The translations under genes were made by a program, and so were the position numbers. From Vitrella brassicaformis CCMP3155 (Eukaryota > Protista > Chromerida), in NCBI GenBank assembly GCA_001179505.1, contig CDMY01000405.1:248001-312000 (forward strand): a stretch of DNA of 64,000 nucleotides, in the 5' to 3' direction. Shown here in pieces: positions 1 through 64,000 of the stretch. Under the pieces are notes generated by a model that ran no database searches, was not told the origin of the DNA, and saw nothing but the letters and a program-made list of their open reading frames with translations. Within the stretch, counting starts at the first letter, position 1. Every line of letters starts with the position of its first letter.

Positions 1-1118
1 GGGCGTGTCACGAGAGCGCACCAGGCGGCTGGCTGTCCAAACGTCTGTTTTGCAGCCCCACCACCGGCGGCACACCGACCACTCCCCTCACCTTTACAAC
101 ACACATCCACTGCTCTCCCCTCCCACACACACACAGACACCTTCTCACACACGGGCATCGTGCAACACACTGCCTGTGTGGGTAGGCGTGCACAGCACCA
201 CCCACACACATGCCACGAAGAGCTACATGGTATGGTATGTCCCGCTGGTCGGCAAAACGCCGCTGTCTGCCAGTTGGTCTGGTCGGTCCCCAAAATTGAC
301 GCCCGTCCGTTCGTTATCAACACAGACAGCCACACGCCCACACGAGTCAGTCAGTCAGTCAGCTGCACATGAAGGACACGTTGGTCTGGTCGGTCAAAAA
401 AGATCGGCACGACGAAAGAAACGAAAACCGCACCACCTAACACCACACCACACCGCACCACAGACATAACACAGGTAAGTATTGCGGTCATTGCGTCCCC
501 CCGCCCGCCCCCCGTGTGTGCGTGAGGTCTGGTCTGTCTCACCGGTGTGTGGTGGCTCCGGTGTGAGGCGGTGAGTCTATGCGCCCCGCTGGACCTCGCC
601 GAATAGGCCGCCGGTGGCGGGTTTGAAGTTGGGGTCCTTGAGCTTCTTCTCGCGCTTGGCCACCACGGCGTGGCCCATCGAGTGGTAGATGCTGTTGTAC
701 TTCAACGCCCGCTGCAGCCGGGCCTCAGACATCCTGGAGACACACACCGGAGAGACAGAGACACGGCATTCAACGTGAGCATGCCCCTCCCCTCTCCCAC
801 CCCAGTGCGTCCCATCCCATGTGTGGCCCAGCTCACCTCTCCAGGTGCCCGTCGCCTGTCATCAGACGCGCCGCAACCGAGTAGGCGCGTTTGCTGTGGC
901 CGTCCAGCTTGCCAGACAGGCCCGACGCCTCCTTCTCGAGCTTCTCGTGCACCCTCTTCTGCTTCTCCGTCGTTTTCTCGCCACGGACGTTCTGAATGAA
1001 GTTGCCGACGTTGTGAGTCGTCCACAGGAGCATCGGAGCGACGAAGGCCATCTCGTCAAACAAACAGAGGGAGTGCTGTGCGAAGGACGCGAAGCGGACG
1101 CGAAATGGACGCAAAGAG
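1..1118. repeat. Left arm of a large inverted repeat (partner about 1330-2435); may continue beyond the window start
   Basis: The reverse complement of 1-75 (gggcgtgtcacgag...ggcggcacac) matches about 2361-2435. The match continues through the CDS to about 1118/1330, with scattered substitutions and indels. Confidence 0.95.
577..1051 (-). CDS. Small basic hypothetical protein (about 123 aa), copy A, 2 exons
   Basis: MAFVAPMLLWTTHNVG...GHLER/MSEARLQRALKYNSIYHSMGHAVV...QRGA*, with one GT-AG intron. Near-identical to 1397-1871, with mostly synonymous differences. Confidence 0.85.
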
Positions 1119-1201
1119 GGGCGGTTGACTGCGAAATCCAAACAGAGGCGGCGTGAAGGCAGGGGGGAGAAAACGAAGGGAATGTCAGCGAAGGTTGCGA
1201 A

Positions 1202-1209
1202 TGCGAGCT
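1202..1209 (+). promoter_or_regulatory. TGCGAGCT candidate promoter element
   Basis: Exact octamer in the spacer between the divergent duplicated genes; it recurs in other divergent promoters. Confidence 0.55.
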
Positions 1210-1329
1210 CGTAGGGTTTCCAGTGACCAGCGAAGGTCAGTGAGAATAGGGTTTCTGCACTGACCTGCCCTCGTTCCCGTTTGCGATTTCATCTTTAAGA
1301 TTCTTGCGTCTGTTTGCATTTCACTTTCT

Positions 1330-2435
1330 CTCTTTGCGTCCTTTCCGCGTCCGCTTCGCGTCCTTCGCACAGCACTCCCTCTGTTTGTTTGACGAGATGG
1401 CCTTCGTCGCTCCGATGCTCCTGTGGACGACTCACAACGTCGGCAACTTCATTCAGAACGTCCGTGGCGAGAAGACGACGGAGAAGCAGAAGAGGGTACA
1501 CGAGAAGCTCGAGAAGGAGGCGTCAGGCCTGTCTGGCAAGCTGGACGGCCACAGCAAACGCGCCTACTCGGTCGCGGCGCGGCTGGTGACAGGGGACGGG
1601 CACCTGGAGAGGTGAGCTGGGCCACACATGGGATGGGATGCACTGGGGCGGGAGAGGGAAGGGGCGTGCTCACGTGGAATGCCGTGTCTCTGTCTCTCTG
1701 ATGTGTGTCTCCAGGATGTCTGAGGCCCGGCTGCAGCGGGCGTTGAAGTACAACAGCATCTACCACTCGATGGGACACGCCGTGGTGGCCAAGCGCGAGA
1801 AGAAGCTCAAGGACCCCAACTTCAAACCCGCCACCGGCGGCCTCTTCGGCGAGGTCCAGCGGGGCGCATAGACCCACCGCCTCACACCGGAGCCACCACA
1901 CACCGGTGAGACAGACCAGACCTCACGCACACACGGGGGGCGGGCGGGGGGACGAAATGACCGCCATGCCCACCTGTGTTATGTCTGTGGTGCGGTGTGG
2001 TGTCAGGTGGTGCGGTTTTCGTTTCTTTCGTTTTGCCGATCGTTTTTGACCGACCAGACCAACGTGTCCTTCATGTGCAGCTGACTGACTGACTAACTGA
2101 CTGACTCGTGTGGGCGTGTGGCTGTCTGTGTTGATAACGACGGACGGGCGTCAGCTTTGGGGACCGACCAGACTAGCTGGCAGAAAGCGGCGTTTTGCCG
2201 ACCAGCGCAACATATCATACCATGCAGCTCTTCATGGCATGTGTGTGGGTGGTGCTGTGCACGCCCACCCACACAGGCAGTGTGCTGCACGATGCCCGTG
2301 TGTGTGGGGGGGAGGGGAGGGGGGGAGTGGATGTGTGGTGTAAATGTGAGGGACGTAGTCTGTGTGCCGCCGGTGGTGGGGCTGCAAAACAGACGTTTGG
2401 ACAACCAGCCGCCTGGTTGCGCTCGTGGCACGCCC
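1330..2435. repeat. Right arm of the large inverted repeat
   Basis: Reverse complement of 1-1118; the spacer is about 210 bp. Confidence 0.95.
1397..1871 (+). CDS. Small basic hypothetical protein (about 123 aa), copy B, 2 exons
   Basis: ATG 1397, phase-2 intron 1612-1714 (GT..AG), TAG ending at 1871. Confidence 0.85.
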
Positions 2436-3130
2436 CGGGGACAGGGATGGATGGATGGATGGATGGACTGACCGGCTGACTCGTGTGGCTGCTAATTTGT
2501 AGAGTGCCTCCCTACTCAAGTGTGCTCGCTTCTGCCTGTGTATCGTCTTAACGCTCCTGGCTTGTGTGCTGTGTATATACATGGCTTGGTTCCCACTGAG
2601 CGTGAGCTCGCTGTGCTGATGTAATGACCACGTGTGTGGCAGTCTGTCACGGGTGAGATGCGTCTCTCTGACTGTCTCCTTCTCTGGTCCACGTCAGAGA
2701 TGGAGCGGGTTGGTTGTGCAGTCTCACCTCAGGCGGTGCCTCACTCTGGTTGTCTGTCTGACTGACTCGTTTGCCTAATGGCATACTGCTTGCTGTCGTG
2801 TGATGTCCGTGACGCCTCTCCATACTCGGTGAAAAGCTGATTTGGGTGTTAATTGGGGTGTTGTGAGCTTTTTAGTTGCTCGGCGCGTAAAGGGATGGAT
2901 TGCCTCTAAGCTGCCGGGAGAAGTGTTAAAACTACTTTGTTTGACGGAGTGTACCACGCAAAGTGGTAATACTTCCGTTCATCTGGCTGGAGCACAGCGC
3001 CTTCCACATACCGGAATCGATAACACACCTCCTCCCAGCCGGCGAGGCCTGAAATCCAGCGACGTCAAGGCGATGGTCTCACTGGCAGAACCATCGTCGT
3101 CTTCCTTCCCGTTCGTTTTGGCTGGTCACC

Positions 3131-4117
3131 ATGGCTTTCATCCATCCTATGGCGCTCACTTGGTGAGAACATCGACATCCATCACGCGCGCGTGGAAAGG
3201 ATGGACCTCACTTGGCATCGTCCGCCCGCCCCTGTCGGCTGTGTGGTGTTTGTGTGTCACAGGGGTCAGTCAGCGGTGGGTGCCATCGCCAACTTCCGCA
3301 ACAAAGACTCCAATTCGCCCAAGGCGCTCACCGAGAACCAGGAGAAACTGAGAGCAGTCCAGCACGAACGTGGCGTGAGTCCCCCAACACAACAGGGTTG
3401 CGGGGTGCTCTTCTCATGGGGCCGTTGTTTGTGGTGTCCGTTTCCTGTCTTTCAGGTCGGCAAGAAGGGTGAGAGCTGCCTGTGGGCCTGGCAAGCGTCT
3501 GGACGGGCACTTGGAGATCTGTCTGTCTCCCTCACCTTGAACATCTCTGTGTGCTGTTGTGTTGTGTGTGATGTGTACTGACTGTATGTGTGCAGGTGGT
3601 TTCGACTCCCACAACCGTCGCTCGTACGGCCTGGCTGAGCGCCAAATCGTTGCGGGACAGCTCGACAAGTGAGGGACGGAGGGAGGGAGGGAGAGAAATA
3701 AGGAGGGAGACAGCCACGCACACGCCTTCGCCTCACCTTTATTGAGGGAATGAAACACTGCCTGCAGGGTTTCCCCGAAGACGATGGACAGATTGATGCG
3801 TTTCAACAGTGCGTTCCAGAGCTACGGCAACTCGGTTGTCGACACCCTCGAGGCCAAGGGCCAGGGCCGCAGCAAGGAGCAGAGCAACTACACCCGCCGC
3901 GGCTCCACCGCCAGCGTCTCATCCGACGCTTCCTCCACGGCACTCAAACGCGGGGGCACCCTCGACGTAAGTCGGAAAATAAAGAGACACCACACACACA
4001 CACAGCAGAGAGGCAGGGATGTGAATTGATGGATGGATGGCATGTGTGTGCGTGTGTGCGTGTGTGTGTGGGTATGTGGGTGGGTGTGCGCAGGAGTCGC
4101 AGGGCATCGGCCTCTAG
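3131..4117 (+). CDS. Diverged paralog of the 577-1051/1397-1871 small-protein family (about 150 aa, 6 exons)
   Basis: Spliced product MAFIHPMALTWGQSAVG...ERG/VGKKG/GFDSHNRRSYGLAERQIVAGQLDK/VSPKTMDRLMRFNSAFQSYGNSVV...ESQGIGL*. It aligns to LDGHSKRAYSVAARL...HLERMSEARLQRALKYNSIYHSMGHAVV and includes a 13-nt exon at 3456-3468. Confidence 0.8.
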
Positions 4118-4649
4118 ACGACACACGACAACCAGCCGGACGGACGGACGGACGGAAGGGAAGAGAAACTGCATGGCTGTGGATGATGTGATGTAGTATA
4201 TATCTCGACACATACATACGCCACGAAGTGCCGTGTGCTGTGTATGCCTGTATGCCACACACATAGACAGACAGACAGACAGACACATTGCTGCCACTTG
4301 TGATGGGTGTGATGGGATGGGAGGGAGGGATGGAGGGAGGGAGGGAGGGAGGGGCGCAGTGGGTGGGAGAGTTTTATGAGCCGGACGGACGGAACGTACC
4401 GAACGGAAGACCACACAATTTTGCGAGGCGTGCAGTAGAACGTTGCGATGGTGGATGGACACGATGCGAGAACGTGAGAGGCAGTAAATATGGTGGTCAC
4501 ATCCGTCGATGCATTCATCCTTCCAGCCATTGTGTCCACGCGTCGATCGGTCTGACCCACTCACCAACAAATCAAACCAGACCCTAGAATTGCCACCGTC
4601 TGAAGCCGCTCTACTGACACATGGTGGATGGATGGATAGATGCCGTCAG

Positions 4650-5969
4650 TCACTTGTGCCCCTGATGCACACGGGCCCTCTTCTAAGGAGTCAAGTGGAC
4701 GACAACACACATGCCAAGAGAGGGAGGGATGTGGATAGGTCGTGTGAGAGTGTGTGTGAGTGTGTGTGTGTGTGATGGTTCACCCTTACCGTCGGTGGGA
4801 CGGTACGCGAGCGACCTCTATCTGAGAAGACCACACACGAGAGCACCACCGTCAAGGTGACACACGTACTCACTGGCATCTGTCTGGCTGTATACTGTAC
4901 CTGCACTGTGCGCCGCGGGAAGGCGCTCGTCCGCGTCAATCATGGCCCACTGCTGCTGCCGGTGAGATTGCCTGCATGAGCCAACATGCACCAAACCACA
5001 CACCATCCACGCCTTGCTCGACACACGATGCCAAATATGTCTTTCGCCTCACAGGTAGGCAGCATAGGTCCGCTTCGGAGGCTCCTCAACCTTGACAGAC
5101 AGACACATCACACGCAGATAGATAAGCACGTCATACGCCTTCCTACTCTTTGCTCAATCAGCTACCTCTGTGGCCGTGAGGAATCGCCGTGGTGGCAGTG
5201 GTGGGGCAAAGTCAGGGAAGGAGCACTTCCTGACCTCCTCCAGCCGCTTCCTGTGGTCCTCCCGCGCCGACCTCCCCGGTGGCGGGAAGCCCGTGCGGTT
5301 CATGATGTCGGTCTCGATGTCGTCCTGCTGCTGCTCGAGGGCCGCCGTGGCCTCAGCTGGGTGGAAGTCGGGTGCGTATGACGGGGGGATAAGGGTGGGG
5401 CCCGGCCGCTCCAGCAGGGACGGCACCTCTGCACACACACACACACACACACAGGAAGGCGTGTGTCAGCTGCCAGGTGTTCTATCGTTGTTTGTTGTTC
5501 CCTCACTGATCACCGTGTGGGAAGGCGATGGAGTCGTCGACTTTGGCAGGGTCGAAGTCGGCGTCCTTCCACTTGGCCTCCACCCGCAGCGCATCGACGG
5601 CATCCAGCATGTTGGCATCCGTGCGGCCATTCAACTCGCACAGGCCCTCCGCAACCCTCCCCAACCGCTCCAGATCTGCAGCCACCCAGCCGATCGCACA
5701 CAACATCCTGGCGACTGATGAATACCTCGGTCATTTGCTGCTCACATTTTGCCGTGTGGTCAGCGAGTATGTGTATGACGTCCTCCTCGGCATCGGTGAA
5801 TCCCTGGTGCCGAAGGGCGTGACACACCACACGCTCAAACTGACACAGCAGACAGACAGACAACACATGCAGGGCACACACGCAGGCAGCCACGTGATGG
5901 TACACCCTGCCCTCCTGTGTGCCTGCCTCAGTTAGTGCTCACCAGTTCTCGTGCATAGGCTTCTGTCAT
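4650..5969 (-). CDS. Bromodomain-associated (BTP) histone-fold protein, TAF8-like
   Basis: MTEAYARELFERVVCHALRHQGFTDAEEDVIHILADHTAKYLERLGRVAEGLCELNGRTDANMLDAVDAL fits the Bromo_TP histone-fold pattern. Downstream FPDFAPPLPP resembles the TAF8 C-terminal Pro motif. Confidence 0.75.
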
Positions 5970-6079
5970 CTTGTGCGGGTTCGTCGGCACAGATCTGTGC
6001 TTTGCGGAGTGTGGCTGATCCCTCCCAATGTGGTGAACAATCCTGATCCTTTCGCTCCCTTCTGCTCCCTTCTCGTGAC

Positions 6080-6099
6080 TGCGAGCTTAGCTGCGAGCT
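6080..6099 (+). promoter_or_regulatory. Two tandem TGCGAGCT elements (CTGCGAGCTTAG x2)
   Basis: Octamers at 6080-6087 and 6092-6099, in the spacer between divergent genes starting at 5969(-) and 6257(+). Confidence 0.55.
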
Positions 6100-6256
6100 T
6101 AGACATTCTTTGGCAGATCTCTGCCCTTCCAGGCTGTCGTGACCGCGTACCTACCGTCTGTTCTCATTTGCGGTGTGCGATTAATTCATTCTGTGTGTTA
6201 GAGAGGAGCGGCGATGCAGCTGTCTGTGGTGTGGGTGGCCAGATGATGGATCCGTT

Positions 6257-9033
6257 ATGAGTGAGGCATCTGGCAGCAGCCACGACGCTGCACTCGGGGC
6301 CACATTCACATTCGCAGGCTGCTCTGACGAGCCGCCCACATACCACGACGCAACAGGCGGCAAGTAAGCCAAACACACAGTGGGGCAAGGGAAGCCATGC
6401 ATCGAGCCGCCGCAATTCATCAACGTGTGTGTTGGCTTCTGCAGGCGTGGTTTGGTTGCCGGTCGTGCGGAGTCAGCGCACCGCTTCTTTGCCCACCTTG
6501 CGTACGATGAGGCGAAGGAGCAGCAGAGGAGGGACGGGCCGGCCGAGGGCACTGGCACCAAGGCGGCAGAGCGGTCCATCACCGATGCGTGGTTCCATGC
6601 CAGCCGCCTGCAGCAGTACACACACTCACGCGCACGTTCACAGACAGACAGAAGACAGACAGAGAAGAATGATGTGAGCTGATCTTGTCGGCTGTGGTTG
6701 TATTGTGTTGTGTGTGATGCAGGCGTGCGGGCGAGACGCTCTGGGACCTTCGCTATCACCTCCTGGGCAGCGTCATGGGACCGAAAGTGTACGCAACGCA
6801 CAGGCACACCTGGCCTGCACAGAAGGCCGATCCGATACACGAGTGTGTGGTGTGGGTCATCTCCCCTCTCTTCTCCGGACGGACCGGTGTGTCGTGTGGT
6901 CTCCCCTCTTCGTTTCGTTCATCAGGTTCCGCAATGCCGTGGTCAACGAGTCTGTGTACCGCCCGAACCAGTCCCGCAGGCTGGGGGTGTCCAAGGCCAC
7001 CACTTTGCAGCGGGACCTGGCACCGAAGGCTGAGGAAACGGCTCTCACCACACAAGCACGCAAAGAGGTGAGAGAGGCCATATGTCGAAAAGGAGAGAGA
7101 GGGGCGACAATGTTTGTCCACGTGTACTGACTATGTTATGTGTGCGGGGCGTGGCGTGGCGTGGCGTGGTGTGCCGTCGGCAGGCGCTGGAGGGCACTGT
7201 AGAGCGGCTGAGGAGCGCGAGAAGCAGCCTCATGCAAGACCTCAGGAGCCACGAACAAGTAGGTACTGCATCAATGGCGATGGCACGCACGGCACATCAC
7301 AGCACGATCCGCCCTCTGCACACCCACTCACTACTCTGCTCCTCTGCGATCTGTCTGTCCGTCTGTGTGTGAGTTAGCTGCATCAAGTCCTGACCCAGCT
7401 GCGGCCCCACTGGAAGATCAACAAACAGACGACAACAACAACCGGCTCCCCAGATCGCCTCCCCGCAGCTGCCGCCAAGGCGCAGGTGGAAGTGGACATC
7501 TTCGAGGCGCCACGGATGGGGTGGGGTCTCCCCCAGCCAGCGCCGCCATCAAGGCACCCCACACTGAGGCAATCGTCACCCTTCGGACCATACAGGGCAC
7601 AGATCGCCGTGAAGAGCGTACGCACACCGGGGTCAAGAGAACAGAGAGCGCCTTCGGTGTCTGTCTGTCGACGGAGGGTGCATGTGGCGTGTGCGTGTCT
7701 TTGTCTGTGTGTGATCAGGGTGCGGAGGAGGGCGAGGTCGAGAGCGGTGGTGCGTCGCCGTCAGCTGACATTCCCCTGACGATTATCTTTGATGAGTACG
7801 ACGCCTTTCGCATTGAGGAGCGGTACGAGCTGCGGGTGGCCATCAGACCGCTGCTGGGGGCCGACAGCAACAATGCTTCACCTCTGCCACATCGAGAGGA
7901 GGCCACGGCAGCTGACGTTGAAGGCACAGGTGAGAGGAGAATGCCGCGGGGAGGCAGGCACCTTTGAATGGTCGGCTGTCTGTGATGTGTACCAGTGCCT
8001 CCCTCGGTCACTCTGCCGCTAGCGCAGTCCCTCCACCGTGTCCTGGCCTACGCCCAGCATCGCTTCCTGGACCGATGTCTATTCCACGTCGTACACGGGC
8101 AGGTCATACCAACACGCCAGGCCAGCAGTGTCAAGAACATACCATATTACCATACATTGTCGCGACGAATCGAGTCCATCTTTGCTTTCGTGGTGGTGTG
8201 GTGTGTGTTGTGCAGGCAGCCGCCCTCCAATCGACGGGCAGCCTTTCGTCAGCCGCTGTGCCCGCCTCCCGCCCTCCCTCCCCGTCCCTCGCTCCCTATG
8301 ACGGCCTCCCAGGCAGGCCGGGGCCGGCGGACGGAGCGCCCGTGGTGACGCGACTCGATGACCGGCACGTTTCTCTCGTCCTGCAGGGGGCGTCAGCGCC
8401 TCTTGTGCTGAGGATCATGTACGGTCAGTGAGTGCACCAGAACCAGGAGACGGAGAGCTTGGAGGGCGCTGCACTCGTGTGTTGTGGGATGGATGTTGCT
8501 TGGGGTCGTGTTCGTGTCGGTCGGTATAGGTCCAGTTGGCGAGAATGAAAATCAACAAGTGGGCCACAAGAGACAACGGAACGACTGTAGTGGTGGTGGT
8601 GGTGGTGGTTCGCCTGACCAATCCCCGTCAGAAGACGCAGCACTGGTCAGTTAGTCAGTCAGCCAGCCACCCTGGAACCAACACTCTCGCGACACTACTT
8701 CGTCCCTTCCTTGTTGGTTGGTTCATTCAGGCGACTCTCCGCCACCTATTCGTCCGTGCGTGGCGTGAGCTGCTGGTTGACCGCCCCAACAGGTGTCTGG
8801 ACCACGGTATGCATGGCACCTTCGGCATCGAGCGAAGATCGGCATCCGGTCAGGGCCTTCCCCCACCCGAACCCAACAAGTGGGCCGCCCCCGTGTACCC
8901 GCCTCCCCCTGCTGCAGCGGCTGCGGCCGCGGCCGCTGGTGGTGATGACAATGGGCGAGCGTCGTGTGTGGAGCCCGAGAGGTTGCTGGAGACCTTCCTG
9001 CGGTGGGTGCAGACCAATGGTGGGGAGGAATGA
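6257..9033 (+). CDS. Multi-exon hypothetical protein
   Basis: Chain of phase-compatible exons from MSEASGSSHDAALG... through ADIPLTIIFDEYDAFRIEERYEL and ATLRHLFVRAWRELL...VQTNGGEE*. No family recognised. Confidence 0.65.
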
Positions 9034-10187
9034 CTGCTTGTGAGGTGAGATGGAGTGGGTGAGCTTTATTTGTTGCTATCGGGGTCGCTGGCTGGCTGGC
9101 TGGCTGGATGGATGGATAGGGCATTTAGTGCGTGCTCGTTTCAGTGTGTACGACGGACGGTTGGGGGGGATCGTTTGTGGGACATTTGAGACCCATTCAC
9201 TCAGTCACTCGCGTCACTCACGTCTCACACACGGATGAATGGATGGATGAATGGATAGATGGATGACAGACATCACACTATCACACCACACCACACCAAC
9301 CCACACAGGCAGACGTGCAGCCAGGATGCCGCGAGCGAGCGAGAGGCGAGGCGAGAGGAAGGCCCAAACGACACAAAAATAATACAACACAAAACATGAA
9401 TCATGAACCACCGGGCCGCCATGCATGCAGCGCAACGCCGAGCACTCTTCTCTGTACGTCCCACACATGTGTGTATGTGTGTGTATCGCTATACACGCCC
9501 CGCCTCGCCCCGCCCCTCCTCGACTCAACCAACAGAACCACCATGATAACAGAGAGAGAGAGAGGGAGAGAGGCAGAGGGGAAGGTAGGTACGAGTCGGT
9601 CGGCCTAGTTGCTGAATGAGTGAGTCGATGGATGGATGGAAGAACGGGTGCGATGCATGCAGCCGACCGGCACACACTTTGTTGTCTATTGTACAAAGCA
9701 CACCGACCACACCGACCTACAGGGTCTGAATTGGAATCCAAAACACACACATGGATGGCATGGCATGGCATGGCGGGGAGGGGAGGGAAGAAGGAACAAA
9801 GAAGGGAAGAAAGCAAGAGCCCCTGAGCCTCATGTGGCCTCTCTATCTATCTATCCATCCATCTGACCGACCGTGGCGCACCAGCGGACCGGCCCTTTCT
9901 TTACACAAACAGGCTTGATCAATCAACATCTCCCACCCCACCACACACAACATCAATCACACCACACCCACATGAATTTGCACCCCCGGACCGGCCTGGA
10001 CCACACACGCCGTCAGGGGCAGACAGGGAGAGTGAGTGCCACGGAAAAATACAGTTAGTACAAACAAGTATCCGCCCTCCCTCACCCTCTCCCTCCCTCC
10101 CCCCCAGCTGTGAGCCAGCCACGCAGAAAAATGCGAGACGGTAAGAACCGACACAACAGAGCAATCGCTCACTCAGACGCTCATCAG

Positions 10188-13100
10188 TCAGCCCTTCTGC
10201 TCGACGCCTTCCCGCCCGGGTGCTGCACCCAGCAGCTGGCGCAGCGGGTCACCACACGAGGAGGGGCCCTCGATGGACAATCCACACACAGGCTGGTCCG
10301 AGTAGCCCCGCGACGGCTCCAGCTGGGCCTCGATGCTCCTGTCCAGCTCTCCATTTTTCTCCGTCGCAGCCTCGCCCGCTTCATCGCCAGATGACAGAGA
10401 CAGAGAGGGCGGCGGCATCGAGTGCCGGCCGGTGGAGGGCTGCACGATCGACTGCTCGCTGACGGCGCTGCCGGAGCGGTCCATCAGCAGCGACCCGGGT
10501 TCGCTCACCGGCGGCACCGACGGCAGCATGGTATCAGGGGGGTCAAGGGGCGACCGGGGAGAGGACGGCAGGTTGGTGGCTGAGCAGAACCGGCCCAGCG
10601 GGGGGTGGCCGTTGGATGTGGAGCGGCCTCTCCGGTCGGGGTATGCGCGGCGGTCGACGGCGCTGCCGTCTGCGGGGCTTGCCTCGGCGCTGGGGAACTC
10701 AGGGATTCCCCGCGACGGCTCGGCGGCCGTGAAAGGATGAACAGTGTGGTGCGATTTCCATACAGCCAAATTCCTCTGAAGAACAGAGAGAGACCAAGGA
10801 ACAGGTGCAGGCCTGCCTCGCGTCATCTCGTGTGCTGTGCATGGCTACGTTACGTACCAGGTGGTGGTGCGATGGATCGAAGACAGCCGTTTCACACTGA
10901 GGGGGCGGCCTGGGTGTGAGGGAAAATGGGGACGTCGGAAGCTGGTACTGCAGACACGGCGAACGGGGGAAGCTTGACATCCCAGGGTGCATCCGCGACT
11001 GCCGCACAAAGGGGTGCAAGCTCACACCCCCGGCAGCACCAGCGGCAGCTCCCTTGCCCCTCGCAGCAGCACTGGCCGCATCGTGGCTCGACATGGGCAG
11101 GGCGAACGGACCGTCCCCCTCCTGGACGCGCCAGTCGGGGAGCAGCTCACCGAGGTTGAGAGAGTGGACCTCCTCGAAGTGCCGGGTGTGTGTGTTGGCC
11201 ATGAAGGCGATGTCGCCGTCGCCCACGGCCGATGTGGGCTGGCACCGGAGGGTGTAGACGTCGTTGGATGTGTGGACGGCGGCATAGATGGAGGTCCACA
11301 TGGGTTCCCGGCCCGCGATGTGCCGACTCCGAGAGATGAGCAGGAGCGATGGGGCCGACACGGAACGTCTGAACAGGGAGGGATAAACAAACGCACACAG
11401 GCCGGTGGGCGCTGTGGTTCGTATGCTTGTCACAGGTAGGTAGCGTACCTGATGAATCCACCGGCCTCCTCTGCCCGGCCAGCTGCCTCTGCCCCTGCCT
11501 CCCCCTCTCCCTGCTCCTCTTGACCTTCTTCTCCCATCTCTGCCTCGCCCTCCCGCTCGCCTTCCTCCTCCAGTATCTCGATCTCCAAACCCCGGTGACC
11601 CCTGTCTGTCGGCCCGCGGTAATGGCCGCCGCCCATGCGCACGGAAGACACGACGCCCTCCTTGCTCGTTTGTTGGGATGGGAGGGGTGACGGTGCGGGT
11701 GAGGGCCACGCTGACCCCATCACCGACCGCATCGTGGACGAGGGGGTGTCGCGGGTGGCGGAGGAGGGATGACCGGTGGACGACGCCAGATCGTCCTCTG
11801 ATGCAGACACAGGTGGGCAGCGAGCAGTGTAGGCCTGGGTGTGCTCTCTCGTGTGTCCCCTTCCTTCTTGGCCACACTTACCAGAGACTTTGGCCTTGAT
11901 GTGTCTACTGGACTTGCTGCCGCTGGGGACGAGGGTGTTAACGTGCTGCTGGGCAGGCCCGCCGAGCGACGTGCAGACGCTCTGACTGTGTCGCACTGTC
12001 TTCTGTTCCGCCCTGTGCTCCCGTCTCTTGTCCTCGGGCTGCGACTCCTCAAAGATGGTCTGCAGAGCCTGAATGAGGTTGTCGAGGCCGAAGAGGTACT
12101 CCTCGTCGGGGCTGGGGTTCTCCAGCAGCGTCGTCGTGTTGGCGAAGTCTATCATCTTGACGTCCAGCGACTGACACACGGCAGGGAGGGAGGGAGGGAG
12201 GGAGAGTGCGTGAGCATGCCGCCCCGTCGACGCGTTTTGTTTCGTTTTTCGTCTCGTCTTGCCCACCTTGACCTTTTTCTCCTGGTTGCTCTCGCCCCCG
12301 TCGTAAACAATCAGCAGCGAAGAAGACCAAAACCGCCAGTGCTTCAAGCCACGGATGCCTGATGGGATGGACACACACACACAGGGCGGGGATGCGGTGC
12401 TCGTCGTGTGCGTCTGTGCGTGTGGTACACACAGTTTCTGAGTGCGGTGAGTTTGCCGATGAGGGGCTGCACGAGCTCCAGCTGGAAGCGCCAACCGTTC
12501 CAGAAGAAACACTTCAACGCACTCTGGATCTTCCCTGCACACGCACAGACACAGACACAGACACAGACACACACACGCACGCACACACACTCGCGCGTGT
12601 GATGGAGAGAAGATCGGTGTCAACCCACCGCCACCCACCGACCTGACGTGAGTTGTCGGCCCCAGTACTTGTCACGGTAATGCATGTAGTCATTCTTCTC
12701 GTCATAAAACTGACAGCAGCAGCAACGCACACGCGCGTATGACATCTCAGCTCCCTCTCTCCCTCCCTCCCTCCCCCCCTCGGTCACTCCCTCACTCACC
12801 CGGAATCCACAGAAGCGGAATCCCAGCGAGTGGCTTGTTGTCTTCATGGCCTTCTCCAGCTGTCGCCTCTCCTTCCGCGGGGAGGCGTCCCGCTTCCTCT
12901 GCCGCTTGCCCATCTTGATGTCCAAGATGCACGCCTTCTTAAAGTCGTGAACCAAGTCCTGCAGGATCAGATATGTCACGCCACGACGCCGCGGCACGGC
13001 ATGAGCGGGGGGAGGGGTGGGGGTGGGGGATGGGATGGGGGTAGCGCGGCCAGAGGCGGTGTCGGCGGTCTCGCTGGGAGGGCTGCAGATGGACGGCGGA

Positions 13101-13493
13101 GGGGTGGGGGGCTCCCGCAGTCCGCTCTGGTAGGTGCCCTCTCCTCGGCTGTCCGTGTCGACCTCTAGCTCGATCTCCACTGTGCCATGGTACTTGGGGA
13201 CGAAGCGGCGGAGTATCTCCAAGGGCACAAACTCCGTCGACGACGCACCGAGGGAGCGAAGACGCTCGTAAAACTGCACACACCACACAGTGACAACAAG
13301 AGGCGTCAATCAGTCACTGCCAGTGGAGTGTGGCAACCACGCAAACTGCGAAGGTGCCTGAGTGTGTGTGTGTGTGGGCCGCGTCCTGTACCCGGTGTTC
13401 ATTCTCATTCCATGGCTTGTAGAGCTTGGAGGAGTCCTGGAGTTTGACCAATCTACAGTGGCCGCCCACTTGGTTCTGGTAACGCTGCAGCAT
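10188..13493 (-). CDS. Inositol polyphosphate kinase (IPK/IP6K/IPMK family) with a long C-terminal extension
   Basis: QVGGH, LILQDL...ILDIKMG, SLGFRFCG, SSSLLIVYD and KMIDFA motifs occur in order. Phase-compatible exons continue to a stop at 10188. Confidence 0.92.
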
Positions 13494-13730
13494 CTTGATT
13501 CACGCCTGACGCTGGCAGTGCCGAAGCGAACCAGGCTGCCGCTGCCGCCACGCGGCTGTCATCGAGGCTTTCATGCAGCTATCATCGCGGGTCTCGCCAT
13601 CACCTCCAGTTAGCCACCCGCATCTCCATCCACAAACACTTTGGCCGAACGAGCTCACGGATCCAGCACACTGTGTGTGTGTGCGTGTAGAACGCTTTGC
13701 TCCTCTTCCCTGCCTTCAGCGCAAGCTCAA

Positions 13731-13738
13731 AGCTCGCA
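13731..13738 (-). promoter_or_regulatory. TGCGAGCT element (AGCTCGCA on +)
   Basis: In the spacer between 13493(-) and 13775(+). Confidence 0.55.
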
Positions 13739-13774
13739 GAGGCGAAGCGGGAGCCTCTGAATGCTGAGCGCAGA

Positions 13775-15565
13775 ATGTATTCCGAGATGTATACAGTCAG
13801 GGCAGATAGTTGCGGAGGTGTGTCCGAGAACGGTCTGGTGTGCCTGCCGGGCCTGAAGGGCCTCACGAGAGAGGCGAGGCTGGAGGCATTGAGGGCCATC
13901 ACCACCGGCCCTTTCTTGCCCAAAGTTGACGCCGATGGCTACATCCGCTCCGACTTCTGGGTCGACCTCAGCCCTGACGGCACCGACTCCACCACCAGCG
14001 GCGGGGACGCCGCCGGGGAAAACATTCGCCCCATCGATAGCGACACGGTGAGAGAAGCAGAAATGCCACACCAGCGGGCCGCCTGGCGTGGGTGACCCCT
14101 TCCCTTTCTGCTGATCCTCTCTCCTCTCTCTGTCCCCTTCAGGTAGAGTTGCTTACCAAGTTTTTGCATGCGGACTGGCGCCGGCTGGCTCAGCGGCTCA
14201 TCGACCTGCACACAGGCACGCTGCAGAGCGTGCTGCAGCGTGACTGGGAAGCGCACTGCGCCGAGCGGTGGGCGTCCATGACGGCGGACGAGCGCAAGCG
14301 ACTGGGCGTCGAGAAGAACCCTCAGGAGATCTGGCTTAAGAGCCGCCGTGGCATCAGTCGCGCAGGTGAGCAGAGACAAGCAAAGGACGAGGCACAACTC
14401 ATCGCTCGAACAAACAAAACCGTTGTGTGGTGGTCTCTCTCTCACTCTCTCTGTGTGTGTGTCAGTTCGCATTGGTTGGATTCCGGTGACGAGCATTTTC
14501 TACGCGTTGCCGCATAGAGTGGTTGAGGAGGCGGCGCAGCGCCACTGTCCCATCCCCATGGAGGAGCTCGTGCTAGCATACCTGCCCAAAGGACAGTACT
14601 CATCGCTCGCACTCGTCTGCCGGTGAGGCTGTGAGACGACCAGCAAGGGATGGAGGGAGGATGGGACACAGAGGAATGCCGAGGGGGGCAGATTCTGTCT
14701 GTCTGTCTGTGTCTGTGTGTGTTGTGTATGTATGGCCAGTGCGTTTGACTCCGCCGTGCGGCAGCCCAACCTGTTTGCCGATCCTCTGTTTTTGCTCTCC
14801 CCGACACACTCACTCAGCGAGAACACCACCATCCTGGAGAAGATGGCCCGGCTGCCCGACGACGGAGTTGGATTCCTGGTGAGTGAGAGGCTATACACAC
14901 ATGTCAGTCAGCCAACGACTTGCCTGCACATTCATCCCTCTGTTTGTTGTGTATGGTGTGTGTCCTACTAGGCGTTTGGTGAGGTGTGCGCGCGTTTCCA
15001 GCTGCCCCGGTTCGGCCGCTCGCTGACCCCGGTAGGCCCTGGAACCAGAGAAAGACCACACTGATGGCTGACCTGCATTGCGTACTCATCCCTCTGATGT
15101 GTGTCTGGTACCACCTAGGCCTTCTACACGCTGTGGAGCAACCTGCCGGCCACCCACATCATCAAGAAGGACGCGCGACTCAAGAAACTCATCTTGATCC
15201 ACGCCCCCCGCATCACCATCAAGATCAAGACACCCCAGCAGCAGAACCAGAACCAGCCCCCACCCGCCATCCCCGCACCGCCCAACGCAGCGGCACCAGC
15301 AGCTGCTGCAGCTGCTGCTGGTGGTGCTGTCCCGGCCCTGCCGCCGCCACCCGTCCCGGGGGTGGCGCAGGACGACGACGATGACGAGGGTGTGGGGCCG
15401 GGGGGGTGCCTCCGTAGGAGCACCAGCGCCGACAGGATGCCCAGGGCGGGCAGACGGGGCGGCAGCACGGCGGCGGGCACACAGGAGACGGGCGGCGCAT
15501 TGTCGCGCCTGTCGGGCATGCTCCGCCGCTACATCGGGCGATACCGCACCACTGACGACCTCTGA
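13775..15565 (+). CDS. Multi-exon hypothetical protein with a Pro/Ala-rich C-terminus
   Basis: Exons MYSEMYTVRADSC.../VELLTKFLHADWRRL.../VRIGWIPV.../ENTTILEK.../AFGE/AFYTLWSNLP...TTDDL*, with GT-AG boundaries. Confidence 0.7.
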
Positions 15566-16445
15566 GTGAGACAGAGGGAGACAGCGCAGTGAGTGAGTTG
15601 GAGGATAGAAGCAAGTAGGGGCAGGAACCGCTGGCCGGCGGGCTGGTTGGCTGGCTGGCTGGCTGGGGGCAGTGAGTGAGGCGCAGTGAGTGAGCGGTTC
15701 CCTAAGCTCTTGATTGATCGTGGTTAATCTGTGCTGTGTGCATGGGGCAGGGGAGGGTGAAGTGTGGTGTGGTGTGTGGTGGTGTGGTGGGCTGGATGGG
15801 GGCGGCTGGCACCTGCATGTGATGTGTTAGGTTCGGGTAGACAGGCTGCTGTGAGTGGTAGATGGTTTGAATCGCTGCTGGTCTGTCTGTCTGTCTGTCT
15901 GTCTCAAATGCGTACGTAACAGTTGGGCCTGGCTGCCTGGCTGGCTGGCTGGCTGGTTGGCTGGCTGGCTGCGTGTGTAAGAGAGTTGCGGGGCGGAAGG
16001 TGAAGTGGCTGCGTAAGGAACATTCGTGAAGTGGCTGGAATTGATGATCTGATCGATGAATGCGATTCTGGCTGCCGTGGGTGTTGGTGCTGGCTGGTTC
16101 GAGGTTTGCCGAGGACGTCTCAGACGGCGTCCGCGGCGACCAACGAGGCAGCCAAGCCCAGCAGCCACGTGTGCCAGTTACATAACTGACTGCTCGTGTG
16201 TGTCTGTGCCAGTTTAATGGCCGTGTCGCATACTTGCGTACAGACCGTTGACATCGACATACATTGACGCATGCATACATTGACGCTGAATCGTGTCAAA
16301 ACCGTCAAGCTTATCACGCGCACACACATAGAAACGGACACGTGGATGCAAGGATAGCTACTGTTTATTTACAATGAAGGTACGACTCCGCTTGGCCGGC
16401 TGCGATAGTGACTCAGCCCGCATGTGTTGCCTTCCTCCGCCGTGC

Positions 16446-19400
16446 TCAGCTGCAACAGGAAAGGCAAGGCATGGACATCAATCCTCCATCTGGTCAGCTC
16501 AGCTGAGCTATTGTCGCTGAAAACCGACCCACTCACCGATTGTATCTCTTTCTCTTGGTGCCTCTGTACCCGTGGCTGCCGCTCAGAGATGACTGCACAA
16601 TACGGCTGGACACATCAGACAGACAGACAGACAGATCTGTGGGTGCCTGTCTAAGCGCATGGTTGGCGTCATCTACCGTGAGAAGAATGTGGTGATTTTG
16701 GTCTGTGTGGCGTTGGCTTGCGAGTCATCCTTCGGCAGCGTCCTGCAGTGGAGGGAAGATGAACAGCAAGCTTGCAGACAAGGATGTGCGTGTCATGTGC
16801 ACCAGTGAATGGGGTCGCTGCGAAGTATGCTGCACAGAACACACACACACACACACACACACACGTTCACACACACATGGCACACCGAGAGCTAGACAGA
16901 CGGCGCCTTCCTATTGTGTCGCCCTACCCAGTCACAGTGAAGAATTTGGAGATGGCTTGGTGCCAGGTGCGTCGAGCGGGTTTGCCGAAGACCTTGTTGC
17001 ACGGCAGCGGCTTCCCGCACAGATGATCGTCTATGTCCTTGTTCGTGTAGCCCTCCACGCCGTCATACTCGTCACCCTCACCGCTCTCGAGCACCTCCAC
17101 CCCCCTCTCCCTCAGCTGCTGCCTCTCCTTGGCCTTGCTCTCGGCGATGGCCTGCCGATCCCAACGCCACTCCTCCTCGATATACTGGTCGTCGTCCCAC
17201 ATGGCGATGTCGAAGCGGGCGTCGCCACCGTCCGTGTCCATCTGCCACAGCTGCCGGTTCCACACATAGCGACGGCTGAACGGCGCCACCTGCACACACA
17301 TCCATCCATCCATGCACAATTCATTTGGTCCGTCCTCCAACGCTCGGTTTGTCCATCCATGTAGACACGAACGTACCGATGGACGGTCTACGGGGACGAT
17401 CTGGTCGTCTGTCGTGCGATCCATCACCCCAAGCACGCTGATCTCGGAGTGCTTGCTCTGGTCATGCCGGGCGTCGTTGTCGTACTCGGACTCGAAGTCG
17501 CCCTTCATCCACTCCTCGTCCAGCAGGCTCCCACCGCCGTACAGAATCAACTCACTGGAACAAAGGTACACACGGATGGATGGATGGATGGATGGAAGAT
17601 GGATGGATGGAAGGGATGTCTCCCTACATGCCCGCGTTGCATACAGCACTCACTCACCTGCCTGTCCACACGGCAGCTGCACATGCTGCTGGCGGTGGCT
17701 CGTAGGGTTTGTAGCGCTCGTGGGGGGATGACTGTCGGGGAATCATGTTGGGGTGAGGGGCTGCGGCGCATGTCTTCTGAGGCTGTGTGGCGAATGACGG
17801 CCTGCTGAACCGGCCAGTCTTGGTGTCGAAGATAACCGTCTTGACGCCACCCAACACTCCGATCTCGCCATAAACGGCGTAGGGCACATTGATGACGATC
17901 TTGTCACCTGCACATGACCAAACAAGGGGGTGGTGAAATATATATGCCCAGCTCGGTCGTTTGGCTGTCACTGACCTGCCAGCACAGCTGTGTGGCGGGC
18001 GAAGTCGCATCGGTGCTCGCCGTACGACGCGCCCACACCACGCGCCAAGTAGGGCCCGACAGCCGCTGACCAGAAGAAAGGCATGCGTGTTGCATCTGCA
18101 TGTGAGCCGATGGAGGTCACTGACCATCGACTGTCGGGTTGGTGCCGGGGTTGGTGCCGCGGGCAATCCATGGGAGGTGATCGAACTCAATCCACCTGTC
18201 ACACGGCACAGCCAAAAGGGAGCGTCGCAACAAGCAGACGCAACGAGGCCAGGGGAGGGGAGGGGGGGTGAGGTGACGCGGAATGGCTCGCGAACGTTTT
18301 GGTCTTTCCGTCGAAGATGTCGAGGGCTGGAGGCTGCGCGAAACCCACAGGTCCGAACAGGTCGTCACTCTCGAAAGAGTCACAGTCCGCGAAGTTGTCG
18401 TCCAAGTCCCACTCTGCAGACACACACACGCAGACACACATGAGCAAGGATCATTGTACATACGACTTATCTGGTGGCTAGCATACCCTCTCCGCCTATA
18501 ATGAAGACATAGCGGTCCTTGACGAGGGTGGCCGTGTGGTTCAGACGGGCTGTCGGACGGAGGCCGCTCACATTGCCATCACTGCATACAAACACATGCA
18601 GGCAGGCACACAACATCGTTGACAATGTCTGGCAAGGTCCTCACCTGTCGTCGAATGACCAGGTCGCCACGTCGACAACGGTCGAAGAACTCAATGCGTC
18701 TCTGCCAGGAAGAACGAGCAACAGGGGAATAGAATTCGAGCGCGTTGCGTGTGTGCTTGTGTGGGGAGCCGGCTGCCTCACTCAGCTGTGTAGTCTTTGC
18801 CGCCGAAGATGAAGATGAAGCCCTGTGGGTGTGCAGACGACCGGATGGGCACAAACGTACACGTGAAGTACCGACTGCAGCAAACGATCCACATGCGAAG
18901 GGAAAGACACTTGTGGCATGGCACACGTGGCCATGGACTTCTTCTCATTTCGCCCGCAAGCCTACCAATCGACAGGCGGGGTCTTGTCATCTCGTCGCTT
19001 TTTCCTGACCTCCCCCTCCCCTCCTTTGAGCTCTCGCTTGCTCAACCACCGATACTCCCAACCGTCCTTGCGATTCATCTCCAGCACACCCCAGAAGTCC
19101 TCTTTGTTGCGTGTGTCGCGAGGGCCGGTCGGGCCGCCCACTGCGAAGTAGAATCGCGGCGACGGGGGGCGGGCGGTGTGCGTGGGCAGGGGCGATTTGA
19201 GGTTGATGCATGTGAGTGTGAGGGCGTCGGATGATGCGGGCGGGGTGCCGTCGACCACACACTGCTCCCACTCGTACTTGCCAGTGCAGAGCAGGGACCG
19301 CAACGACACACTGTCAGTCAACGGAAAGCACACAGCACCCCATACAAAGGTAGTGAGAGCTTGTGGTTGTGTGTTTTGCGTTCTGCCTACCGCCACAGGT

Positions 19401-20210
19401 CGGTTTTGTAGCTTTTGTGCTCATCTCTGCCGCCAACCACACCACCTGACATTTGACCAAAAGGACAAACAAACAAGCAAACGATCCATAACAGTATAAG
19501 CCGGCCAGCCAGCCAGCCAGCCAGCCAGGCTACCGAAGACGTAGAGGTGACTGCGCAGGATGAAGATGCTCGGGCGGCTCCGCCTCATGTCATCCATCGG
19601 GTTGACGCAGCTGGCCTTGCCCCACCGCAGCTCACCCAAAGTTGGGTTGGTAGCGAAGTCCTTGAGCACTGCGCCTCGACGAACGGCCCCGCGGTAGGCG
19701 CTCTCGGGCAGAGGGGCGTACTTGGGCGCGTTTGTGGCCATCGGTGAGGGGTGGGTCCGGGGTCGGTGGGCCGCCCCCTCAATGAGTCGAATGTTGGTCT
19801 TCTTGGCGAACGAGCGCCGATACTGCACTCACACACAAAAGCATAGACGCATCAATGAAGGAGGGATGCGTGTGTGGCCGAACGAGGCGCCCGTGCTCGT
19901 GTGTGCAGCCACAGGTACCTGCAGCTGCCAGATGCCTGATGAGTTGTTCGGGTGCAGCAGGGCCGTGATCTCCTTGCAAACTGCCCACGCACACACAGGC
20001 GACGAAACGAAATGTCAGATCAATTCATGGGCCTTCAGCAACGTGAGGCTCCCGGCCTCCTTCTCCATCGCGCAACGCCCTTCCTGGCTGCCTGTGTTCC
20101 AGCAGCTTGTGTTGCTCACCTGATTCGAGCTTTAGAAGTTCGGGCACGTCGAGGTAAGGGAATAAGTACCACACTACGTCAAATAGCTGCTGCTGCGGCG
20201 TGGCGGCCAT
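16446..20210 (-). CDS. F-box / kelch-like beta-propeller protein with C-terminal PIP-box-like motifs
   Basis: N-terminal LFDVVWYLFPYLDVPELLKLESVCKEI is F-box-like. Kelch-like blades include HLYVFG, FYFAVGG, FIFIFGG and YAVYG...GG. The acidic tail carries QTKITTFF. Confidence 0.8.
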
Positions 20211-20258
20211 CCTCACACACCTAATGCGTACAATACACTTCTCTTTCCACTGTTTCTC

Positions 20259-20266
20259 AGCTCGCA
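20259..20266 (-). promoter_or_regulatory. TGCGAGCT element (AGCTCGCA on +)
   Basis: In the 128-bp spacer between 20210(-) and 20339(+). Confidence 0.55.
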
Positions 20267-20338
20267 ATTTTTGGTCGACACCGGCAAACACCACAAGGCA
20301 GTCAGCCATCGCACGATGCTCCCATTCCAGCCCCTGAT

Positions 20339-22714
20339 ATGATGCCGCCATCCATTCTGATCCTCATCCATGGGATTCTCTGCAATGGGATGGCGGCGGC
20401 ATCCTCGGTGCTCTCAGCTCAGGAGGACTCATCGCTCGATGCCACCAGGAGATCCCATCGGCACAGCAGCCCTCAAGCACGACTTGCAAGGCGCCGCCGA
20501 TGGCTCGGGCTGAACAATGAGTCGAGTTCGTTTGAGGAGGGTGGCAGCAGCAGCAGCAGCAGCAGTGCAGCAACGGCCTCATATGATCCCATCGCTGATG
20601 ATCCCCAGCAACACCACCACCATCATCACGGTGCATTTTATCCTATCAACACACGTCTTGCTTTGGGCAGTGTTGCAAGGTCCAAGGCACTGCACCACCT
20701 GGACCGTCAAGGGAGGGCGGGGGGGCTTGTGGATGAGGCGGCGGTGCGTGCGGTGATGGCCGATCAGAGGGGCACACACTTGTTACACAACCATGGTGCG
20801 GGTGGTTCGGCGGCACGGCCCCTGCCGGCCGTCGACACGCAGAGCGAGGCGCTGTCGGCCATGGGGCTGACGGACAATGGGGCGGTAGCTGACACACCGC
20901 CACCTAGCTTCGTGGACGAAACAGCCACATCGACCAGCACACCGAGGATTGTACCTGACGCCGGTGGGTGATCCCAATCTGACTTCTGCAACCGACTTGC
21001 AAAGCCTGGTTTCTGTGTGCCTGTGTGTCAGCCCGTGACTTCCAGCCACTGGACACATCCTTGGGCTACCTGCTGAGTGCGCCACTGATTCCACAACAAA
21101 GGTAGACTGAGCCGATAGATAATACGCCACACACTCTGTCTGTCAGTGTCTGATGCCATCGTCTGTCCGTCTACACCCGCAGGCCAGCGAGTGCGATGAA
21201 CACGTCTCGCGTCGAGTGGCGGCCATGCCCCGAGACCAACAACATACCAACCACACTTATCGTCAGGGCACAATCGGTCAGCTGAGACGACAGTACACAA
21301 CGGACACACACGGAGAAATTAGGTTGCTCGGATCGGTTCAGGAGTGCAGCGGCAGCGGCCCGCACAGAGGAGGGCTGTGGACCGATATCGATAACATTCC
21401 GTGAGCGGCACACATGCACACAAATGGATGGAGGGATGGACGGATTGACGGATGGATGGATGGATGGATTGACGGATGGATGCTTTGCAGTGTCTTTGAA
21501 TTTTCCGGCGAGACTTTGGTGTTTGACTTCCGCGACAACCAGGCCACGCTGCCACTCTTCTATGGAGGTGCGCAAGTGGGCGGGCGAGTCTCCCCCTCCC
21601 CCCATCCCTCCCTCCCTCCCTCCCCTCATGTGTGTGTGTGTGCAGATGTGTGGGTGCACGTGGTCAACGACACCTCGACGGTGGTCGGTTCGCTCAACAC
21701 CAACCTGAGCCCCATGTCTCTCGTCAAGCCCTCGGTGACCACGGCCAGGTTCGCCGACTGCACCGGCAAGGCCCTCTACAAACTCACCGAGGAGGCCGAC
21801 GTCAGCACCGTTGCACAAGACACCACCTTTCTGACATACACTCTCGCTGACGATAAGGTGAGCAGGTGACCCACAGGCCGGCGGGGGCGGCTGTTTCTCT
21901 GTGTGCAGATGTGTGGGTGTGTGTGTTTGTGCGTGTGTGTAGGGTGTGTTGGGTCAGGTGAAGAGCAAGCTGGGCGACACGAAGCTCTATGTGATAGACC
22001 ACGACGGCAACAGGGTCGCCACCATCACCAGGCAAGTCACTCCTGTACACCACACCCACGGCCACCTCATCTCACACAGGTGATCGATGATGCAGGAGTG
22101 GTAGTTGGGCTGCGAAGGACAGGACGTTCTGCGGCCAACATGCATTCTGGAGCGTTCAATACTCTAATGCACCTGTAGGTGTGCACGTGACGTGACATCT
22201 TCCGGCCACAAAGGAGAGAGACATAGCACACGACTTGTGTGTGTGTCCATTCCATCTCATGTGTGTCAGGATGGGCCTTTCCTGGCCCAAGCAGAGCAGC
22301 GGTGGGTGGTGGCTTCGCTCATAACAGTCAAGTCGATATGGGACGAGAGCCGTGACCCCTCCACAGGCGTCGTCCACTCATTCGCATGGCCAAACTTCTT
22401 GGTCGGTGGTTCGTGTGGGTATACGTGCTGATGGTGTGTGATGCTGTCTGTGTGCGGTGTCCTCCATGCAGATGTACCTGGTTGTGGTGGTGGTAGTGCC
22501 CCTGGGCACCATCCTGGCTGTCGTGCTCTTCCTATACTGCTGCCAAAACAACGTCCTCAGGCTCATACAAAACATCGAAAAGGCGGTACACACGCCCGCA
22601 CAGGCGCATCAAGGCGGTCTGTGTCTGTCTGTGTCTGTCTGTGTGGGTCTGTGTGTGCAGGTGATGCCCGAGCGGCGCTTCAAGTCGCTGCGGTATCAGG
22701 ACCCCATCACATGA
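20339..22714 (+). CDS. Probable type I membrane protein with a beta-rich ectodomain (possibly LURP/scramblase-like)
   Basis: Hydrophobic N-terminus, low-complexity region, beta-rich exons (DVWVHVVNDT...ARFADCTGKALYKL...LYVIDHDGNRVATI), TM helix YLVVVVVVPLGTILAVVLFLYCC, tail ...YQDPIT*. Confidence 0.7.
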
Positions 22715-23159
22715 CGACTGACTGAAGGACAGACCGACAGCTAGCTGTAGCTGAAGGAGTAGGTGTGGACGGTTGGTTGGAGGATGGGTGTACGTGTGAG
22801 TGACGTTCCCGTGTGTGTGCGTGAGAGTGTGAATATTTCTCGTCCTCCCCTGACTGACTTCATTGCAATGACTCATTCATTTCTACGTCAATGAAACGCA
22901 CATTGCACGGTTCGTTGTGTTCACACACACACACACACAGAGACGGAGAGAGGGAGAGGGGGAGAGAGTACTCGAAGCAGTTAGTAGTGCGTGGCCCCAC
23001 ACACATCCACACCTTCAGCACATGCAGCATAAAAACAGACAGCCTCAGCCTTCATGTCACTGACCTCAAAACACACATACACACACAGATACAGAGAGAG
23101 AGAGCGCCACCACCCCAATCCACCGACCAATCTCAGTCACCACCCCTCAAATTAGTCAG

Positions 23160-23850
23160 TCAATCACTCTTGGGCACCTCCTCATAGCTGCTGTCACCAT
23201 CGCCCCCCTGCCCGCCCATCCCCATCCCCAGCCCCTCAGGAAACGCACTCGGCGACAGCCCCATTGCCGACGGGTGCATCGTCGGCCCCATCGGCGGCAC
23301 CATTGGCCGTCTGCTCGGAAGGTGGTCGTTGCCGTGCGTGCTGGTGTGGCCTGGTGCGGCGGTGCCGGTGGGCAGGGAACCGGAGGCTGCTGCTGCTGCT
23401 GCCGCTGCGTCATTTGGGAACGGCAGTATGTTTCCGAAGTAGAAGTGCTGGATGACGGGCACCTTGCTCCACACCTCGGCCTGGTACATCTTCATCAAAC
23501 CGCTGTTGACCTTCTTCCTAAGCACACACACACACACAGGGAGGGAGGGACACACGGGGACACACGGTCGGTCGGCGAGTGCATCCGTCTGTCTGTCTGG
23601 CTGGCTGTCTGGCTGCCTACCATGTGGGGACGGCCGTGATGTCGTTGAGGAGCGGGGCGCACTCACCGAAGGGCACGCCCTTCTTCATCTGACCGAAATC
23701 CATAAACACCCCTCTCTGCTTGCTCGTCTCGTCCGCTGCCCTGCTCCCTATCTGTCTGTCTGTGTATACCTACCTCCTGTATGGCCTTGATGGCATTGAT
23801 GTAGAGATACTGATCCGCATAGTCTGCCACAATCGTCCGATCCAACGCCT

Positions 23851-23883
<33 letters not shown>

Positions 23884-24796
23884 CCTCTCTGCGTACCCGC
23901 ACAGGCTGGCGTACAGGGTGGGTGAGTCACTCACCTGTGAAGGCTCGATTTCCTCCTGTATCATGAGCTGCGCTGATCCCCAGAGGAATGGCAGGAAGTG
24001 GTAGTCATCGAGCCCCCACACGCCGCGCGACCCCGCCGGCTCCAGCATGTACGCCGTCTGCAGCGCACGCATCAACTCGATATACCTACACACACACACA
24101 CCAACAAGGCGCACACACACGGACGTACGCCCACACACCCGTAAGGTCTCATCATGTCTGCGCTCACTGACTCAGTGAAAGCGACGAGTACGATGTTTCG
24201 CTTGTCGTTCTGTGTGAAGTACTGGATGTGCCAGAGGCAGTAGAGGAAGGCCAGAAAGGCGGCCTCGTGCCCCGTGCCGTAGTCGATGCGAGTGCGGTTG
24301 CCGAACGAGTCCAGCAGGTAGGGCGTCAGCTCAACTATCGCACCGTGACTCTCGGCCGGCAACATCTCCTTCAGAAGATCCTCCACACGCTGATTATTTG
24401 ACACATTGACACATTGACAAACAAACAGACAAACAGACAGACAGATGGACATTGTCACACACACTGGCAGACAGACGGACGTACCTCGATGAGTCGGTCG
24501 TGCCACTGCTGGAAGGCCTTGTTGCCGAAGCGCATCGGCTGCTGGATGGGCGGGAACTCGTCGATCCATCCCCTGAGGGTCTGCAGCATGTGCTTGACCT
24601 TGGCCACCCTCTCCGAGAACTGCATGCCTTTGACGATTGGGTAGCCGCGCACCGCAGTGCCCATCTCGGTCACGAAGCCCATCAGCCGCTGGTACGTCTC
24701 CGACTGCAGAAACGCATTCAGGTCGCTCTCATTGCTGATGCGCTTCCGAGGCGTCACGAACTCGGTGGGCGCGGCGGCTGCGGGAGCGGCCGACAT
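23160..24796 (-). CDS. PTPA: Phosphotyrosyl phosphatase activator (PP2A activator, RRD1/2 family)
   Basis: [58 protein letters not shown] and [11 protein letters not shown]. Confidence 0.97.
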
Positions 24797-24923
24797 CGAG
24801 GCGGATGGATGGGCAGGTTGATGGATGCAGGGGGCTACGACGTTCGGCCGTCAAGATCCTCCATCCTACCTCCTCAGGGCTAGGCCTCTTGCCCTTCCGG
24901 GAGAGCGGTTTCACGAACCCCTG

Positions 24924-24931
24924 TGCGAGCT
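24924..24931 (+). promoter_or_regulatory. TGCGAGCT element
   Basis: In the spacer between PTPA (24796, -) and the beta-galactosidase (25059, +). Confidence 0.55.
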
Positions 24932-25058
24932 TGTATGTGAGCTCGCGGCGAGGAGAAGGAGAAGGAAAAGAAGTTGGATTACCAGGGCTATACCAGTAGC
25001 TGATTGGATCTCACATCAGCCTGATCGGATATCAGCTATCGTGCTGATCTGGGCCACC

Positions 25059-28015
25059 ATGCAGCGGCTCGCGAGAGCAGCTCGTGGCATGCTCATTGCT
25101 CTTATCTACATCTCTGCTGCAGCTGCCTCCGCTGCCCTCGAAGACTCATCTGCCGGCTTCATCCGCTACTCGCAACTCAACGGGTTAGTGAGCCTCACCG
25201 AACTGCCCACGCACCGACACACAAACACGGCTGATCTGTCATCTGTCGCTGCGTTGCGTCGCTTCAGGTCGCCTTACACGGTCACCTACAACAGTTCATC
25301 TCTGCTCATCGACGGGCGGCCATCTCTCATCCTCTCTGCCGGCATCCACTACCCCAGGGCCTCGGCGGGGGAGTGGGACAGGATCTTCAGATACATCAAG
25401 GCGGCGGGATTCAACGCCATCCAGTCCTATGTGTTCTGGAACATCCATGAGCCCATCGAGGGCCAGTTTGACTTCACCGGCCGCCGCAACCTCACTCTCT
25501 TCTTGCATAAGGCTGCCGAGCACGACCTGTTTGTGGTGCTGCGCCCGGGGCCCTACGTGTGCGCCGAGTGGACGTATGGCGGCATCCCCGTGTGGCTGCG
25601 GGCCGTGGAGGGGATGGCTTTCCGGCAGTACAATGAGCTGTGGATGGGCTACATGACCAAGTACATGAGGTGGATCATGCAGCTGGTGGAGCCGTCGCTG
25701 CCGAGGAACGGCGGCAATATCATTGTGGCCCAGGTGGAGAATGAGTACGGGTATCAGAGCGAGAAGATGCCGGACGGCCACAAGTATGTCGAGTACTGCG
25801 CCGACCTGGCCAACTCGCTGGAGACGGACGTCCCCTGGATCATGTGCAAGCAGGACGATGCACCGCCCTCGGTCATCCATACGTGCAACGGAAACGACTG
25901 CTGGAAATGGATACCGCACCAGTGTGGCGGTGAGTGAGTAATGCACACATGCACACGGGGGGACTACATGGGCGCGGCGCGCATAGATGAGATGGGTCTC
26001 TCTCTCCTTTCCCTGCTGCTTGGTTCTGCTTGGCTTGCTTCTTCAGCTGACGGTCAGCCGTGTATGTGGACAGAGCACTGGGTGCAGTGGTTTCGCAAGT
26101 GGGGTGAGGTTCAAAGGTACATCACACCTGACGTCGTCACCTATCGGGACCTCAGGTGCGCAGGAAGGAACTGGGGCCGGAGGGGCCGGCTGCATTCAGC
26201 AATGTGCGTGTTGTCCATTGGTTGGGTCAGGTGGTTTGCGTCAGGCGGGGTCCATCGCAACTACTACCAGGTGCTCGGTTGATGATACCCTCCCTCACCA
26301 CAGACGCAAACAGACAAACGCCATACCGTCTCTCGTCTTCCTGCTCTGCAGTCCTTCGGCGGGAGCAACTTTGGCCGAACGGCAGCTCAGTCGATCACGA
26401 CGAGCTACGACTACGGCGCAGCTCTTGACGAGTACGGCTTCCCGCGCGAGCCCCTCTACAGCCATGTCAAGACCATGCAGCTGGTGCTGGCCACCTACAG
26501 CCACGTCCTCACCACTCAGGCGCCGCCAGTCCCCACGCGCCTCGACCAGAATGACACGAGCGTCGTGGCATTTGACTGGGGGCCTGTTGCTTTTCTTGTC
26601 AACGAAAATGGCCCCACTATCTCCAGAACAGTCCCATGGAAAGGTGTGCGGGAGACCTGGGTGGTTTGCCGACACGTGCCCCTCTGCACAGTTGTGTTGT
26701 TCCCTGATAATATCAGGTCACTCCGTTTCTCTCCGTGGGCAGTCTGTTGTCATTGTGGACGAGGAGGGAGACATCCTGTTCGACTCGGCCGAGCTTCCCA
26801 GCCCTCACACACTCGCGTCAGTGCCCCTAGCCGGCGCCAAGCGGTCCTTCACGTCCTCATCGATCGCCTTCCGCCGCGACCCAACACTCGCCTACACGGA
26901 GGACTTCTCCGAGTGTGTGCTGCCGCTGCTGCCGTCCTACTTCTCCAGCCAACCTACCGAGCAGCTCACTCTCACGAACGACACCACCGACTACCTCTGG
27001 TACATCCACCGTGTCAGCGAAGGTGCGATGGCCTCCGGCGGCACTCAGCTGGCCATCCCGGCCCACCGTCATTGGCTCATGGTTTTCGTCGATGGCGTCC
27101 TGGTGGCCGCACGGAAGAGTGGAGGCAATGGGGGCTCGGTCATCGAACTGCAGAGGCCACCTCAGAAGACGATCGCGCTGTTGAGTTCCACCCTGGGACT
27201 GGTCAACTTCGGTGCCTATCAGGAGAGGTGGCACGCCGGCATCTATGGGGGAGCGGTGAAGCTCGACGGCCGGCCGCTGGAGGGCTGGGAGCACTGCCCC
27301 GGGGTGGGAGGGGAGACTTTGCAGCTGTGGGACGACCCTTTGCAGCACAGCGACGGCTGGAGAGACACCAAGTCAGCGGGTGTGGATGTGTCTGCGTGGC
27401 GTGATGTGCCCATTGTGTGGTACAAGGCTGAGATCGACATTGACGAGGCCATCGACATGGACGGCACCAAGTACTACCTCACCTTATTCGACGAGGACGG
27501 GCATGGGGGGCTGCTCAAGGGCAGCGCATTCGTCAACGGCCATGCTCTTGGTGAGAGGCAAGATAACAAGGCAAGACCCACGATGATCCGCCAAATGTGT
27601 TGTGACGTCTGCCTGGTTTCAGGCCGTTATTGGAACATCACGAGTCAGGGCAGCGACTGGCCGGTGGGGTCGTCTTCAGTGAAGGCTGACATTGTGCAGG
27701 AGGCCCGCCGCCGCCGGTCGCTCAGCAGCGGGCCACGGGAGGGAGGACCTGACCCTTCACGACTGCAGACGTACCATGTGCCCCCGGACTGGTCAGTCAC
27801 CCAATCAATCACACTCACGTCGCACGAAGCCACCACGCTTGCACTGCACTGCATTGTCTTGTTCTTGCAGGTTAGTTGAGGGCAAGAACACCTTGGTGGT
27901 GTTTGAGGAGATCGGTGGCGATCCCAGGAGTGTCACCATAACCCGTAGGCGGGTAACGGGCGATAGGATGGGCTTCATCCGCCATGGCGGACGGGAAGCC
28001 GCGATCTATGCTTGA
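25059..28015 (+). CDS. Secreted GH35 beta-galactosidase
   Basis: Signal peptide; SAGIHYPR, YVFWNIHEP, LRPGPYVCAEWTYGGIPVWL, QVENEYG (acid/base), PCMWTEHW (nucleophile), TSYDYGA; C-terminal KGSAFVNGHALGRYW and NTLVVFEE. Confidence 0.96.
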
Positions 28016-28283
28016 TGGTGCCTGAGCAGGCCAGATCTAAGCAGGTGCTGCAGGTGCTGCATCGATTTTCGTGCCTGGGTCGATTTTCGTGTTGCATGAG
28101 GGAGGAAGGAGTGGCCGTACGTGTACACTGCGGCCGCCTTTATGGGCCCCAGGAGTGTGCGGACGAGTGTAGGTCATTTTGTATTTGTGTGTGTAGGGCA
28201 CGATTGGTGTGTCTATGCGGTGCTGACAGTGTTTGTGTCACTGCATAGCAGTTTAGTGGACAGAGAGTGTGTATTGGGTGGAC

Positions 28284-28291
28284 TGCGAGCT
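28284..28291 (+). promoter_or_regulatory. TGCGAGCT element
   Basis: About 100 bp upstream of the ATG at 28389. Confidence 0.5.
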
Positions 28292-28388
28292 CGAAAGAGT
28301 CTCAGTGTCAGTGGGGGCCTCTTTCCCGTCTTCAAGCGTTCGTTCTCGAGCCAACGTCGGGTGTTCCCTTGCTCCTGTGCGTCACGCC

Positions 28389-29204
28389 ATGTACGAAGTC
28401 CAGGCCCGGAAAGACCATGGTGAGACCTACGGCACTTCTGCAATGCACTGCAGTGCATGCGCATCCACCGAAACCTCCTGGCGCCCCTGGATGACGGCTT
28501 TCTCTCTTGTGTGCGTGTCAGGGAGAGGCCATGAGATCGCGTTGTTTTTCCGCTTGATGAAAAGGGGCCACAGAGACGCATTCTGGTAGGTCAACACTCG
28601 GCTCAGAAGACAACGCACAGAGTTGTCATTTCGTTTCTCCGCAGGTCTTGCGTCTTCTGCTCGATGGTTGGTCTGGTCGGGTGCTGTCTGTTCCTCATTA
28701 TGTGCACCGTGGCCATCGACAAGCTCTCCACCATCGGCAACCCTTTCAAGGTCGGCCAGGCCCCCCGCAGCAGGGCCGAGGACGCCGCGAGGTTCGCCAA
28801 CATCAGCCGGCAGCTTGCCGAGAGGAACAAGCGGATGGGGATTGAGGATGAGGAGCACGAAGCCGACGATACAGACATGGACATGGCCAACCATCATAGA
28901 GACAAGGTAAGCGGTGGACGGACGGTGGGTGGGTAGGCGCGCTCGCTGGACGTGTGTGGGCATGCAGTTTGTGTGTGTCTTGTGGGTGTTTTGCAAGGGT
29001 CACTGGCACGACGAGAAGCACCACCCCGTTGTATCAAAGAAGGCCGAGGGCAAGGGCAACCTCCGCACCTCCAAAGAAGCCGACAAGACCAGAAGCACTG
29101 GCAGTAAGAATGCCGCCATCCCCCCCACCCACAGCCACTCGTCTTACGGCACTATCCACCTGGAGCACGTGCAGCAGCCCCCTGTGAAGAGGGACACACG
29201 CTGA
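28389..29204 (+). CDS. Single-pass membrane hypothetical protein (4 exons)
   Basis: MYEVQARKDHG/RGHEIALFFRLMKRGHRDAFW/SCVFCSMVGLVGCCLFLIMCTVAIDKL...HRDK/GHWHDEK...KRDTR*; phases are consistent. Confidence 0.7.
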
Positions 29205-29586
29205 CTGAGCCAGCCGAGCCCCCAAAGCAGCCAGGGCGGACGGGGAGCACGGGGAGCAGCCGTGCATGAGCAGACAGTCAGTCGTGTTGTATGCTTCGAG
29301 TTCATGACGATATGACTTGACTGATTGACTCAAAAGTGCAAAGCAGCTTTCTGCAATGGCTGTGCTTCCGCCCCATTCAATCAACCACACACACATATAT
29401 GGTGGGTCCTCAGCTGCCATAATGATTCCCTGTGTCTCCAGCATACAAGAACCGACACAACTGGGCCACAACCGAGTCTCCTTGTCTCCCTGTCACGGAA
29501 CAATCAAAGGCAGACCAGGACAGCGAGAACAAGGCAGATGAAGGCAGAAAAGCCGTTGATGTCTCATCTTCAAGCGTGACACAAAG

Positions 29587-29658
29587 GGGCCTTTCCGCGG
29601 TTCGAACGCGGGACCTCTCGCACCCAAAGCGAGAATCATACCTCTAGACTAAAAGGCC
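29587..29658 (-). tRNA. tRNA-Pro (UGG)
   Basis: The minus strand reads GGCCTTTTAGTCTAGAGGTATGATTCTCGCTTTGGGTGCGAGAGGTCCCGCGTTCGAACCGCGGAAAGGCCC: 7-bp acceptor stem GGCCTTT/AAAGGCC, anticodon arm CTCGC-TTTGGGT-GCGAG, GTTCGAA T-loop, 72 nt. Confidence 0.95.
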
Positions 29659-29731
29659 GGCATGCCTGTTTGTGGTCCATTCCAAGCAACACGTCGATAC
29701 ACCCTTGTCGCTCCACTCTCGCTTAGCTTGG

Positions 29732-29802
29732 ATGGAGGCAGCCAGCGGCAGCACGTCCCAGCAAGTAGACACATTGCTGGCTGCACTCACCGCCCGCATC
29801 AA
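29732..29802 (+). repeat. Exact 71-bp direct repeat of the first 71 coding bases of the 30261 gene
   Basis: atggaggcagcc...gcccgcatcaa is identical at 29732-29802 and 30261-30331. Confidence 0.95.
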
Positions 29803-30260
29803 CCGGCTCACTCCTCCTGCACTTCTGCATGGGGGCGTCCCCTATCGAAGGAGGAGTGGACCCGCTCGGGTGTGTGTGCATCTGGACCGGTGTCCGAGGA
29901 ACCGAAAGGCAGTATCAAAATGTTTGGCCCGCAGTCTCAGTACGCTGTCGAGAAATGGGTTAGAGAAGACATTACGAAACTGTTTCTCCACAGCGACCGA
30001 TCGGACAAGGGCGTGAAGCATACCATGTGAACCGGCATAGAGTGCTGATCAACATGGGGGTCGCAGCATCCCCTCACGCCTTCACCAGCGAGTTTTTTCC
30101 CTAGCCCGACTGACAAGGGAAGATCCGCCGCGCCACGCAGAGCACGTGTGGGCGCAAGCTGATCCGGCCATTCGAGAGCCACTGACAGCCACTCTCAACC
30201 ACTCATAGGTCCCATCCCTGCCCGGCCCGATCTTACCTCTGAAACACCCAAGCCGCTTCA

Positions 30261-32236
30261 ATGGAGGCAGCCAGCGGCAGCACGTCCCAGCAAGTAGACA
30301 CATTGCTGGCTGCACTCACCGCCCGCATCAAGGCCGCATTCGCCGCCCTCAGCAGAAGGCGGGAGAGAGCTGCTGCAGAGAGGAGAGCACTAGAGGCTGC
30401 TGCAGAGAGGAGAGCACTGGACGGCGTGACGGAACCGAACGACAAGGAGACGCTGCAGCTCTGTGTCGGCGGCCAGGCCTTCAGTGTGCGAAGGTCTGTG
30501 TTGCGGGCGGTCAAGGGCTCGGTGCTGGCAGAGATCTTCAGCGGCAGATGGGATGGCCGGCTGCTGCGTCACAATGGGCAGATCTTCCTCGATGTTGACC
30601 CAACTGTAGGCGGGAGGACGGGGAGAGTGACTGTCCGTGTGACTGTCTGTCTGTCTGTCTGTCTTTCTGCTTGCTTCATGCAGGTCTTCCGTGCTTTGCT
30701 GACGAGGGTGATGGTGTTCGACCAAAACAGCAGCCATGGCCACGGCCACTGCCAGTTCCACATCGCCCCAGATGACCCGATGAGAGACGACCCCGGTCTC
30801 CTGTTCTACGCCGACCTGCTGCTGACCTCCGGCCAACTGTCTGACCCCCTAGACACGCCATCTCTTCCTTCACCCTCCCCGTCCCCCCACCACGCAGCAG
30901 CCTCCTTTCTGTCCGCCAACCCCTGTTTCCCGCCATCTTTGTCTGACGCGCTGCATCACTTCGAGCGGATCGCCCGCTGCCTGCAGGAGGAAACTGCACG
31001 GGTCGACGCGGCCGTGGAGGAGTGGGCGGAGAGGCTTGCACGTGAGGAGCGTCGGTACGCGGCTGTGCGGCCCTTCCTGTCGACAGGTGACGATAGCGTG
31101 CTGTCTGTGGAGGTGAGTGTGGACCGTTCGGTGGTGGCGACCTCGTCTGCGACGATGGAGGTGGCGACCATCGGCACGGATGACAGGGGGCTGCCCAGAC
31201 CGATCATGAACCGCTTCGTCCGGTAGGTCGACAGACCCATGTATCGCGCGTGTGGATGGAATTCCCTTCTGCCAGGTGGCAGACGCCAATCGATTCCATC
31301 CCTCCCTGCCACTTCAATAAGATGGTCGACCTCTGTCGTCGAGCGAGACTCACGGCCGCCACGTCAACTGCCACCCCGCCCACCGACCCTTCCTCAGACC
31401 GTCCCCTCATCTTCACCCCCCTGCTGGCTCCATCAGAACGCACCGCCTTCTCACAGTGCTGCGACATGTACGGCGTCGACGAGGGCACCGACCCGCACAC
31501 ACGAGTGCCGAATGGGAGCAGCCTCGTGGCGAGCTTCTACGACTGGTGGATCATCAACCGGTGCGTGGGGGCGGTGCAGGGCCGGCCGCTGCGGCTCCTG
31601 TTCAGCAGCAGCATACATGGATGGCTGTATGCCACTCTGGCGAGGCGGGTGCGGAACATGAGCCGGCTGCTGTTTCTGGTTCGATCTGGGTGTGAGGTCG
31701 TCGGCGTGTACGTGGAGGGACCATTTCGACTCCCCGCAACGTCGCTCGAGGGCTCCCATGAGCTCCACACAAAAGGTGCGCCTTCACGACACAAACGACC
31801 AACCATTCAGCCCCTTCCCCTCTCTCCGTCCGGTTTGTCAGTGTCACTATTCAAGCTTCGTGGCAGCAGGCGCAACCCGTACATCGGCCCACTGCACCTC
31901 TCCCCCACCCACCACGCCGTCGACCGCCTCATGTGCGCATCACTCACCGACGACGCCGCCATACAGGGATTCGACACGCACAGAGAACGGAACGGCCTCG
32001 GCAAGCTGTCGTTCGCGAGCGGCCGGCTGTGGCTGGCGTACGGTGCGTCTTATGGGGAGGCGAGCACGCTGCGGCAGATGAGTGGAGGGATGTTAGAGGG
32101 GGAGGGCGATGCCATGGCGGGCCGGGGGTGGCTGGGGGCTCGGGTGAGGGATGAGGGGTCGTTTTACCCCTATGCGGTGGTCGGGGGGAGCAATGTGGCG
32201 GCGGTTGATGAGGTGGAGGTGCTCATGGTCGATTGA
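30261..32236 (+). CDS. BTB/POZ (KCTD-type) protein with a second degenerate BTB and a C-terminal TLDc-like domain
   Basis: LQLCVGGQAFSVRRSVL...GSVLAEIFSGRWD...IFLDVDP (BTB); RLLFSSSIHG...LLFLVRSG...VVGVY...VDEVEVL (TLDc-like). Two introns. Confidence 0.85.
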
Positions 32237-33321
32237 CTAACCCGACTGACTGCCCTCTGCGCATCCCATCCATGTGCATGCCATCCATGCTGTGTACGCT
32301 GTGGGATGGATGCTGCCACTGGGTTGCGCTTTATTATCTATCATTGTCTGTCATTATTGTGTGTGTATGTGGTCAATGACTCGTGATTTGGGTCGCTGTC
32401 AGTTTCCTGTTGACGCGCCAGTGCTATCTATGTGTAGAGGCTGGACGTGCTTGGGAGTTTTGCCCATGTGTGTCCCTGTGCCCTGGTCTGTCGCCGGCCA
32501 TCGACGCGTACCGGTCCCTCGGTGCAACGAGGGGCGAGTCCACGTCAATCGCCAACGGCCGACCAAGACACGGACAGACAGATGGGCAAGGGGTTCTGCT
32601 TTGCTCCTTGCCGATGAGTGCATTCGTCCGATTCGTTCCCTGTCTGCGTGTCCGCAACGTTTCGGCTGCAAATCTGTGTGCCTCTCCTTTGCATGTCGTC
32701 TGCGGATGGCTCCTCGCCCCTCGCTGCAGCGGGGGGGCGGGTAGACGTTCACGGGCGAGGGATCACCAGAGGACGGGCACACAGAGGGCCGTATGGTCGG
32801 TGAGGGATGGCTATGTGAATGTGTGTGTGTGTATATTGATTTGTATATCTGTCATTTGTGTATAGGGCCACGATCCGATCCTTTCGGTGGCCTGGCCTGT
32901 GTCTGCTAGAATATGTACACTAAGACACACTGGTGTGCTGTACCGATACAGGGAGGGAGGGAGGGAGGGCGGCTGTGGTGTCGACATGACTGCAGGCAGC
33001 ATGTTGGGCGACAACACTGGTACTCATGCCGCGATGTCTGTGCTGCGTGTATGTGCGTGTGTGTGTGCGTGTGTGTGTGTGTATGAGGACGGGGGACTCG
33101 ACAGACACAGCGGGGTTTGGTTTGAGTGAGTCAGCCAGGCACACTTTATGCACAGGGCTGCACGGCACGGCACACGAACGTACCTACAGTCACCGAACCA
33201 ACGAAGCACTGTCCACAGTCAGCTAAGCTTAGTCAGCTAGCTTTCACAGCTATGCGATAGATGTGCCACACACCAGCACCACCAGCATGGACCATCCAGC
33301 ATCCCTCACGTCACTCACGTG

Positions 33322-36300
33322 TTAATAGTAGTGCGGCCCCCCCCTGATGCACTGCATGCAGTCACACAGCCGACCCTCCTCGTCATCATCAAAGTCATCG
33401 TCCGCACCACCACCACCAGCCATGCCACCCGCACCCACACCATTATACGCTGGGGTGTCTGTGGGCTTCACGAAGCCCTTGAGTCCCTGGCCGTACGACC
33501 CACCACGCATTACTGAAAGAGAAGAGAGAGAAAGAGGAGAAAAGAGAATGGGCGGTTGCTGTCTGTCTGTCTGACATGACATCCATTGTACGTACGAGCT
33601 GGTCGTGGTCTGTTGAGTCGAGCTAGCAAATCGCGACGTCTACTCGAGGCTGCACACACACAGCCACAAGCCACCAAACAACCAGCCGTGAGTGGAAAAC
33701 ACGACAGCCGTGAGCTGAAAAATGGATACCAGCCCCAACACGTCACGTCACTGTCTCTCACACAACGAACGCAATGCAGGCAGCCGTGTCACCCCAAAAA
33801 ACCCTCTCGGTCGGATCGAGCCTCTCTCTCCCCGCCACCCACCCCTCCCACACACGGCGAAAAAGAAACCGAACGCGCCAGCCTTATCATGCAAGGCCAC
33901 TCTCTCTCTCGTGTGTCTGTCTCTCTCGCATGAGGTTACGTACCCGAAGCGACCGCGCCCGCGACTGCAGTGACTCTGACGCCGCCGACCCTGCCGCCGT
34001 TCCATACCTTCGCAACGCCCTCGTAGAACCGACGGAACGACGCCGCCACCTGTCCCACAGGTGGACAACGCGAACACACACACACGTGCATAGGCCTCAG
34101 AAAAAGATGAACGAACAAGTATGTGTGTGTGTTTCCGGCATATGGACTGTACGTGTTGTCCGTGCTTGGCGGCTTTCTCGTCGTATTTGGCGTTGAACGC
34201 CGCAGCCCTGACGCGACGCGCACAGAGAGAGGAAGAGAGACAAGAGTGTGCGTGCGCTGGTTTGGCGTGATGAAATAGGTCCCTCCCTACCTCTGGTTGA
34301 CGAACTCTCTGAATCGGCCGGTGACGTCCTCGAAATGGACCGACTCGAACCCACTGGCCTCCAGGTGCTCCCTGCAACGCAATCAATACACACATAAACG
34401 TCACACGTCGCACACGTCACACATATAAGTGGATTGAGTGAATGTCTGTGTCTGTCTATGGTTGGCTTACTTATACTGTGTGAGTGTGGGCAGGTTCTTG
34501 CAGGCGACGTAGTTGGTGAGGATCTCCTCGTCCTCGGCGGTGAACGGCTCCCTCTGGTAATAGTCCTCCTACACACACACACAACACACAGACACACAGA
34601 CATACACACGTGGGTCTTCTGCCCCCCCCTGTGTGTGTGTGTGCTGACTGCGTATAGGATTGCCCCCGGCTTGAGGAGGCTCCGGATGTTCTTGAAGAGC
34701 GCGTGCCGGTCCGCCACGTGCAGGAACACCAAAAACGAATACGCGCCATCGAACAGACCACCGCACTCATCTGCACACACACCCGCCCGCACACACACGT
34801 GGATGGCCGTTCAATGAGATCAGCACGTCCTCTTGCTTGCACACGCATACGAAGGGACCTTTGGTGACGGTGCAGAGGTCGCCACAGATGTGTGTGACCC
34901 TGTCGGTGAGCCGTGCCCTCTTGGTGAGGTCGTCTGCCAGGTTGTGCAGCTCCTGCTGGATCTCCACGCCCACCACACTGCAGTGGGCGGGCTGCAGAGA
35001 ATGCACCCAGTAGCGACACACACCTGCACAACACAACACACACACAACACACATACATTGGCAGCAAGCAGTGTGAGTGTGGATGTGGGTGCCCCCCCTT
35101 CTGGCTGCCATCGGACTGACCTCCGAGGCCCGATCCAGCGTCGAGTATGCGACACGGCCTGCCGCTACCGGTCTGGGACTTCAGGCCCAGCTTCTCACAC
35201 GCAGTGCTGCACACACAGACCCACAGAAAAGGAGGAAACAGAGAGAGAGATAGGAACAGACACTCCACACAACCTCCCTCGCCCCCTGGCCCCTCTCCTT
35301 GCGACCGACGTACTTGACGGCGTCGTTTCCCCAGTAGTGGTAGTGCGTCAGGGTCTCCTCCTCGCTGGGGTCCAGCCCCCCACCCTCCGGCTTGGTGGCG
35401 AGTGCCGCCTCGATGTCGGCCATGATCTGACGCTTCCTGTACCAGTACATGGCGTGCAGGTGGTCCTCGTTGGCCTCCCCCGGCAGACAAGTCACCACAT
35501 CAGCCACTGACGGGGTGGGGGATGCGATCAGATCCAGGCTGGCCAGCGCACTGGGGATAGAGGGAACGAGGAAGAAAGATGCTTGTGGGGTGTATGTGTA
35601 TGGGTGTGTGTGGTGTGGGAGGGTTGGTGGCTCACTTGACGCAGTCTGTGACGGTTGTGTCGGTGACGACTGGCTCACATGACCAGTGCACCCCTGCAAC
35701 CATTGCATTCAGCAGGGCAGAGGCAGAGAGAGAGAGAGACAGACAGACGGTGCGGCACAAACCATTTCTTGGCACGTGTGTGTGGTTAATGTGGCTGTGT
35801 ATGATCTGCGTTGCGTACCAGCGAGCCACGCTGCGGCGTCCTCCTTGGTGTTTTTGTAGTTGTCGCTGAAGTAGTCCACCCAAGAGGACTTCTGCGTCTC
35901 GATCTCCTGGAGGATAGACATCAACACGGACACACGGACACACGGACACACGGACACAGACAAAGGCGCACACATGAGTAGAGTGTGTAGGAGCACGTGA
36001 ATCTCTCGCCGTGTGTGTGTGTGTGTGTGTGAGCGTCACATGCATCTCACGTGGCAGACGAGCCTGGTGACCTCCAGCAGCTTGCGGATGGCGACGCCGT
36101 GAGTGGCGATCACATCCTGTACGGACGCACAGACAACGCACACGACACAAAATCCTTTCCTTTGATGACAGCAGGCGAAAGGTGTCATTCATATACAGTC
36201 CCACCGACCTTACCTTGTGTGCGGCGACGAGAAAGCACGGCCACCTGTTCGTTTGCACAAGGCAGACAGACAGACAGACACACACAGCCACTTTCGGTGA

Positions 36301-37602
36301 TGCGGTCAGTGAAACGCATCGATCGCTCTTCGGTGGTCAGCTCACGGCGTGACGCATTCGCCGACGCGCTTCCACTCCCCGCTGTCACACAGCCACTTGG
36401 TCTACACACACACACACACATACACACACACACACACACACATCCATCCATCCAAAGGTATGCACAGGCATCACATCGACCCNNNNNNNNNNNNNNNNNN
36501 NNNNNNNNNNNNNNNNNNNNNNNNNNNNNNNNNNNNNNNNNNNNNNNNNNNNNNNNNNNNNNNNNNNNNNNNNNNNNNNNNNNNNNNNNNNNNNNNNNNN
36601 NNNNNNNNNNNNNNNNNNNNNNNNNNNNNNNNNNNNNNNNNNNNNNNNNNNNNNNNNNNNNNNNNNNNNNNNNNNNNNNNNNNNNNNNNNNNNNNNNNNN
36701 NNNNNNNNNNNNNNNNNNNNNNNNNNNNNNNNNNNNNNNNNNNNNNNNNNNNNNNNNNNNNNNNNNNNNNNNNNNNNNNNNNCCCCCCCAAGGTGCACTC
36801 ACTCACCGTGTATTTCTCCCACATGAATGCCTGTATCTCCCCCTTGTCCATGGCCTCCCTGGCGCCGTCCAGCGACCCCACCACCTTGAGCTGCAGATCA
36901 TGGGACGGGTCCCAGCCCCTGCTCCTGGCGTCCACATACGCCATCAGGTGGGAGCCGCTGCCCATCCGACTCACGCCGTACACAAGGCCCTTCAGATCTG
37001 ACGCACTCTGCACACACACATAGATAGAGACGATGGATGGATGGACACAGTGGCGGTTGGTCACGGCACTCACCTGTATGTTGGTGTTTTTGGCGGACGT
37101 GTGTATGCCCCAGGTGAGTGGCGACCTGACGTAGGTGCCCACGATGCGATTTGAGCTGCCCTTGGCGACTGCACACACACACAACACCAGGGTAAGACAC
37201 ACACACACATCACATCACACATGATGCATTGTCTGTTGGTGGATCGTCTCAATTTGCACTATGTGTGGACTGACTGCCTGACTCACTGTCCGCGACGATG
37301 CCCTCCGACAGCAAAATGGCCACGTCGATGGTGCGCTCACTCAGCGCCTTGGTCATCGCACCCGTACCACCTGCACACACATCCACGCACACACACAGCA
37401 GAGATGAGCACTCCATCTCTGGAGTCGTCATCTGGCACATGGTCTGACCAGCGAAGTCCTGCCAGTGGAAGTCGATGTGGTTCTGCCGATAGAGGCCCCT
37501 CGAGTGCGCCACGTGGAAGGGCGCGTTGAAGTGCTCTGGCACACCACCCACGCGGATGGTCGCCACGTCACCATTCAACGTGGGGCCACCAGATGCCGCC
37601 AT
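33322..37602 (-). CDS. Fusion protein: NMT1/THI5-like (CA3427-like) periplasmic-binding-fold domain plus class I SAM-dependent methyltransferase
   Basis: N-terminus IRVGGVPEHFNAP, GTGAM, IVGTYVRSPLTWGI, GVSRMGSGSHLM, AFMWEKYT, TPWPCF. C-terminus HYHYWGNDAV, ILDAGSGLGG, VVGVEIQ, HICGD, FDGAYSFLVFLHV, LLKPGA. One exon (35314-35550) bridges both parts in frame. Confidence 0.88.
36483..36782. other. Assembly gap (300 N) inside an intron
   Basis: The flanking exons join in phase 0 (AFMWEKYT/TKWLCDSGEWKRVGECVTP), so no coding exon needs to lie in the gap. Confidence 0.95.
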
Positions 37603-37675
37603 CCCTTCAATAGGCGGCCTCGAAGGCGTCTTCTCCGCTACTCTCAAAGGAAAAGCCGTCTCTTTTTTGACCAAA

Positions 37676-37683
37676 AGCTCGCA
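37676..37683 (-). promoter_or_regulatory. TGCGAGCT element (AGCTCGCA on +)
   Basis: In the 157-bp spacer between 37602(-) and 37760(+). Confidence 0.55.
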
Positions 37684-37759
37684 GCGGCCCGAGCTTGCAA
37701 ACGTCTCTCTCTCTTGTGGACATTCCGTGAAACCGCTCTTTCTCTCTCTTGTGGCGGAA

Positions 37760-38397
37760 ATGAAAAAGGGCTTCCTCGCCCAGAAGAATGGAGCAGGCGC
37801 TCGCAAGACATCGCTCGGACTCCTGTCTGGTCCGCTGCCCGACGCGCCGCCAACACAGCCCGACGGGAAGGTCAGCAGCGCAATTCACAGCGCAGCGCAG
37901 CACAGGACAGCACAGCACAATTACACGGCTTCAGGGATGCACACACATGAGTGCATGCAGGTGGAGGATGCAGTGGAATGAAGCTGATTGATTGTCGGCT
38001 TGTTGTTCTTCAGCTGACGTGTGATCACTTCGTGGTGGAGCGGCTGGTGGGCCAGGGGAACTTCTCGGAGGTCTTTCACGTCACGCAGAAGGGCACAGGC
38101 AAGGAATACGCCATGAAGATCATCAATAAGGTACCAACAGGCGAGACGCAGGCTGACATAGCGGCCTGCGAATGGCTTCTGATTGGTTGTTTGTTTGCGG
38201 GAGGCGCGTGTGGAGCGTCTGCACAAGACGCAGGACGTGTTGATGGAGAAGCACTGCCTTCTGAAGCTCAACGAGCCGGGCCACCCCAATGTGGTGCGGC
38301 TGCATTACACCTTCAAGGACACGCAGAATGTGTACATGGTCACCGACTACTGCTCGTACAAAAGACAAAGGACACACACCGGACAGACAGCAGAATG

Positions 38398-38433
<36 letters not shown>

Positions 38434-39739
38434 GGTGGTGAGCTGTGGGAGGTCATCCGGAACAAGGGATGTTTCTCGAAGGAGGTGGCGCTGCACTACC
38501 TGTCGCAGCTCATATGTGCTGTGGAGTACCTGCATGGCAGGAACATCGTGCACCGAGACCTCAAGGTCAGTCAGTATCCTTTCAATTGCTCTTAGGCTCG
38601 TTGATGAATGGAGCCTGTGCATCATTGTCTCTGTGCAGGCTGAGAATCTGATGCTGTGCAGTGGTGGTGTGTTGAAGGTCATTGACCTCGGCACGGCCAA
38701 AGACCTCGACAGGCCTGACCTGGAGGGCAGCGGCAACAGATGCGGACAGTAAGTGTGCCTGACTGAACTGACACAAATGCAATGCACATAGTTTTCCATA
38801 TCTGTGTGTGTATTGACGGCTCGTAGGAAGGTGTTTCAGCACTATGTAGGCACGCCCAACTTCATGGCGCCAGAGACCATCCACAACAAGGCCTCCACCA
38901 AGGAGAGCGATCTATGGTCTCTCGGATGCACCATCTACCAAATACTCACCGGTAGGCACGGTGCATCCCTTCCTGCTGGCACATATTCATGCAATTGTCG
39001 TTGTGTGTGTGGGTGTTGGTCAGGCTGTCCTGCGTTCACGGGTGCGAGCGAGTACCTCATCTACTGCAAGGTGGGTGCGAGAGACAACAGCAGACACACA
39101 CTCGTCGGTGCGCGCCGCTTGGCATGCGTCCATGCATTGCGTCAGGTGCTGGCAATGGAGTTGGAGTTTCCGCCCTCGTTCGATCCCCAGGCTGAGGACC
39201 TCATACGAAAGCTGCTCGTGCACGACCCGGCGAAACGGCTCGGAGCGCAAGGAGGTAAAGACTTGTCGACACGCATGGATGCAGCCAGGGGTGCAGACGG
39301 GTCCCTGTGTTGTCATCGATCAGGTTTCTCCGAGATAAAGTCGCATCCATACTTCGCCGGCTGCAGCTTCGTCACCCCTCCACCCCGCCCTCCGCCCTTC
39401 CCGTCACTCACCCATCTCTGCCTCAGCCGCATCGCTGACCGATATTTGAGCTCACACACACAGCGCCCCCCGCCTCCAGAGGCGCCACCAGCAGCAGCAG
39501 CATCAGCGCCATCGAGGACGCTGAGCGAGTCGTGGGTCGACACTCACGTCAAGGCGGGGGGGCTGAGCGATGAGAGCGCTGCGTTGTTGCGGCGGACGGT
39601 TTATCTGGGTGAGCGGTATGCACGTGACGCTGCGCCGCGTGACGCGCCTGAGGAGACGGGGAATGAGGGCGTGAACAGCGAACCAGCGTCGGCTGATGGG
39701 ACTGAGGATGAGGATGGAGATGAAGAGAATGGGGATTGA
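37760..39739 (+). CDS. PDK1-like AGC Ser/Thr kinase without a PH domain
   Basis: GQGNFSEV, YAMKIINK, VLMEKHCL, HRDLKAEN, VIDLGTAK, YVGTPNFMAPE, SDLWSLGCTIYQILTG, F.GASEYLIY.K and IKSHPYF. Confidence 0.9.
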
Positions 39740-39981
39740 CTGGAGGGGTGCAATGAAGAGGGGCCGGAGAGTGAGAGGTGACTGCGTGAGGCGGGTATTG
39801 CGTGTGTATTGATTATATTGATTGTATGCGTATGTGTAGACAGACAAACGGACTCCCCGTTTGATTGCTTTAATTGTACATATGAATGATCGTTCCTGTA
39901 ACTGACTGTCAGTGAGCAATCAACGAGTCACTCACTTACTCACTGATTCGGTCACTCGTTGAGTCAGTCGATTGCCACACG

Positions 39982-41198
39982 ATGACGATGATGACGGCCT
40001 CTGTGCGTGTCGGCTGGCCTGTGACGGTGATGGTGGTTGGTCTCCTCGTGAGTCTCCAGCCTGCGTGCGGTGCCTCCCATCGGTTGGTGCCGGGTCTGGT
40101 AGAGAAGCTGCTCGCCCCTCCCGCCCAGCAGCCCAGCGCCCCACCCGCCCCGCCCGTGCCTGTTGTCGCCACTGCACCTGCCGCCGAGACCAAACTGCCA
40201 CCACAAGAAGAGGGTGAGTGAATGAGCATACCTGCTTTGTGTGATTGGTGGGTTATTCTGTGTGTGTATGTGTGTGGTTATCGATGTGTGCAGAGTATTA
40301 CGACGAGAAGGAGCGACGACTGCACGAAAAACTGGCACAGACCGCTGCTGAGGTCACACAACAGACAGACAGACAGACAGTTGATTGCTTTGCTTTGCTT
40401 CACGTCTCTGTGTGTGTATACGATGTCTTGGATCCTTCCACCACGTGTATGCAATGCAGGTGGAGGAGAAGGAGAAGCTGGTGGAGGCTTTGCGAGGCAC
40501 GGCCGAGCTGCGTGGCGAGGTGTCGCCCGCCACCGTCGCCAGGGCACAGGCCGACAGAGAGCTCACCGACCTGGCCACTGACATTCAAGACCTCCGAGCA
40601 CTCGTCGCAACAAACCCAATCACTGCCACCAAACAGTCTGACGTCGTCGTCTCACTCGTGCCAACTAAAAGCAGGCATCCATTACACACACAGACAGAGA
40701 CCGAGGAATGGCAGAGTGTGTGTTTGTGTGCTTTGTGTCAGTGAGCGAAGGGCGTGACGGTCAGTTGATTGTGCAGGCCATCCCACCAGCCGCCCTGCTG
40801 CACACAATCCCCAACGAGAGCGAACAGGCAGCAAAGGAGCTGGCCAACCCTCAAACACAAGACAAGGTAGAAACACACACACACACACACACGAAACACA
40901 CGCATCATGATGTAGCTGCTGTCTGTCTCTCTGTGTGTGATTTGCAGCCGTGTGCCGAGCTGAAGGTGTTGCAGGAGCGTCAGAGGTCGCTGCGTGCGGC
41001 CCAGACGCAGCCACCAATCGCCATGCCCGAACTACCCAAGGTCAGCCGCACGCACACGACACGTGTGGAGCCATCCTCTCTATGTGCCTGCGTGGATGGG
41101 TGCAGGTCGAGAAGAAGAAGGGCGTGCTGCACAGAATCAAGTCGTTCGGCCGGAAGGTCAAGGGGCTCTTCTCAGGCGGCCAGCCTCAGCCTGCATGA
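39982..41198 (+). CDS. Secreted coiled-coil hypothetical protein with a cationic amphipathic C-terminus
   Basis: Signal-like VTVMVVGLLVSLQPACG; six phase-compatible exons ending VEKKKGVLHRIKSFGRKVKGLFSGGQPQPA*. Confidence 0.7.
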
Positions 41199-41426
41199 GC
41201 TACTCACTGACAGCGAGGGGAATGAGTGACCGACAGACGAGTGTGATTAACGGGGCATATCTATCTCACATGAATGAACGTTACAGCTGCTTGCAAATCG
41301 TCACTGCGTAGCCGTGTCGCCACTGCAATCAATAACAGTGTGCCAGCCATAGATAATTCACAACAGAAAAATCGTCCGTCTTCCCCGACACCCGTCCATC
41401 TTGCTAGTGTCTCTCCTCGCGCTGCC

Positions 41427-43449
41427 CTAGCTATTCCCCGCCCCCTCTGCCGGCGTCTCCATCTTAATGGACGCGTCAGCCACCTGCCGGTCGATCTCTG
41501 TGAATGATGGCGCCGCCTCACCCGCACCGCCCGCATCATCTTCATCCGTCAGGTCGATTGATGTACCGTGGACCAACCCGCCCCGCTTCTCGCTGCTGGG
41601 CTGGGTGCTCTTCTGCGCCTCCTGGTACGACAGGTGGATGTGCAGGGCTGCCACGTGATCATCGAGGAGCGACAGCAAATCTACGTGACGATACACAAGA
41701 CACAGACGCCTTTGAGCGCATTAGTTTGCCGTGTGGTGCAGTGCTTACGCAAACGGGTGAGGGAGTGGGTCCCCTTGGCGCCGCTGAGCCGATCGAGCAT
41801 GGACTCGCAGATAGGGAAGCGCTGTATGATGGGCGGCGTGTCCGTAATCTGTATCTTGAGGGCGCGACGCCCCTTGACGTAGTGGTCGAGAAAGCCTTTG
41901 AGCATCGCGCGCTCTCCCGATGTCACTTGGCGGCTGGCCAGCTGATGCGACACCAGGATGCGATTGAAGGACTCGTTCTCGTCGAGCCACTGGTCGGCGA
42001 GGTCGACCTCCCTCTTACGCTCTTGACGCTCACGGCGGAGTGCTGCAGACATGCATACGATGACAGGGACAGACATGCGTTGCCTTAGCTGGTGACTGAC
42101 TGACCTTTCCTGTGCGCTTGACGTTCCGTGGGAAGCGAGTGGGCCGCACCCCTCATACCTCCACTAACACGGACATGAAACAAAAGACACCAGGTGATGG
42201 CATGGTGCTTGGACGCGCCTAACTGCGAAGTCGCCGACCTATCATCCGATCTGAGGGCATCATCCTCGTCGCGATCATCATCGCTCGGCTGCCTCTCGCG
42301 GCGGCGCTTCTGCTGCGATCGGTAGCGCTTCGAGCGTCGGCCACCGCCAGCAGCTGCAGCCGCTGCCGCACCTGCACTGGCACAGGGCAGACAACGGGTG
42401 CGGTTTATATAAACCACTTTCATTCATACCTGTGTATCCGTCCTCGTCGTCATCCCCTTGGTAGTCGTCATCCTGTCCCATCTGGTGGGCACTATCATCA
42501 CATGGCTCGGCCCGCCCCCCACCCCGATGCTGCTGCTCATGCCGCTCCCGAGCGATTTCTCCCTGCCGCTGCTCGTACGCTTCCATGCTGACGCCCTCCG
42601 GCCAGAGGAAATCGTCGTCGGGGCAAGCCGCAGCCGGCCAACCAGGACCCATGCTCGCGTAGTGAGATGGACAGATGTTCTGAACAGACAAGATGCGAGA
42701 TGCGATGTGCGTGCGGTGACTTGTGGTTGTCAATGTGTTCGCATACCACAAGCATCTGAGGAGCAATCAATCACCCACAGCGACGGGAACATGTGCCCAC
42801 ACGGATGGATGCATTCATTCATTCATTGGCGTGTTGCTTCATCACTGTGCACACCTGTCTGTGGTTGGCCCTGAGCGTCTCTGTCCAGGGGGGCTGGGGC
42901 ACATCCTCATCCTCGTAGTCCGGCAAGACGTCCACACGACTCTGCACACAAGACCGTAATAAATAATGCATGCCGTTGTGAGTTGGTGAGTGAGCGAAGC
43001 AGCATGAAGGGTCGTTCGATGTCCATCTCTACCTGCATTTCGTCATCTCTGTGCGTCTTGTACCCCTTCTCCACGTATACACCATGCAGCGTCCTGATGT
43101 ACTTGACAAGAGCCGGCACGTGGGCCCGCCACATCTCAACGCACGGGTGACCATCATATCTCGACCGGGCGAACGCATTCGTGCTTATCTGCTCGAAGAT
43201 GTCCAGAGACTGGTCTCTGGGGGTAAGACACAGACAGCATTGGTCCATGTAGCGCAGTGCAGTGAGGTGTCTGCAGTTGGTTCTTGCTCACATCTGCAGC
43301 TGTAAGTCATTCTTTCGCATGCACTCAGCGCAACGTCGGTAGTCTGAAGCATATACACCGCCAAAGAGCTCAGAAAGGGTTGGTAATTGAATTGTGGTTG
43401 TTCTCTTTGTACCGGCGTATGGCAGATATGTGACGATTTTCGAAGCCAT
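41427..43449 (-). CDS. Multi-exon hypothetical protein, probably nuclear
   Basis: Exons from MASKIVTYLPYAG... to DLLSLLDDHVAALH...AEGAGNS*; basic NLS-like RRSKRYRSQQKRRR; SIM-like IDLTDEDD. Confidence 0.7.
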
Positions 43450-43468
43450 TCTCCCGCCCGGTCCCAAC

Positions 43469-43476
43469 TGCGAGCT
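43469..43476 (+). promoter_or_regulatory. TGCGAGCT element
   Basis: In the 168-bp spacer between 43449(-) and 43618(+). Confidence 0.55.
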
Positions 43477-43617
43477 TAATGGCTCCAGCAAAGGTTTCAT
43501 ACACCCTAGGTGTGACGAAGGAGTCAGTCAGGCGTCGCAACCTCAGCCGCAAAACGTGAGAATAGAAAAGTTCGAGTCCGGTGAGCTTTGAATCGCAATT
43601 GTTGAATCGAAGCCACC

Positions 43618-44887
43618 ATGCAGTTCATTGAACGTCACTTTCGGCTGTCGGACAACCCCAAAGCCGCGCGAAACCTCATACTACTTTTAGTCATACCGCC
43701 AGTGATCATGCTCGTTCTCACCATTATGCGTAAGGCACATCGAGGCACAAGAGCGACGCGGCAGGCTAGGGCTCTTCATTTGTGTGTGTGTTGTGTTCAG
43801 AGGAGGCGGGTGTGCCAGTGGGGCAGACGTTCGGCATTCGGCCTCGTTCCGCCAAGGGCTTGTTAGGATTGATCCTCGCTCCATGGGCTCACTATTCCTT
43901 CCTGCACTACGGGAGGTCAGCAACACACAATCCCTTCGTCTCTGCCTCGTGTGCCGACCGTGTGTTGCCACGCTGTCTGACTGACTGTCTTGTGTGCAGC
44001 AACATGATGGGCTGGGCAGGTCTGGCGCCTGCGATGTTGACCTATGGCATCCTTGTGTTCCTCTATGCGACGGGCTTCATTGCGGTTGTGGGGGGATTGC
44101 TTGTGTGGGCTATCTCACTCAAGGATGCAGCCCACGCAGGGCTTTCCGGTGTCCTATTCGGGTGACCCACACACGTGCACCGCGCCCCGTGTGCCTTTCT
44201 GTGTACTGACGGCGTGCCTGTCTGTCAGATACTTGGCTTTTCTCTTGACGGCGGTCATATGGCAGCGTCCCGTGCGGATAGTGAGCATTGTGGTCATGGT
44301 GGTGACCATGGTGCTTTACGGGTCGCTTTTGCTCATGTTCGTTAACAGCAGCGGATACAACCCAGGCAAGCACAGCACAGCACACAGCACATACAGATCA
44401 GCACGCATCAATTACGAGATGCAGCAAAGCAAGGACGTTTGCGGCATGTATGTTTCCCTCGCTCCAGGGGTGTCGTGGGAGAGCCATGTCTTCGGTTTCA
44501 TATCGGGGGTCCTATTCGCATGGCTGTACTTCCGCAAATTCCGATCATTCGACCCCCAACAAGTGAGCCAGACCTGCCTGCACACAGGCCGATCCCTTGT
44601 ACTTACAGACCGCCCTCAATCAGGTTGAGCTCAAGGCTTCGCAGCAGCTGCAGCAGCCGAGCAGCCAGCAGGCGTCATACGCAGCGACAGAGGAGAAGAG
44701 GACAGTCAACCTCCAGCAGCCGACACAACCCTCTCCCGGCGTCGGCACAGGGGCAGGATACGGTGTCCTCACCGGCATGTTCCCCAACTTCAATGCCGGT
44801 GAGCGGAGCTCAACCAACCCATTCGACGACCAAGAGTCGATACCCAGGCCGGCAGGGGCGGGACAGACGGGATATGGAAGGATGTAG
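43618..44887 (+). CDS. Rhomboid intramembrane serine protease
   Basis: FGIRPR, HYSFLHYGSN, catalytic GLSG, catalytic SWESHVFGF, about 6 TM helices, polar C-terminal tail. Confidence 0.92.
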
Positions 44888-45289
44888 CCGTGATTGGCAC
44901 ATCGAGGGAGGGAGGGAGGGAGGGAGGGTCGAAAGGAGGCAGGCGTGCCGGCTGTAGCTAAGGCGAGTGGAGTGGATGTAGGTATGAGATATGGGATTGT
45001 CGCAATTCGAGGACGGCTGTGCATCGTACATTGTACAGGAGGGAGCGGAGGGGAGGGTCGTCGGCAAGTGACTCGCAGGAGCGATCAAATGAATACGTTG
45101 GAATTGCATGCTTCCTGGGGGCCGCCCCCTCGGAAGACGCAGTCTTGGACGCTCAGCAAGTTGCATTCCGAGTACTGCCCCGACACACACGAGCCGACTG
45201 ATGTAGGCAGGAGGACGAAGGAACGGCGCGCCACCACATTTTCCAATGTGTTCACACATGCATCATGATGGTGGTTGTTTGCACTGCAG

Positions 45290-48200
45290 ATGGAGCCGGA
45301 CGAGGCCTCGGCTGCCCGTCGTCAGCAGCCCCTCCTCTCCCACGAGGAGCAGCCTCCGGCTTACGAGTCCTTCCCTATCTCCCACACACCACCAGGCCCT
45401 CCTGCAGAGCCGCCCGTCCAGCCAGCGGCCGCCCCGCCCTCTGCGCCAGGGCCAGCTGAGGATATGGAAGCAGAGGGGGATGGGCCTCGCTCACGGCACA
45501 GGACGGTGAGAGTGTCTGAAGCGCCGACACACAGCACGTCATCCACGGGGAGGCAGGAGAGCAGCACGACAAGCTTGTCTTCGAGGTTTTGGCAGTCCAT
45601 ATGGTTGTCGCGGCGGCACATGACTAATGAAGGCACCACTGGGCAGCCTCCATGGTGTGTGAGAAAGCACATGGGCAGACAAACAGCTGCGGATGCCATC
45701 CATTCATATGCGCGGGAGATGGATGCGATGCGATGCATGTGTGGCATGGCAGGGGGGGCGGCGAGGATGGGGATGATCAGCATCGGCTGGAGTTGGTGGT
45801 GGGGGCACGAAGGCAGAGCACATCCATGATACGATACACCGTCAATAAGGAGTCAGCCACCGCACCGCAAGACACGACACACACCTACAGCATATACATG
45901 ATTGACTCGACACACTTCTTGTGCTGTGCCCGTTGTTGTGTGTTGTCTTTCTTGCTCGTCAGTGTGATTCCAAAGTGTGTGAGGCTCTTCGCCGAGGGCT
46001 ACGACAAGGGCGAGCGTGGTGCGGACATCGGTCGGCGCGAAATGTGGGAGCGTCACGGCAGCTCCATGCACTTCATCACACTCGAATTCCGAGACAGAGA
46101 TGTAGAGGTAGGTATACCGTGGTGTCTCTTTCTCTTTTCTCGCTTCGCCTGCATCCATTCCCATCCATGGCTTCTTGCCATGTGGTGTCTCTGTCTGCCT
46201 GTCTGTCTGCCTGTCTGTCTGCTGTCTTCGCAACTGCAAAAAAAAGCGCAAGTTCCAGGAGGATTTTGTGCGTCGCAGCAAGAAGCTCGTCGAGGCGGGA
46301 CTCTGGATATGCACCATATTTGGTGGGCGTGGCGGCCACCCACACCAGGCGGCATGGAGACACTTTGATATGCCCTGATTTTGCCAACTTAAGGTGTGGC
46401 GCTGACCATCTCGGGTCCCGTCTCTCAGCTGCTGAAAAAGAAGACTAGCGCGCTGTTCCCACACGTCATGGTGAATAATGCTCTCTGCAATCCACTTCAC
46501 GACATCACTTGACCATTCGGTGCCGTGGGGTGGGTGTGTTGTCTTGTGTTGATGGGGTCAGGTGTTTTCTATTCCCTGGACCACAGCGTGCCTGCTTCTC
46601 AGATACGTCCACAAAGGTCGATCCGTCCCACTCGCACACGCACACGCACACGCCACCACCACACAACACATGGATGGATGGATGGATGTGTCCATTCCAT
46701 TGCAGCCTTCTTCCAGCGGCATCTGCAGGGCCTGATGACCATCATGGTCCTCGGCGCCACGTGAGCACACCACACAGACATGCGATGCGATGCGTGCCTG
46801 TATGTGTATGTGTTTCAGTCGTATATGGACGTATCCATTTATGTATTGCGTTCAGGGTGACGATGGAGATGGCGAACGCATTCCCGAAAGTGCCTATTTC
46901 ACGGACGGGCAAGGAGGCCGACAACGTCATATTCTTCCTCCTCATGGCTGCCACATTCTTCAGACTCAGGTCGGGCAGTCGGAGGGATCCTGTCGGCTGT
47001 CTCGATCAAATGATTTGTCGTCCGTGTGTCTGACAGGTTTGTGTCGTTTCTGATGACCAGCATCATTGTGTGGAGCATCTATGTGGTGAGTGAGTGATCA
47101 TGACATGAGTGGATGATTAAGCAAGAGCCAGGACGGACCAGCACCGACAGTCCTTTGCGGATGCGTGTGTCGCATATGATGTGCATGTGCAGTGGGAGGA
47201 CGTCGCGATGGGGGGGCGTAGGTGGTGGCGAGTCTACTGGTGGACGGTGAGTTGAGTGGGCATATCCCCACACGCAACGCAAGCAACGCAATGCAGACAG
47301 ACATGTTGCAAGAACCTTCCCGCCCTTCTGTGTGTCGATACATATCAGTTTCATTTGTGCCGTGGAGTGTTGGTCGGAGTTATCAACTACACCCTGGAAG
47401 TGCAGGCGCGACAAGACTTCGTACTGACCAGCGTGGTGCGCTACCACATACTCTATCAAACACACACCTACCGCCCAGCACGCCATGCGTGTATGGGTAC
47501 ATGTGTTGTAGGTTGTGCGTGAGAGTGTGCGGTCTGATTCGCTGCTGGCCAACATCCTGCCCAAACATGTGATCAAGAAATTCATGACCGCCGCCACCAC
47601 AGGCGAAGAGTGAGTCGGACGGCCTGGCCGAAAAAGTTATTTTTCTTGTGTAACGAACGTGTCAGGTTGAACATGGCGGAGGCCTTCGACATGGCCACCA
47701 TCCTCTTCTCGGGTACACACCAACAGACAGACAGCCAGACAGACAGACAGGCAGGCAGGCAGAGCGCACATGCAACAAACTGTAAGCATTGATTCCTGCA
47801 TGCATGTGTCATTCAGACATCGTTGGCTTTACTGTCATGTCCTCCCGCGTGTCTCCAATCAAGTACCAGCCACCGCACACAGGGGGAAGCTAGGAACCCT
47901 TCCAATGGCTCCAATGGCATGCGTACGTGCATCAGGTTGGTGAGTTTGTTGAATCGCATCTTTGTGGTGTTCGACCGCATCGCCGCCAAGAACCACCTTG
48001 AGAAGATCAAGACCATCGGTGACGCCTACATGGTGGCGGGCGGGCTGCCGGTGCCCTCCAGGCACCACGCACACAACTGCTGCAGAATGGGCCTCCAAAT
48101 GCTGGTACGTGTAGGTGGAAGGAATCGTGCAGTCAGTCGATCACTCTCCGTTTGTGTTTGTGTGTCTGGTGTAGAGGGACGTGACCCGATTCACGAGTGA

Positions 48201-49074
48201 CCTGGGCGACCCTATCAAGATTCGTGTTGGAATACACAGCGGTAAGTGACTGATCGGGAAACATTGGCTGGAGTCGTCAAAGCAATGAGACCCCCTGCGT
48301 GGATTTTCAGGTCCTTGTGTGGCTGGCGTCATCGGCCATTCTAAATTCTCATACTACATCTGGGGTGGGCGACCGAAGCACTCAGTTTGTGTGGTCTGGG
48401 CCATGCATCATCCCTTATGCGTATGTCCCTTCTGTCTGCCTGCAGGCGATGCCGTCAATGTCGCCGCCCGCATGGAGGTAGGTACTGTACACTGCCAGGC
48501 CGTTCACGAACAGCGGGCGGTTTGTGTCTCGTACGTATGTGTGCAGTCTCATGGCGAGGCGGGTCGCGTGCACATTTCCGAGTCGACATATTCCGTTATC
48601 CAAGATGACTTCGACTGCCAGCCTCGCGGGGAGGTGTTTGTCAAGGGCAAAGGTACACGCTGCATAGCAGCACACACACACACACACTCATAAGCTAGGC
48701 CGCCCCGCCCTATGTTTGTATGGATACCTTCGTTCAGGTCAGATGTGCACCTACTGGGTGCTTGCGGAGAGAGACCACTCGAAAGCCAGACGACGCACAT
48801 CTACTGCCACACGCAGAACGGTGGGGCGGCACAGTCCAGGCAGGGAGGGATATATGTATGTGTTGACTCGTCTGTCTGTCTGTCTGTCTGTCTGCAGACG
48901 ACGAGCGGTGTGTATGAGCCAGCGAGCGGCACAGCCGTGTCTCTGGAAGACGTGTCGTGGGAGGAGGAGCTGGAAGAGGAAGAGGAGGGGGAAGGGGAGC
49001 AGGAGGAGCAAGAGGAGGCCGAACCCATCCCCGTACCCCCACTACCGCAGCTCGAGTCACACACATCCGTGTGA
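45290..49074 (+). CDS. Membrane-anchored class III nucleotide (adenylate-type) cyclase with a single catalytic domain
   Basis: LLANILPK, ILFSDIVGFT, EKIKTIGDAYM, RVGIHSGPCVAGVIG, WGDAVNVAARME and VKGKG, preceded by hydrophobic exons. TM-region exon boundaries are less certain. Confidence 0.92.
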
Positions 49075-49365
49075 TGGCCTGACTCTTGACACCGTTTTTC
49101 TTTCGTATCTCTAGCTATCTGTGGCACCCAGCCAGGCAATGGGACCGACAGAGCGGATTGAGTTTATGTGACGTGTCTATGTGACGTGAGTGTATCTGTG
49201 GATGGAATAGTATGCCCTGACCGAACAAGCCGTCTCAGTAAGATATACAAAGGGACACCATTTCACTCACTCAGTCACGGCCTAGTCGATCCATCAGTCT
49301 CTATGTCTCTACAGACGTGTACACAAACGCATTGCCTTAGACGATCGGTGGTCATGAATGGTCAT

Positions 49366-50438
49366 TCATGCGTCCAGGAAGGACACACGGTCGAACCCAG
49401 CTTCCATGTATTCACGCCGATGCGATTCCCACAGCCCTGCACACGACGTCGATCGGCACTGTAACGACCCATCGTACTGGTGAGATGATGGCCACAGCAG
49501 GCGATGTAGCGCGGCGGCGATGAGTGCCGCGAGTGTGTGTATGGCGGTGAATGCGAGCAGCCGGACGATGACAGGCAAGGGGGGCGAATGGGAATCATAC
49601 AGCTGCACCATCGACTGGCCAAAGGGGATAGTCGGGTTCAGATACACCTCACCGTGATGGCCTGCACACACATGGATGGGTACGAACACGCATAAATCGT
49701 GCGTGTCTCATATATGTTACTTGATGCCATCGCAGCGCCTGTGACAACCATCCCGGCCATCCAGCCCTCCTGCTGTCGGCCCTCACTGCCGCAGTCTTCC
49801 CTCGTCCGCAGCATCACCAGCACCAGGACTGATGTGAACAGCAGGTCGAGCATTAAGGCCCGCAGCGACAGAGGGAAGGGTGGCGCTGGCTGGGGCTGAT
49901 CGGCTGAGGGCGAAAAGGCCTTGTCACTGACGATAGCCCCACAGAGCGCCCCGAACATCTGTGCGCCGACATAGCCGCTCAGATCAGAGAAGGAGAAGGA
50001 TGTGGACGTGGTCGTGGGCGCAGACGAATGCTGTGGGTTTGTGAGGGAGAAGCCGAGAGACACGGCTGGATTGAAATGCCCACCTGACAAAACAAAGCCA
50101 GACAAACCACAGGAGCGATACATTCGTTGGTTGTCTGTGTGCATGTGTATTCTCCCAGCACCCGAGACACTCCCAAAGCAGTATATCAGACTCATCAGGA
50201 TCAGCCCGCCACTCACGCTGGCCACCACGGTGTTCGGCTGTTCCGCATTCAAGCCCACGGTCGTCAAGATGAGAAACACCCCCAGCCCCTCCGCCAGCAG
50301 CCTTTCTTGCAGCTGGGGCGGCCTCCGGATCCGCCTCTGCTGCAGGCCCTGGGGCTCTGGCGGGGCTGCTGGGAGATAATGCCCGGTGTCATGAGAGAGA
50401 GATGGCGTGGTTGAGATGAGATATGGGGATGTGGACAT
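49366..50438 (-). CDS. Divergent aquaporin / MIP family channel
   Basis: LAEGLGVF, SVSGGHFNPAVS, YVGAQMFGALCG; the second motif is YLNPTIPFG. Confidence 0.88.
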
Positions 50439-50642
50439 TGCAAGAGGGAGGCTCTGGCAAGGGTACGTCGAAGAGGGAAAAGGAATGCACCAGCAGCGTC
50501 AGTACTAAGTGTCCTCAGACTTGCGGTTGAGTAGGACGGGGACTGAGACGGATGAATTTTAATGACAGAGGCGTGTTTCGTCAGAAGAATTCTGTCGGAT
50601 AGCTTGGGTTTCGAACATCGACTCCAAGAAAGACTGCCAGTG

Positions 50643-50650
50643 AGCTCGCA
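50643..50650 (-). promoter_or_regulatory. TGCGAGCT element (AGCTCGCA on +), followed by an overlapping AGCTCGCG variant
   Basis: In the spacer between 50438(-) and 50665(+). Confidence 0.55.
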
Positions 50651-50664
50651 GCTCGCGCCGATCT

Positions 50665-51158
50665 ATGCGTTTAAAACTTGGTTTGGTCATTCTATCGGTA
50701 GTCCACATCTCACTAGCCCTCAGGCCGCACAACCGTCGCTTGCCGCTTCGATTTTCGTCGAGCTGCCCCTGCACGTCCCTGCAAGCAAGCTCCCAAGTGG
50801 CTGTTGACGAGATGGCGTCGTCGTCGGTGGTGCCGCTGAAGCCCGTCGAGACGATGGCTGAGCTGTGCGAGGGCGAGGACATGAAGCATGCCCCTGGCGA
50901 GAAGCTCAGCTGGGTCCACATGATACTCGCCCACCGATACCAGAGGTAGGGTAGGCAGGTGGGCATGGCAGGCAGACCACGCAATGCAAGGCACCAATGC
51001 ACTCACGTACACACATGAGTGGGGCGGCAAGGAGGGCACCGGTGTAGACTTGTGTTGTGTTGTGTAGTGTGTGGTGTGTGTCGTGTTGCGTGTTGCAGGC
51101 ACATGCTGCTCACACTGGTGCGAGGCGGGATGTGCGTGTGGTGGATGCCCCGGCCGGA

Positions 51159-51189
<31 letters not shown>

Positions 51190-52330
51190 TGGTTGTGTGT
51201 GCAGATGGATGAGTTGAAGAACATGCCCCCGGACGCCACGGCCGACTCGGATGCGGTCACCAAGATCCGCGGGATGTGGAAACTCTACCATGCCGACTTC
51301 AAGCACCACGCCCACGCCGAAGACACAGTGATCTGATCCACACGCAGGGAAAAGAGTACCTTCTGCATCCGTGTGTGTGTGTGTGCACAGATCATGTTCT
51401 CCGGTCTGAAGGAGCTGGCTGAGGGCGACGAGAAGACCAAGATGCAGGAAGTGCTCGACACCCTCGCCAAGGAACACGGGTACCTCCCTCCACAGCCATC
51501 GAGGCAGCACCAGCATGTGGATTGCTCTCCTGCGTATGTGTGTGTTTGCTGCTGCAGTGAGTTGGGCGTGTTGGAGAAGGCTTTGCAGGACGCCTTTGCG
51601 GCCGACTTCACCCCCGAGAACAAACGCACTGCCCTCCTCGACGACCTCCGCAAGTTCGCTGCAGGTGACTAAATGACCGGCACGGAGGATGTGCGTGTGC
51701 GATTGGGTGGATGGTGGTCATCCGATCCGTCCATCGGTCAGTGTACCACAACCACACGTATGACGAGGAGCATCTGCTGCTGCCGCTGGCTGAGGCCATC
51801 GAGAAGGGCGACAAGAAAGACGACGCCGTGGCACTGCAGAAGCGCGTGGGCAAGTACTTCTCATCGCAGGTGCGTCGTGGGTTGCCAGGGGATGGAAGGA
51901 AGGCAGAATGTGATGTGTGCTGCCGTGTGTGTGTTGTGCGCAGAAGGAGCTGGGCTATGGCCTGCAGGCCATGATGGAGCTGGCTCGCACGCACCCCAAG
52001 GTAACACTGCAGCCACACAAGTGGACGGATCTGCTGTGTGTGTGATGTGTGTGGTTCTTCAGGACCAGGCGATCTACGAGAGCTCCATGTCGTGGTTCCT
52101 CCGCGGCCCCATCACATTCATGGCACGTCCAACACAAAACGACACAGCACCCTGACACACCATAGCCTCCATCCACCGGTCTGTCTGTCTGCCTGTCTGT
52201 CTGTCTGTGCGTGCTGGTGTGGTCATTGATTCGTCAGACGGGTTTCTCGGGCACGAGTCACGAGTTTCACAAGCTCTTCCCTGCGCCCAAGGAGCCCATC
52301 GAGGCCGCATTCACGGCAGCACTGCAGTGA
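50665..52330 (+). CDS. Hemerythrin-like (HHE) domain protein with a bipartite signal plus transit-like presequence
   Basis: LAHRYQR...HHAHAEDTIMFS...EHG...HNHTYDEEHLLLP gives the H/HxxxE/H/HxxxE ligand pattern. The N-terminal signal peptide is followed by an R/S-rich, acid-free stretch. Confidence 0.8.
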
Positions 52331-53297
52331 CACAGCACCCACACACACGTGTGCCGTGCCGAATCACACAGAAGAGGAGGAGTGAAGGGGGAGGAGGCTG
52401 GTCGGTCGGTCGGTCGGATGGCAGTTTAGTGGCGAAATGCATGCATAGTGCATGATTTATACACACCTATGTATGTCTGTATGGATGGGTGTAGCTAGAT
52501 GGGGAGGGGAGTGAACGGGGGATTAAAGCCACGTGGGGTGGGCAAGAAGGAAGGCCTCGTGCTGCTTGTTTCAAGTGCCTGCCTGCCTGGCTGTCTGTCT
52601 GCCTGGGTTGTGACATGCATGGAGCGAGCGGCCCAGCCGTCCTTGATACGTACGTCTGTTGACGAGCTCATGGATATATGTAGGCATGTTTTGTCTTTTG
52701 GTGCTGCCGTAGGTGGGTAGGTGGGGGTCCCCTGTTGGACAGTGAACCAAACAGACAAGTAGGAGCGACACCTGCATAGATGGGTCGAGCCCCACCATCG
52801 CCCATGGATGGACGTGATGTATATGGGATGCTCACGCACACATGGCCAGTGGGTGGGTGGATGAGTGAGTGCATTCCATCGTCTGTGGTGGGCGTGTGTG
52901 ATGCGATGCGCTGGTTGTGCGGTGCGGTTGGTGCGTCGAACGCCTACACACACATCTCATTCAATCATGTTGACGGACATGGATGTGCAGTCCGTGAATG
53001 CGATGCCGTCCGTCACTCACCGCATCAGTGCAGTGCATGCGCAGGAACACAGGAACATGTTCACACACCGCCACGAGGCAGACGGACCTCCCTCCCTCCA
53101 TGCAAAACCGTTCATCCATCTCACTTTGGTTTCCTCTTCTCTCTTTCAAACTGTCCTTGTTTGTGTCCCCACGGCCTCCCCCCGCCGCGATGCGCCATCC
53201 ATAGGGCAAGCAAGCTAAAAAGCGATCATGTAAACGCAGCGGAGGGCTGGGAGGGGCGTAGTTTCCGCTCTTGTTTAAATTAGCATAGCATTGCCTT

Positions 53298-56200
53298 ATG
53301 GTTCGCAAGCGGCAGATTTGGCGAGAGGTGGACCGAAAAGAAGGTAGTGAACGGCCAAATGACGCATACGATCGAGGTGCATTCTGCCGCAACCATTGCT
53401 GCTGCTGCATTCCCTTTTCTGCAGGTACATGTAGTGGTGAATCGCCTGTTGACGGCATTATTGATGCCGCTGATGGCGGGGCTTCCGATAATGAGGCTGC
53501 GGCGGCGGTCTTCAAGGTGATCACATGCACCAGCACCAACGGATGCGTGTGCGCACGACACGTGCATCTTTGCTTCTTGTGGCTGCTGCTGAATGACAGG
53601 CCATTCGGATGCAGGGGTGGTCCGCCATTCCGATGGTCAGAACGCATCAAATGAAGAGATGGCTCAATTGAAGGTGTCAGTCAGATGTCATCCGTCACGG
53701 TGTGTGTGTGCAGCCTCGAGAGCTCCACGTCGGCGTGTATGCTTCCATTAATCCCATATGGTGTCTGAAGCCGCCCCTGCCCTCCCCACTTACCGGCATC
53801 ATCCTGCCTCGACACACCGAGCTCGTCATCGACTGCAGCCAAACACGGCAGCGGTCATTCTGGACGGCCATGACGGTGCAGACGGCATACGAGCTCGGCC
53901 AACAGATGGTCAACCTCAAGTGCCTCATCCACCGCTATCCTCACGGCGCACAAGGGGTCCCTGCTGGCCACAATCCTTTTGCACCAGGATGGTGCCTTGG
54001 GATCGTTATCGCACTCGTCGAGGGGCATGTGTTGGGACGGCGATTGGCGCGGGACAAGGAGAGCCTGACCGAGGGCTCACTCAAGTCACTGACCTTCGAG
54101 GCGGTGATGCTGCCGAACATCGGATTCCAGCAGATCAACCAGCTGGCCAGCACCAACTCCGACCCTCCTGCTGCCGCCCCTTCCCAATCCATCAGCCTCC
54201 CGGCGCTCACAGAGGTCAGCGGCGTCACCCACGGCCATCTCAAGACCGATGAGCGGGGATGGACAACCCCGGCCCTCGAGCGGGTTGTGTGTGCACCAGG
54301 AACCGTGGTCCCCGGCATCGCGGACATCAGACCCTTAATCGCCACATCGAGGTCCCTGGCTGACCTGCAGGTGGCCCAACAGACGCCCCCACAGCTGGTG
54401 GAGCTGTTTGGGTCCATCCCAGTGGGGCAGCATCAGGCTCTCGCGAACTTGCGGACGATAGGCCACATCAGGCTCTACGGCATCGAATCAGCTGATCTCA
54501 CAGACGGCCTCCGAGACCTGCAGGTGCCACAGAATGGAAGGCCACAGACAGCGGGGGGCAGAGGCCCTTGGAATGTGGATTGTGTTCTCGCTTGTGTTGT
54601 GAAACCTGTGATTTCAGAGGTGTTTGGTGGACCGCGCTTGCTCGAAGTCCCTGGATCTCCTGTGTGTGATGGTGCATCGAAGCGACTGCCATTCGCTCCT
54701 CCTCAATGACTTCTCGACATTCAAGGCCCTCGCCTCGCTAATCGACACGACGTGCTCGCCATCGGGCAAGGTCATCAGCCTCATTCACCCCCCCGCCGAT
54801 GGCATTCATGACGTCCCCCTCACCCACCTGCTGTCATACACACGGTGGGACTTCGGCAAGCTGCCAGCCTGCGGCCTGCCCCTCCTCAGTGCGCTGCTGG
54901 ACACGTACAATCTGCAACTTGACGTCTTGGACAACAACCTTCTGTGCTTCGAGGTCCAGGGCATGAGGCCCATCCGATACCGCTATGTGTGGACGGTCAC
55001 GCAGGACCAGGTGGCCCGCCCCCGGGTGAGACATAAATACACACACCGCCACTCAACACATGAGACATAAATACACACACCGCCACTCAACACATGGATG
55101 GAGGGATGGATGGGTGGGTATGAACAGAACGGCCGGATCGCGGAGAGCCTGGTCGGTGAGCTGCGCTTCTCATGGTGGGTGCCGCCTGGGGGCTGCAGCA
55201 TTGCCATCGAGTGTGCGGACGGCTGGAGCCCCTCAGCCGACACCGATCCACCTGAGCCTCTCGAGCTCGAGGCATTCAGTCCCATTGGACTGGAGCCGGT
55301 GAGAGGTCTGATCGTGAAGGGTCGCATCGGGCTGGGGGTGGCCAGGGTGCTGCTGCGCAAGGTTCGGCCGAACCTTGAGAAGCTGCAGCTGGCGGACATG
55401 ACCACAACAGACGTGCTGGACATCCTCGCATGGAGAGTGCCCAAGGAGCTGGCGCTCGACTCACTGCAGACCGAGGAGGCTGGGCAGCCGCCTGTGGTTC
55501 CCTTTGACGAGCGATTCCGGACGATCAGGACACTAACGGCCAAAGGAGACGTCGCCCTGCAGTTTGCAGCCGCCCTCAGACAGCACATCCCATCGCTGGA
55601 CATGCTCGCCGTGGCCGGCAGCGAGACAGAGGCGCGGCAGGTGCTCGTGAACGGCGGCCGTGCCCCGATCACGCGGCTGTCGCTGGGCTTCGTGTCTGAG
55701 GGTCGCTGTGAGTCGATCAAGGCTGACGACGAGAGGGAGGGCATCACCCTGGGGGATCATAAGGACCAGCTGCCACGGATCAGCAGCCTAGTCATGCACC
55801 TAGACGGTAAGTGGCGAAACCAAAGAAAAGGTCATTCTGGATGTCTCTGTCGGTCCGTGTCTCCCTTACCTCAGTGCCGCGTGGCGATGTTACCGACCCT
55901 GGCACCTTCATTTTGTCGAGCATCTGGTCGGTCCTGGAGATTGAGTCGATCTCACAGCTGACTGTGGTCCTGCTCCAGCGCCACCATCTGGATGCCCTGC
56001 AGGCAGCAATGCAGCGACGCTTTCCAGACGGCGACGCGATGGAGGGGCAGATCCGTTTTGTGCAGGGGCAGATCCATGTGGTCCTGATGGATAATCATGT
56101 CGCGGCGGTAAGCCACCTTGGGCACACAAGTCGGGCCAGGTGTGCATGTGCGCAAGGTCCTGTCCTTGCAATGCGTCTGTGTTATCTCAGTTGCGCAAGG

Positions 56201-57211
56201 CGGCCTTTGCCCACTCGTCGACCGCCGACTTGCTTGAGGAGGCCATGATGCGAACAGAAGACCCGCAGCACAGGCTCGCGATGATCACCGATCTGGCGGC
56301 CACTGTGGACCGGCTGTCGCTCTACCTCCCCTCCCTCCCCCTCGATGTCTCAGCCACGGCGCTTGCCGCCGACTGGGCCGGCCGTGTCCGCGCTGCCATG
56401 CCCATGAGTGTAGCCGACCCCCCATCTGCGCCTCGACGCCTCAAGGCACCAATCGTGGCAGCGATACAGCGACGCGGCATGGCGATGGAGCCCATGATGC
56501 GGCTGCAAGGCGGCTCGCCGTGCATCCCCAGCCCCTCTGTGATCGCGTCTGCCAGCCAGCTGATGGCCATACTGCACAAGACCGGCGAACAAATCACAGG
56601 CATCGAACCGCTCTACAAGTAAGGGAGAACCCGCCATGTGGATGTGCTGCGTGCGTGTCATCCAACCTTCTGTTGCCTCTCTCGGCTTTGTTTGCAGGGC
56701 GACTGCGGACGGGCATGCGTTCACCGACATGCTCGGCCGTGTCGGCGACGCGACGTGCCTCCTCTTGCTCGCCCGCGCCAACGGACATGCGCATGGCTGC
56801 TACTTCGCCGCCGGCCTGCAGGCGCCTCCCCAAGACTCGCACTTGCCCGCCGCACACAGGGTCGCCACACACTCCTTTGCCAACGCCCTCGTCTTCAAGG
56901 CATCAGGCGCCTCTCCGCCCACCTTCCAGTCACCCTCCCCCACCCTGCAGTTCATCACTGTCTTGCGAGCGGAGAACGGCCACCACGGGCAGCTTCCCAA
57001 GGTGACAGTGGGCCGGTCTATCGGCCATGAGTGGCTGGGGCTGTGGGCGCCGCCGCCTGTGGGCTGGGTACAGGGGGGGGTGGATGGGCGGTGCTGCGTG
57101 CGGGAGGCGTGGGAGGTGCCAGTCCGCCTGCATCCCAGCCTGCCACCGGTGGGATACGCAGTACACGTGTCTGTGGTCGATGAGATAGAGGTCTTCCGGC
57201 TGGTGGGGTGA
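53298..57211 (+). CDS. Large lineage-specific family protein with LRR-like repeats and a C-terminal TLDc-like domain
   Basis: Long exons RELHVG...WTAMTVQTAYELG...WCLGIVIALVEGH; final exon LYKATADGHAFTDML...GCYF...VDEIEVF is TLDc-like. The first exons (53298-53673) are tentative. Confidence 0.75.
55027..55094 (+). repeat. Perfect 34-bp tandem duplication at an intron 5' end
   Basis: tgagacataaatacacacaccgccactcaacaca x2. Confidence 0.95.
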
Positions 57212-57555
57212 CACAGACAGGGGGGTGAGGTGAGGGGGACAGGGGAGTGCACTGGAGAATGGGGAGTGCATTGATAACCTCTTGTCAAGTGACTGACCGA
57301 CCGGTTTCCAGATGGGAAATACATACACGATTTCATTCATTTCAAGTCTAGCTATGTATGTATTAGAAGCGTCACGGCACGTAAATGCACTGTCACACCC
57401 TGACTGACGAGTGGACGGACGTGCGATGTGAGAACTGATGGCCGGATGCCCCATGACTGACACGACGCGCTGAGCCATTGATTGACTGAAGGAGGCAGCA
57501 TGAAAAATACGCACGCACGCAGCGCAAGAGGTCTGTCCACGCCATCCATGTATGT

Positions 57556-60122
57556 TCATTCGAGCGGGACGTTCCACAGGCGGACGGTCTGGTCCCTGTC
57601 CAAAGACGCATGGTAACAGTCACAGAAAGAGACGCAACCCTGCTCATGGTTTTCGCATACCATGACGACGTGAGCAGGAGGGCCTTGCCGTCAGACACCG
57701 TCTCCAGGCTGCAATCTGGACACACACACGCACACACACACACACAGGCACACACAAGACAGTCAAGTGTTTGCGTGTCTCTCGCTCTCTCTCCCTCCCT
57801 CCCTCCCTCCCTCTGTGTGTGTGTGTGCCTACCCGACACGAGGTCTTTGTGTCCGGCGAACATCATGTCGGCGCCGATCTTCTGCACGTCTGTCAGAGAC
57901 GACAGGTGGCTCTCCAACTCACTCTGACGCTTCTGCAACCACACCCAGAGGTGACAGAAAAGGAAGAAGGTGTCCGTCTTGCCTTGCTGTCGGCGCATGT
58001 GTGGTGGGTGTGGGTGTGGGTGTATCGTGGGTGAGTGGGTGACCTGCAGGTCTTCCAGGTCGGCCCTGAGTTTCTTTAGGTGTTCGATGTCAACCTGATG
58101 CACCGCACCCACATCAAGCAGAGACGAGAAGGACGAGGGCGTGGGTGTGTGTGTGTGTGTGTGTGGTGGCGGACCTCCTGCCCCTGTGCGTATTTCCTCT
58201 CCTCCTTAGCCAGCAGCTTCTGGGCAAGACCGACCTGACACACACACACACACACACAGAGACACACACACACAGTGACTCTGGCTGCACCTTCGCGAGT
58301 GTGTGTGTGTGTGTACTCTGTCTTCGATGGAGTGTTTGCGTTTGAAGAGCACCCGCTTCTCGTCCACCTTCCACAGACGGGCGGACCCATCTACACACAC
58401 ACACACACACACACACGCGCATGCACACACACACTCTCACACCTTTCCGTCAACGTGCATTGGTACCATCAATTAACGGTGACCTGACCTGCACAGGTGG
58501 ATACGAATCGCGTGTAGTCCTGGGAGACTGTCAGAGACCTCACGGGGCTGGAGTGGCCTGACGAAGCAACCCAGCCACATGGCATCGCATGAATCACCGG
58601 TGAGGTACAGGCAGGCAGAGCAGTGTGGGTGTCTCCGGCACACACCGACATAGACGAGGCTGGGTCTGTTGCCCTCGGGGCCCAACATGCGCAGGTCAAA
58701 CTTGCGGATCAGGTAGTCCTGCGGGCCGACAGAGACAGAGACAAAGACATAGACAATCCTGCCACCCCGCATTGCGTTGCAGTGTGTCGCACCCCTCCGG
58801 CGCTGATGATGGTGGTGGGATTGATCATCAGGAGGGCGTACACATACTTGCCCCCATGAGCCTCCTTGATGCGAAACGCACCGGAACTGCACGGCACGCA
58901 ACATAGCCAGCCAACCAGCAAAGGCATGTGTGTGGGTGAGTGAGCCTTGGCGAGAGCGATGCACGGATGCGCACCCTCTGTCAGCCCCAAGGTCCATGAC
59001 CATGATGGACCCGTCCCGTGAGGCCGTGGCGATGAGGTTGGTTGAGGGCGACGGCCCGCTGCCCTTGGAGGGAGCAGCGGTGCCGTCCTCACGCACGTCA
59101 CCCATGCAGAAACGACAACACTCAACTGATGGGTGGACGGATGAATGAATGGCGACACACAGAGAGGGACTGTGTATCTGTGTCGCCTCCTGTTCCGGTG
59201 TGTGCGATTGTGTGGTTGCACTGACCGACGTCCGAGTGTGGCTGCAGCGCTACCACGGGCTTGCTCACGTTCACGTCATGCACACGCACACTCCCGTCTG
59301 CAAACAACACAACAGGCAGACGACCAGCCATGTCGCCCACCCCCTTCGCTACCGGACTGTCTACCTTTGCCGCCGGTGATGGTGTGTGTGTTGGTGGGGG
59401 CAAAGGCACCGTGGTACACCGCACTCGGGTGGCCGTCAAGATGGCGCAGCAATGTGGCTGGAGATAAGATGCCATGGAGAGATGCACCAAACATACAGCC
59501 CAGCCTGCCGTCTCCCTCTTCGTCTTGGTGTGTCACCTTTGTGTGCGTCCCAGACGGCTGCGTTTTTGCTTTTGCCGGCTGAGCATGTGAGGAAGAGTTT
59601 GCGATCATTGGACACATCCACGTTGTAGATGCCCTCAGTGGACCCCTTGAGGGTCTTGACGCACTCCCCGCTCGTGCTGTCCCACACCCTGCAGGCAGGC
59701 AGACAGGCAGACAGCCCCACGGGGCAAGAGGGCAGGCACAGCACACATGGAGACGGCATGTCTGTGGGCAGGCATGTATGCCCACTTGAGTGAGTGGTCG
59801 TGGGAGCCCGTGATGAAGCTCGTCTGGTCCAGCCATCGCACCGAATCAACGGCGTCCTCATGACCCCGATACACCTGCACACAACCGCAACAGCACTCCC
59901 AAGGGCCTTTGTGTTGACACCAACGAAGCCGCCTCCCCCCCGCCCGCCAGCTGAAGTGCCACTCCTTCCCTGGCTGACCTTTGTCGCCTCGACGATGGGA
60001 GCGGCCAGTGCATGGCCGGCGGAGCGGTCCTCGGTGAGCTCCATGTAGTCGATGGACGTCTGCTTGTTCCATGATATCGGCTGCTTCTCAACCACACGCT
60101 CAACGCCCTCCTCCGACGCCAT
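57556..60122 (-). CDS. WD40-repeat protein (7 repeats) with an internal coiled-coil insertion
   Basis: GHEDAV...SHDHSLKVWD, GHPSAV, ASRDGSI, GHSSPV...DGSARLWK, then a coiled coil, then GHKDLV...SSWDQTVRLWN. Confidence 0.88.
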
Positions 60123-60279
60123 CTCTTGCAGACTGGCTGGGGGCCAGCGCATGCACATGCGCGCCACCCAACCGCCGTCTCGTGGAAGGTTACGGACTCT
60201 CCTTCGGAGGCGGCCACACACATCTCTCCGCAAGCACGAAAGGTCAGGCAAGGTGGCTGCGCCTCATTCAACCGCCGCA

Positions 60280-62364
60280 ATGTGCAAGGCCGTCTGACTC
60301 ACACTTGGTCTCGCTGTGTCGTGTTTGCAGAACGCCCCAGTCGCTGAAGTGCCGGGCATGTCACTGCAGCCCTCGTCTCCCCTCTGGACCACACCCTGCA
60401 AAGGGCGCTCGAGCAGGACACCGTCCCTCAGTGAAGACAGCTTTCACAGTGCAAACTCGCCCATGAGGCGAATGCACACATCCTCACTGTCTTCACTGAC
60501 GCCACCTAAGCCAGAAAAGTTGCAGAGGCGTCGCAGCTGGCGGGATTTGAGAGACATTTTCGACGAAATCCAGCATGCAGCCTGCCTGGAGCACGCCGAG
60601 ATGGAAGGACGGAGAGCGAGACGGCGGAAAGGGGGCGGGCCGGCGGGCACGAGTTTCAAGAGAAGCGGCTCTACAGAGCACCATCAGGCAGCGCCAGCCT
60701 GCCGCCTGACCGTCGGCACCCTCCCTCTCAGCATTCAGCCCCCCGCCCCGTTTGAGTCTTCCTCCCCTGGCCCGTCAGCGCCTTCATCGGCCTCGTCGTC
60801 CGCCTCCCCCTACCGGCTGCCGCCACCCCGGTCGTCTCGCATTGTGCCAAGCAGAGGGGGGCCGGACACGTCCATGGCAAGAGGGCCACAGCAGACCGAT
60901 GAGGGAGACACAAGCAGAGGGCTCGTTGGGAGGGGGGCTGAAGAGCACCATGGAGGAGCAGGGGCCGGCAGTGCTGCATCAGATCATTTCTTACCCGAGC
61001 CGAATCCGCCCAGCCCCGCGATACCCAAATCGTGCGAACCAGAGGCTCACGTGCATCCGAAGCACACGACGAGAGAGAATGATGCGCCGGCGCCTTTGGC
61101 CTGGTCGCCTCTGCCACCATCTCTTCCACCGTGCCCGAGAACTGCAGAGGAGAAAGGCACCACATTTGCTCCGCAGTCGCCCCAAGATGACGACCTCCAA
61201 CAACAAAACGAGATTCTGCGGTATGCATTGGGTCGGGCGGAGGAGCAGCTGACGAGGATGCAGAGGGAGAAACGAGTCATCGTTCGGCGACTGGAGGACC
61301 TCAGGTCATGTCTAAACGAGCAGTCAGTCATCCTGCATGTTACGGAGAGGTCTCGAGCGACACTGGAGGCGTCACTGGCCGTCCTCAGACAGCAGGTCAA
61401 GGACCTAAAGGCGCGGCACGCTGCCATGCGGAAGGAGGCCGCCCAGACAACGGCAGCCTACGAGCAGGCCCTCAAGCTGGTGTGCGAGAAAGAGTCGCAA
61501 CTCAAGGACGAGATGGAGAGGAATGCCGCCCTCGCAGACACCAACAGGGCTGCCGAGCAGCAGGTGAAAACTCTCTCGGCGTCTCTGAAGGAAAAGAACG
61601 ACCACGTGAGAGCTCTAGAGGAGGAGGGAGACAAGAAGGACCAAACAATCACGGAAATGACAAGCCGCCTCGAGGCGGCGCTACTCGAAGTGGGAGCACT
61701 GAAGAGCGAGCTCAGGGAAGCACAAGAGGACATCGACACACACGAGGAGGCCACGTCTCAGAAACAGCAGGAGCTGGACGCCTTAACGGCGTCTCTGGAA
61801 CACGAACGCGCCGACAAGACCCGACAAGCCACCGCTCTCCAGGAACAGCTGCGTGAGGCGCGGGACCTTGCCGAGCAGCGGCAGAGAATAATCGTGGAAG
61901 TCACAAGTGCCGCGGCAGGCGAAGACGCCCTGCTAGTAGATGGGATGAGGGAAGAGCTGGAGCACCGGAGACAGGAGGACAGGAACCTGCAAGAGCTGTG
62001 CGCGACCCTCGCACAGAGACACGGCCTCTTGCCCTCTTCATGTAGTGACCCACAAGCAGTGCTCACATCGCTCTCTGAGAGGCTCATGCGGACGTCGCCT
62101 GACCAACCAGCACAGCCACCACCTCCAACAGCACCACCACAGGCTGCAGCAGCAGAGGGGGAGGGGGATCATTCGGCGTGTCAGCCGTCTTGTGTCGCTG
62201 AGTTGTTGCAGGAAAAGGTCAAGCGTCTCACACAGACGCTGAGGAAGGAGCGGGGTGCTGAGGCGGTGGAGGAGAGAGGGAGGGGGGCGGAGGTGTGTGG
62301 TGAGGATGGGTTGACGGGGGGTGAGGCGCACCCGGGGCTGAGGCTGAAATGGGGCGATGCGTGA
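60280..62364 (+). CDS. Low-complexity and long coiled-coil hypothetical protein
   Basis: A 2-kb uninterrupted ORF (60331-62364) with a heptad-rich region. The start is either a 12-nt exon at 60280 plus a 39-nt intron, or the ATG at 60358. Confidence 0.8.
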
Positions 62365-63073
62365 TCGAGTTCTCGGTGTTCGTAGGTTGTTTGTGTGTTC
62401 TGTTGCCAGAGATTGCTTTGGTCCAACATGTGAGTGACCTTTCGCGAATCTCAAAAAGGTATATTGATGGAATCGATGTGATTTATGTGTATGTCTGAAA
62501 GAGTGAGTGTACGTCTGTCTGGTGGGTGAGCAAAGGGTCCGATCCAGAGACCATGCATGGCACGACACGCAGGGAGGGGACGGACTCTACTTACTGTCTG
62601 TCTGTCTGTCTGTCTGTCTGTGAGTATGTGTACGCAGCAATCCAACGCATAGCGAAAATGACTGATAGGAAGAAAGAACAAGGCAGATCGAAGGAATAGA
62701 GATATATAAAGGGCGCCAGCTCGCGTGAGCTCAGCTTACATTGCCCTTGTACATACATACGTGCATATGAGTGGATGTATACGTACCGGCATGCATACGT
62801 ACGCAGTCAGTTAGTTACTTATTCATGCAGGCAAACAAACAAACAAGCATACAAACAAACATACGAACAAACCACCACATAAAATAAGCAAATCTAGCTT
62901 CTGAGAATGTCGTCACACCCATACCATCTGCTCACCCCACCCGTCCATCAATCACATCCAGCTGCATCCATGCAGCCACACCCACACCCACTAGCACGCG
63001 CGCATATATGCCACGCCCACACCCATCCTCTTGAAATCACTACCGACCATTTTTCCATCCATCCATCCATCCA

Positions 63074-64000
63074 TCACACGAGTCCCCCGTTCATCAGTGT
63101 GTCCTTGTCCCCCCCCATGTGCGCGTCAGGTGCCGTCTGTCGGCCCTCACTAGCCGTCGGCGTCTTCTTGCCGATCACCTGCCACTCACTACCCTCGCTC
63201 ACTGTGGCTGGCAGACCACCGCCACTACCGACACCACTGGCACCAACACCAACACCGGTAGACGGCGCGGCCATGTCGGCGCCGGCCGGCGGCATGGGAG
63301 AGTCCTCGTGCACCTCATACCTGAGACAGACAACACACACCACACCATCCACACCACACCATCCACACAACCGTATGTGTAGACGCATAGCTGGGGCTTC
63401 GGTAAGGTAAGCTGACTGACCCTCTGGCAACGCCGTTGTTGGAATGGTTGTGTAGGTGGTTGTTGAGCTGAGCCTGGGGGTAGTCGATGGGGTGCACCAC
63501 CGCAGGCAGTCCTAGGTACCCACTACCACTACCAGCACCGGTCCCATATTCCTCACCGCCACCGCCACTGGCACCGACGGAAGTGTGTGCGGCCATGGGC
63601 ATAGAGGAAGGCGGGAAGAGGAGGTCGCTGCCGTTGCCGTCCGCCTCCATCCCCACCTCATCCTCACGCATCATCAGCTGTGAGGACGGCCCACCCACAC
63701 CCACACCTTCGCCTACACCTAAACCCACACCCACACCCACGCCGTCCTCGGCCTCGCCCATCGCGCCCATCGCCCCTGCTGATGCTGCAGCAGCTGCCGA
63801 TGAGCCGTGATGATGCCGCTGCTGCTGGTGGTGATGTCTCATGAATGACCGGCCATTGATATGGTCGCTGTCCATCGAGGATGAGCTCCCACTGCTGCTA
63901 TCCCAGTCGATGGCTGCGTCGCGGTGGTGGTGGTCATGGTGATGGTCGTGATGGCGGTGCTGGTGCTGGTGCGGCAGCCCTCCACCAGGCAGGTTGGTGA
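63074..64000 (-). CDS. 3' part of a Gly/His-rich low-complexity protein (gene starts beyond the window)
   Basis: Open exon to ...NNGVARG, then a final exon YEVHEDSPMPPAG...NGGLV*. Confidence 0.6.

What the first reader, a model, noticed from the sequence alone, without database searches (positions are those of the whole stretch)
33322..37602. THI5/CA3427-like binding-protein domain fused to a SAM methyltransferase in one ORF
Seen in sequence: hand splicing gives one frame from a complete periplasmic-binding-fold domain (PEHF, GSG, MWE, TPW motifs) into a class I methyltransferase. Exon 35314-35550 runs from the last PBP helix (NALASLDLI) straight into the MTase N-terminus (HYHYWGNDAV), so this is not two merged genes. 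Established: CA3427-like proteins are normally stand-alone with unclear ligand; THI5 itself is an enzyme; MTases of this pattern include sarcosine/dimethylglycine and phosphoethanolamine N-methyltransferases. Inference: a ligand-sensing or substrate-channelling methyltransferase, possibly making an osmolyte (betaine or DMSP type), which would suggest a function for the orphan family.
Basis: partly seen in the sequence, partly recalled or inferred. Interest (0 to 1): 0.75.

Follow-up and report, generated by a model that had tools for sequence, protein, structure and literature searches.

The report
Binding-protein–methyltransferase fusion gene in Vitrella
This is a real, expressed 19-exon gene of the alga Vitrella brassicaformis that joins a Ca3427-type binding-protein domain to a SAM methyltransferase; the same fusion is already in public databases for many protists, some animals and a few bacteria, but nobody has studied it and its substrate is unknown.

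Summary
On the minus strand, 19 GT-AG exons (37602 to 33322) give one open frame. Spliced transcript contigs from three runs cross every junction. They include exon 35550-35314, which runs from the last helix of the binding-protein domain into the methyltransferase.

The assembly gap (36483-36782) lies inside an intron. The transcript length between its flanking exons equals the sum of the modelled exons, so no coding sequence is hidden there.

It also missed an intron-retaining isoform that stops at 33939-33937.

The gene model is public: CEM10810.1, 675 aa, Vitrella brassicaformis. The architecture is not rare. More than 50 protein clusters carry it. They come from at least 9 choanoflagellates, Diphylleia, an amoebozoan, a dinoflagellate, bdelloid rotifers and Phaeodactylibacter-type Bacteroidota. 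I found no paper on it.

The osmolyte idea is not supported:
- The methyltransferase is nearest to phosphoethanolamine N-methyltransferases, but it lacks their Arg-Asp pair and their phosphate-binding residues.
- The Ca3427 cleft, whose residues are invariant in the fusion family, is mainly hydrophobic.
- Related long forms add an AttH/CrtC-like domain, and the solved or named enzymes it matched all act on lipophilic substrates.

My best reading is a small-molecule methyltransferase whose binding domain captures a hydrophobic or amphipathic substrate. The substrate remains unknown.

The parts
37603..37656 (-). 5' UTR. The transcript 5' end lies at about 37655/37656.
   Evidence: The X1 contig ends at 37656. 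The X8 contig ends at 37655 and is followed by sequencing-adapter letters. I saw no ATG upstream of 37602 in this stretch.
37449..37602 (-). Exon 1, with start codon at 37602-37600. It encodes the start of the PBP domain, including the GGVPEHFN motif.
   Evidence: joint 37370/37449. P0082 residue 1 maps here.
36807..37370 (-). Exons 2-4 (37370-37287, 37168-37074, 37007-36807). They encode the PBP domain core (GTGAM, SPLTW, SRMGSGSH, FMWE).
   Evidence: Joints. Pfam PBP2_Ca3427_like 2.2e-11 on exon 4. Match to PDB 2x7p.
36483..36782 (.). Assembly gap (N). It lies wholly inside the intron between exon 4 (ends 36807) and exon 5 (starts 36401), next to a (CA)n run.
   Evidence: Transcript contig arithmetic (299 letters equals the sum of exons 5-9) and family consensus across the junction. 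DNA contigs of run X3 also stop at 36395 and 36783.
35636..36401 (-). Exons 5-9 (36401-36346, 36244-36214, 36116-36051, 35906-35819, 35693-35636). They encode the second half of the PBP domain (TPWPCF, EDAAAW).
   Evidence: for phases. Joints 36241/36343, 36115/36213 and 35692/35818.
35314..35550 (-). Exon 10, the linker exon. It encodes the last PBP helix (NALASLDLI), a low-confidence linker and the N-terminal helices of the methyltransferase (THYHYWGNDAV).
   Evidence: One uninterrupted piece in the X1, X7 and X8 contigs, with joints 35550/35636 and 35206/35314. In the AF2 model, helix 270-282, low pLDDT around residues 300-320, helices 313-371.
33944..35206 (-). Exons 11-17 (35206-35121, 35023-34859, 34770-34649, 34568-34471, 34371-34291, 34207-34153, 34049-33944). 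They encode the class I SAM methyltransferase domain (ILDAGSGLGG, VGVEIQ, GDL, FLVFLH, EDYY).
   Evidence: Pfam Methyltransf_11/23/25 at about 1e-11. Fold matches to PMT, AtmM, SDMT, CmaA1 and TleD at Z 25-27.
33937..33939 (-). Stop codon TAA used when the intron after exon 17 is retained. This isoform is 596 aa and ends ...AVASGT.
   Evidence: The X1 contig is unspliced over 33200-34047. X7 and X8 have contigs over 33621-33973. P0001 ends ...ASGT.
33596..33649 (-).
   Evidence: Joints 33512/33596 and 33649/33944 in X7 and X8. It is present in the public model P0082.
33322..33512 (-). Exon 19. It encodes a low-complexity C-terminal tail (Gly-rich, then acidic, ending ...CIRGGPHYY) and the stop TAA at 33324-33322.
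   Evidence: No Pfam family matches the tail.

Best explanation
One nuclear gene of Vitrella brassicaformis encodes a cytosolic two-module enzyme. Residues 13-300 form a Ca3427-type periplasmic-binding-protein fold (venus flytrap) whose ligand cleft is conserved residue for residue with the fungal Ca3427 crystal structure. Residues about 313-596 form an intact class I SAM-dependent small-molecule methyltransferase of the PMT/RebM/TleD/CMAS structural clade. The protein belongs to a widespread but unstudied family in which this methyltransferase clade was always found fused to, or directly behind, a Ca3427-like domain. Shown: the gene structure, its expression as one mRNA, the two folds, and the distribution of the family. 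Inferred: the binding domain captures the substrate and hands it to the methyltransferase on the same chain. The substrate is most likely hydrophobic or amphipathic (an isoprenoid-, acyl- or lipid-like molecule, perhaps with an anionic head group). The substrate itself is unknown.
For: Gene and transcript. The gene is identical to the public protein CEM10810.1 (P0082, 675 aa), shown.

Folds: Pfam PBP2_Ca3427_like scores 65.3 bits against a cut-off of 27, and Methyltransf_11 scores 43.8 against 21.2. The AF2 model has pLDDT 89.8. Ca3427 (2x7p) matches at Z 36, rmsd 1.9 A over 288 residues. Methyltransferases match at Z 25-27.

Cleft: the Ca3427 ligand-contact residues are E11 H12 F13, P85-W88, R112, W163 E164 T167, P186 W187 and W245, and the cleft is 'mainly hydrophobic'. 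These correspond to invariant or nearly invariant columns of 50 fusion proteins, and Vitrella keeps them.

Methyltransferase intact: motif I (ILDAGSGLGG), E406, D434 and H458 are all kept. Vitrella keeps 99 of the 110 positions that are at least 85% conserved.

Obligate coupling: a profile of 37 methyltransferase domains drops from 1e-79 to 1e-24 once family members are exhausted. The two 'stand-alone' hits I looked up lie 4 and 57 nt behind a Ca3427-like ORF on the same strand.

Lipophilic substrate:
- The PMT Arg127-Asp128 pair is replaced by [W/F]-Leu, and the phosphate binders are not kept.
- Long forms in the same well-supported clade, including the most similar protein P0004, carry a third domain.
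- That third domain folds as an AttH/CrtC-like barrel. Its matches are AttH at 2e-10, kievitone hydratase at 1e-9, decalin Diels-Alderases, 25-phosphosteroid lyase, and carotenoid 1,2-hydratase at TM 0.79.
Against: - No substrate was tested, and I could not read the model's inter-domain geometry or PAE. pTM is only 0.70, so it is not shown that the cleft faces the active site.
- The best sequence-profile matches of the methyltransferase are phosphoethanolamine N-methyltransferases (2e-37, against about 1e-26 for the next families). The nearest Atlas cluster is also named PEAMT. Both point to a polar amine.
- Several invariant arginines (R389, R421, R462, R541) would suit an anionic, water-soluble substrate.
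- The hydrophobic-cleft argument rests on crystallisation additives (PEG, glycerol, acetate), not a natural ligand.
- Vitrella itself lacks the AttH-like domain.
- Vitrella differs at D346 (Thr), which is Asp in all 49 other family members. It also sits on a long branch (1.14 against a median of 0.36). Its activity may therefore differ or be weakened.
- Bacterial gene neighbourhoods gave no pathway clue apart from a LysR regulator.
Confidence: 0.5

Rival explanations
1. Polar-amine or osmolyte methyltransferase. The methyltransferase N- or S-methylates a small water-soluble molecule such as phosphoethanolamine, glycine/sarcosine, taurine or MTHB, and the PBP domain binds that molecule or its product.
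For: The family profile matches plant and Plasmodium PMTs best (2e-37 to 1e-27). The catalytic His132 of PfPMT corresponds to invariant H458. The PBP domain is related to the sulfonate binder SsuA (Z 27; TIGR01728 at 1.4e-9). The nearest Atlas cluster is named PEAMT.
Against: Arg127-Asp128 of PfPMT is replaced by [W/F]-Leu, and Tyr175/Arg179/Tyr181 are not kept. The NCBIfam sarcosine/dimethylglycine model scores 41.7 bits against a cut-off of 550. DSYB matches only at 9e-10. Known DMSP S-methyltransferases are single-domain proteins or DsyGD, and none carries a PBP domain (PMC11306096). The Ca3427 cleft is mainly hydrophobic, and PLP and amino acids did not bind it.
Confidence: 0.2
2. Regulatory sensor. 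The PBP domain does not deliver substrate. It closes on an effector molecule and switches the attached methyltransferase on or off.
For: PBP folds serve as sensor domains in many proteins (general knowledge). Ca3427 shows open and closed forms. The linker has low confidence and pTM is 0.70, which is compatible with mobile domains.
Against: The methyltransferase clade was never found without the PBP domain beside it, and the cleft is invariant across very distant lineages. This fits a shared substrate as well as, or better than, a regulator. Nothing here tells the two readings apart.
Confidence: 0.12
3. Two-step enzyme. The PBP-fold domain is itself catalytic, as THI5 and MqnA/MqnD are, and makes or alters the molecule that the methyltransferase then methylates.
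For: Pfam NMT1/THI5 scores 30.3 bits, above its cut-off of 20.5. The cleft holds a strictly conserved polar cluster (Glu-His in PEHF, Glu in MWE, Thr). The bacterial stand-alone forms start directly at the conserved N-terminal motif with no room for a signal peptide, so they are cytoplasmic and not transport proteins.
Against: No THI5 chain matches at E up to 0.01. The Ca3427 authors judged the geometry of the polar cluster unlike catalytic triads of hydrolases, and PLP did not bind.
Confidence: 0.1
4. Degenerate copy. The Vitrella protein has lost or changed the family's activity.
For: D346 is Asp in 49 of 49 relatives but Thr in Vitrella. Q347H, W534F and G477A also differ. The terminal branch is three times the median length. 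The linker exon finds no relative in 1.84 billion representatives.
Against: 99 of 110 conserved positions are kept, including all SAM-binding motifs and H458. The gene is expressed and correctly spliced in three studies.
Confidence: 0.06
5. Artefact. Two neighbouring genes were joined by read-through transcription or by assembly.
For: Contigs across two genes do not by themselves prove a single transcript (caveat).
Against: The domain boundary lies inside one exon with a continuous frame. More than 50 independent clusters from other organisms have the same order and spacing, including intron-less bacterial genes.
Confidence: 0.02

Closest known systems
Candida albicans CA3427 (PDB 2x7p/2x7q; Pfam PF22384 PBP2_Ca3427_like)
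   Same: Same fold (Z 36, rmsd 1.9 A over 288 residues, 27% identity; phmmer 8e-39). The same cleft residues are present: PEHF, SPLxW, SRxGSGS, MWE, TPW and the Trp of EDAxxW.
   Different: CA3427 is a stand-alone 299-aa protein of unknown ligand. Here the domain is the N-terminal half of a methyltransferase. W190 becomes Phe and T248 becomes Gly in Vitrella.
Phosphoethanolamine N-methyltransferases (PfPMT 3uj6; AtPMT1 5wp4)
   Same: Best profile match of the methyltransferase domain (2e-37 to 1e-29). Same fold including the C-terminal helical lid (Z 25.6-27.2). The catalytic His132 position is kept as H458.
   Different: Arg127-Asp128 is replaced by [W/F]-Leu. The phosphate-binding Tyr175, Arg179 and Tyr181 are not kept. 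PMTs have no PBP domain.
Lipophilic-substrate methyltransferases of the same structural clade (TleD 5gm2, BezA 7fbh, C6-FPP methyltransferase 9tb4, CmaA1 1kpg)
   Same: Fold scores are tied with the PMTs (Z 23.8-25.5). 9tb4 is the best single-sequence PDB hit of the Vitrella domain (2.5e-10). Pfam CMAS scores just above its cut-off (28.2 against 27).
   Different: NCBIfam cyclopropane synthase models score far below their cut-offs (25-31 bits against 400-650). No shared substrate-binding motif was tested.
DsyGD (bifunctional DMSP enzyme) and single-domain DSYB/TpMMT/DSYE
   Same: A class I methyltransferase joined to a second module in one chain for a small-molecule pathway (PMC11306096).
   Different: The partner domain is a decarboxylase, not a PBP fold. 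DSYB matches the family profile only at 9e-10. Nothing links this family to DMSP.

Membership tests
Ca3427-like PBP (Pfam PF22384) | Pfam model above its gathering score | tested here: met
   65.3 bits against a cut-off of 27, residues 123-217 of P0001. Exon 4 alone scores 44.5 bits.
Ca3427-like PBP (Pfam PF22384) | Two-lobed type 2 PBP fold superposable on 2x7p | tested here: met
   VIA-align Z 36.0, rmsd 1.9 A, 288 aligned residues. Foldseek 1.2e-21, TM 0.86 normalised by the target.
Ca3427-like PBP (Pfam PF22384) | Conserved cleft residues named in the structure paper (E11 H12 F13, P85-W88, R112, W163 E164 T167, P186 W187, W245) | tested here: met
   E23 H24 F25, P96 L97 W99, R125, W174 E175 T178, P197 W198 and W256 are present in Vitrella and invariant or nearly invariant in 50 fusion proteins.
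Ca3427-like PBP (Pfam PF22384) | Stand-alone protein of about 300 aa | tested here: not met
   It is fused in frame to a methyltransferase, and the domain boundary lies inside exon 35550-35314.
THI5/NMT1 HMP-P synthase | Clear sequence kinship to THI5 | tested here: not met
   The Pfam NMT1 hit is only 30.3 bits (cut-off 20.5) and covers half of the model. No THI5 chain matches among PDB sequences at E up to 0.01. The Ca3427 paper gives under 20% identity to THI13.
THI5/NMT1 HMP-P synthase | Active-site Lys (PLP Schiff base) and donor His | not tested
Class I SAM-dependent methyltransferase | Rossmann-like fold with GxGxG motif I, an acidic residue after strand 2 and the Asp of motif III | tested here: met
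   ILDAGSGLGG, E406 and D434 are present. Methyltransf_11 scores 43.8 bits against a cut-off of 21.2. The fold matches at Z 25-27.
Phosphoethanolamine N-methyltransferase | Catalytic His (PfPMT His132) | tested here: met
   It aligns with invariant H458.
Phosphoethanolamine N-methyltransferase | Arg127-Asp128 (SRD motif; Asp128 is the mutated residue of entry 4r6w) | tested here: not met
   The family has S-[W/F]-L at this place, and Vitrella has S-F-L (alignment).
Phosphoethanolamine N-methyltransferase | Phosphate-binding Tyr175, Arg179 and Tyr181 (residue roles recalled from the literature, numbering checked against the alignment) | tested here: not met
   They align to a variable residue, a gap and Ser in the family profile.
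Sarcosine/dimethylglycine N-methyltransferase | NCBIfam equivalog NF041675 above its cut-off | tested here: not met
   41.7 bits against a cut-off of 550.
MTHB S-methyltransferase (DSYB and related) | Specific similarity to DSYB | tested here: not met
   The family profile matches 7wdw only at 8.6e-10, rank 26, behind many unrelated methyltransferases.
Cyclopropane fatty acid / mycolic acid synthase (CMAS) | Family models above their cut-offs | tested here: inconclusive
   Pfam CMAS scores 28.2 against 27, which is borderline. NCBIfam CFA synthase models score 24.7-30.9 bits against cut-offs of 400-650. The bicarbonate-site residues were not tested.

The most novel reading that the evidence does not exclude
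The Ca3427 fold is a cytosolic lipid- or isoprenoid-presenting module, and this family is a new kind of methyltransferase that needs it to reach a lipophilic substrate. In the long relatives (for example dinoflagellate MGD), a third AttH/CrtC-like hydratase/cyclase domain makes it a three-module, single-chain pathway comparable to carotenoid hydration followed by O-methylation. By 'Rosetta stone' logic, the orphan fungal Ca3427 protein would then work with a separate PMT-like methyltransferase on the same class of molecule.
Probability: 0.25. Interest if true: 0.7.

Novelty: new variant of a known kind. Interest (0 to 1): 0.42.

Why it matters
Ca3427 was solved in 2011 as a possible antifungal target, and it still has no ligand or function. 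A fusion conserved in protists, rotifers and Bacteroidota ties that orphan fold to a SAM methyltransferase. In some lineages it also ties it to an AttH/CrtC-like domain. This gives the first testable hypothesis for the whole family: pull down the ligand of the PBP domain, then assay methylation. Several organisms that carry the fusion could serve for such tests, for example Salpingoeca rosetta and cultured Phaeodactylibacter. For Vitrella itself the gene is one more of many domain fusions. Its sequence is already public, so the value lies in the family-level link and not in this locus.

Tried and rejected
- Exon-by-exon scans were mostly too short to score. NCBIfam gave nothing. PDB gave nothing for exon 12 and only weak hits for exon 13.
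- An HMMER search of the 78-aa linker exon against 1.84 billion representatives found only the gene's own product plus a low-complexity protein. That stretch is too divergent to trace the fusion. The search was still useful because it returned a stored copy of the protein (P0001).
- A word search with the Vitrella methyltransferase domain alone found nothing useful.
- The Monosiga model carries an NTP_transferase tail that first suggested a phosphobase/CDP pathway. That tail is most like GDP-mannose pyrophosphorylases and FAP182, and no other choanoflagellate has it. It is probably a merged gene model.
- Bacterial neighbourhoods of the fusion share only a downstream LysR regulator. Polyamine and methionine-salvage genes appear nearby in single genomes and are not conserved.
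- Neighbourhoods of 75 stand-alone bacterial Ca3427-like genes show a PNP_UDP_1 gene overlapping the start in Flavobacteriaceae. This is family-level synteny that is not kept in other orders.
- The DMSP and betaine ideas were rejected on scores and residues.
- Literature searches for Ca3427, the accession numbers, THI5/NMT1 plus methyltransferase, and SsuA fusions found no description of this architecture.


Full report
**Observation**

The gene lies on the minus strand. From the sequence I placed 18 exons between 37602 and 33322. A script that used coordinates only showed that every intron is GT-AG and that the exons join in one frame with a single terminal stop.

The joined translation was computed only inside that script, to check frame and stops. 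Searches used exon references, or the database's own copies of the protein (P0001, P0082).

Pfam on single exons already gives PBP2_Ca3427_like for exon 4 (2.2e-11) and Methyltransf_11 for exon 13 (1.3e-5).

**Gap and transcript test**

Eight public runs hold the stretch. Four hold about 0.46 of its sampled words, which is the exonic share, and three hold 0.99. I laid X1, X7 and X8 (the exon-share runs) and X3 (a DNA-like run) on 33200-37750.

- The first three runs give contigs that skip the predicted introns exactly. All skips have CT..AC ends on the + strand, which is GT..AG on the minus strand.
- Exon 35550-35314 carries the end of the binding domain and the start of the methyltransferase. 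It is one uninterrupted piece in all three runs.
- Between 35550 and 36807 the X1 contig holds 299 letters. That is exactly the sum of exons 5 to 9, so nothing coding is hidden in the N gap (36483-36782). The gap is intronic.
- The family consensus also runs straight through that junction.
- The DNA contigs of X3 break at the same place, next to a (CA)n run.
- The 5' end of the mRNA is at about 37655/6, where an adapter follows in X8.

RNA joints 33512/33596 and 33649/33944 add a 54-nt exon, giving 19 exons and 675 aa. The intron after 33944 is retained in the X1 contig and in part of the X7 and X8 RNA. A TAA two codons into that intron then ends a 596-aa isoform.

**Identity**

The HMMER search of the linker exon returned only the gene's own product. 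Its cluster mate is CEM10810.1 / UniProt A0A0G4FDB7, 675 aa, from Vitrella brassicaformis CCMP3155. It matches my 19-exon model. The gene model is therefore already public.

**Folds**

- Pfam on the whole protein gives PBP2_Ca3427_like (7e-18), NMT1 (5e-7) and several class I methyltransferase models at about 1e-11. CMAS is borderline.
- An AlphaFold2 model built on 50 family members has mean pLDDT 89.8 and pTM 0.70. The linker around residues 300-320 is weak.
- The N-terminal domain superposes on Candida CA3427 at Z 36 and rmsd 1.9 A.
- The C-terminal domain matches PMTs, AtmM, SDMT, CmaA1, TleD, RebM and BezA. All lie within about 1.5 Z units of each other, so the fold alone does not name a substrate.

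**Distribution**

A word search with the full protein found about 55 clusters that cover 90-98% of it at 31-40% identity. The named ones are:

- nine choanoflagellates;
- Diphylleia rotans;
- Soliformovum, an amoebozoan;
- a dinoflagellate (MGD);
- bdelloid rotifers;
- Phaeodactylibacter and other Bacteroidota.

Some unnamed members sit on eukaryote-like contigs. Among the bacterial species genomes matched, only 5 loci carry the fusion, while at least 587 carry the stand-alone form of about 285 aa.

A profile of the methyltransferase domains falls from 1e-79 to 1e-24 once family members are exhausted. The two apparent stand-alone methyltransferases that I looked up lie 4 and 57 nt behind a Ca3427-like ORF. 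This methyltransferase clade therefore always travels with the binding domain.

In a quick tree, Vitrella sits on a long branch. It falls inside a well-supported clade with the long three-domain forms and the Bacteroidota.

**What it may do**

The Ca3427 structure paper lists the residues that line the ligand groove. It calls the groove mainly hydrophobic and able to take long acyl chains or carotenoids. PLP and several amino acids did not bind (PMC3073944). Those same positions are invariant or nearly so in the fusion family, and Vitrella keeps them.

The methyltransferase profile matches phosphoethanolamine N-methyltransferases best (2e-37), and the catalytic His is kept. However, the Arg-Asp pair before that His is [W/F]-Leu here, and the phosphate-binding residues are not kept.

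Long relatives carry a conserved third domain. I folded it (pLDDT 81, pTM 0.82). It is an AttH/CrtC-like double barrel whose nearest structures are AttH, kievitone hydratase, decalin Diels-Alderases, 25-phosphosteroid lyase and carotenoid 1,2-hydratase. All the solved or named enzymes among these matches act on lipophilic substrates.

Taken together, I favour a methyltransferase that acts on a hydrophobic or amphipathic molecule captured by the binding domain. This is inference. The polar-amine reading, a sensor role and a catalytic PBP domain all remain open.

Vitrella differs from all 49 relatives at D346 (Thr), so its activity may be altered.

**Comparison and novelty**

I found no paper that mentions this architecture. 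Known DMSP methyltransferases are single-domain proteins or DsyGD.

The finding is real, but the locus is already annotated and the architecture is common in databases. What is new is the family-level link between an orphan fold and a methyltransferase.

I confirmed that through the cluster member's record.

Noticed in passing
window 33200-33655: RNA contig depth is 2-3 times that of the coding part. Loose ends at 33269 and 33420-33424 run into three different foreign sequences in X7 and X8. The place is a GGT-repeat stretch, so this may be assembly-graph tangling or another transcript.
   Followed up: partly
window 33650-33943: The intron after exon 17 is retained in one whole contig (X1) and in part of the RNA of X7 and X8. 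This gives a 596-aa isoform that lacks the low-complexity tail of the public 675-aa model.
   Followed up: yes
window 37951-38750, + strand: Protein-kinase-like ORF pieces (GQGNFSEV, YAMK, HRDLK) lie head to head with this gene. About 300 bp separate them from its transcript start.
   Followed up: no
window 36405-36445 and many introns of the gene: Introns are full of (CA)n/(GT)n runs. The assembly gap abuts one of these runs, and independent DNA contigs (X3) stop at the same place.
   Followed up: partly
P0004:625-908, P0009:665-946, P0034:600-864, P0008:620-915: Long relatives of the fusion carry a conserved third domain with no Pfam family (motifs HDSLQYHF, YSKRYYG, ADAxFGDxKYNYFK, ERCxGT). 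It folds as an AttH/CrtC-like double barrel.
   Followed up: yes
P0003 (916 aa, JGI): A protein made of three tandem Ca3427-like domains, each 43-47% identical to the Vitrella domain. Its source organism is not known.
   Followed up: no
L020-L089 (Flavobacteriaceae loci): The stand-alone Ca3427-like gene is preceded by an overlapping PNP_UDP_1 phosphorylase-family gene within a block 2OG-oxygenase / SUI1 / DUF1835-like / PNP_UDP_1 / PBP. This holds in 45 of 47 Flavobacteriaceae loci and 49 loci in all, but not in Cytophagales, Chitinophagales or Saprospirales.
   Followed up: partly
L001, L002, L003, L006: In Phaeodactylibacter the fusion gene is followed on the same strand by a LysR-type regulator gene, 4-50 nt downstream.
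   Followed up: partly
P0048 (Monosiga brevicollis, 930 aa): The public model adds an NTP_transferase domain that is most like GDP-mannose pyrophosphorylases. No other choanoflagellate has it, so it is probably two genes merged in the model.
   Followed up: partly
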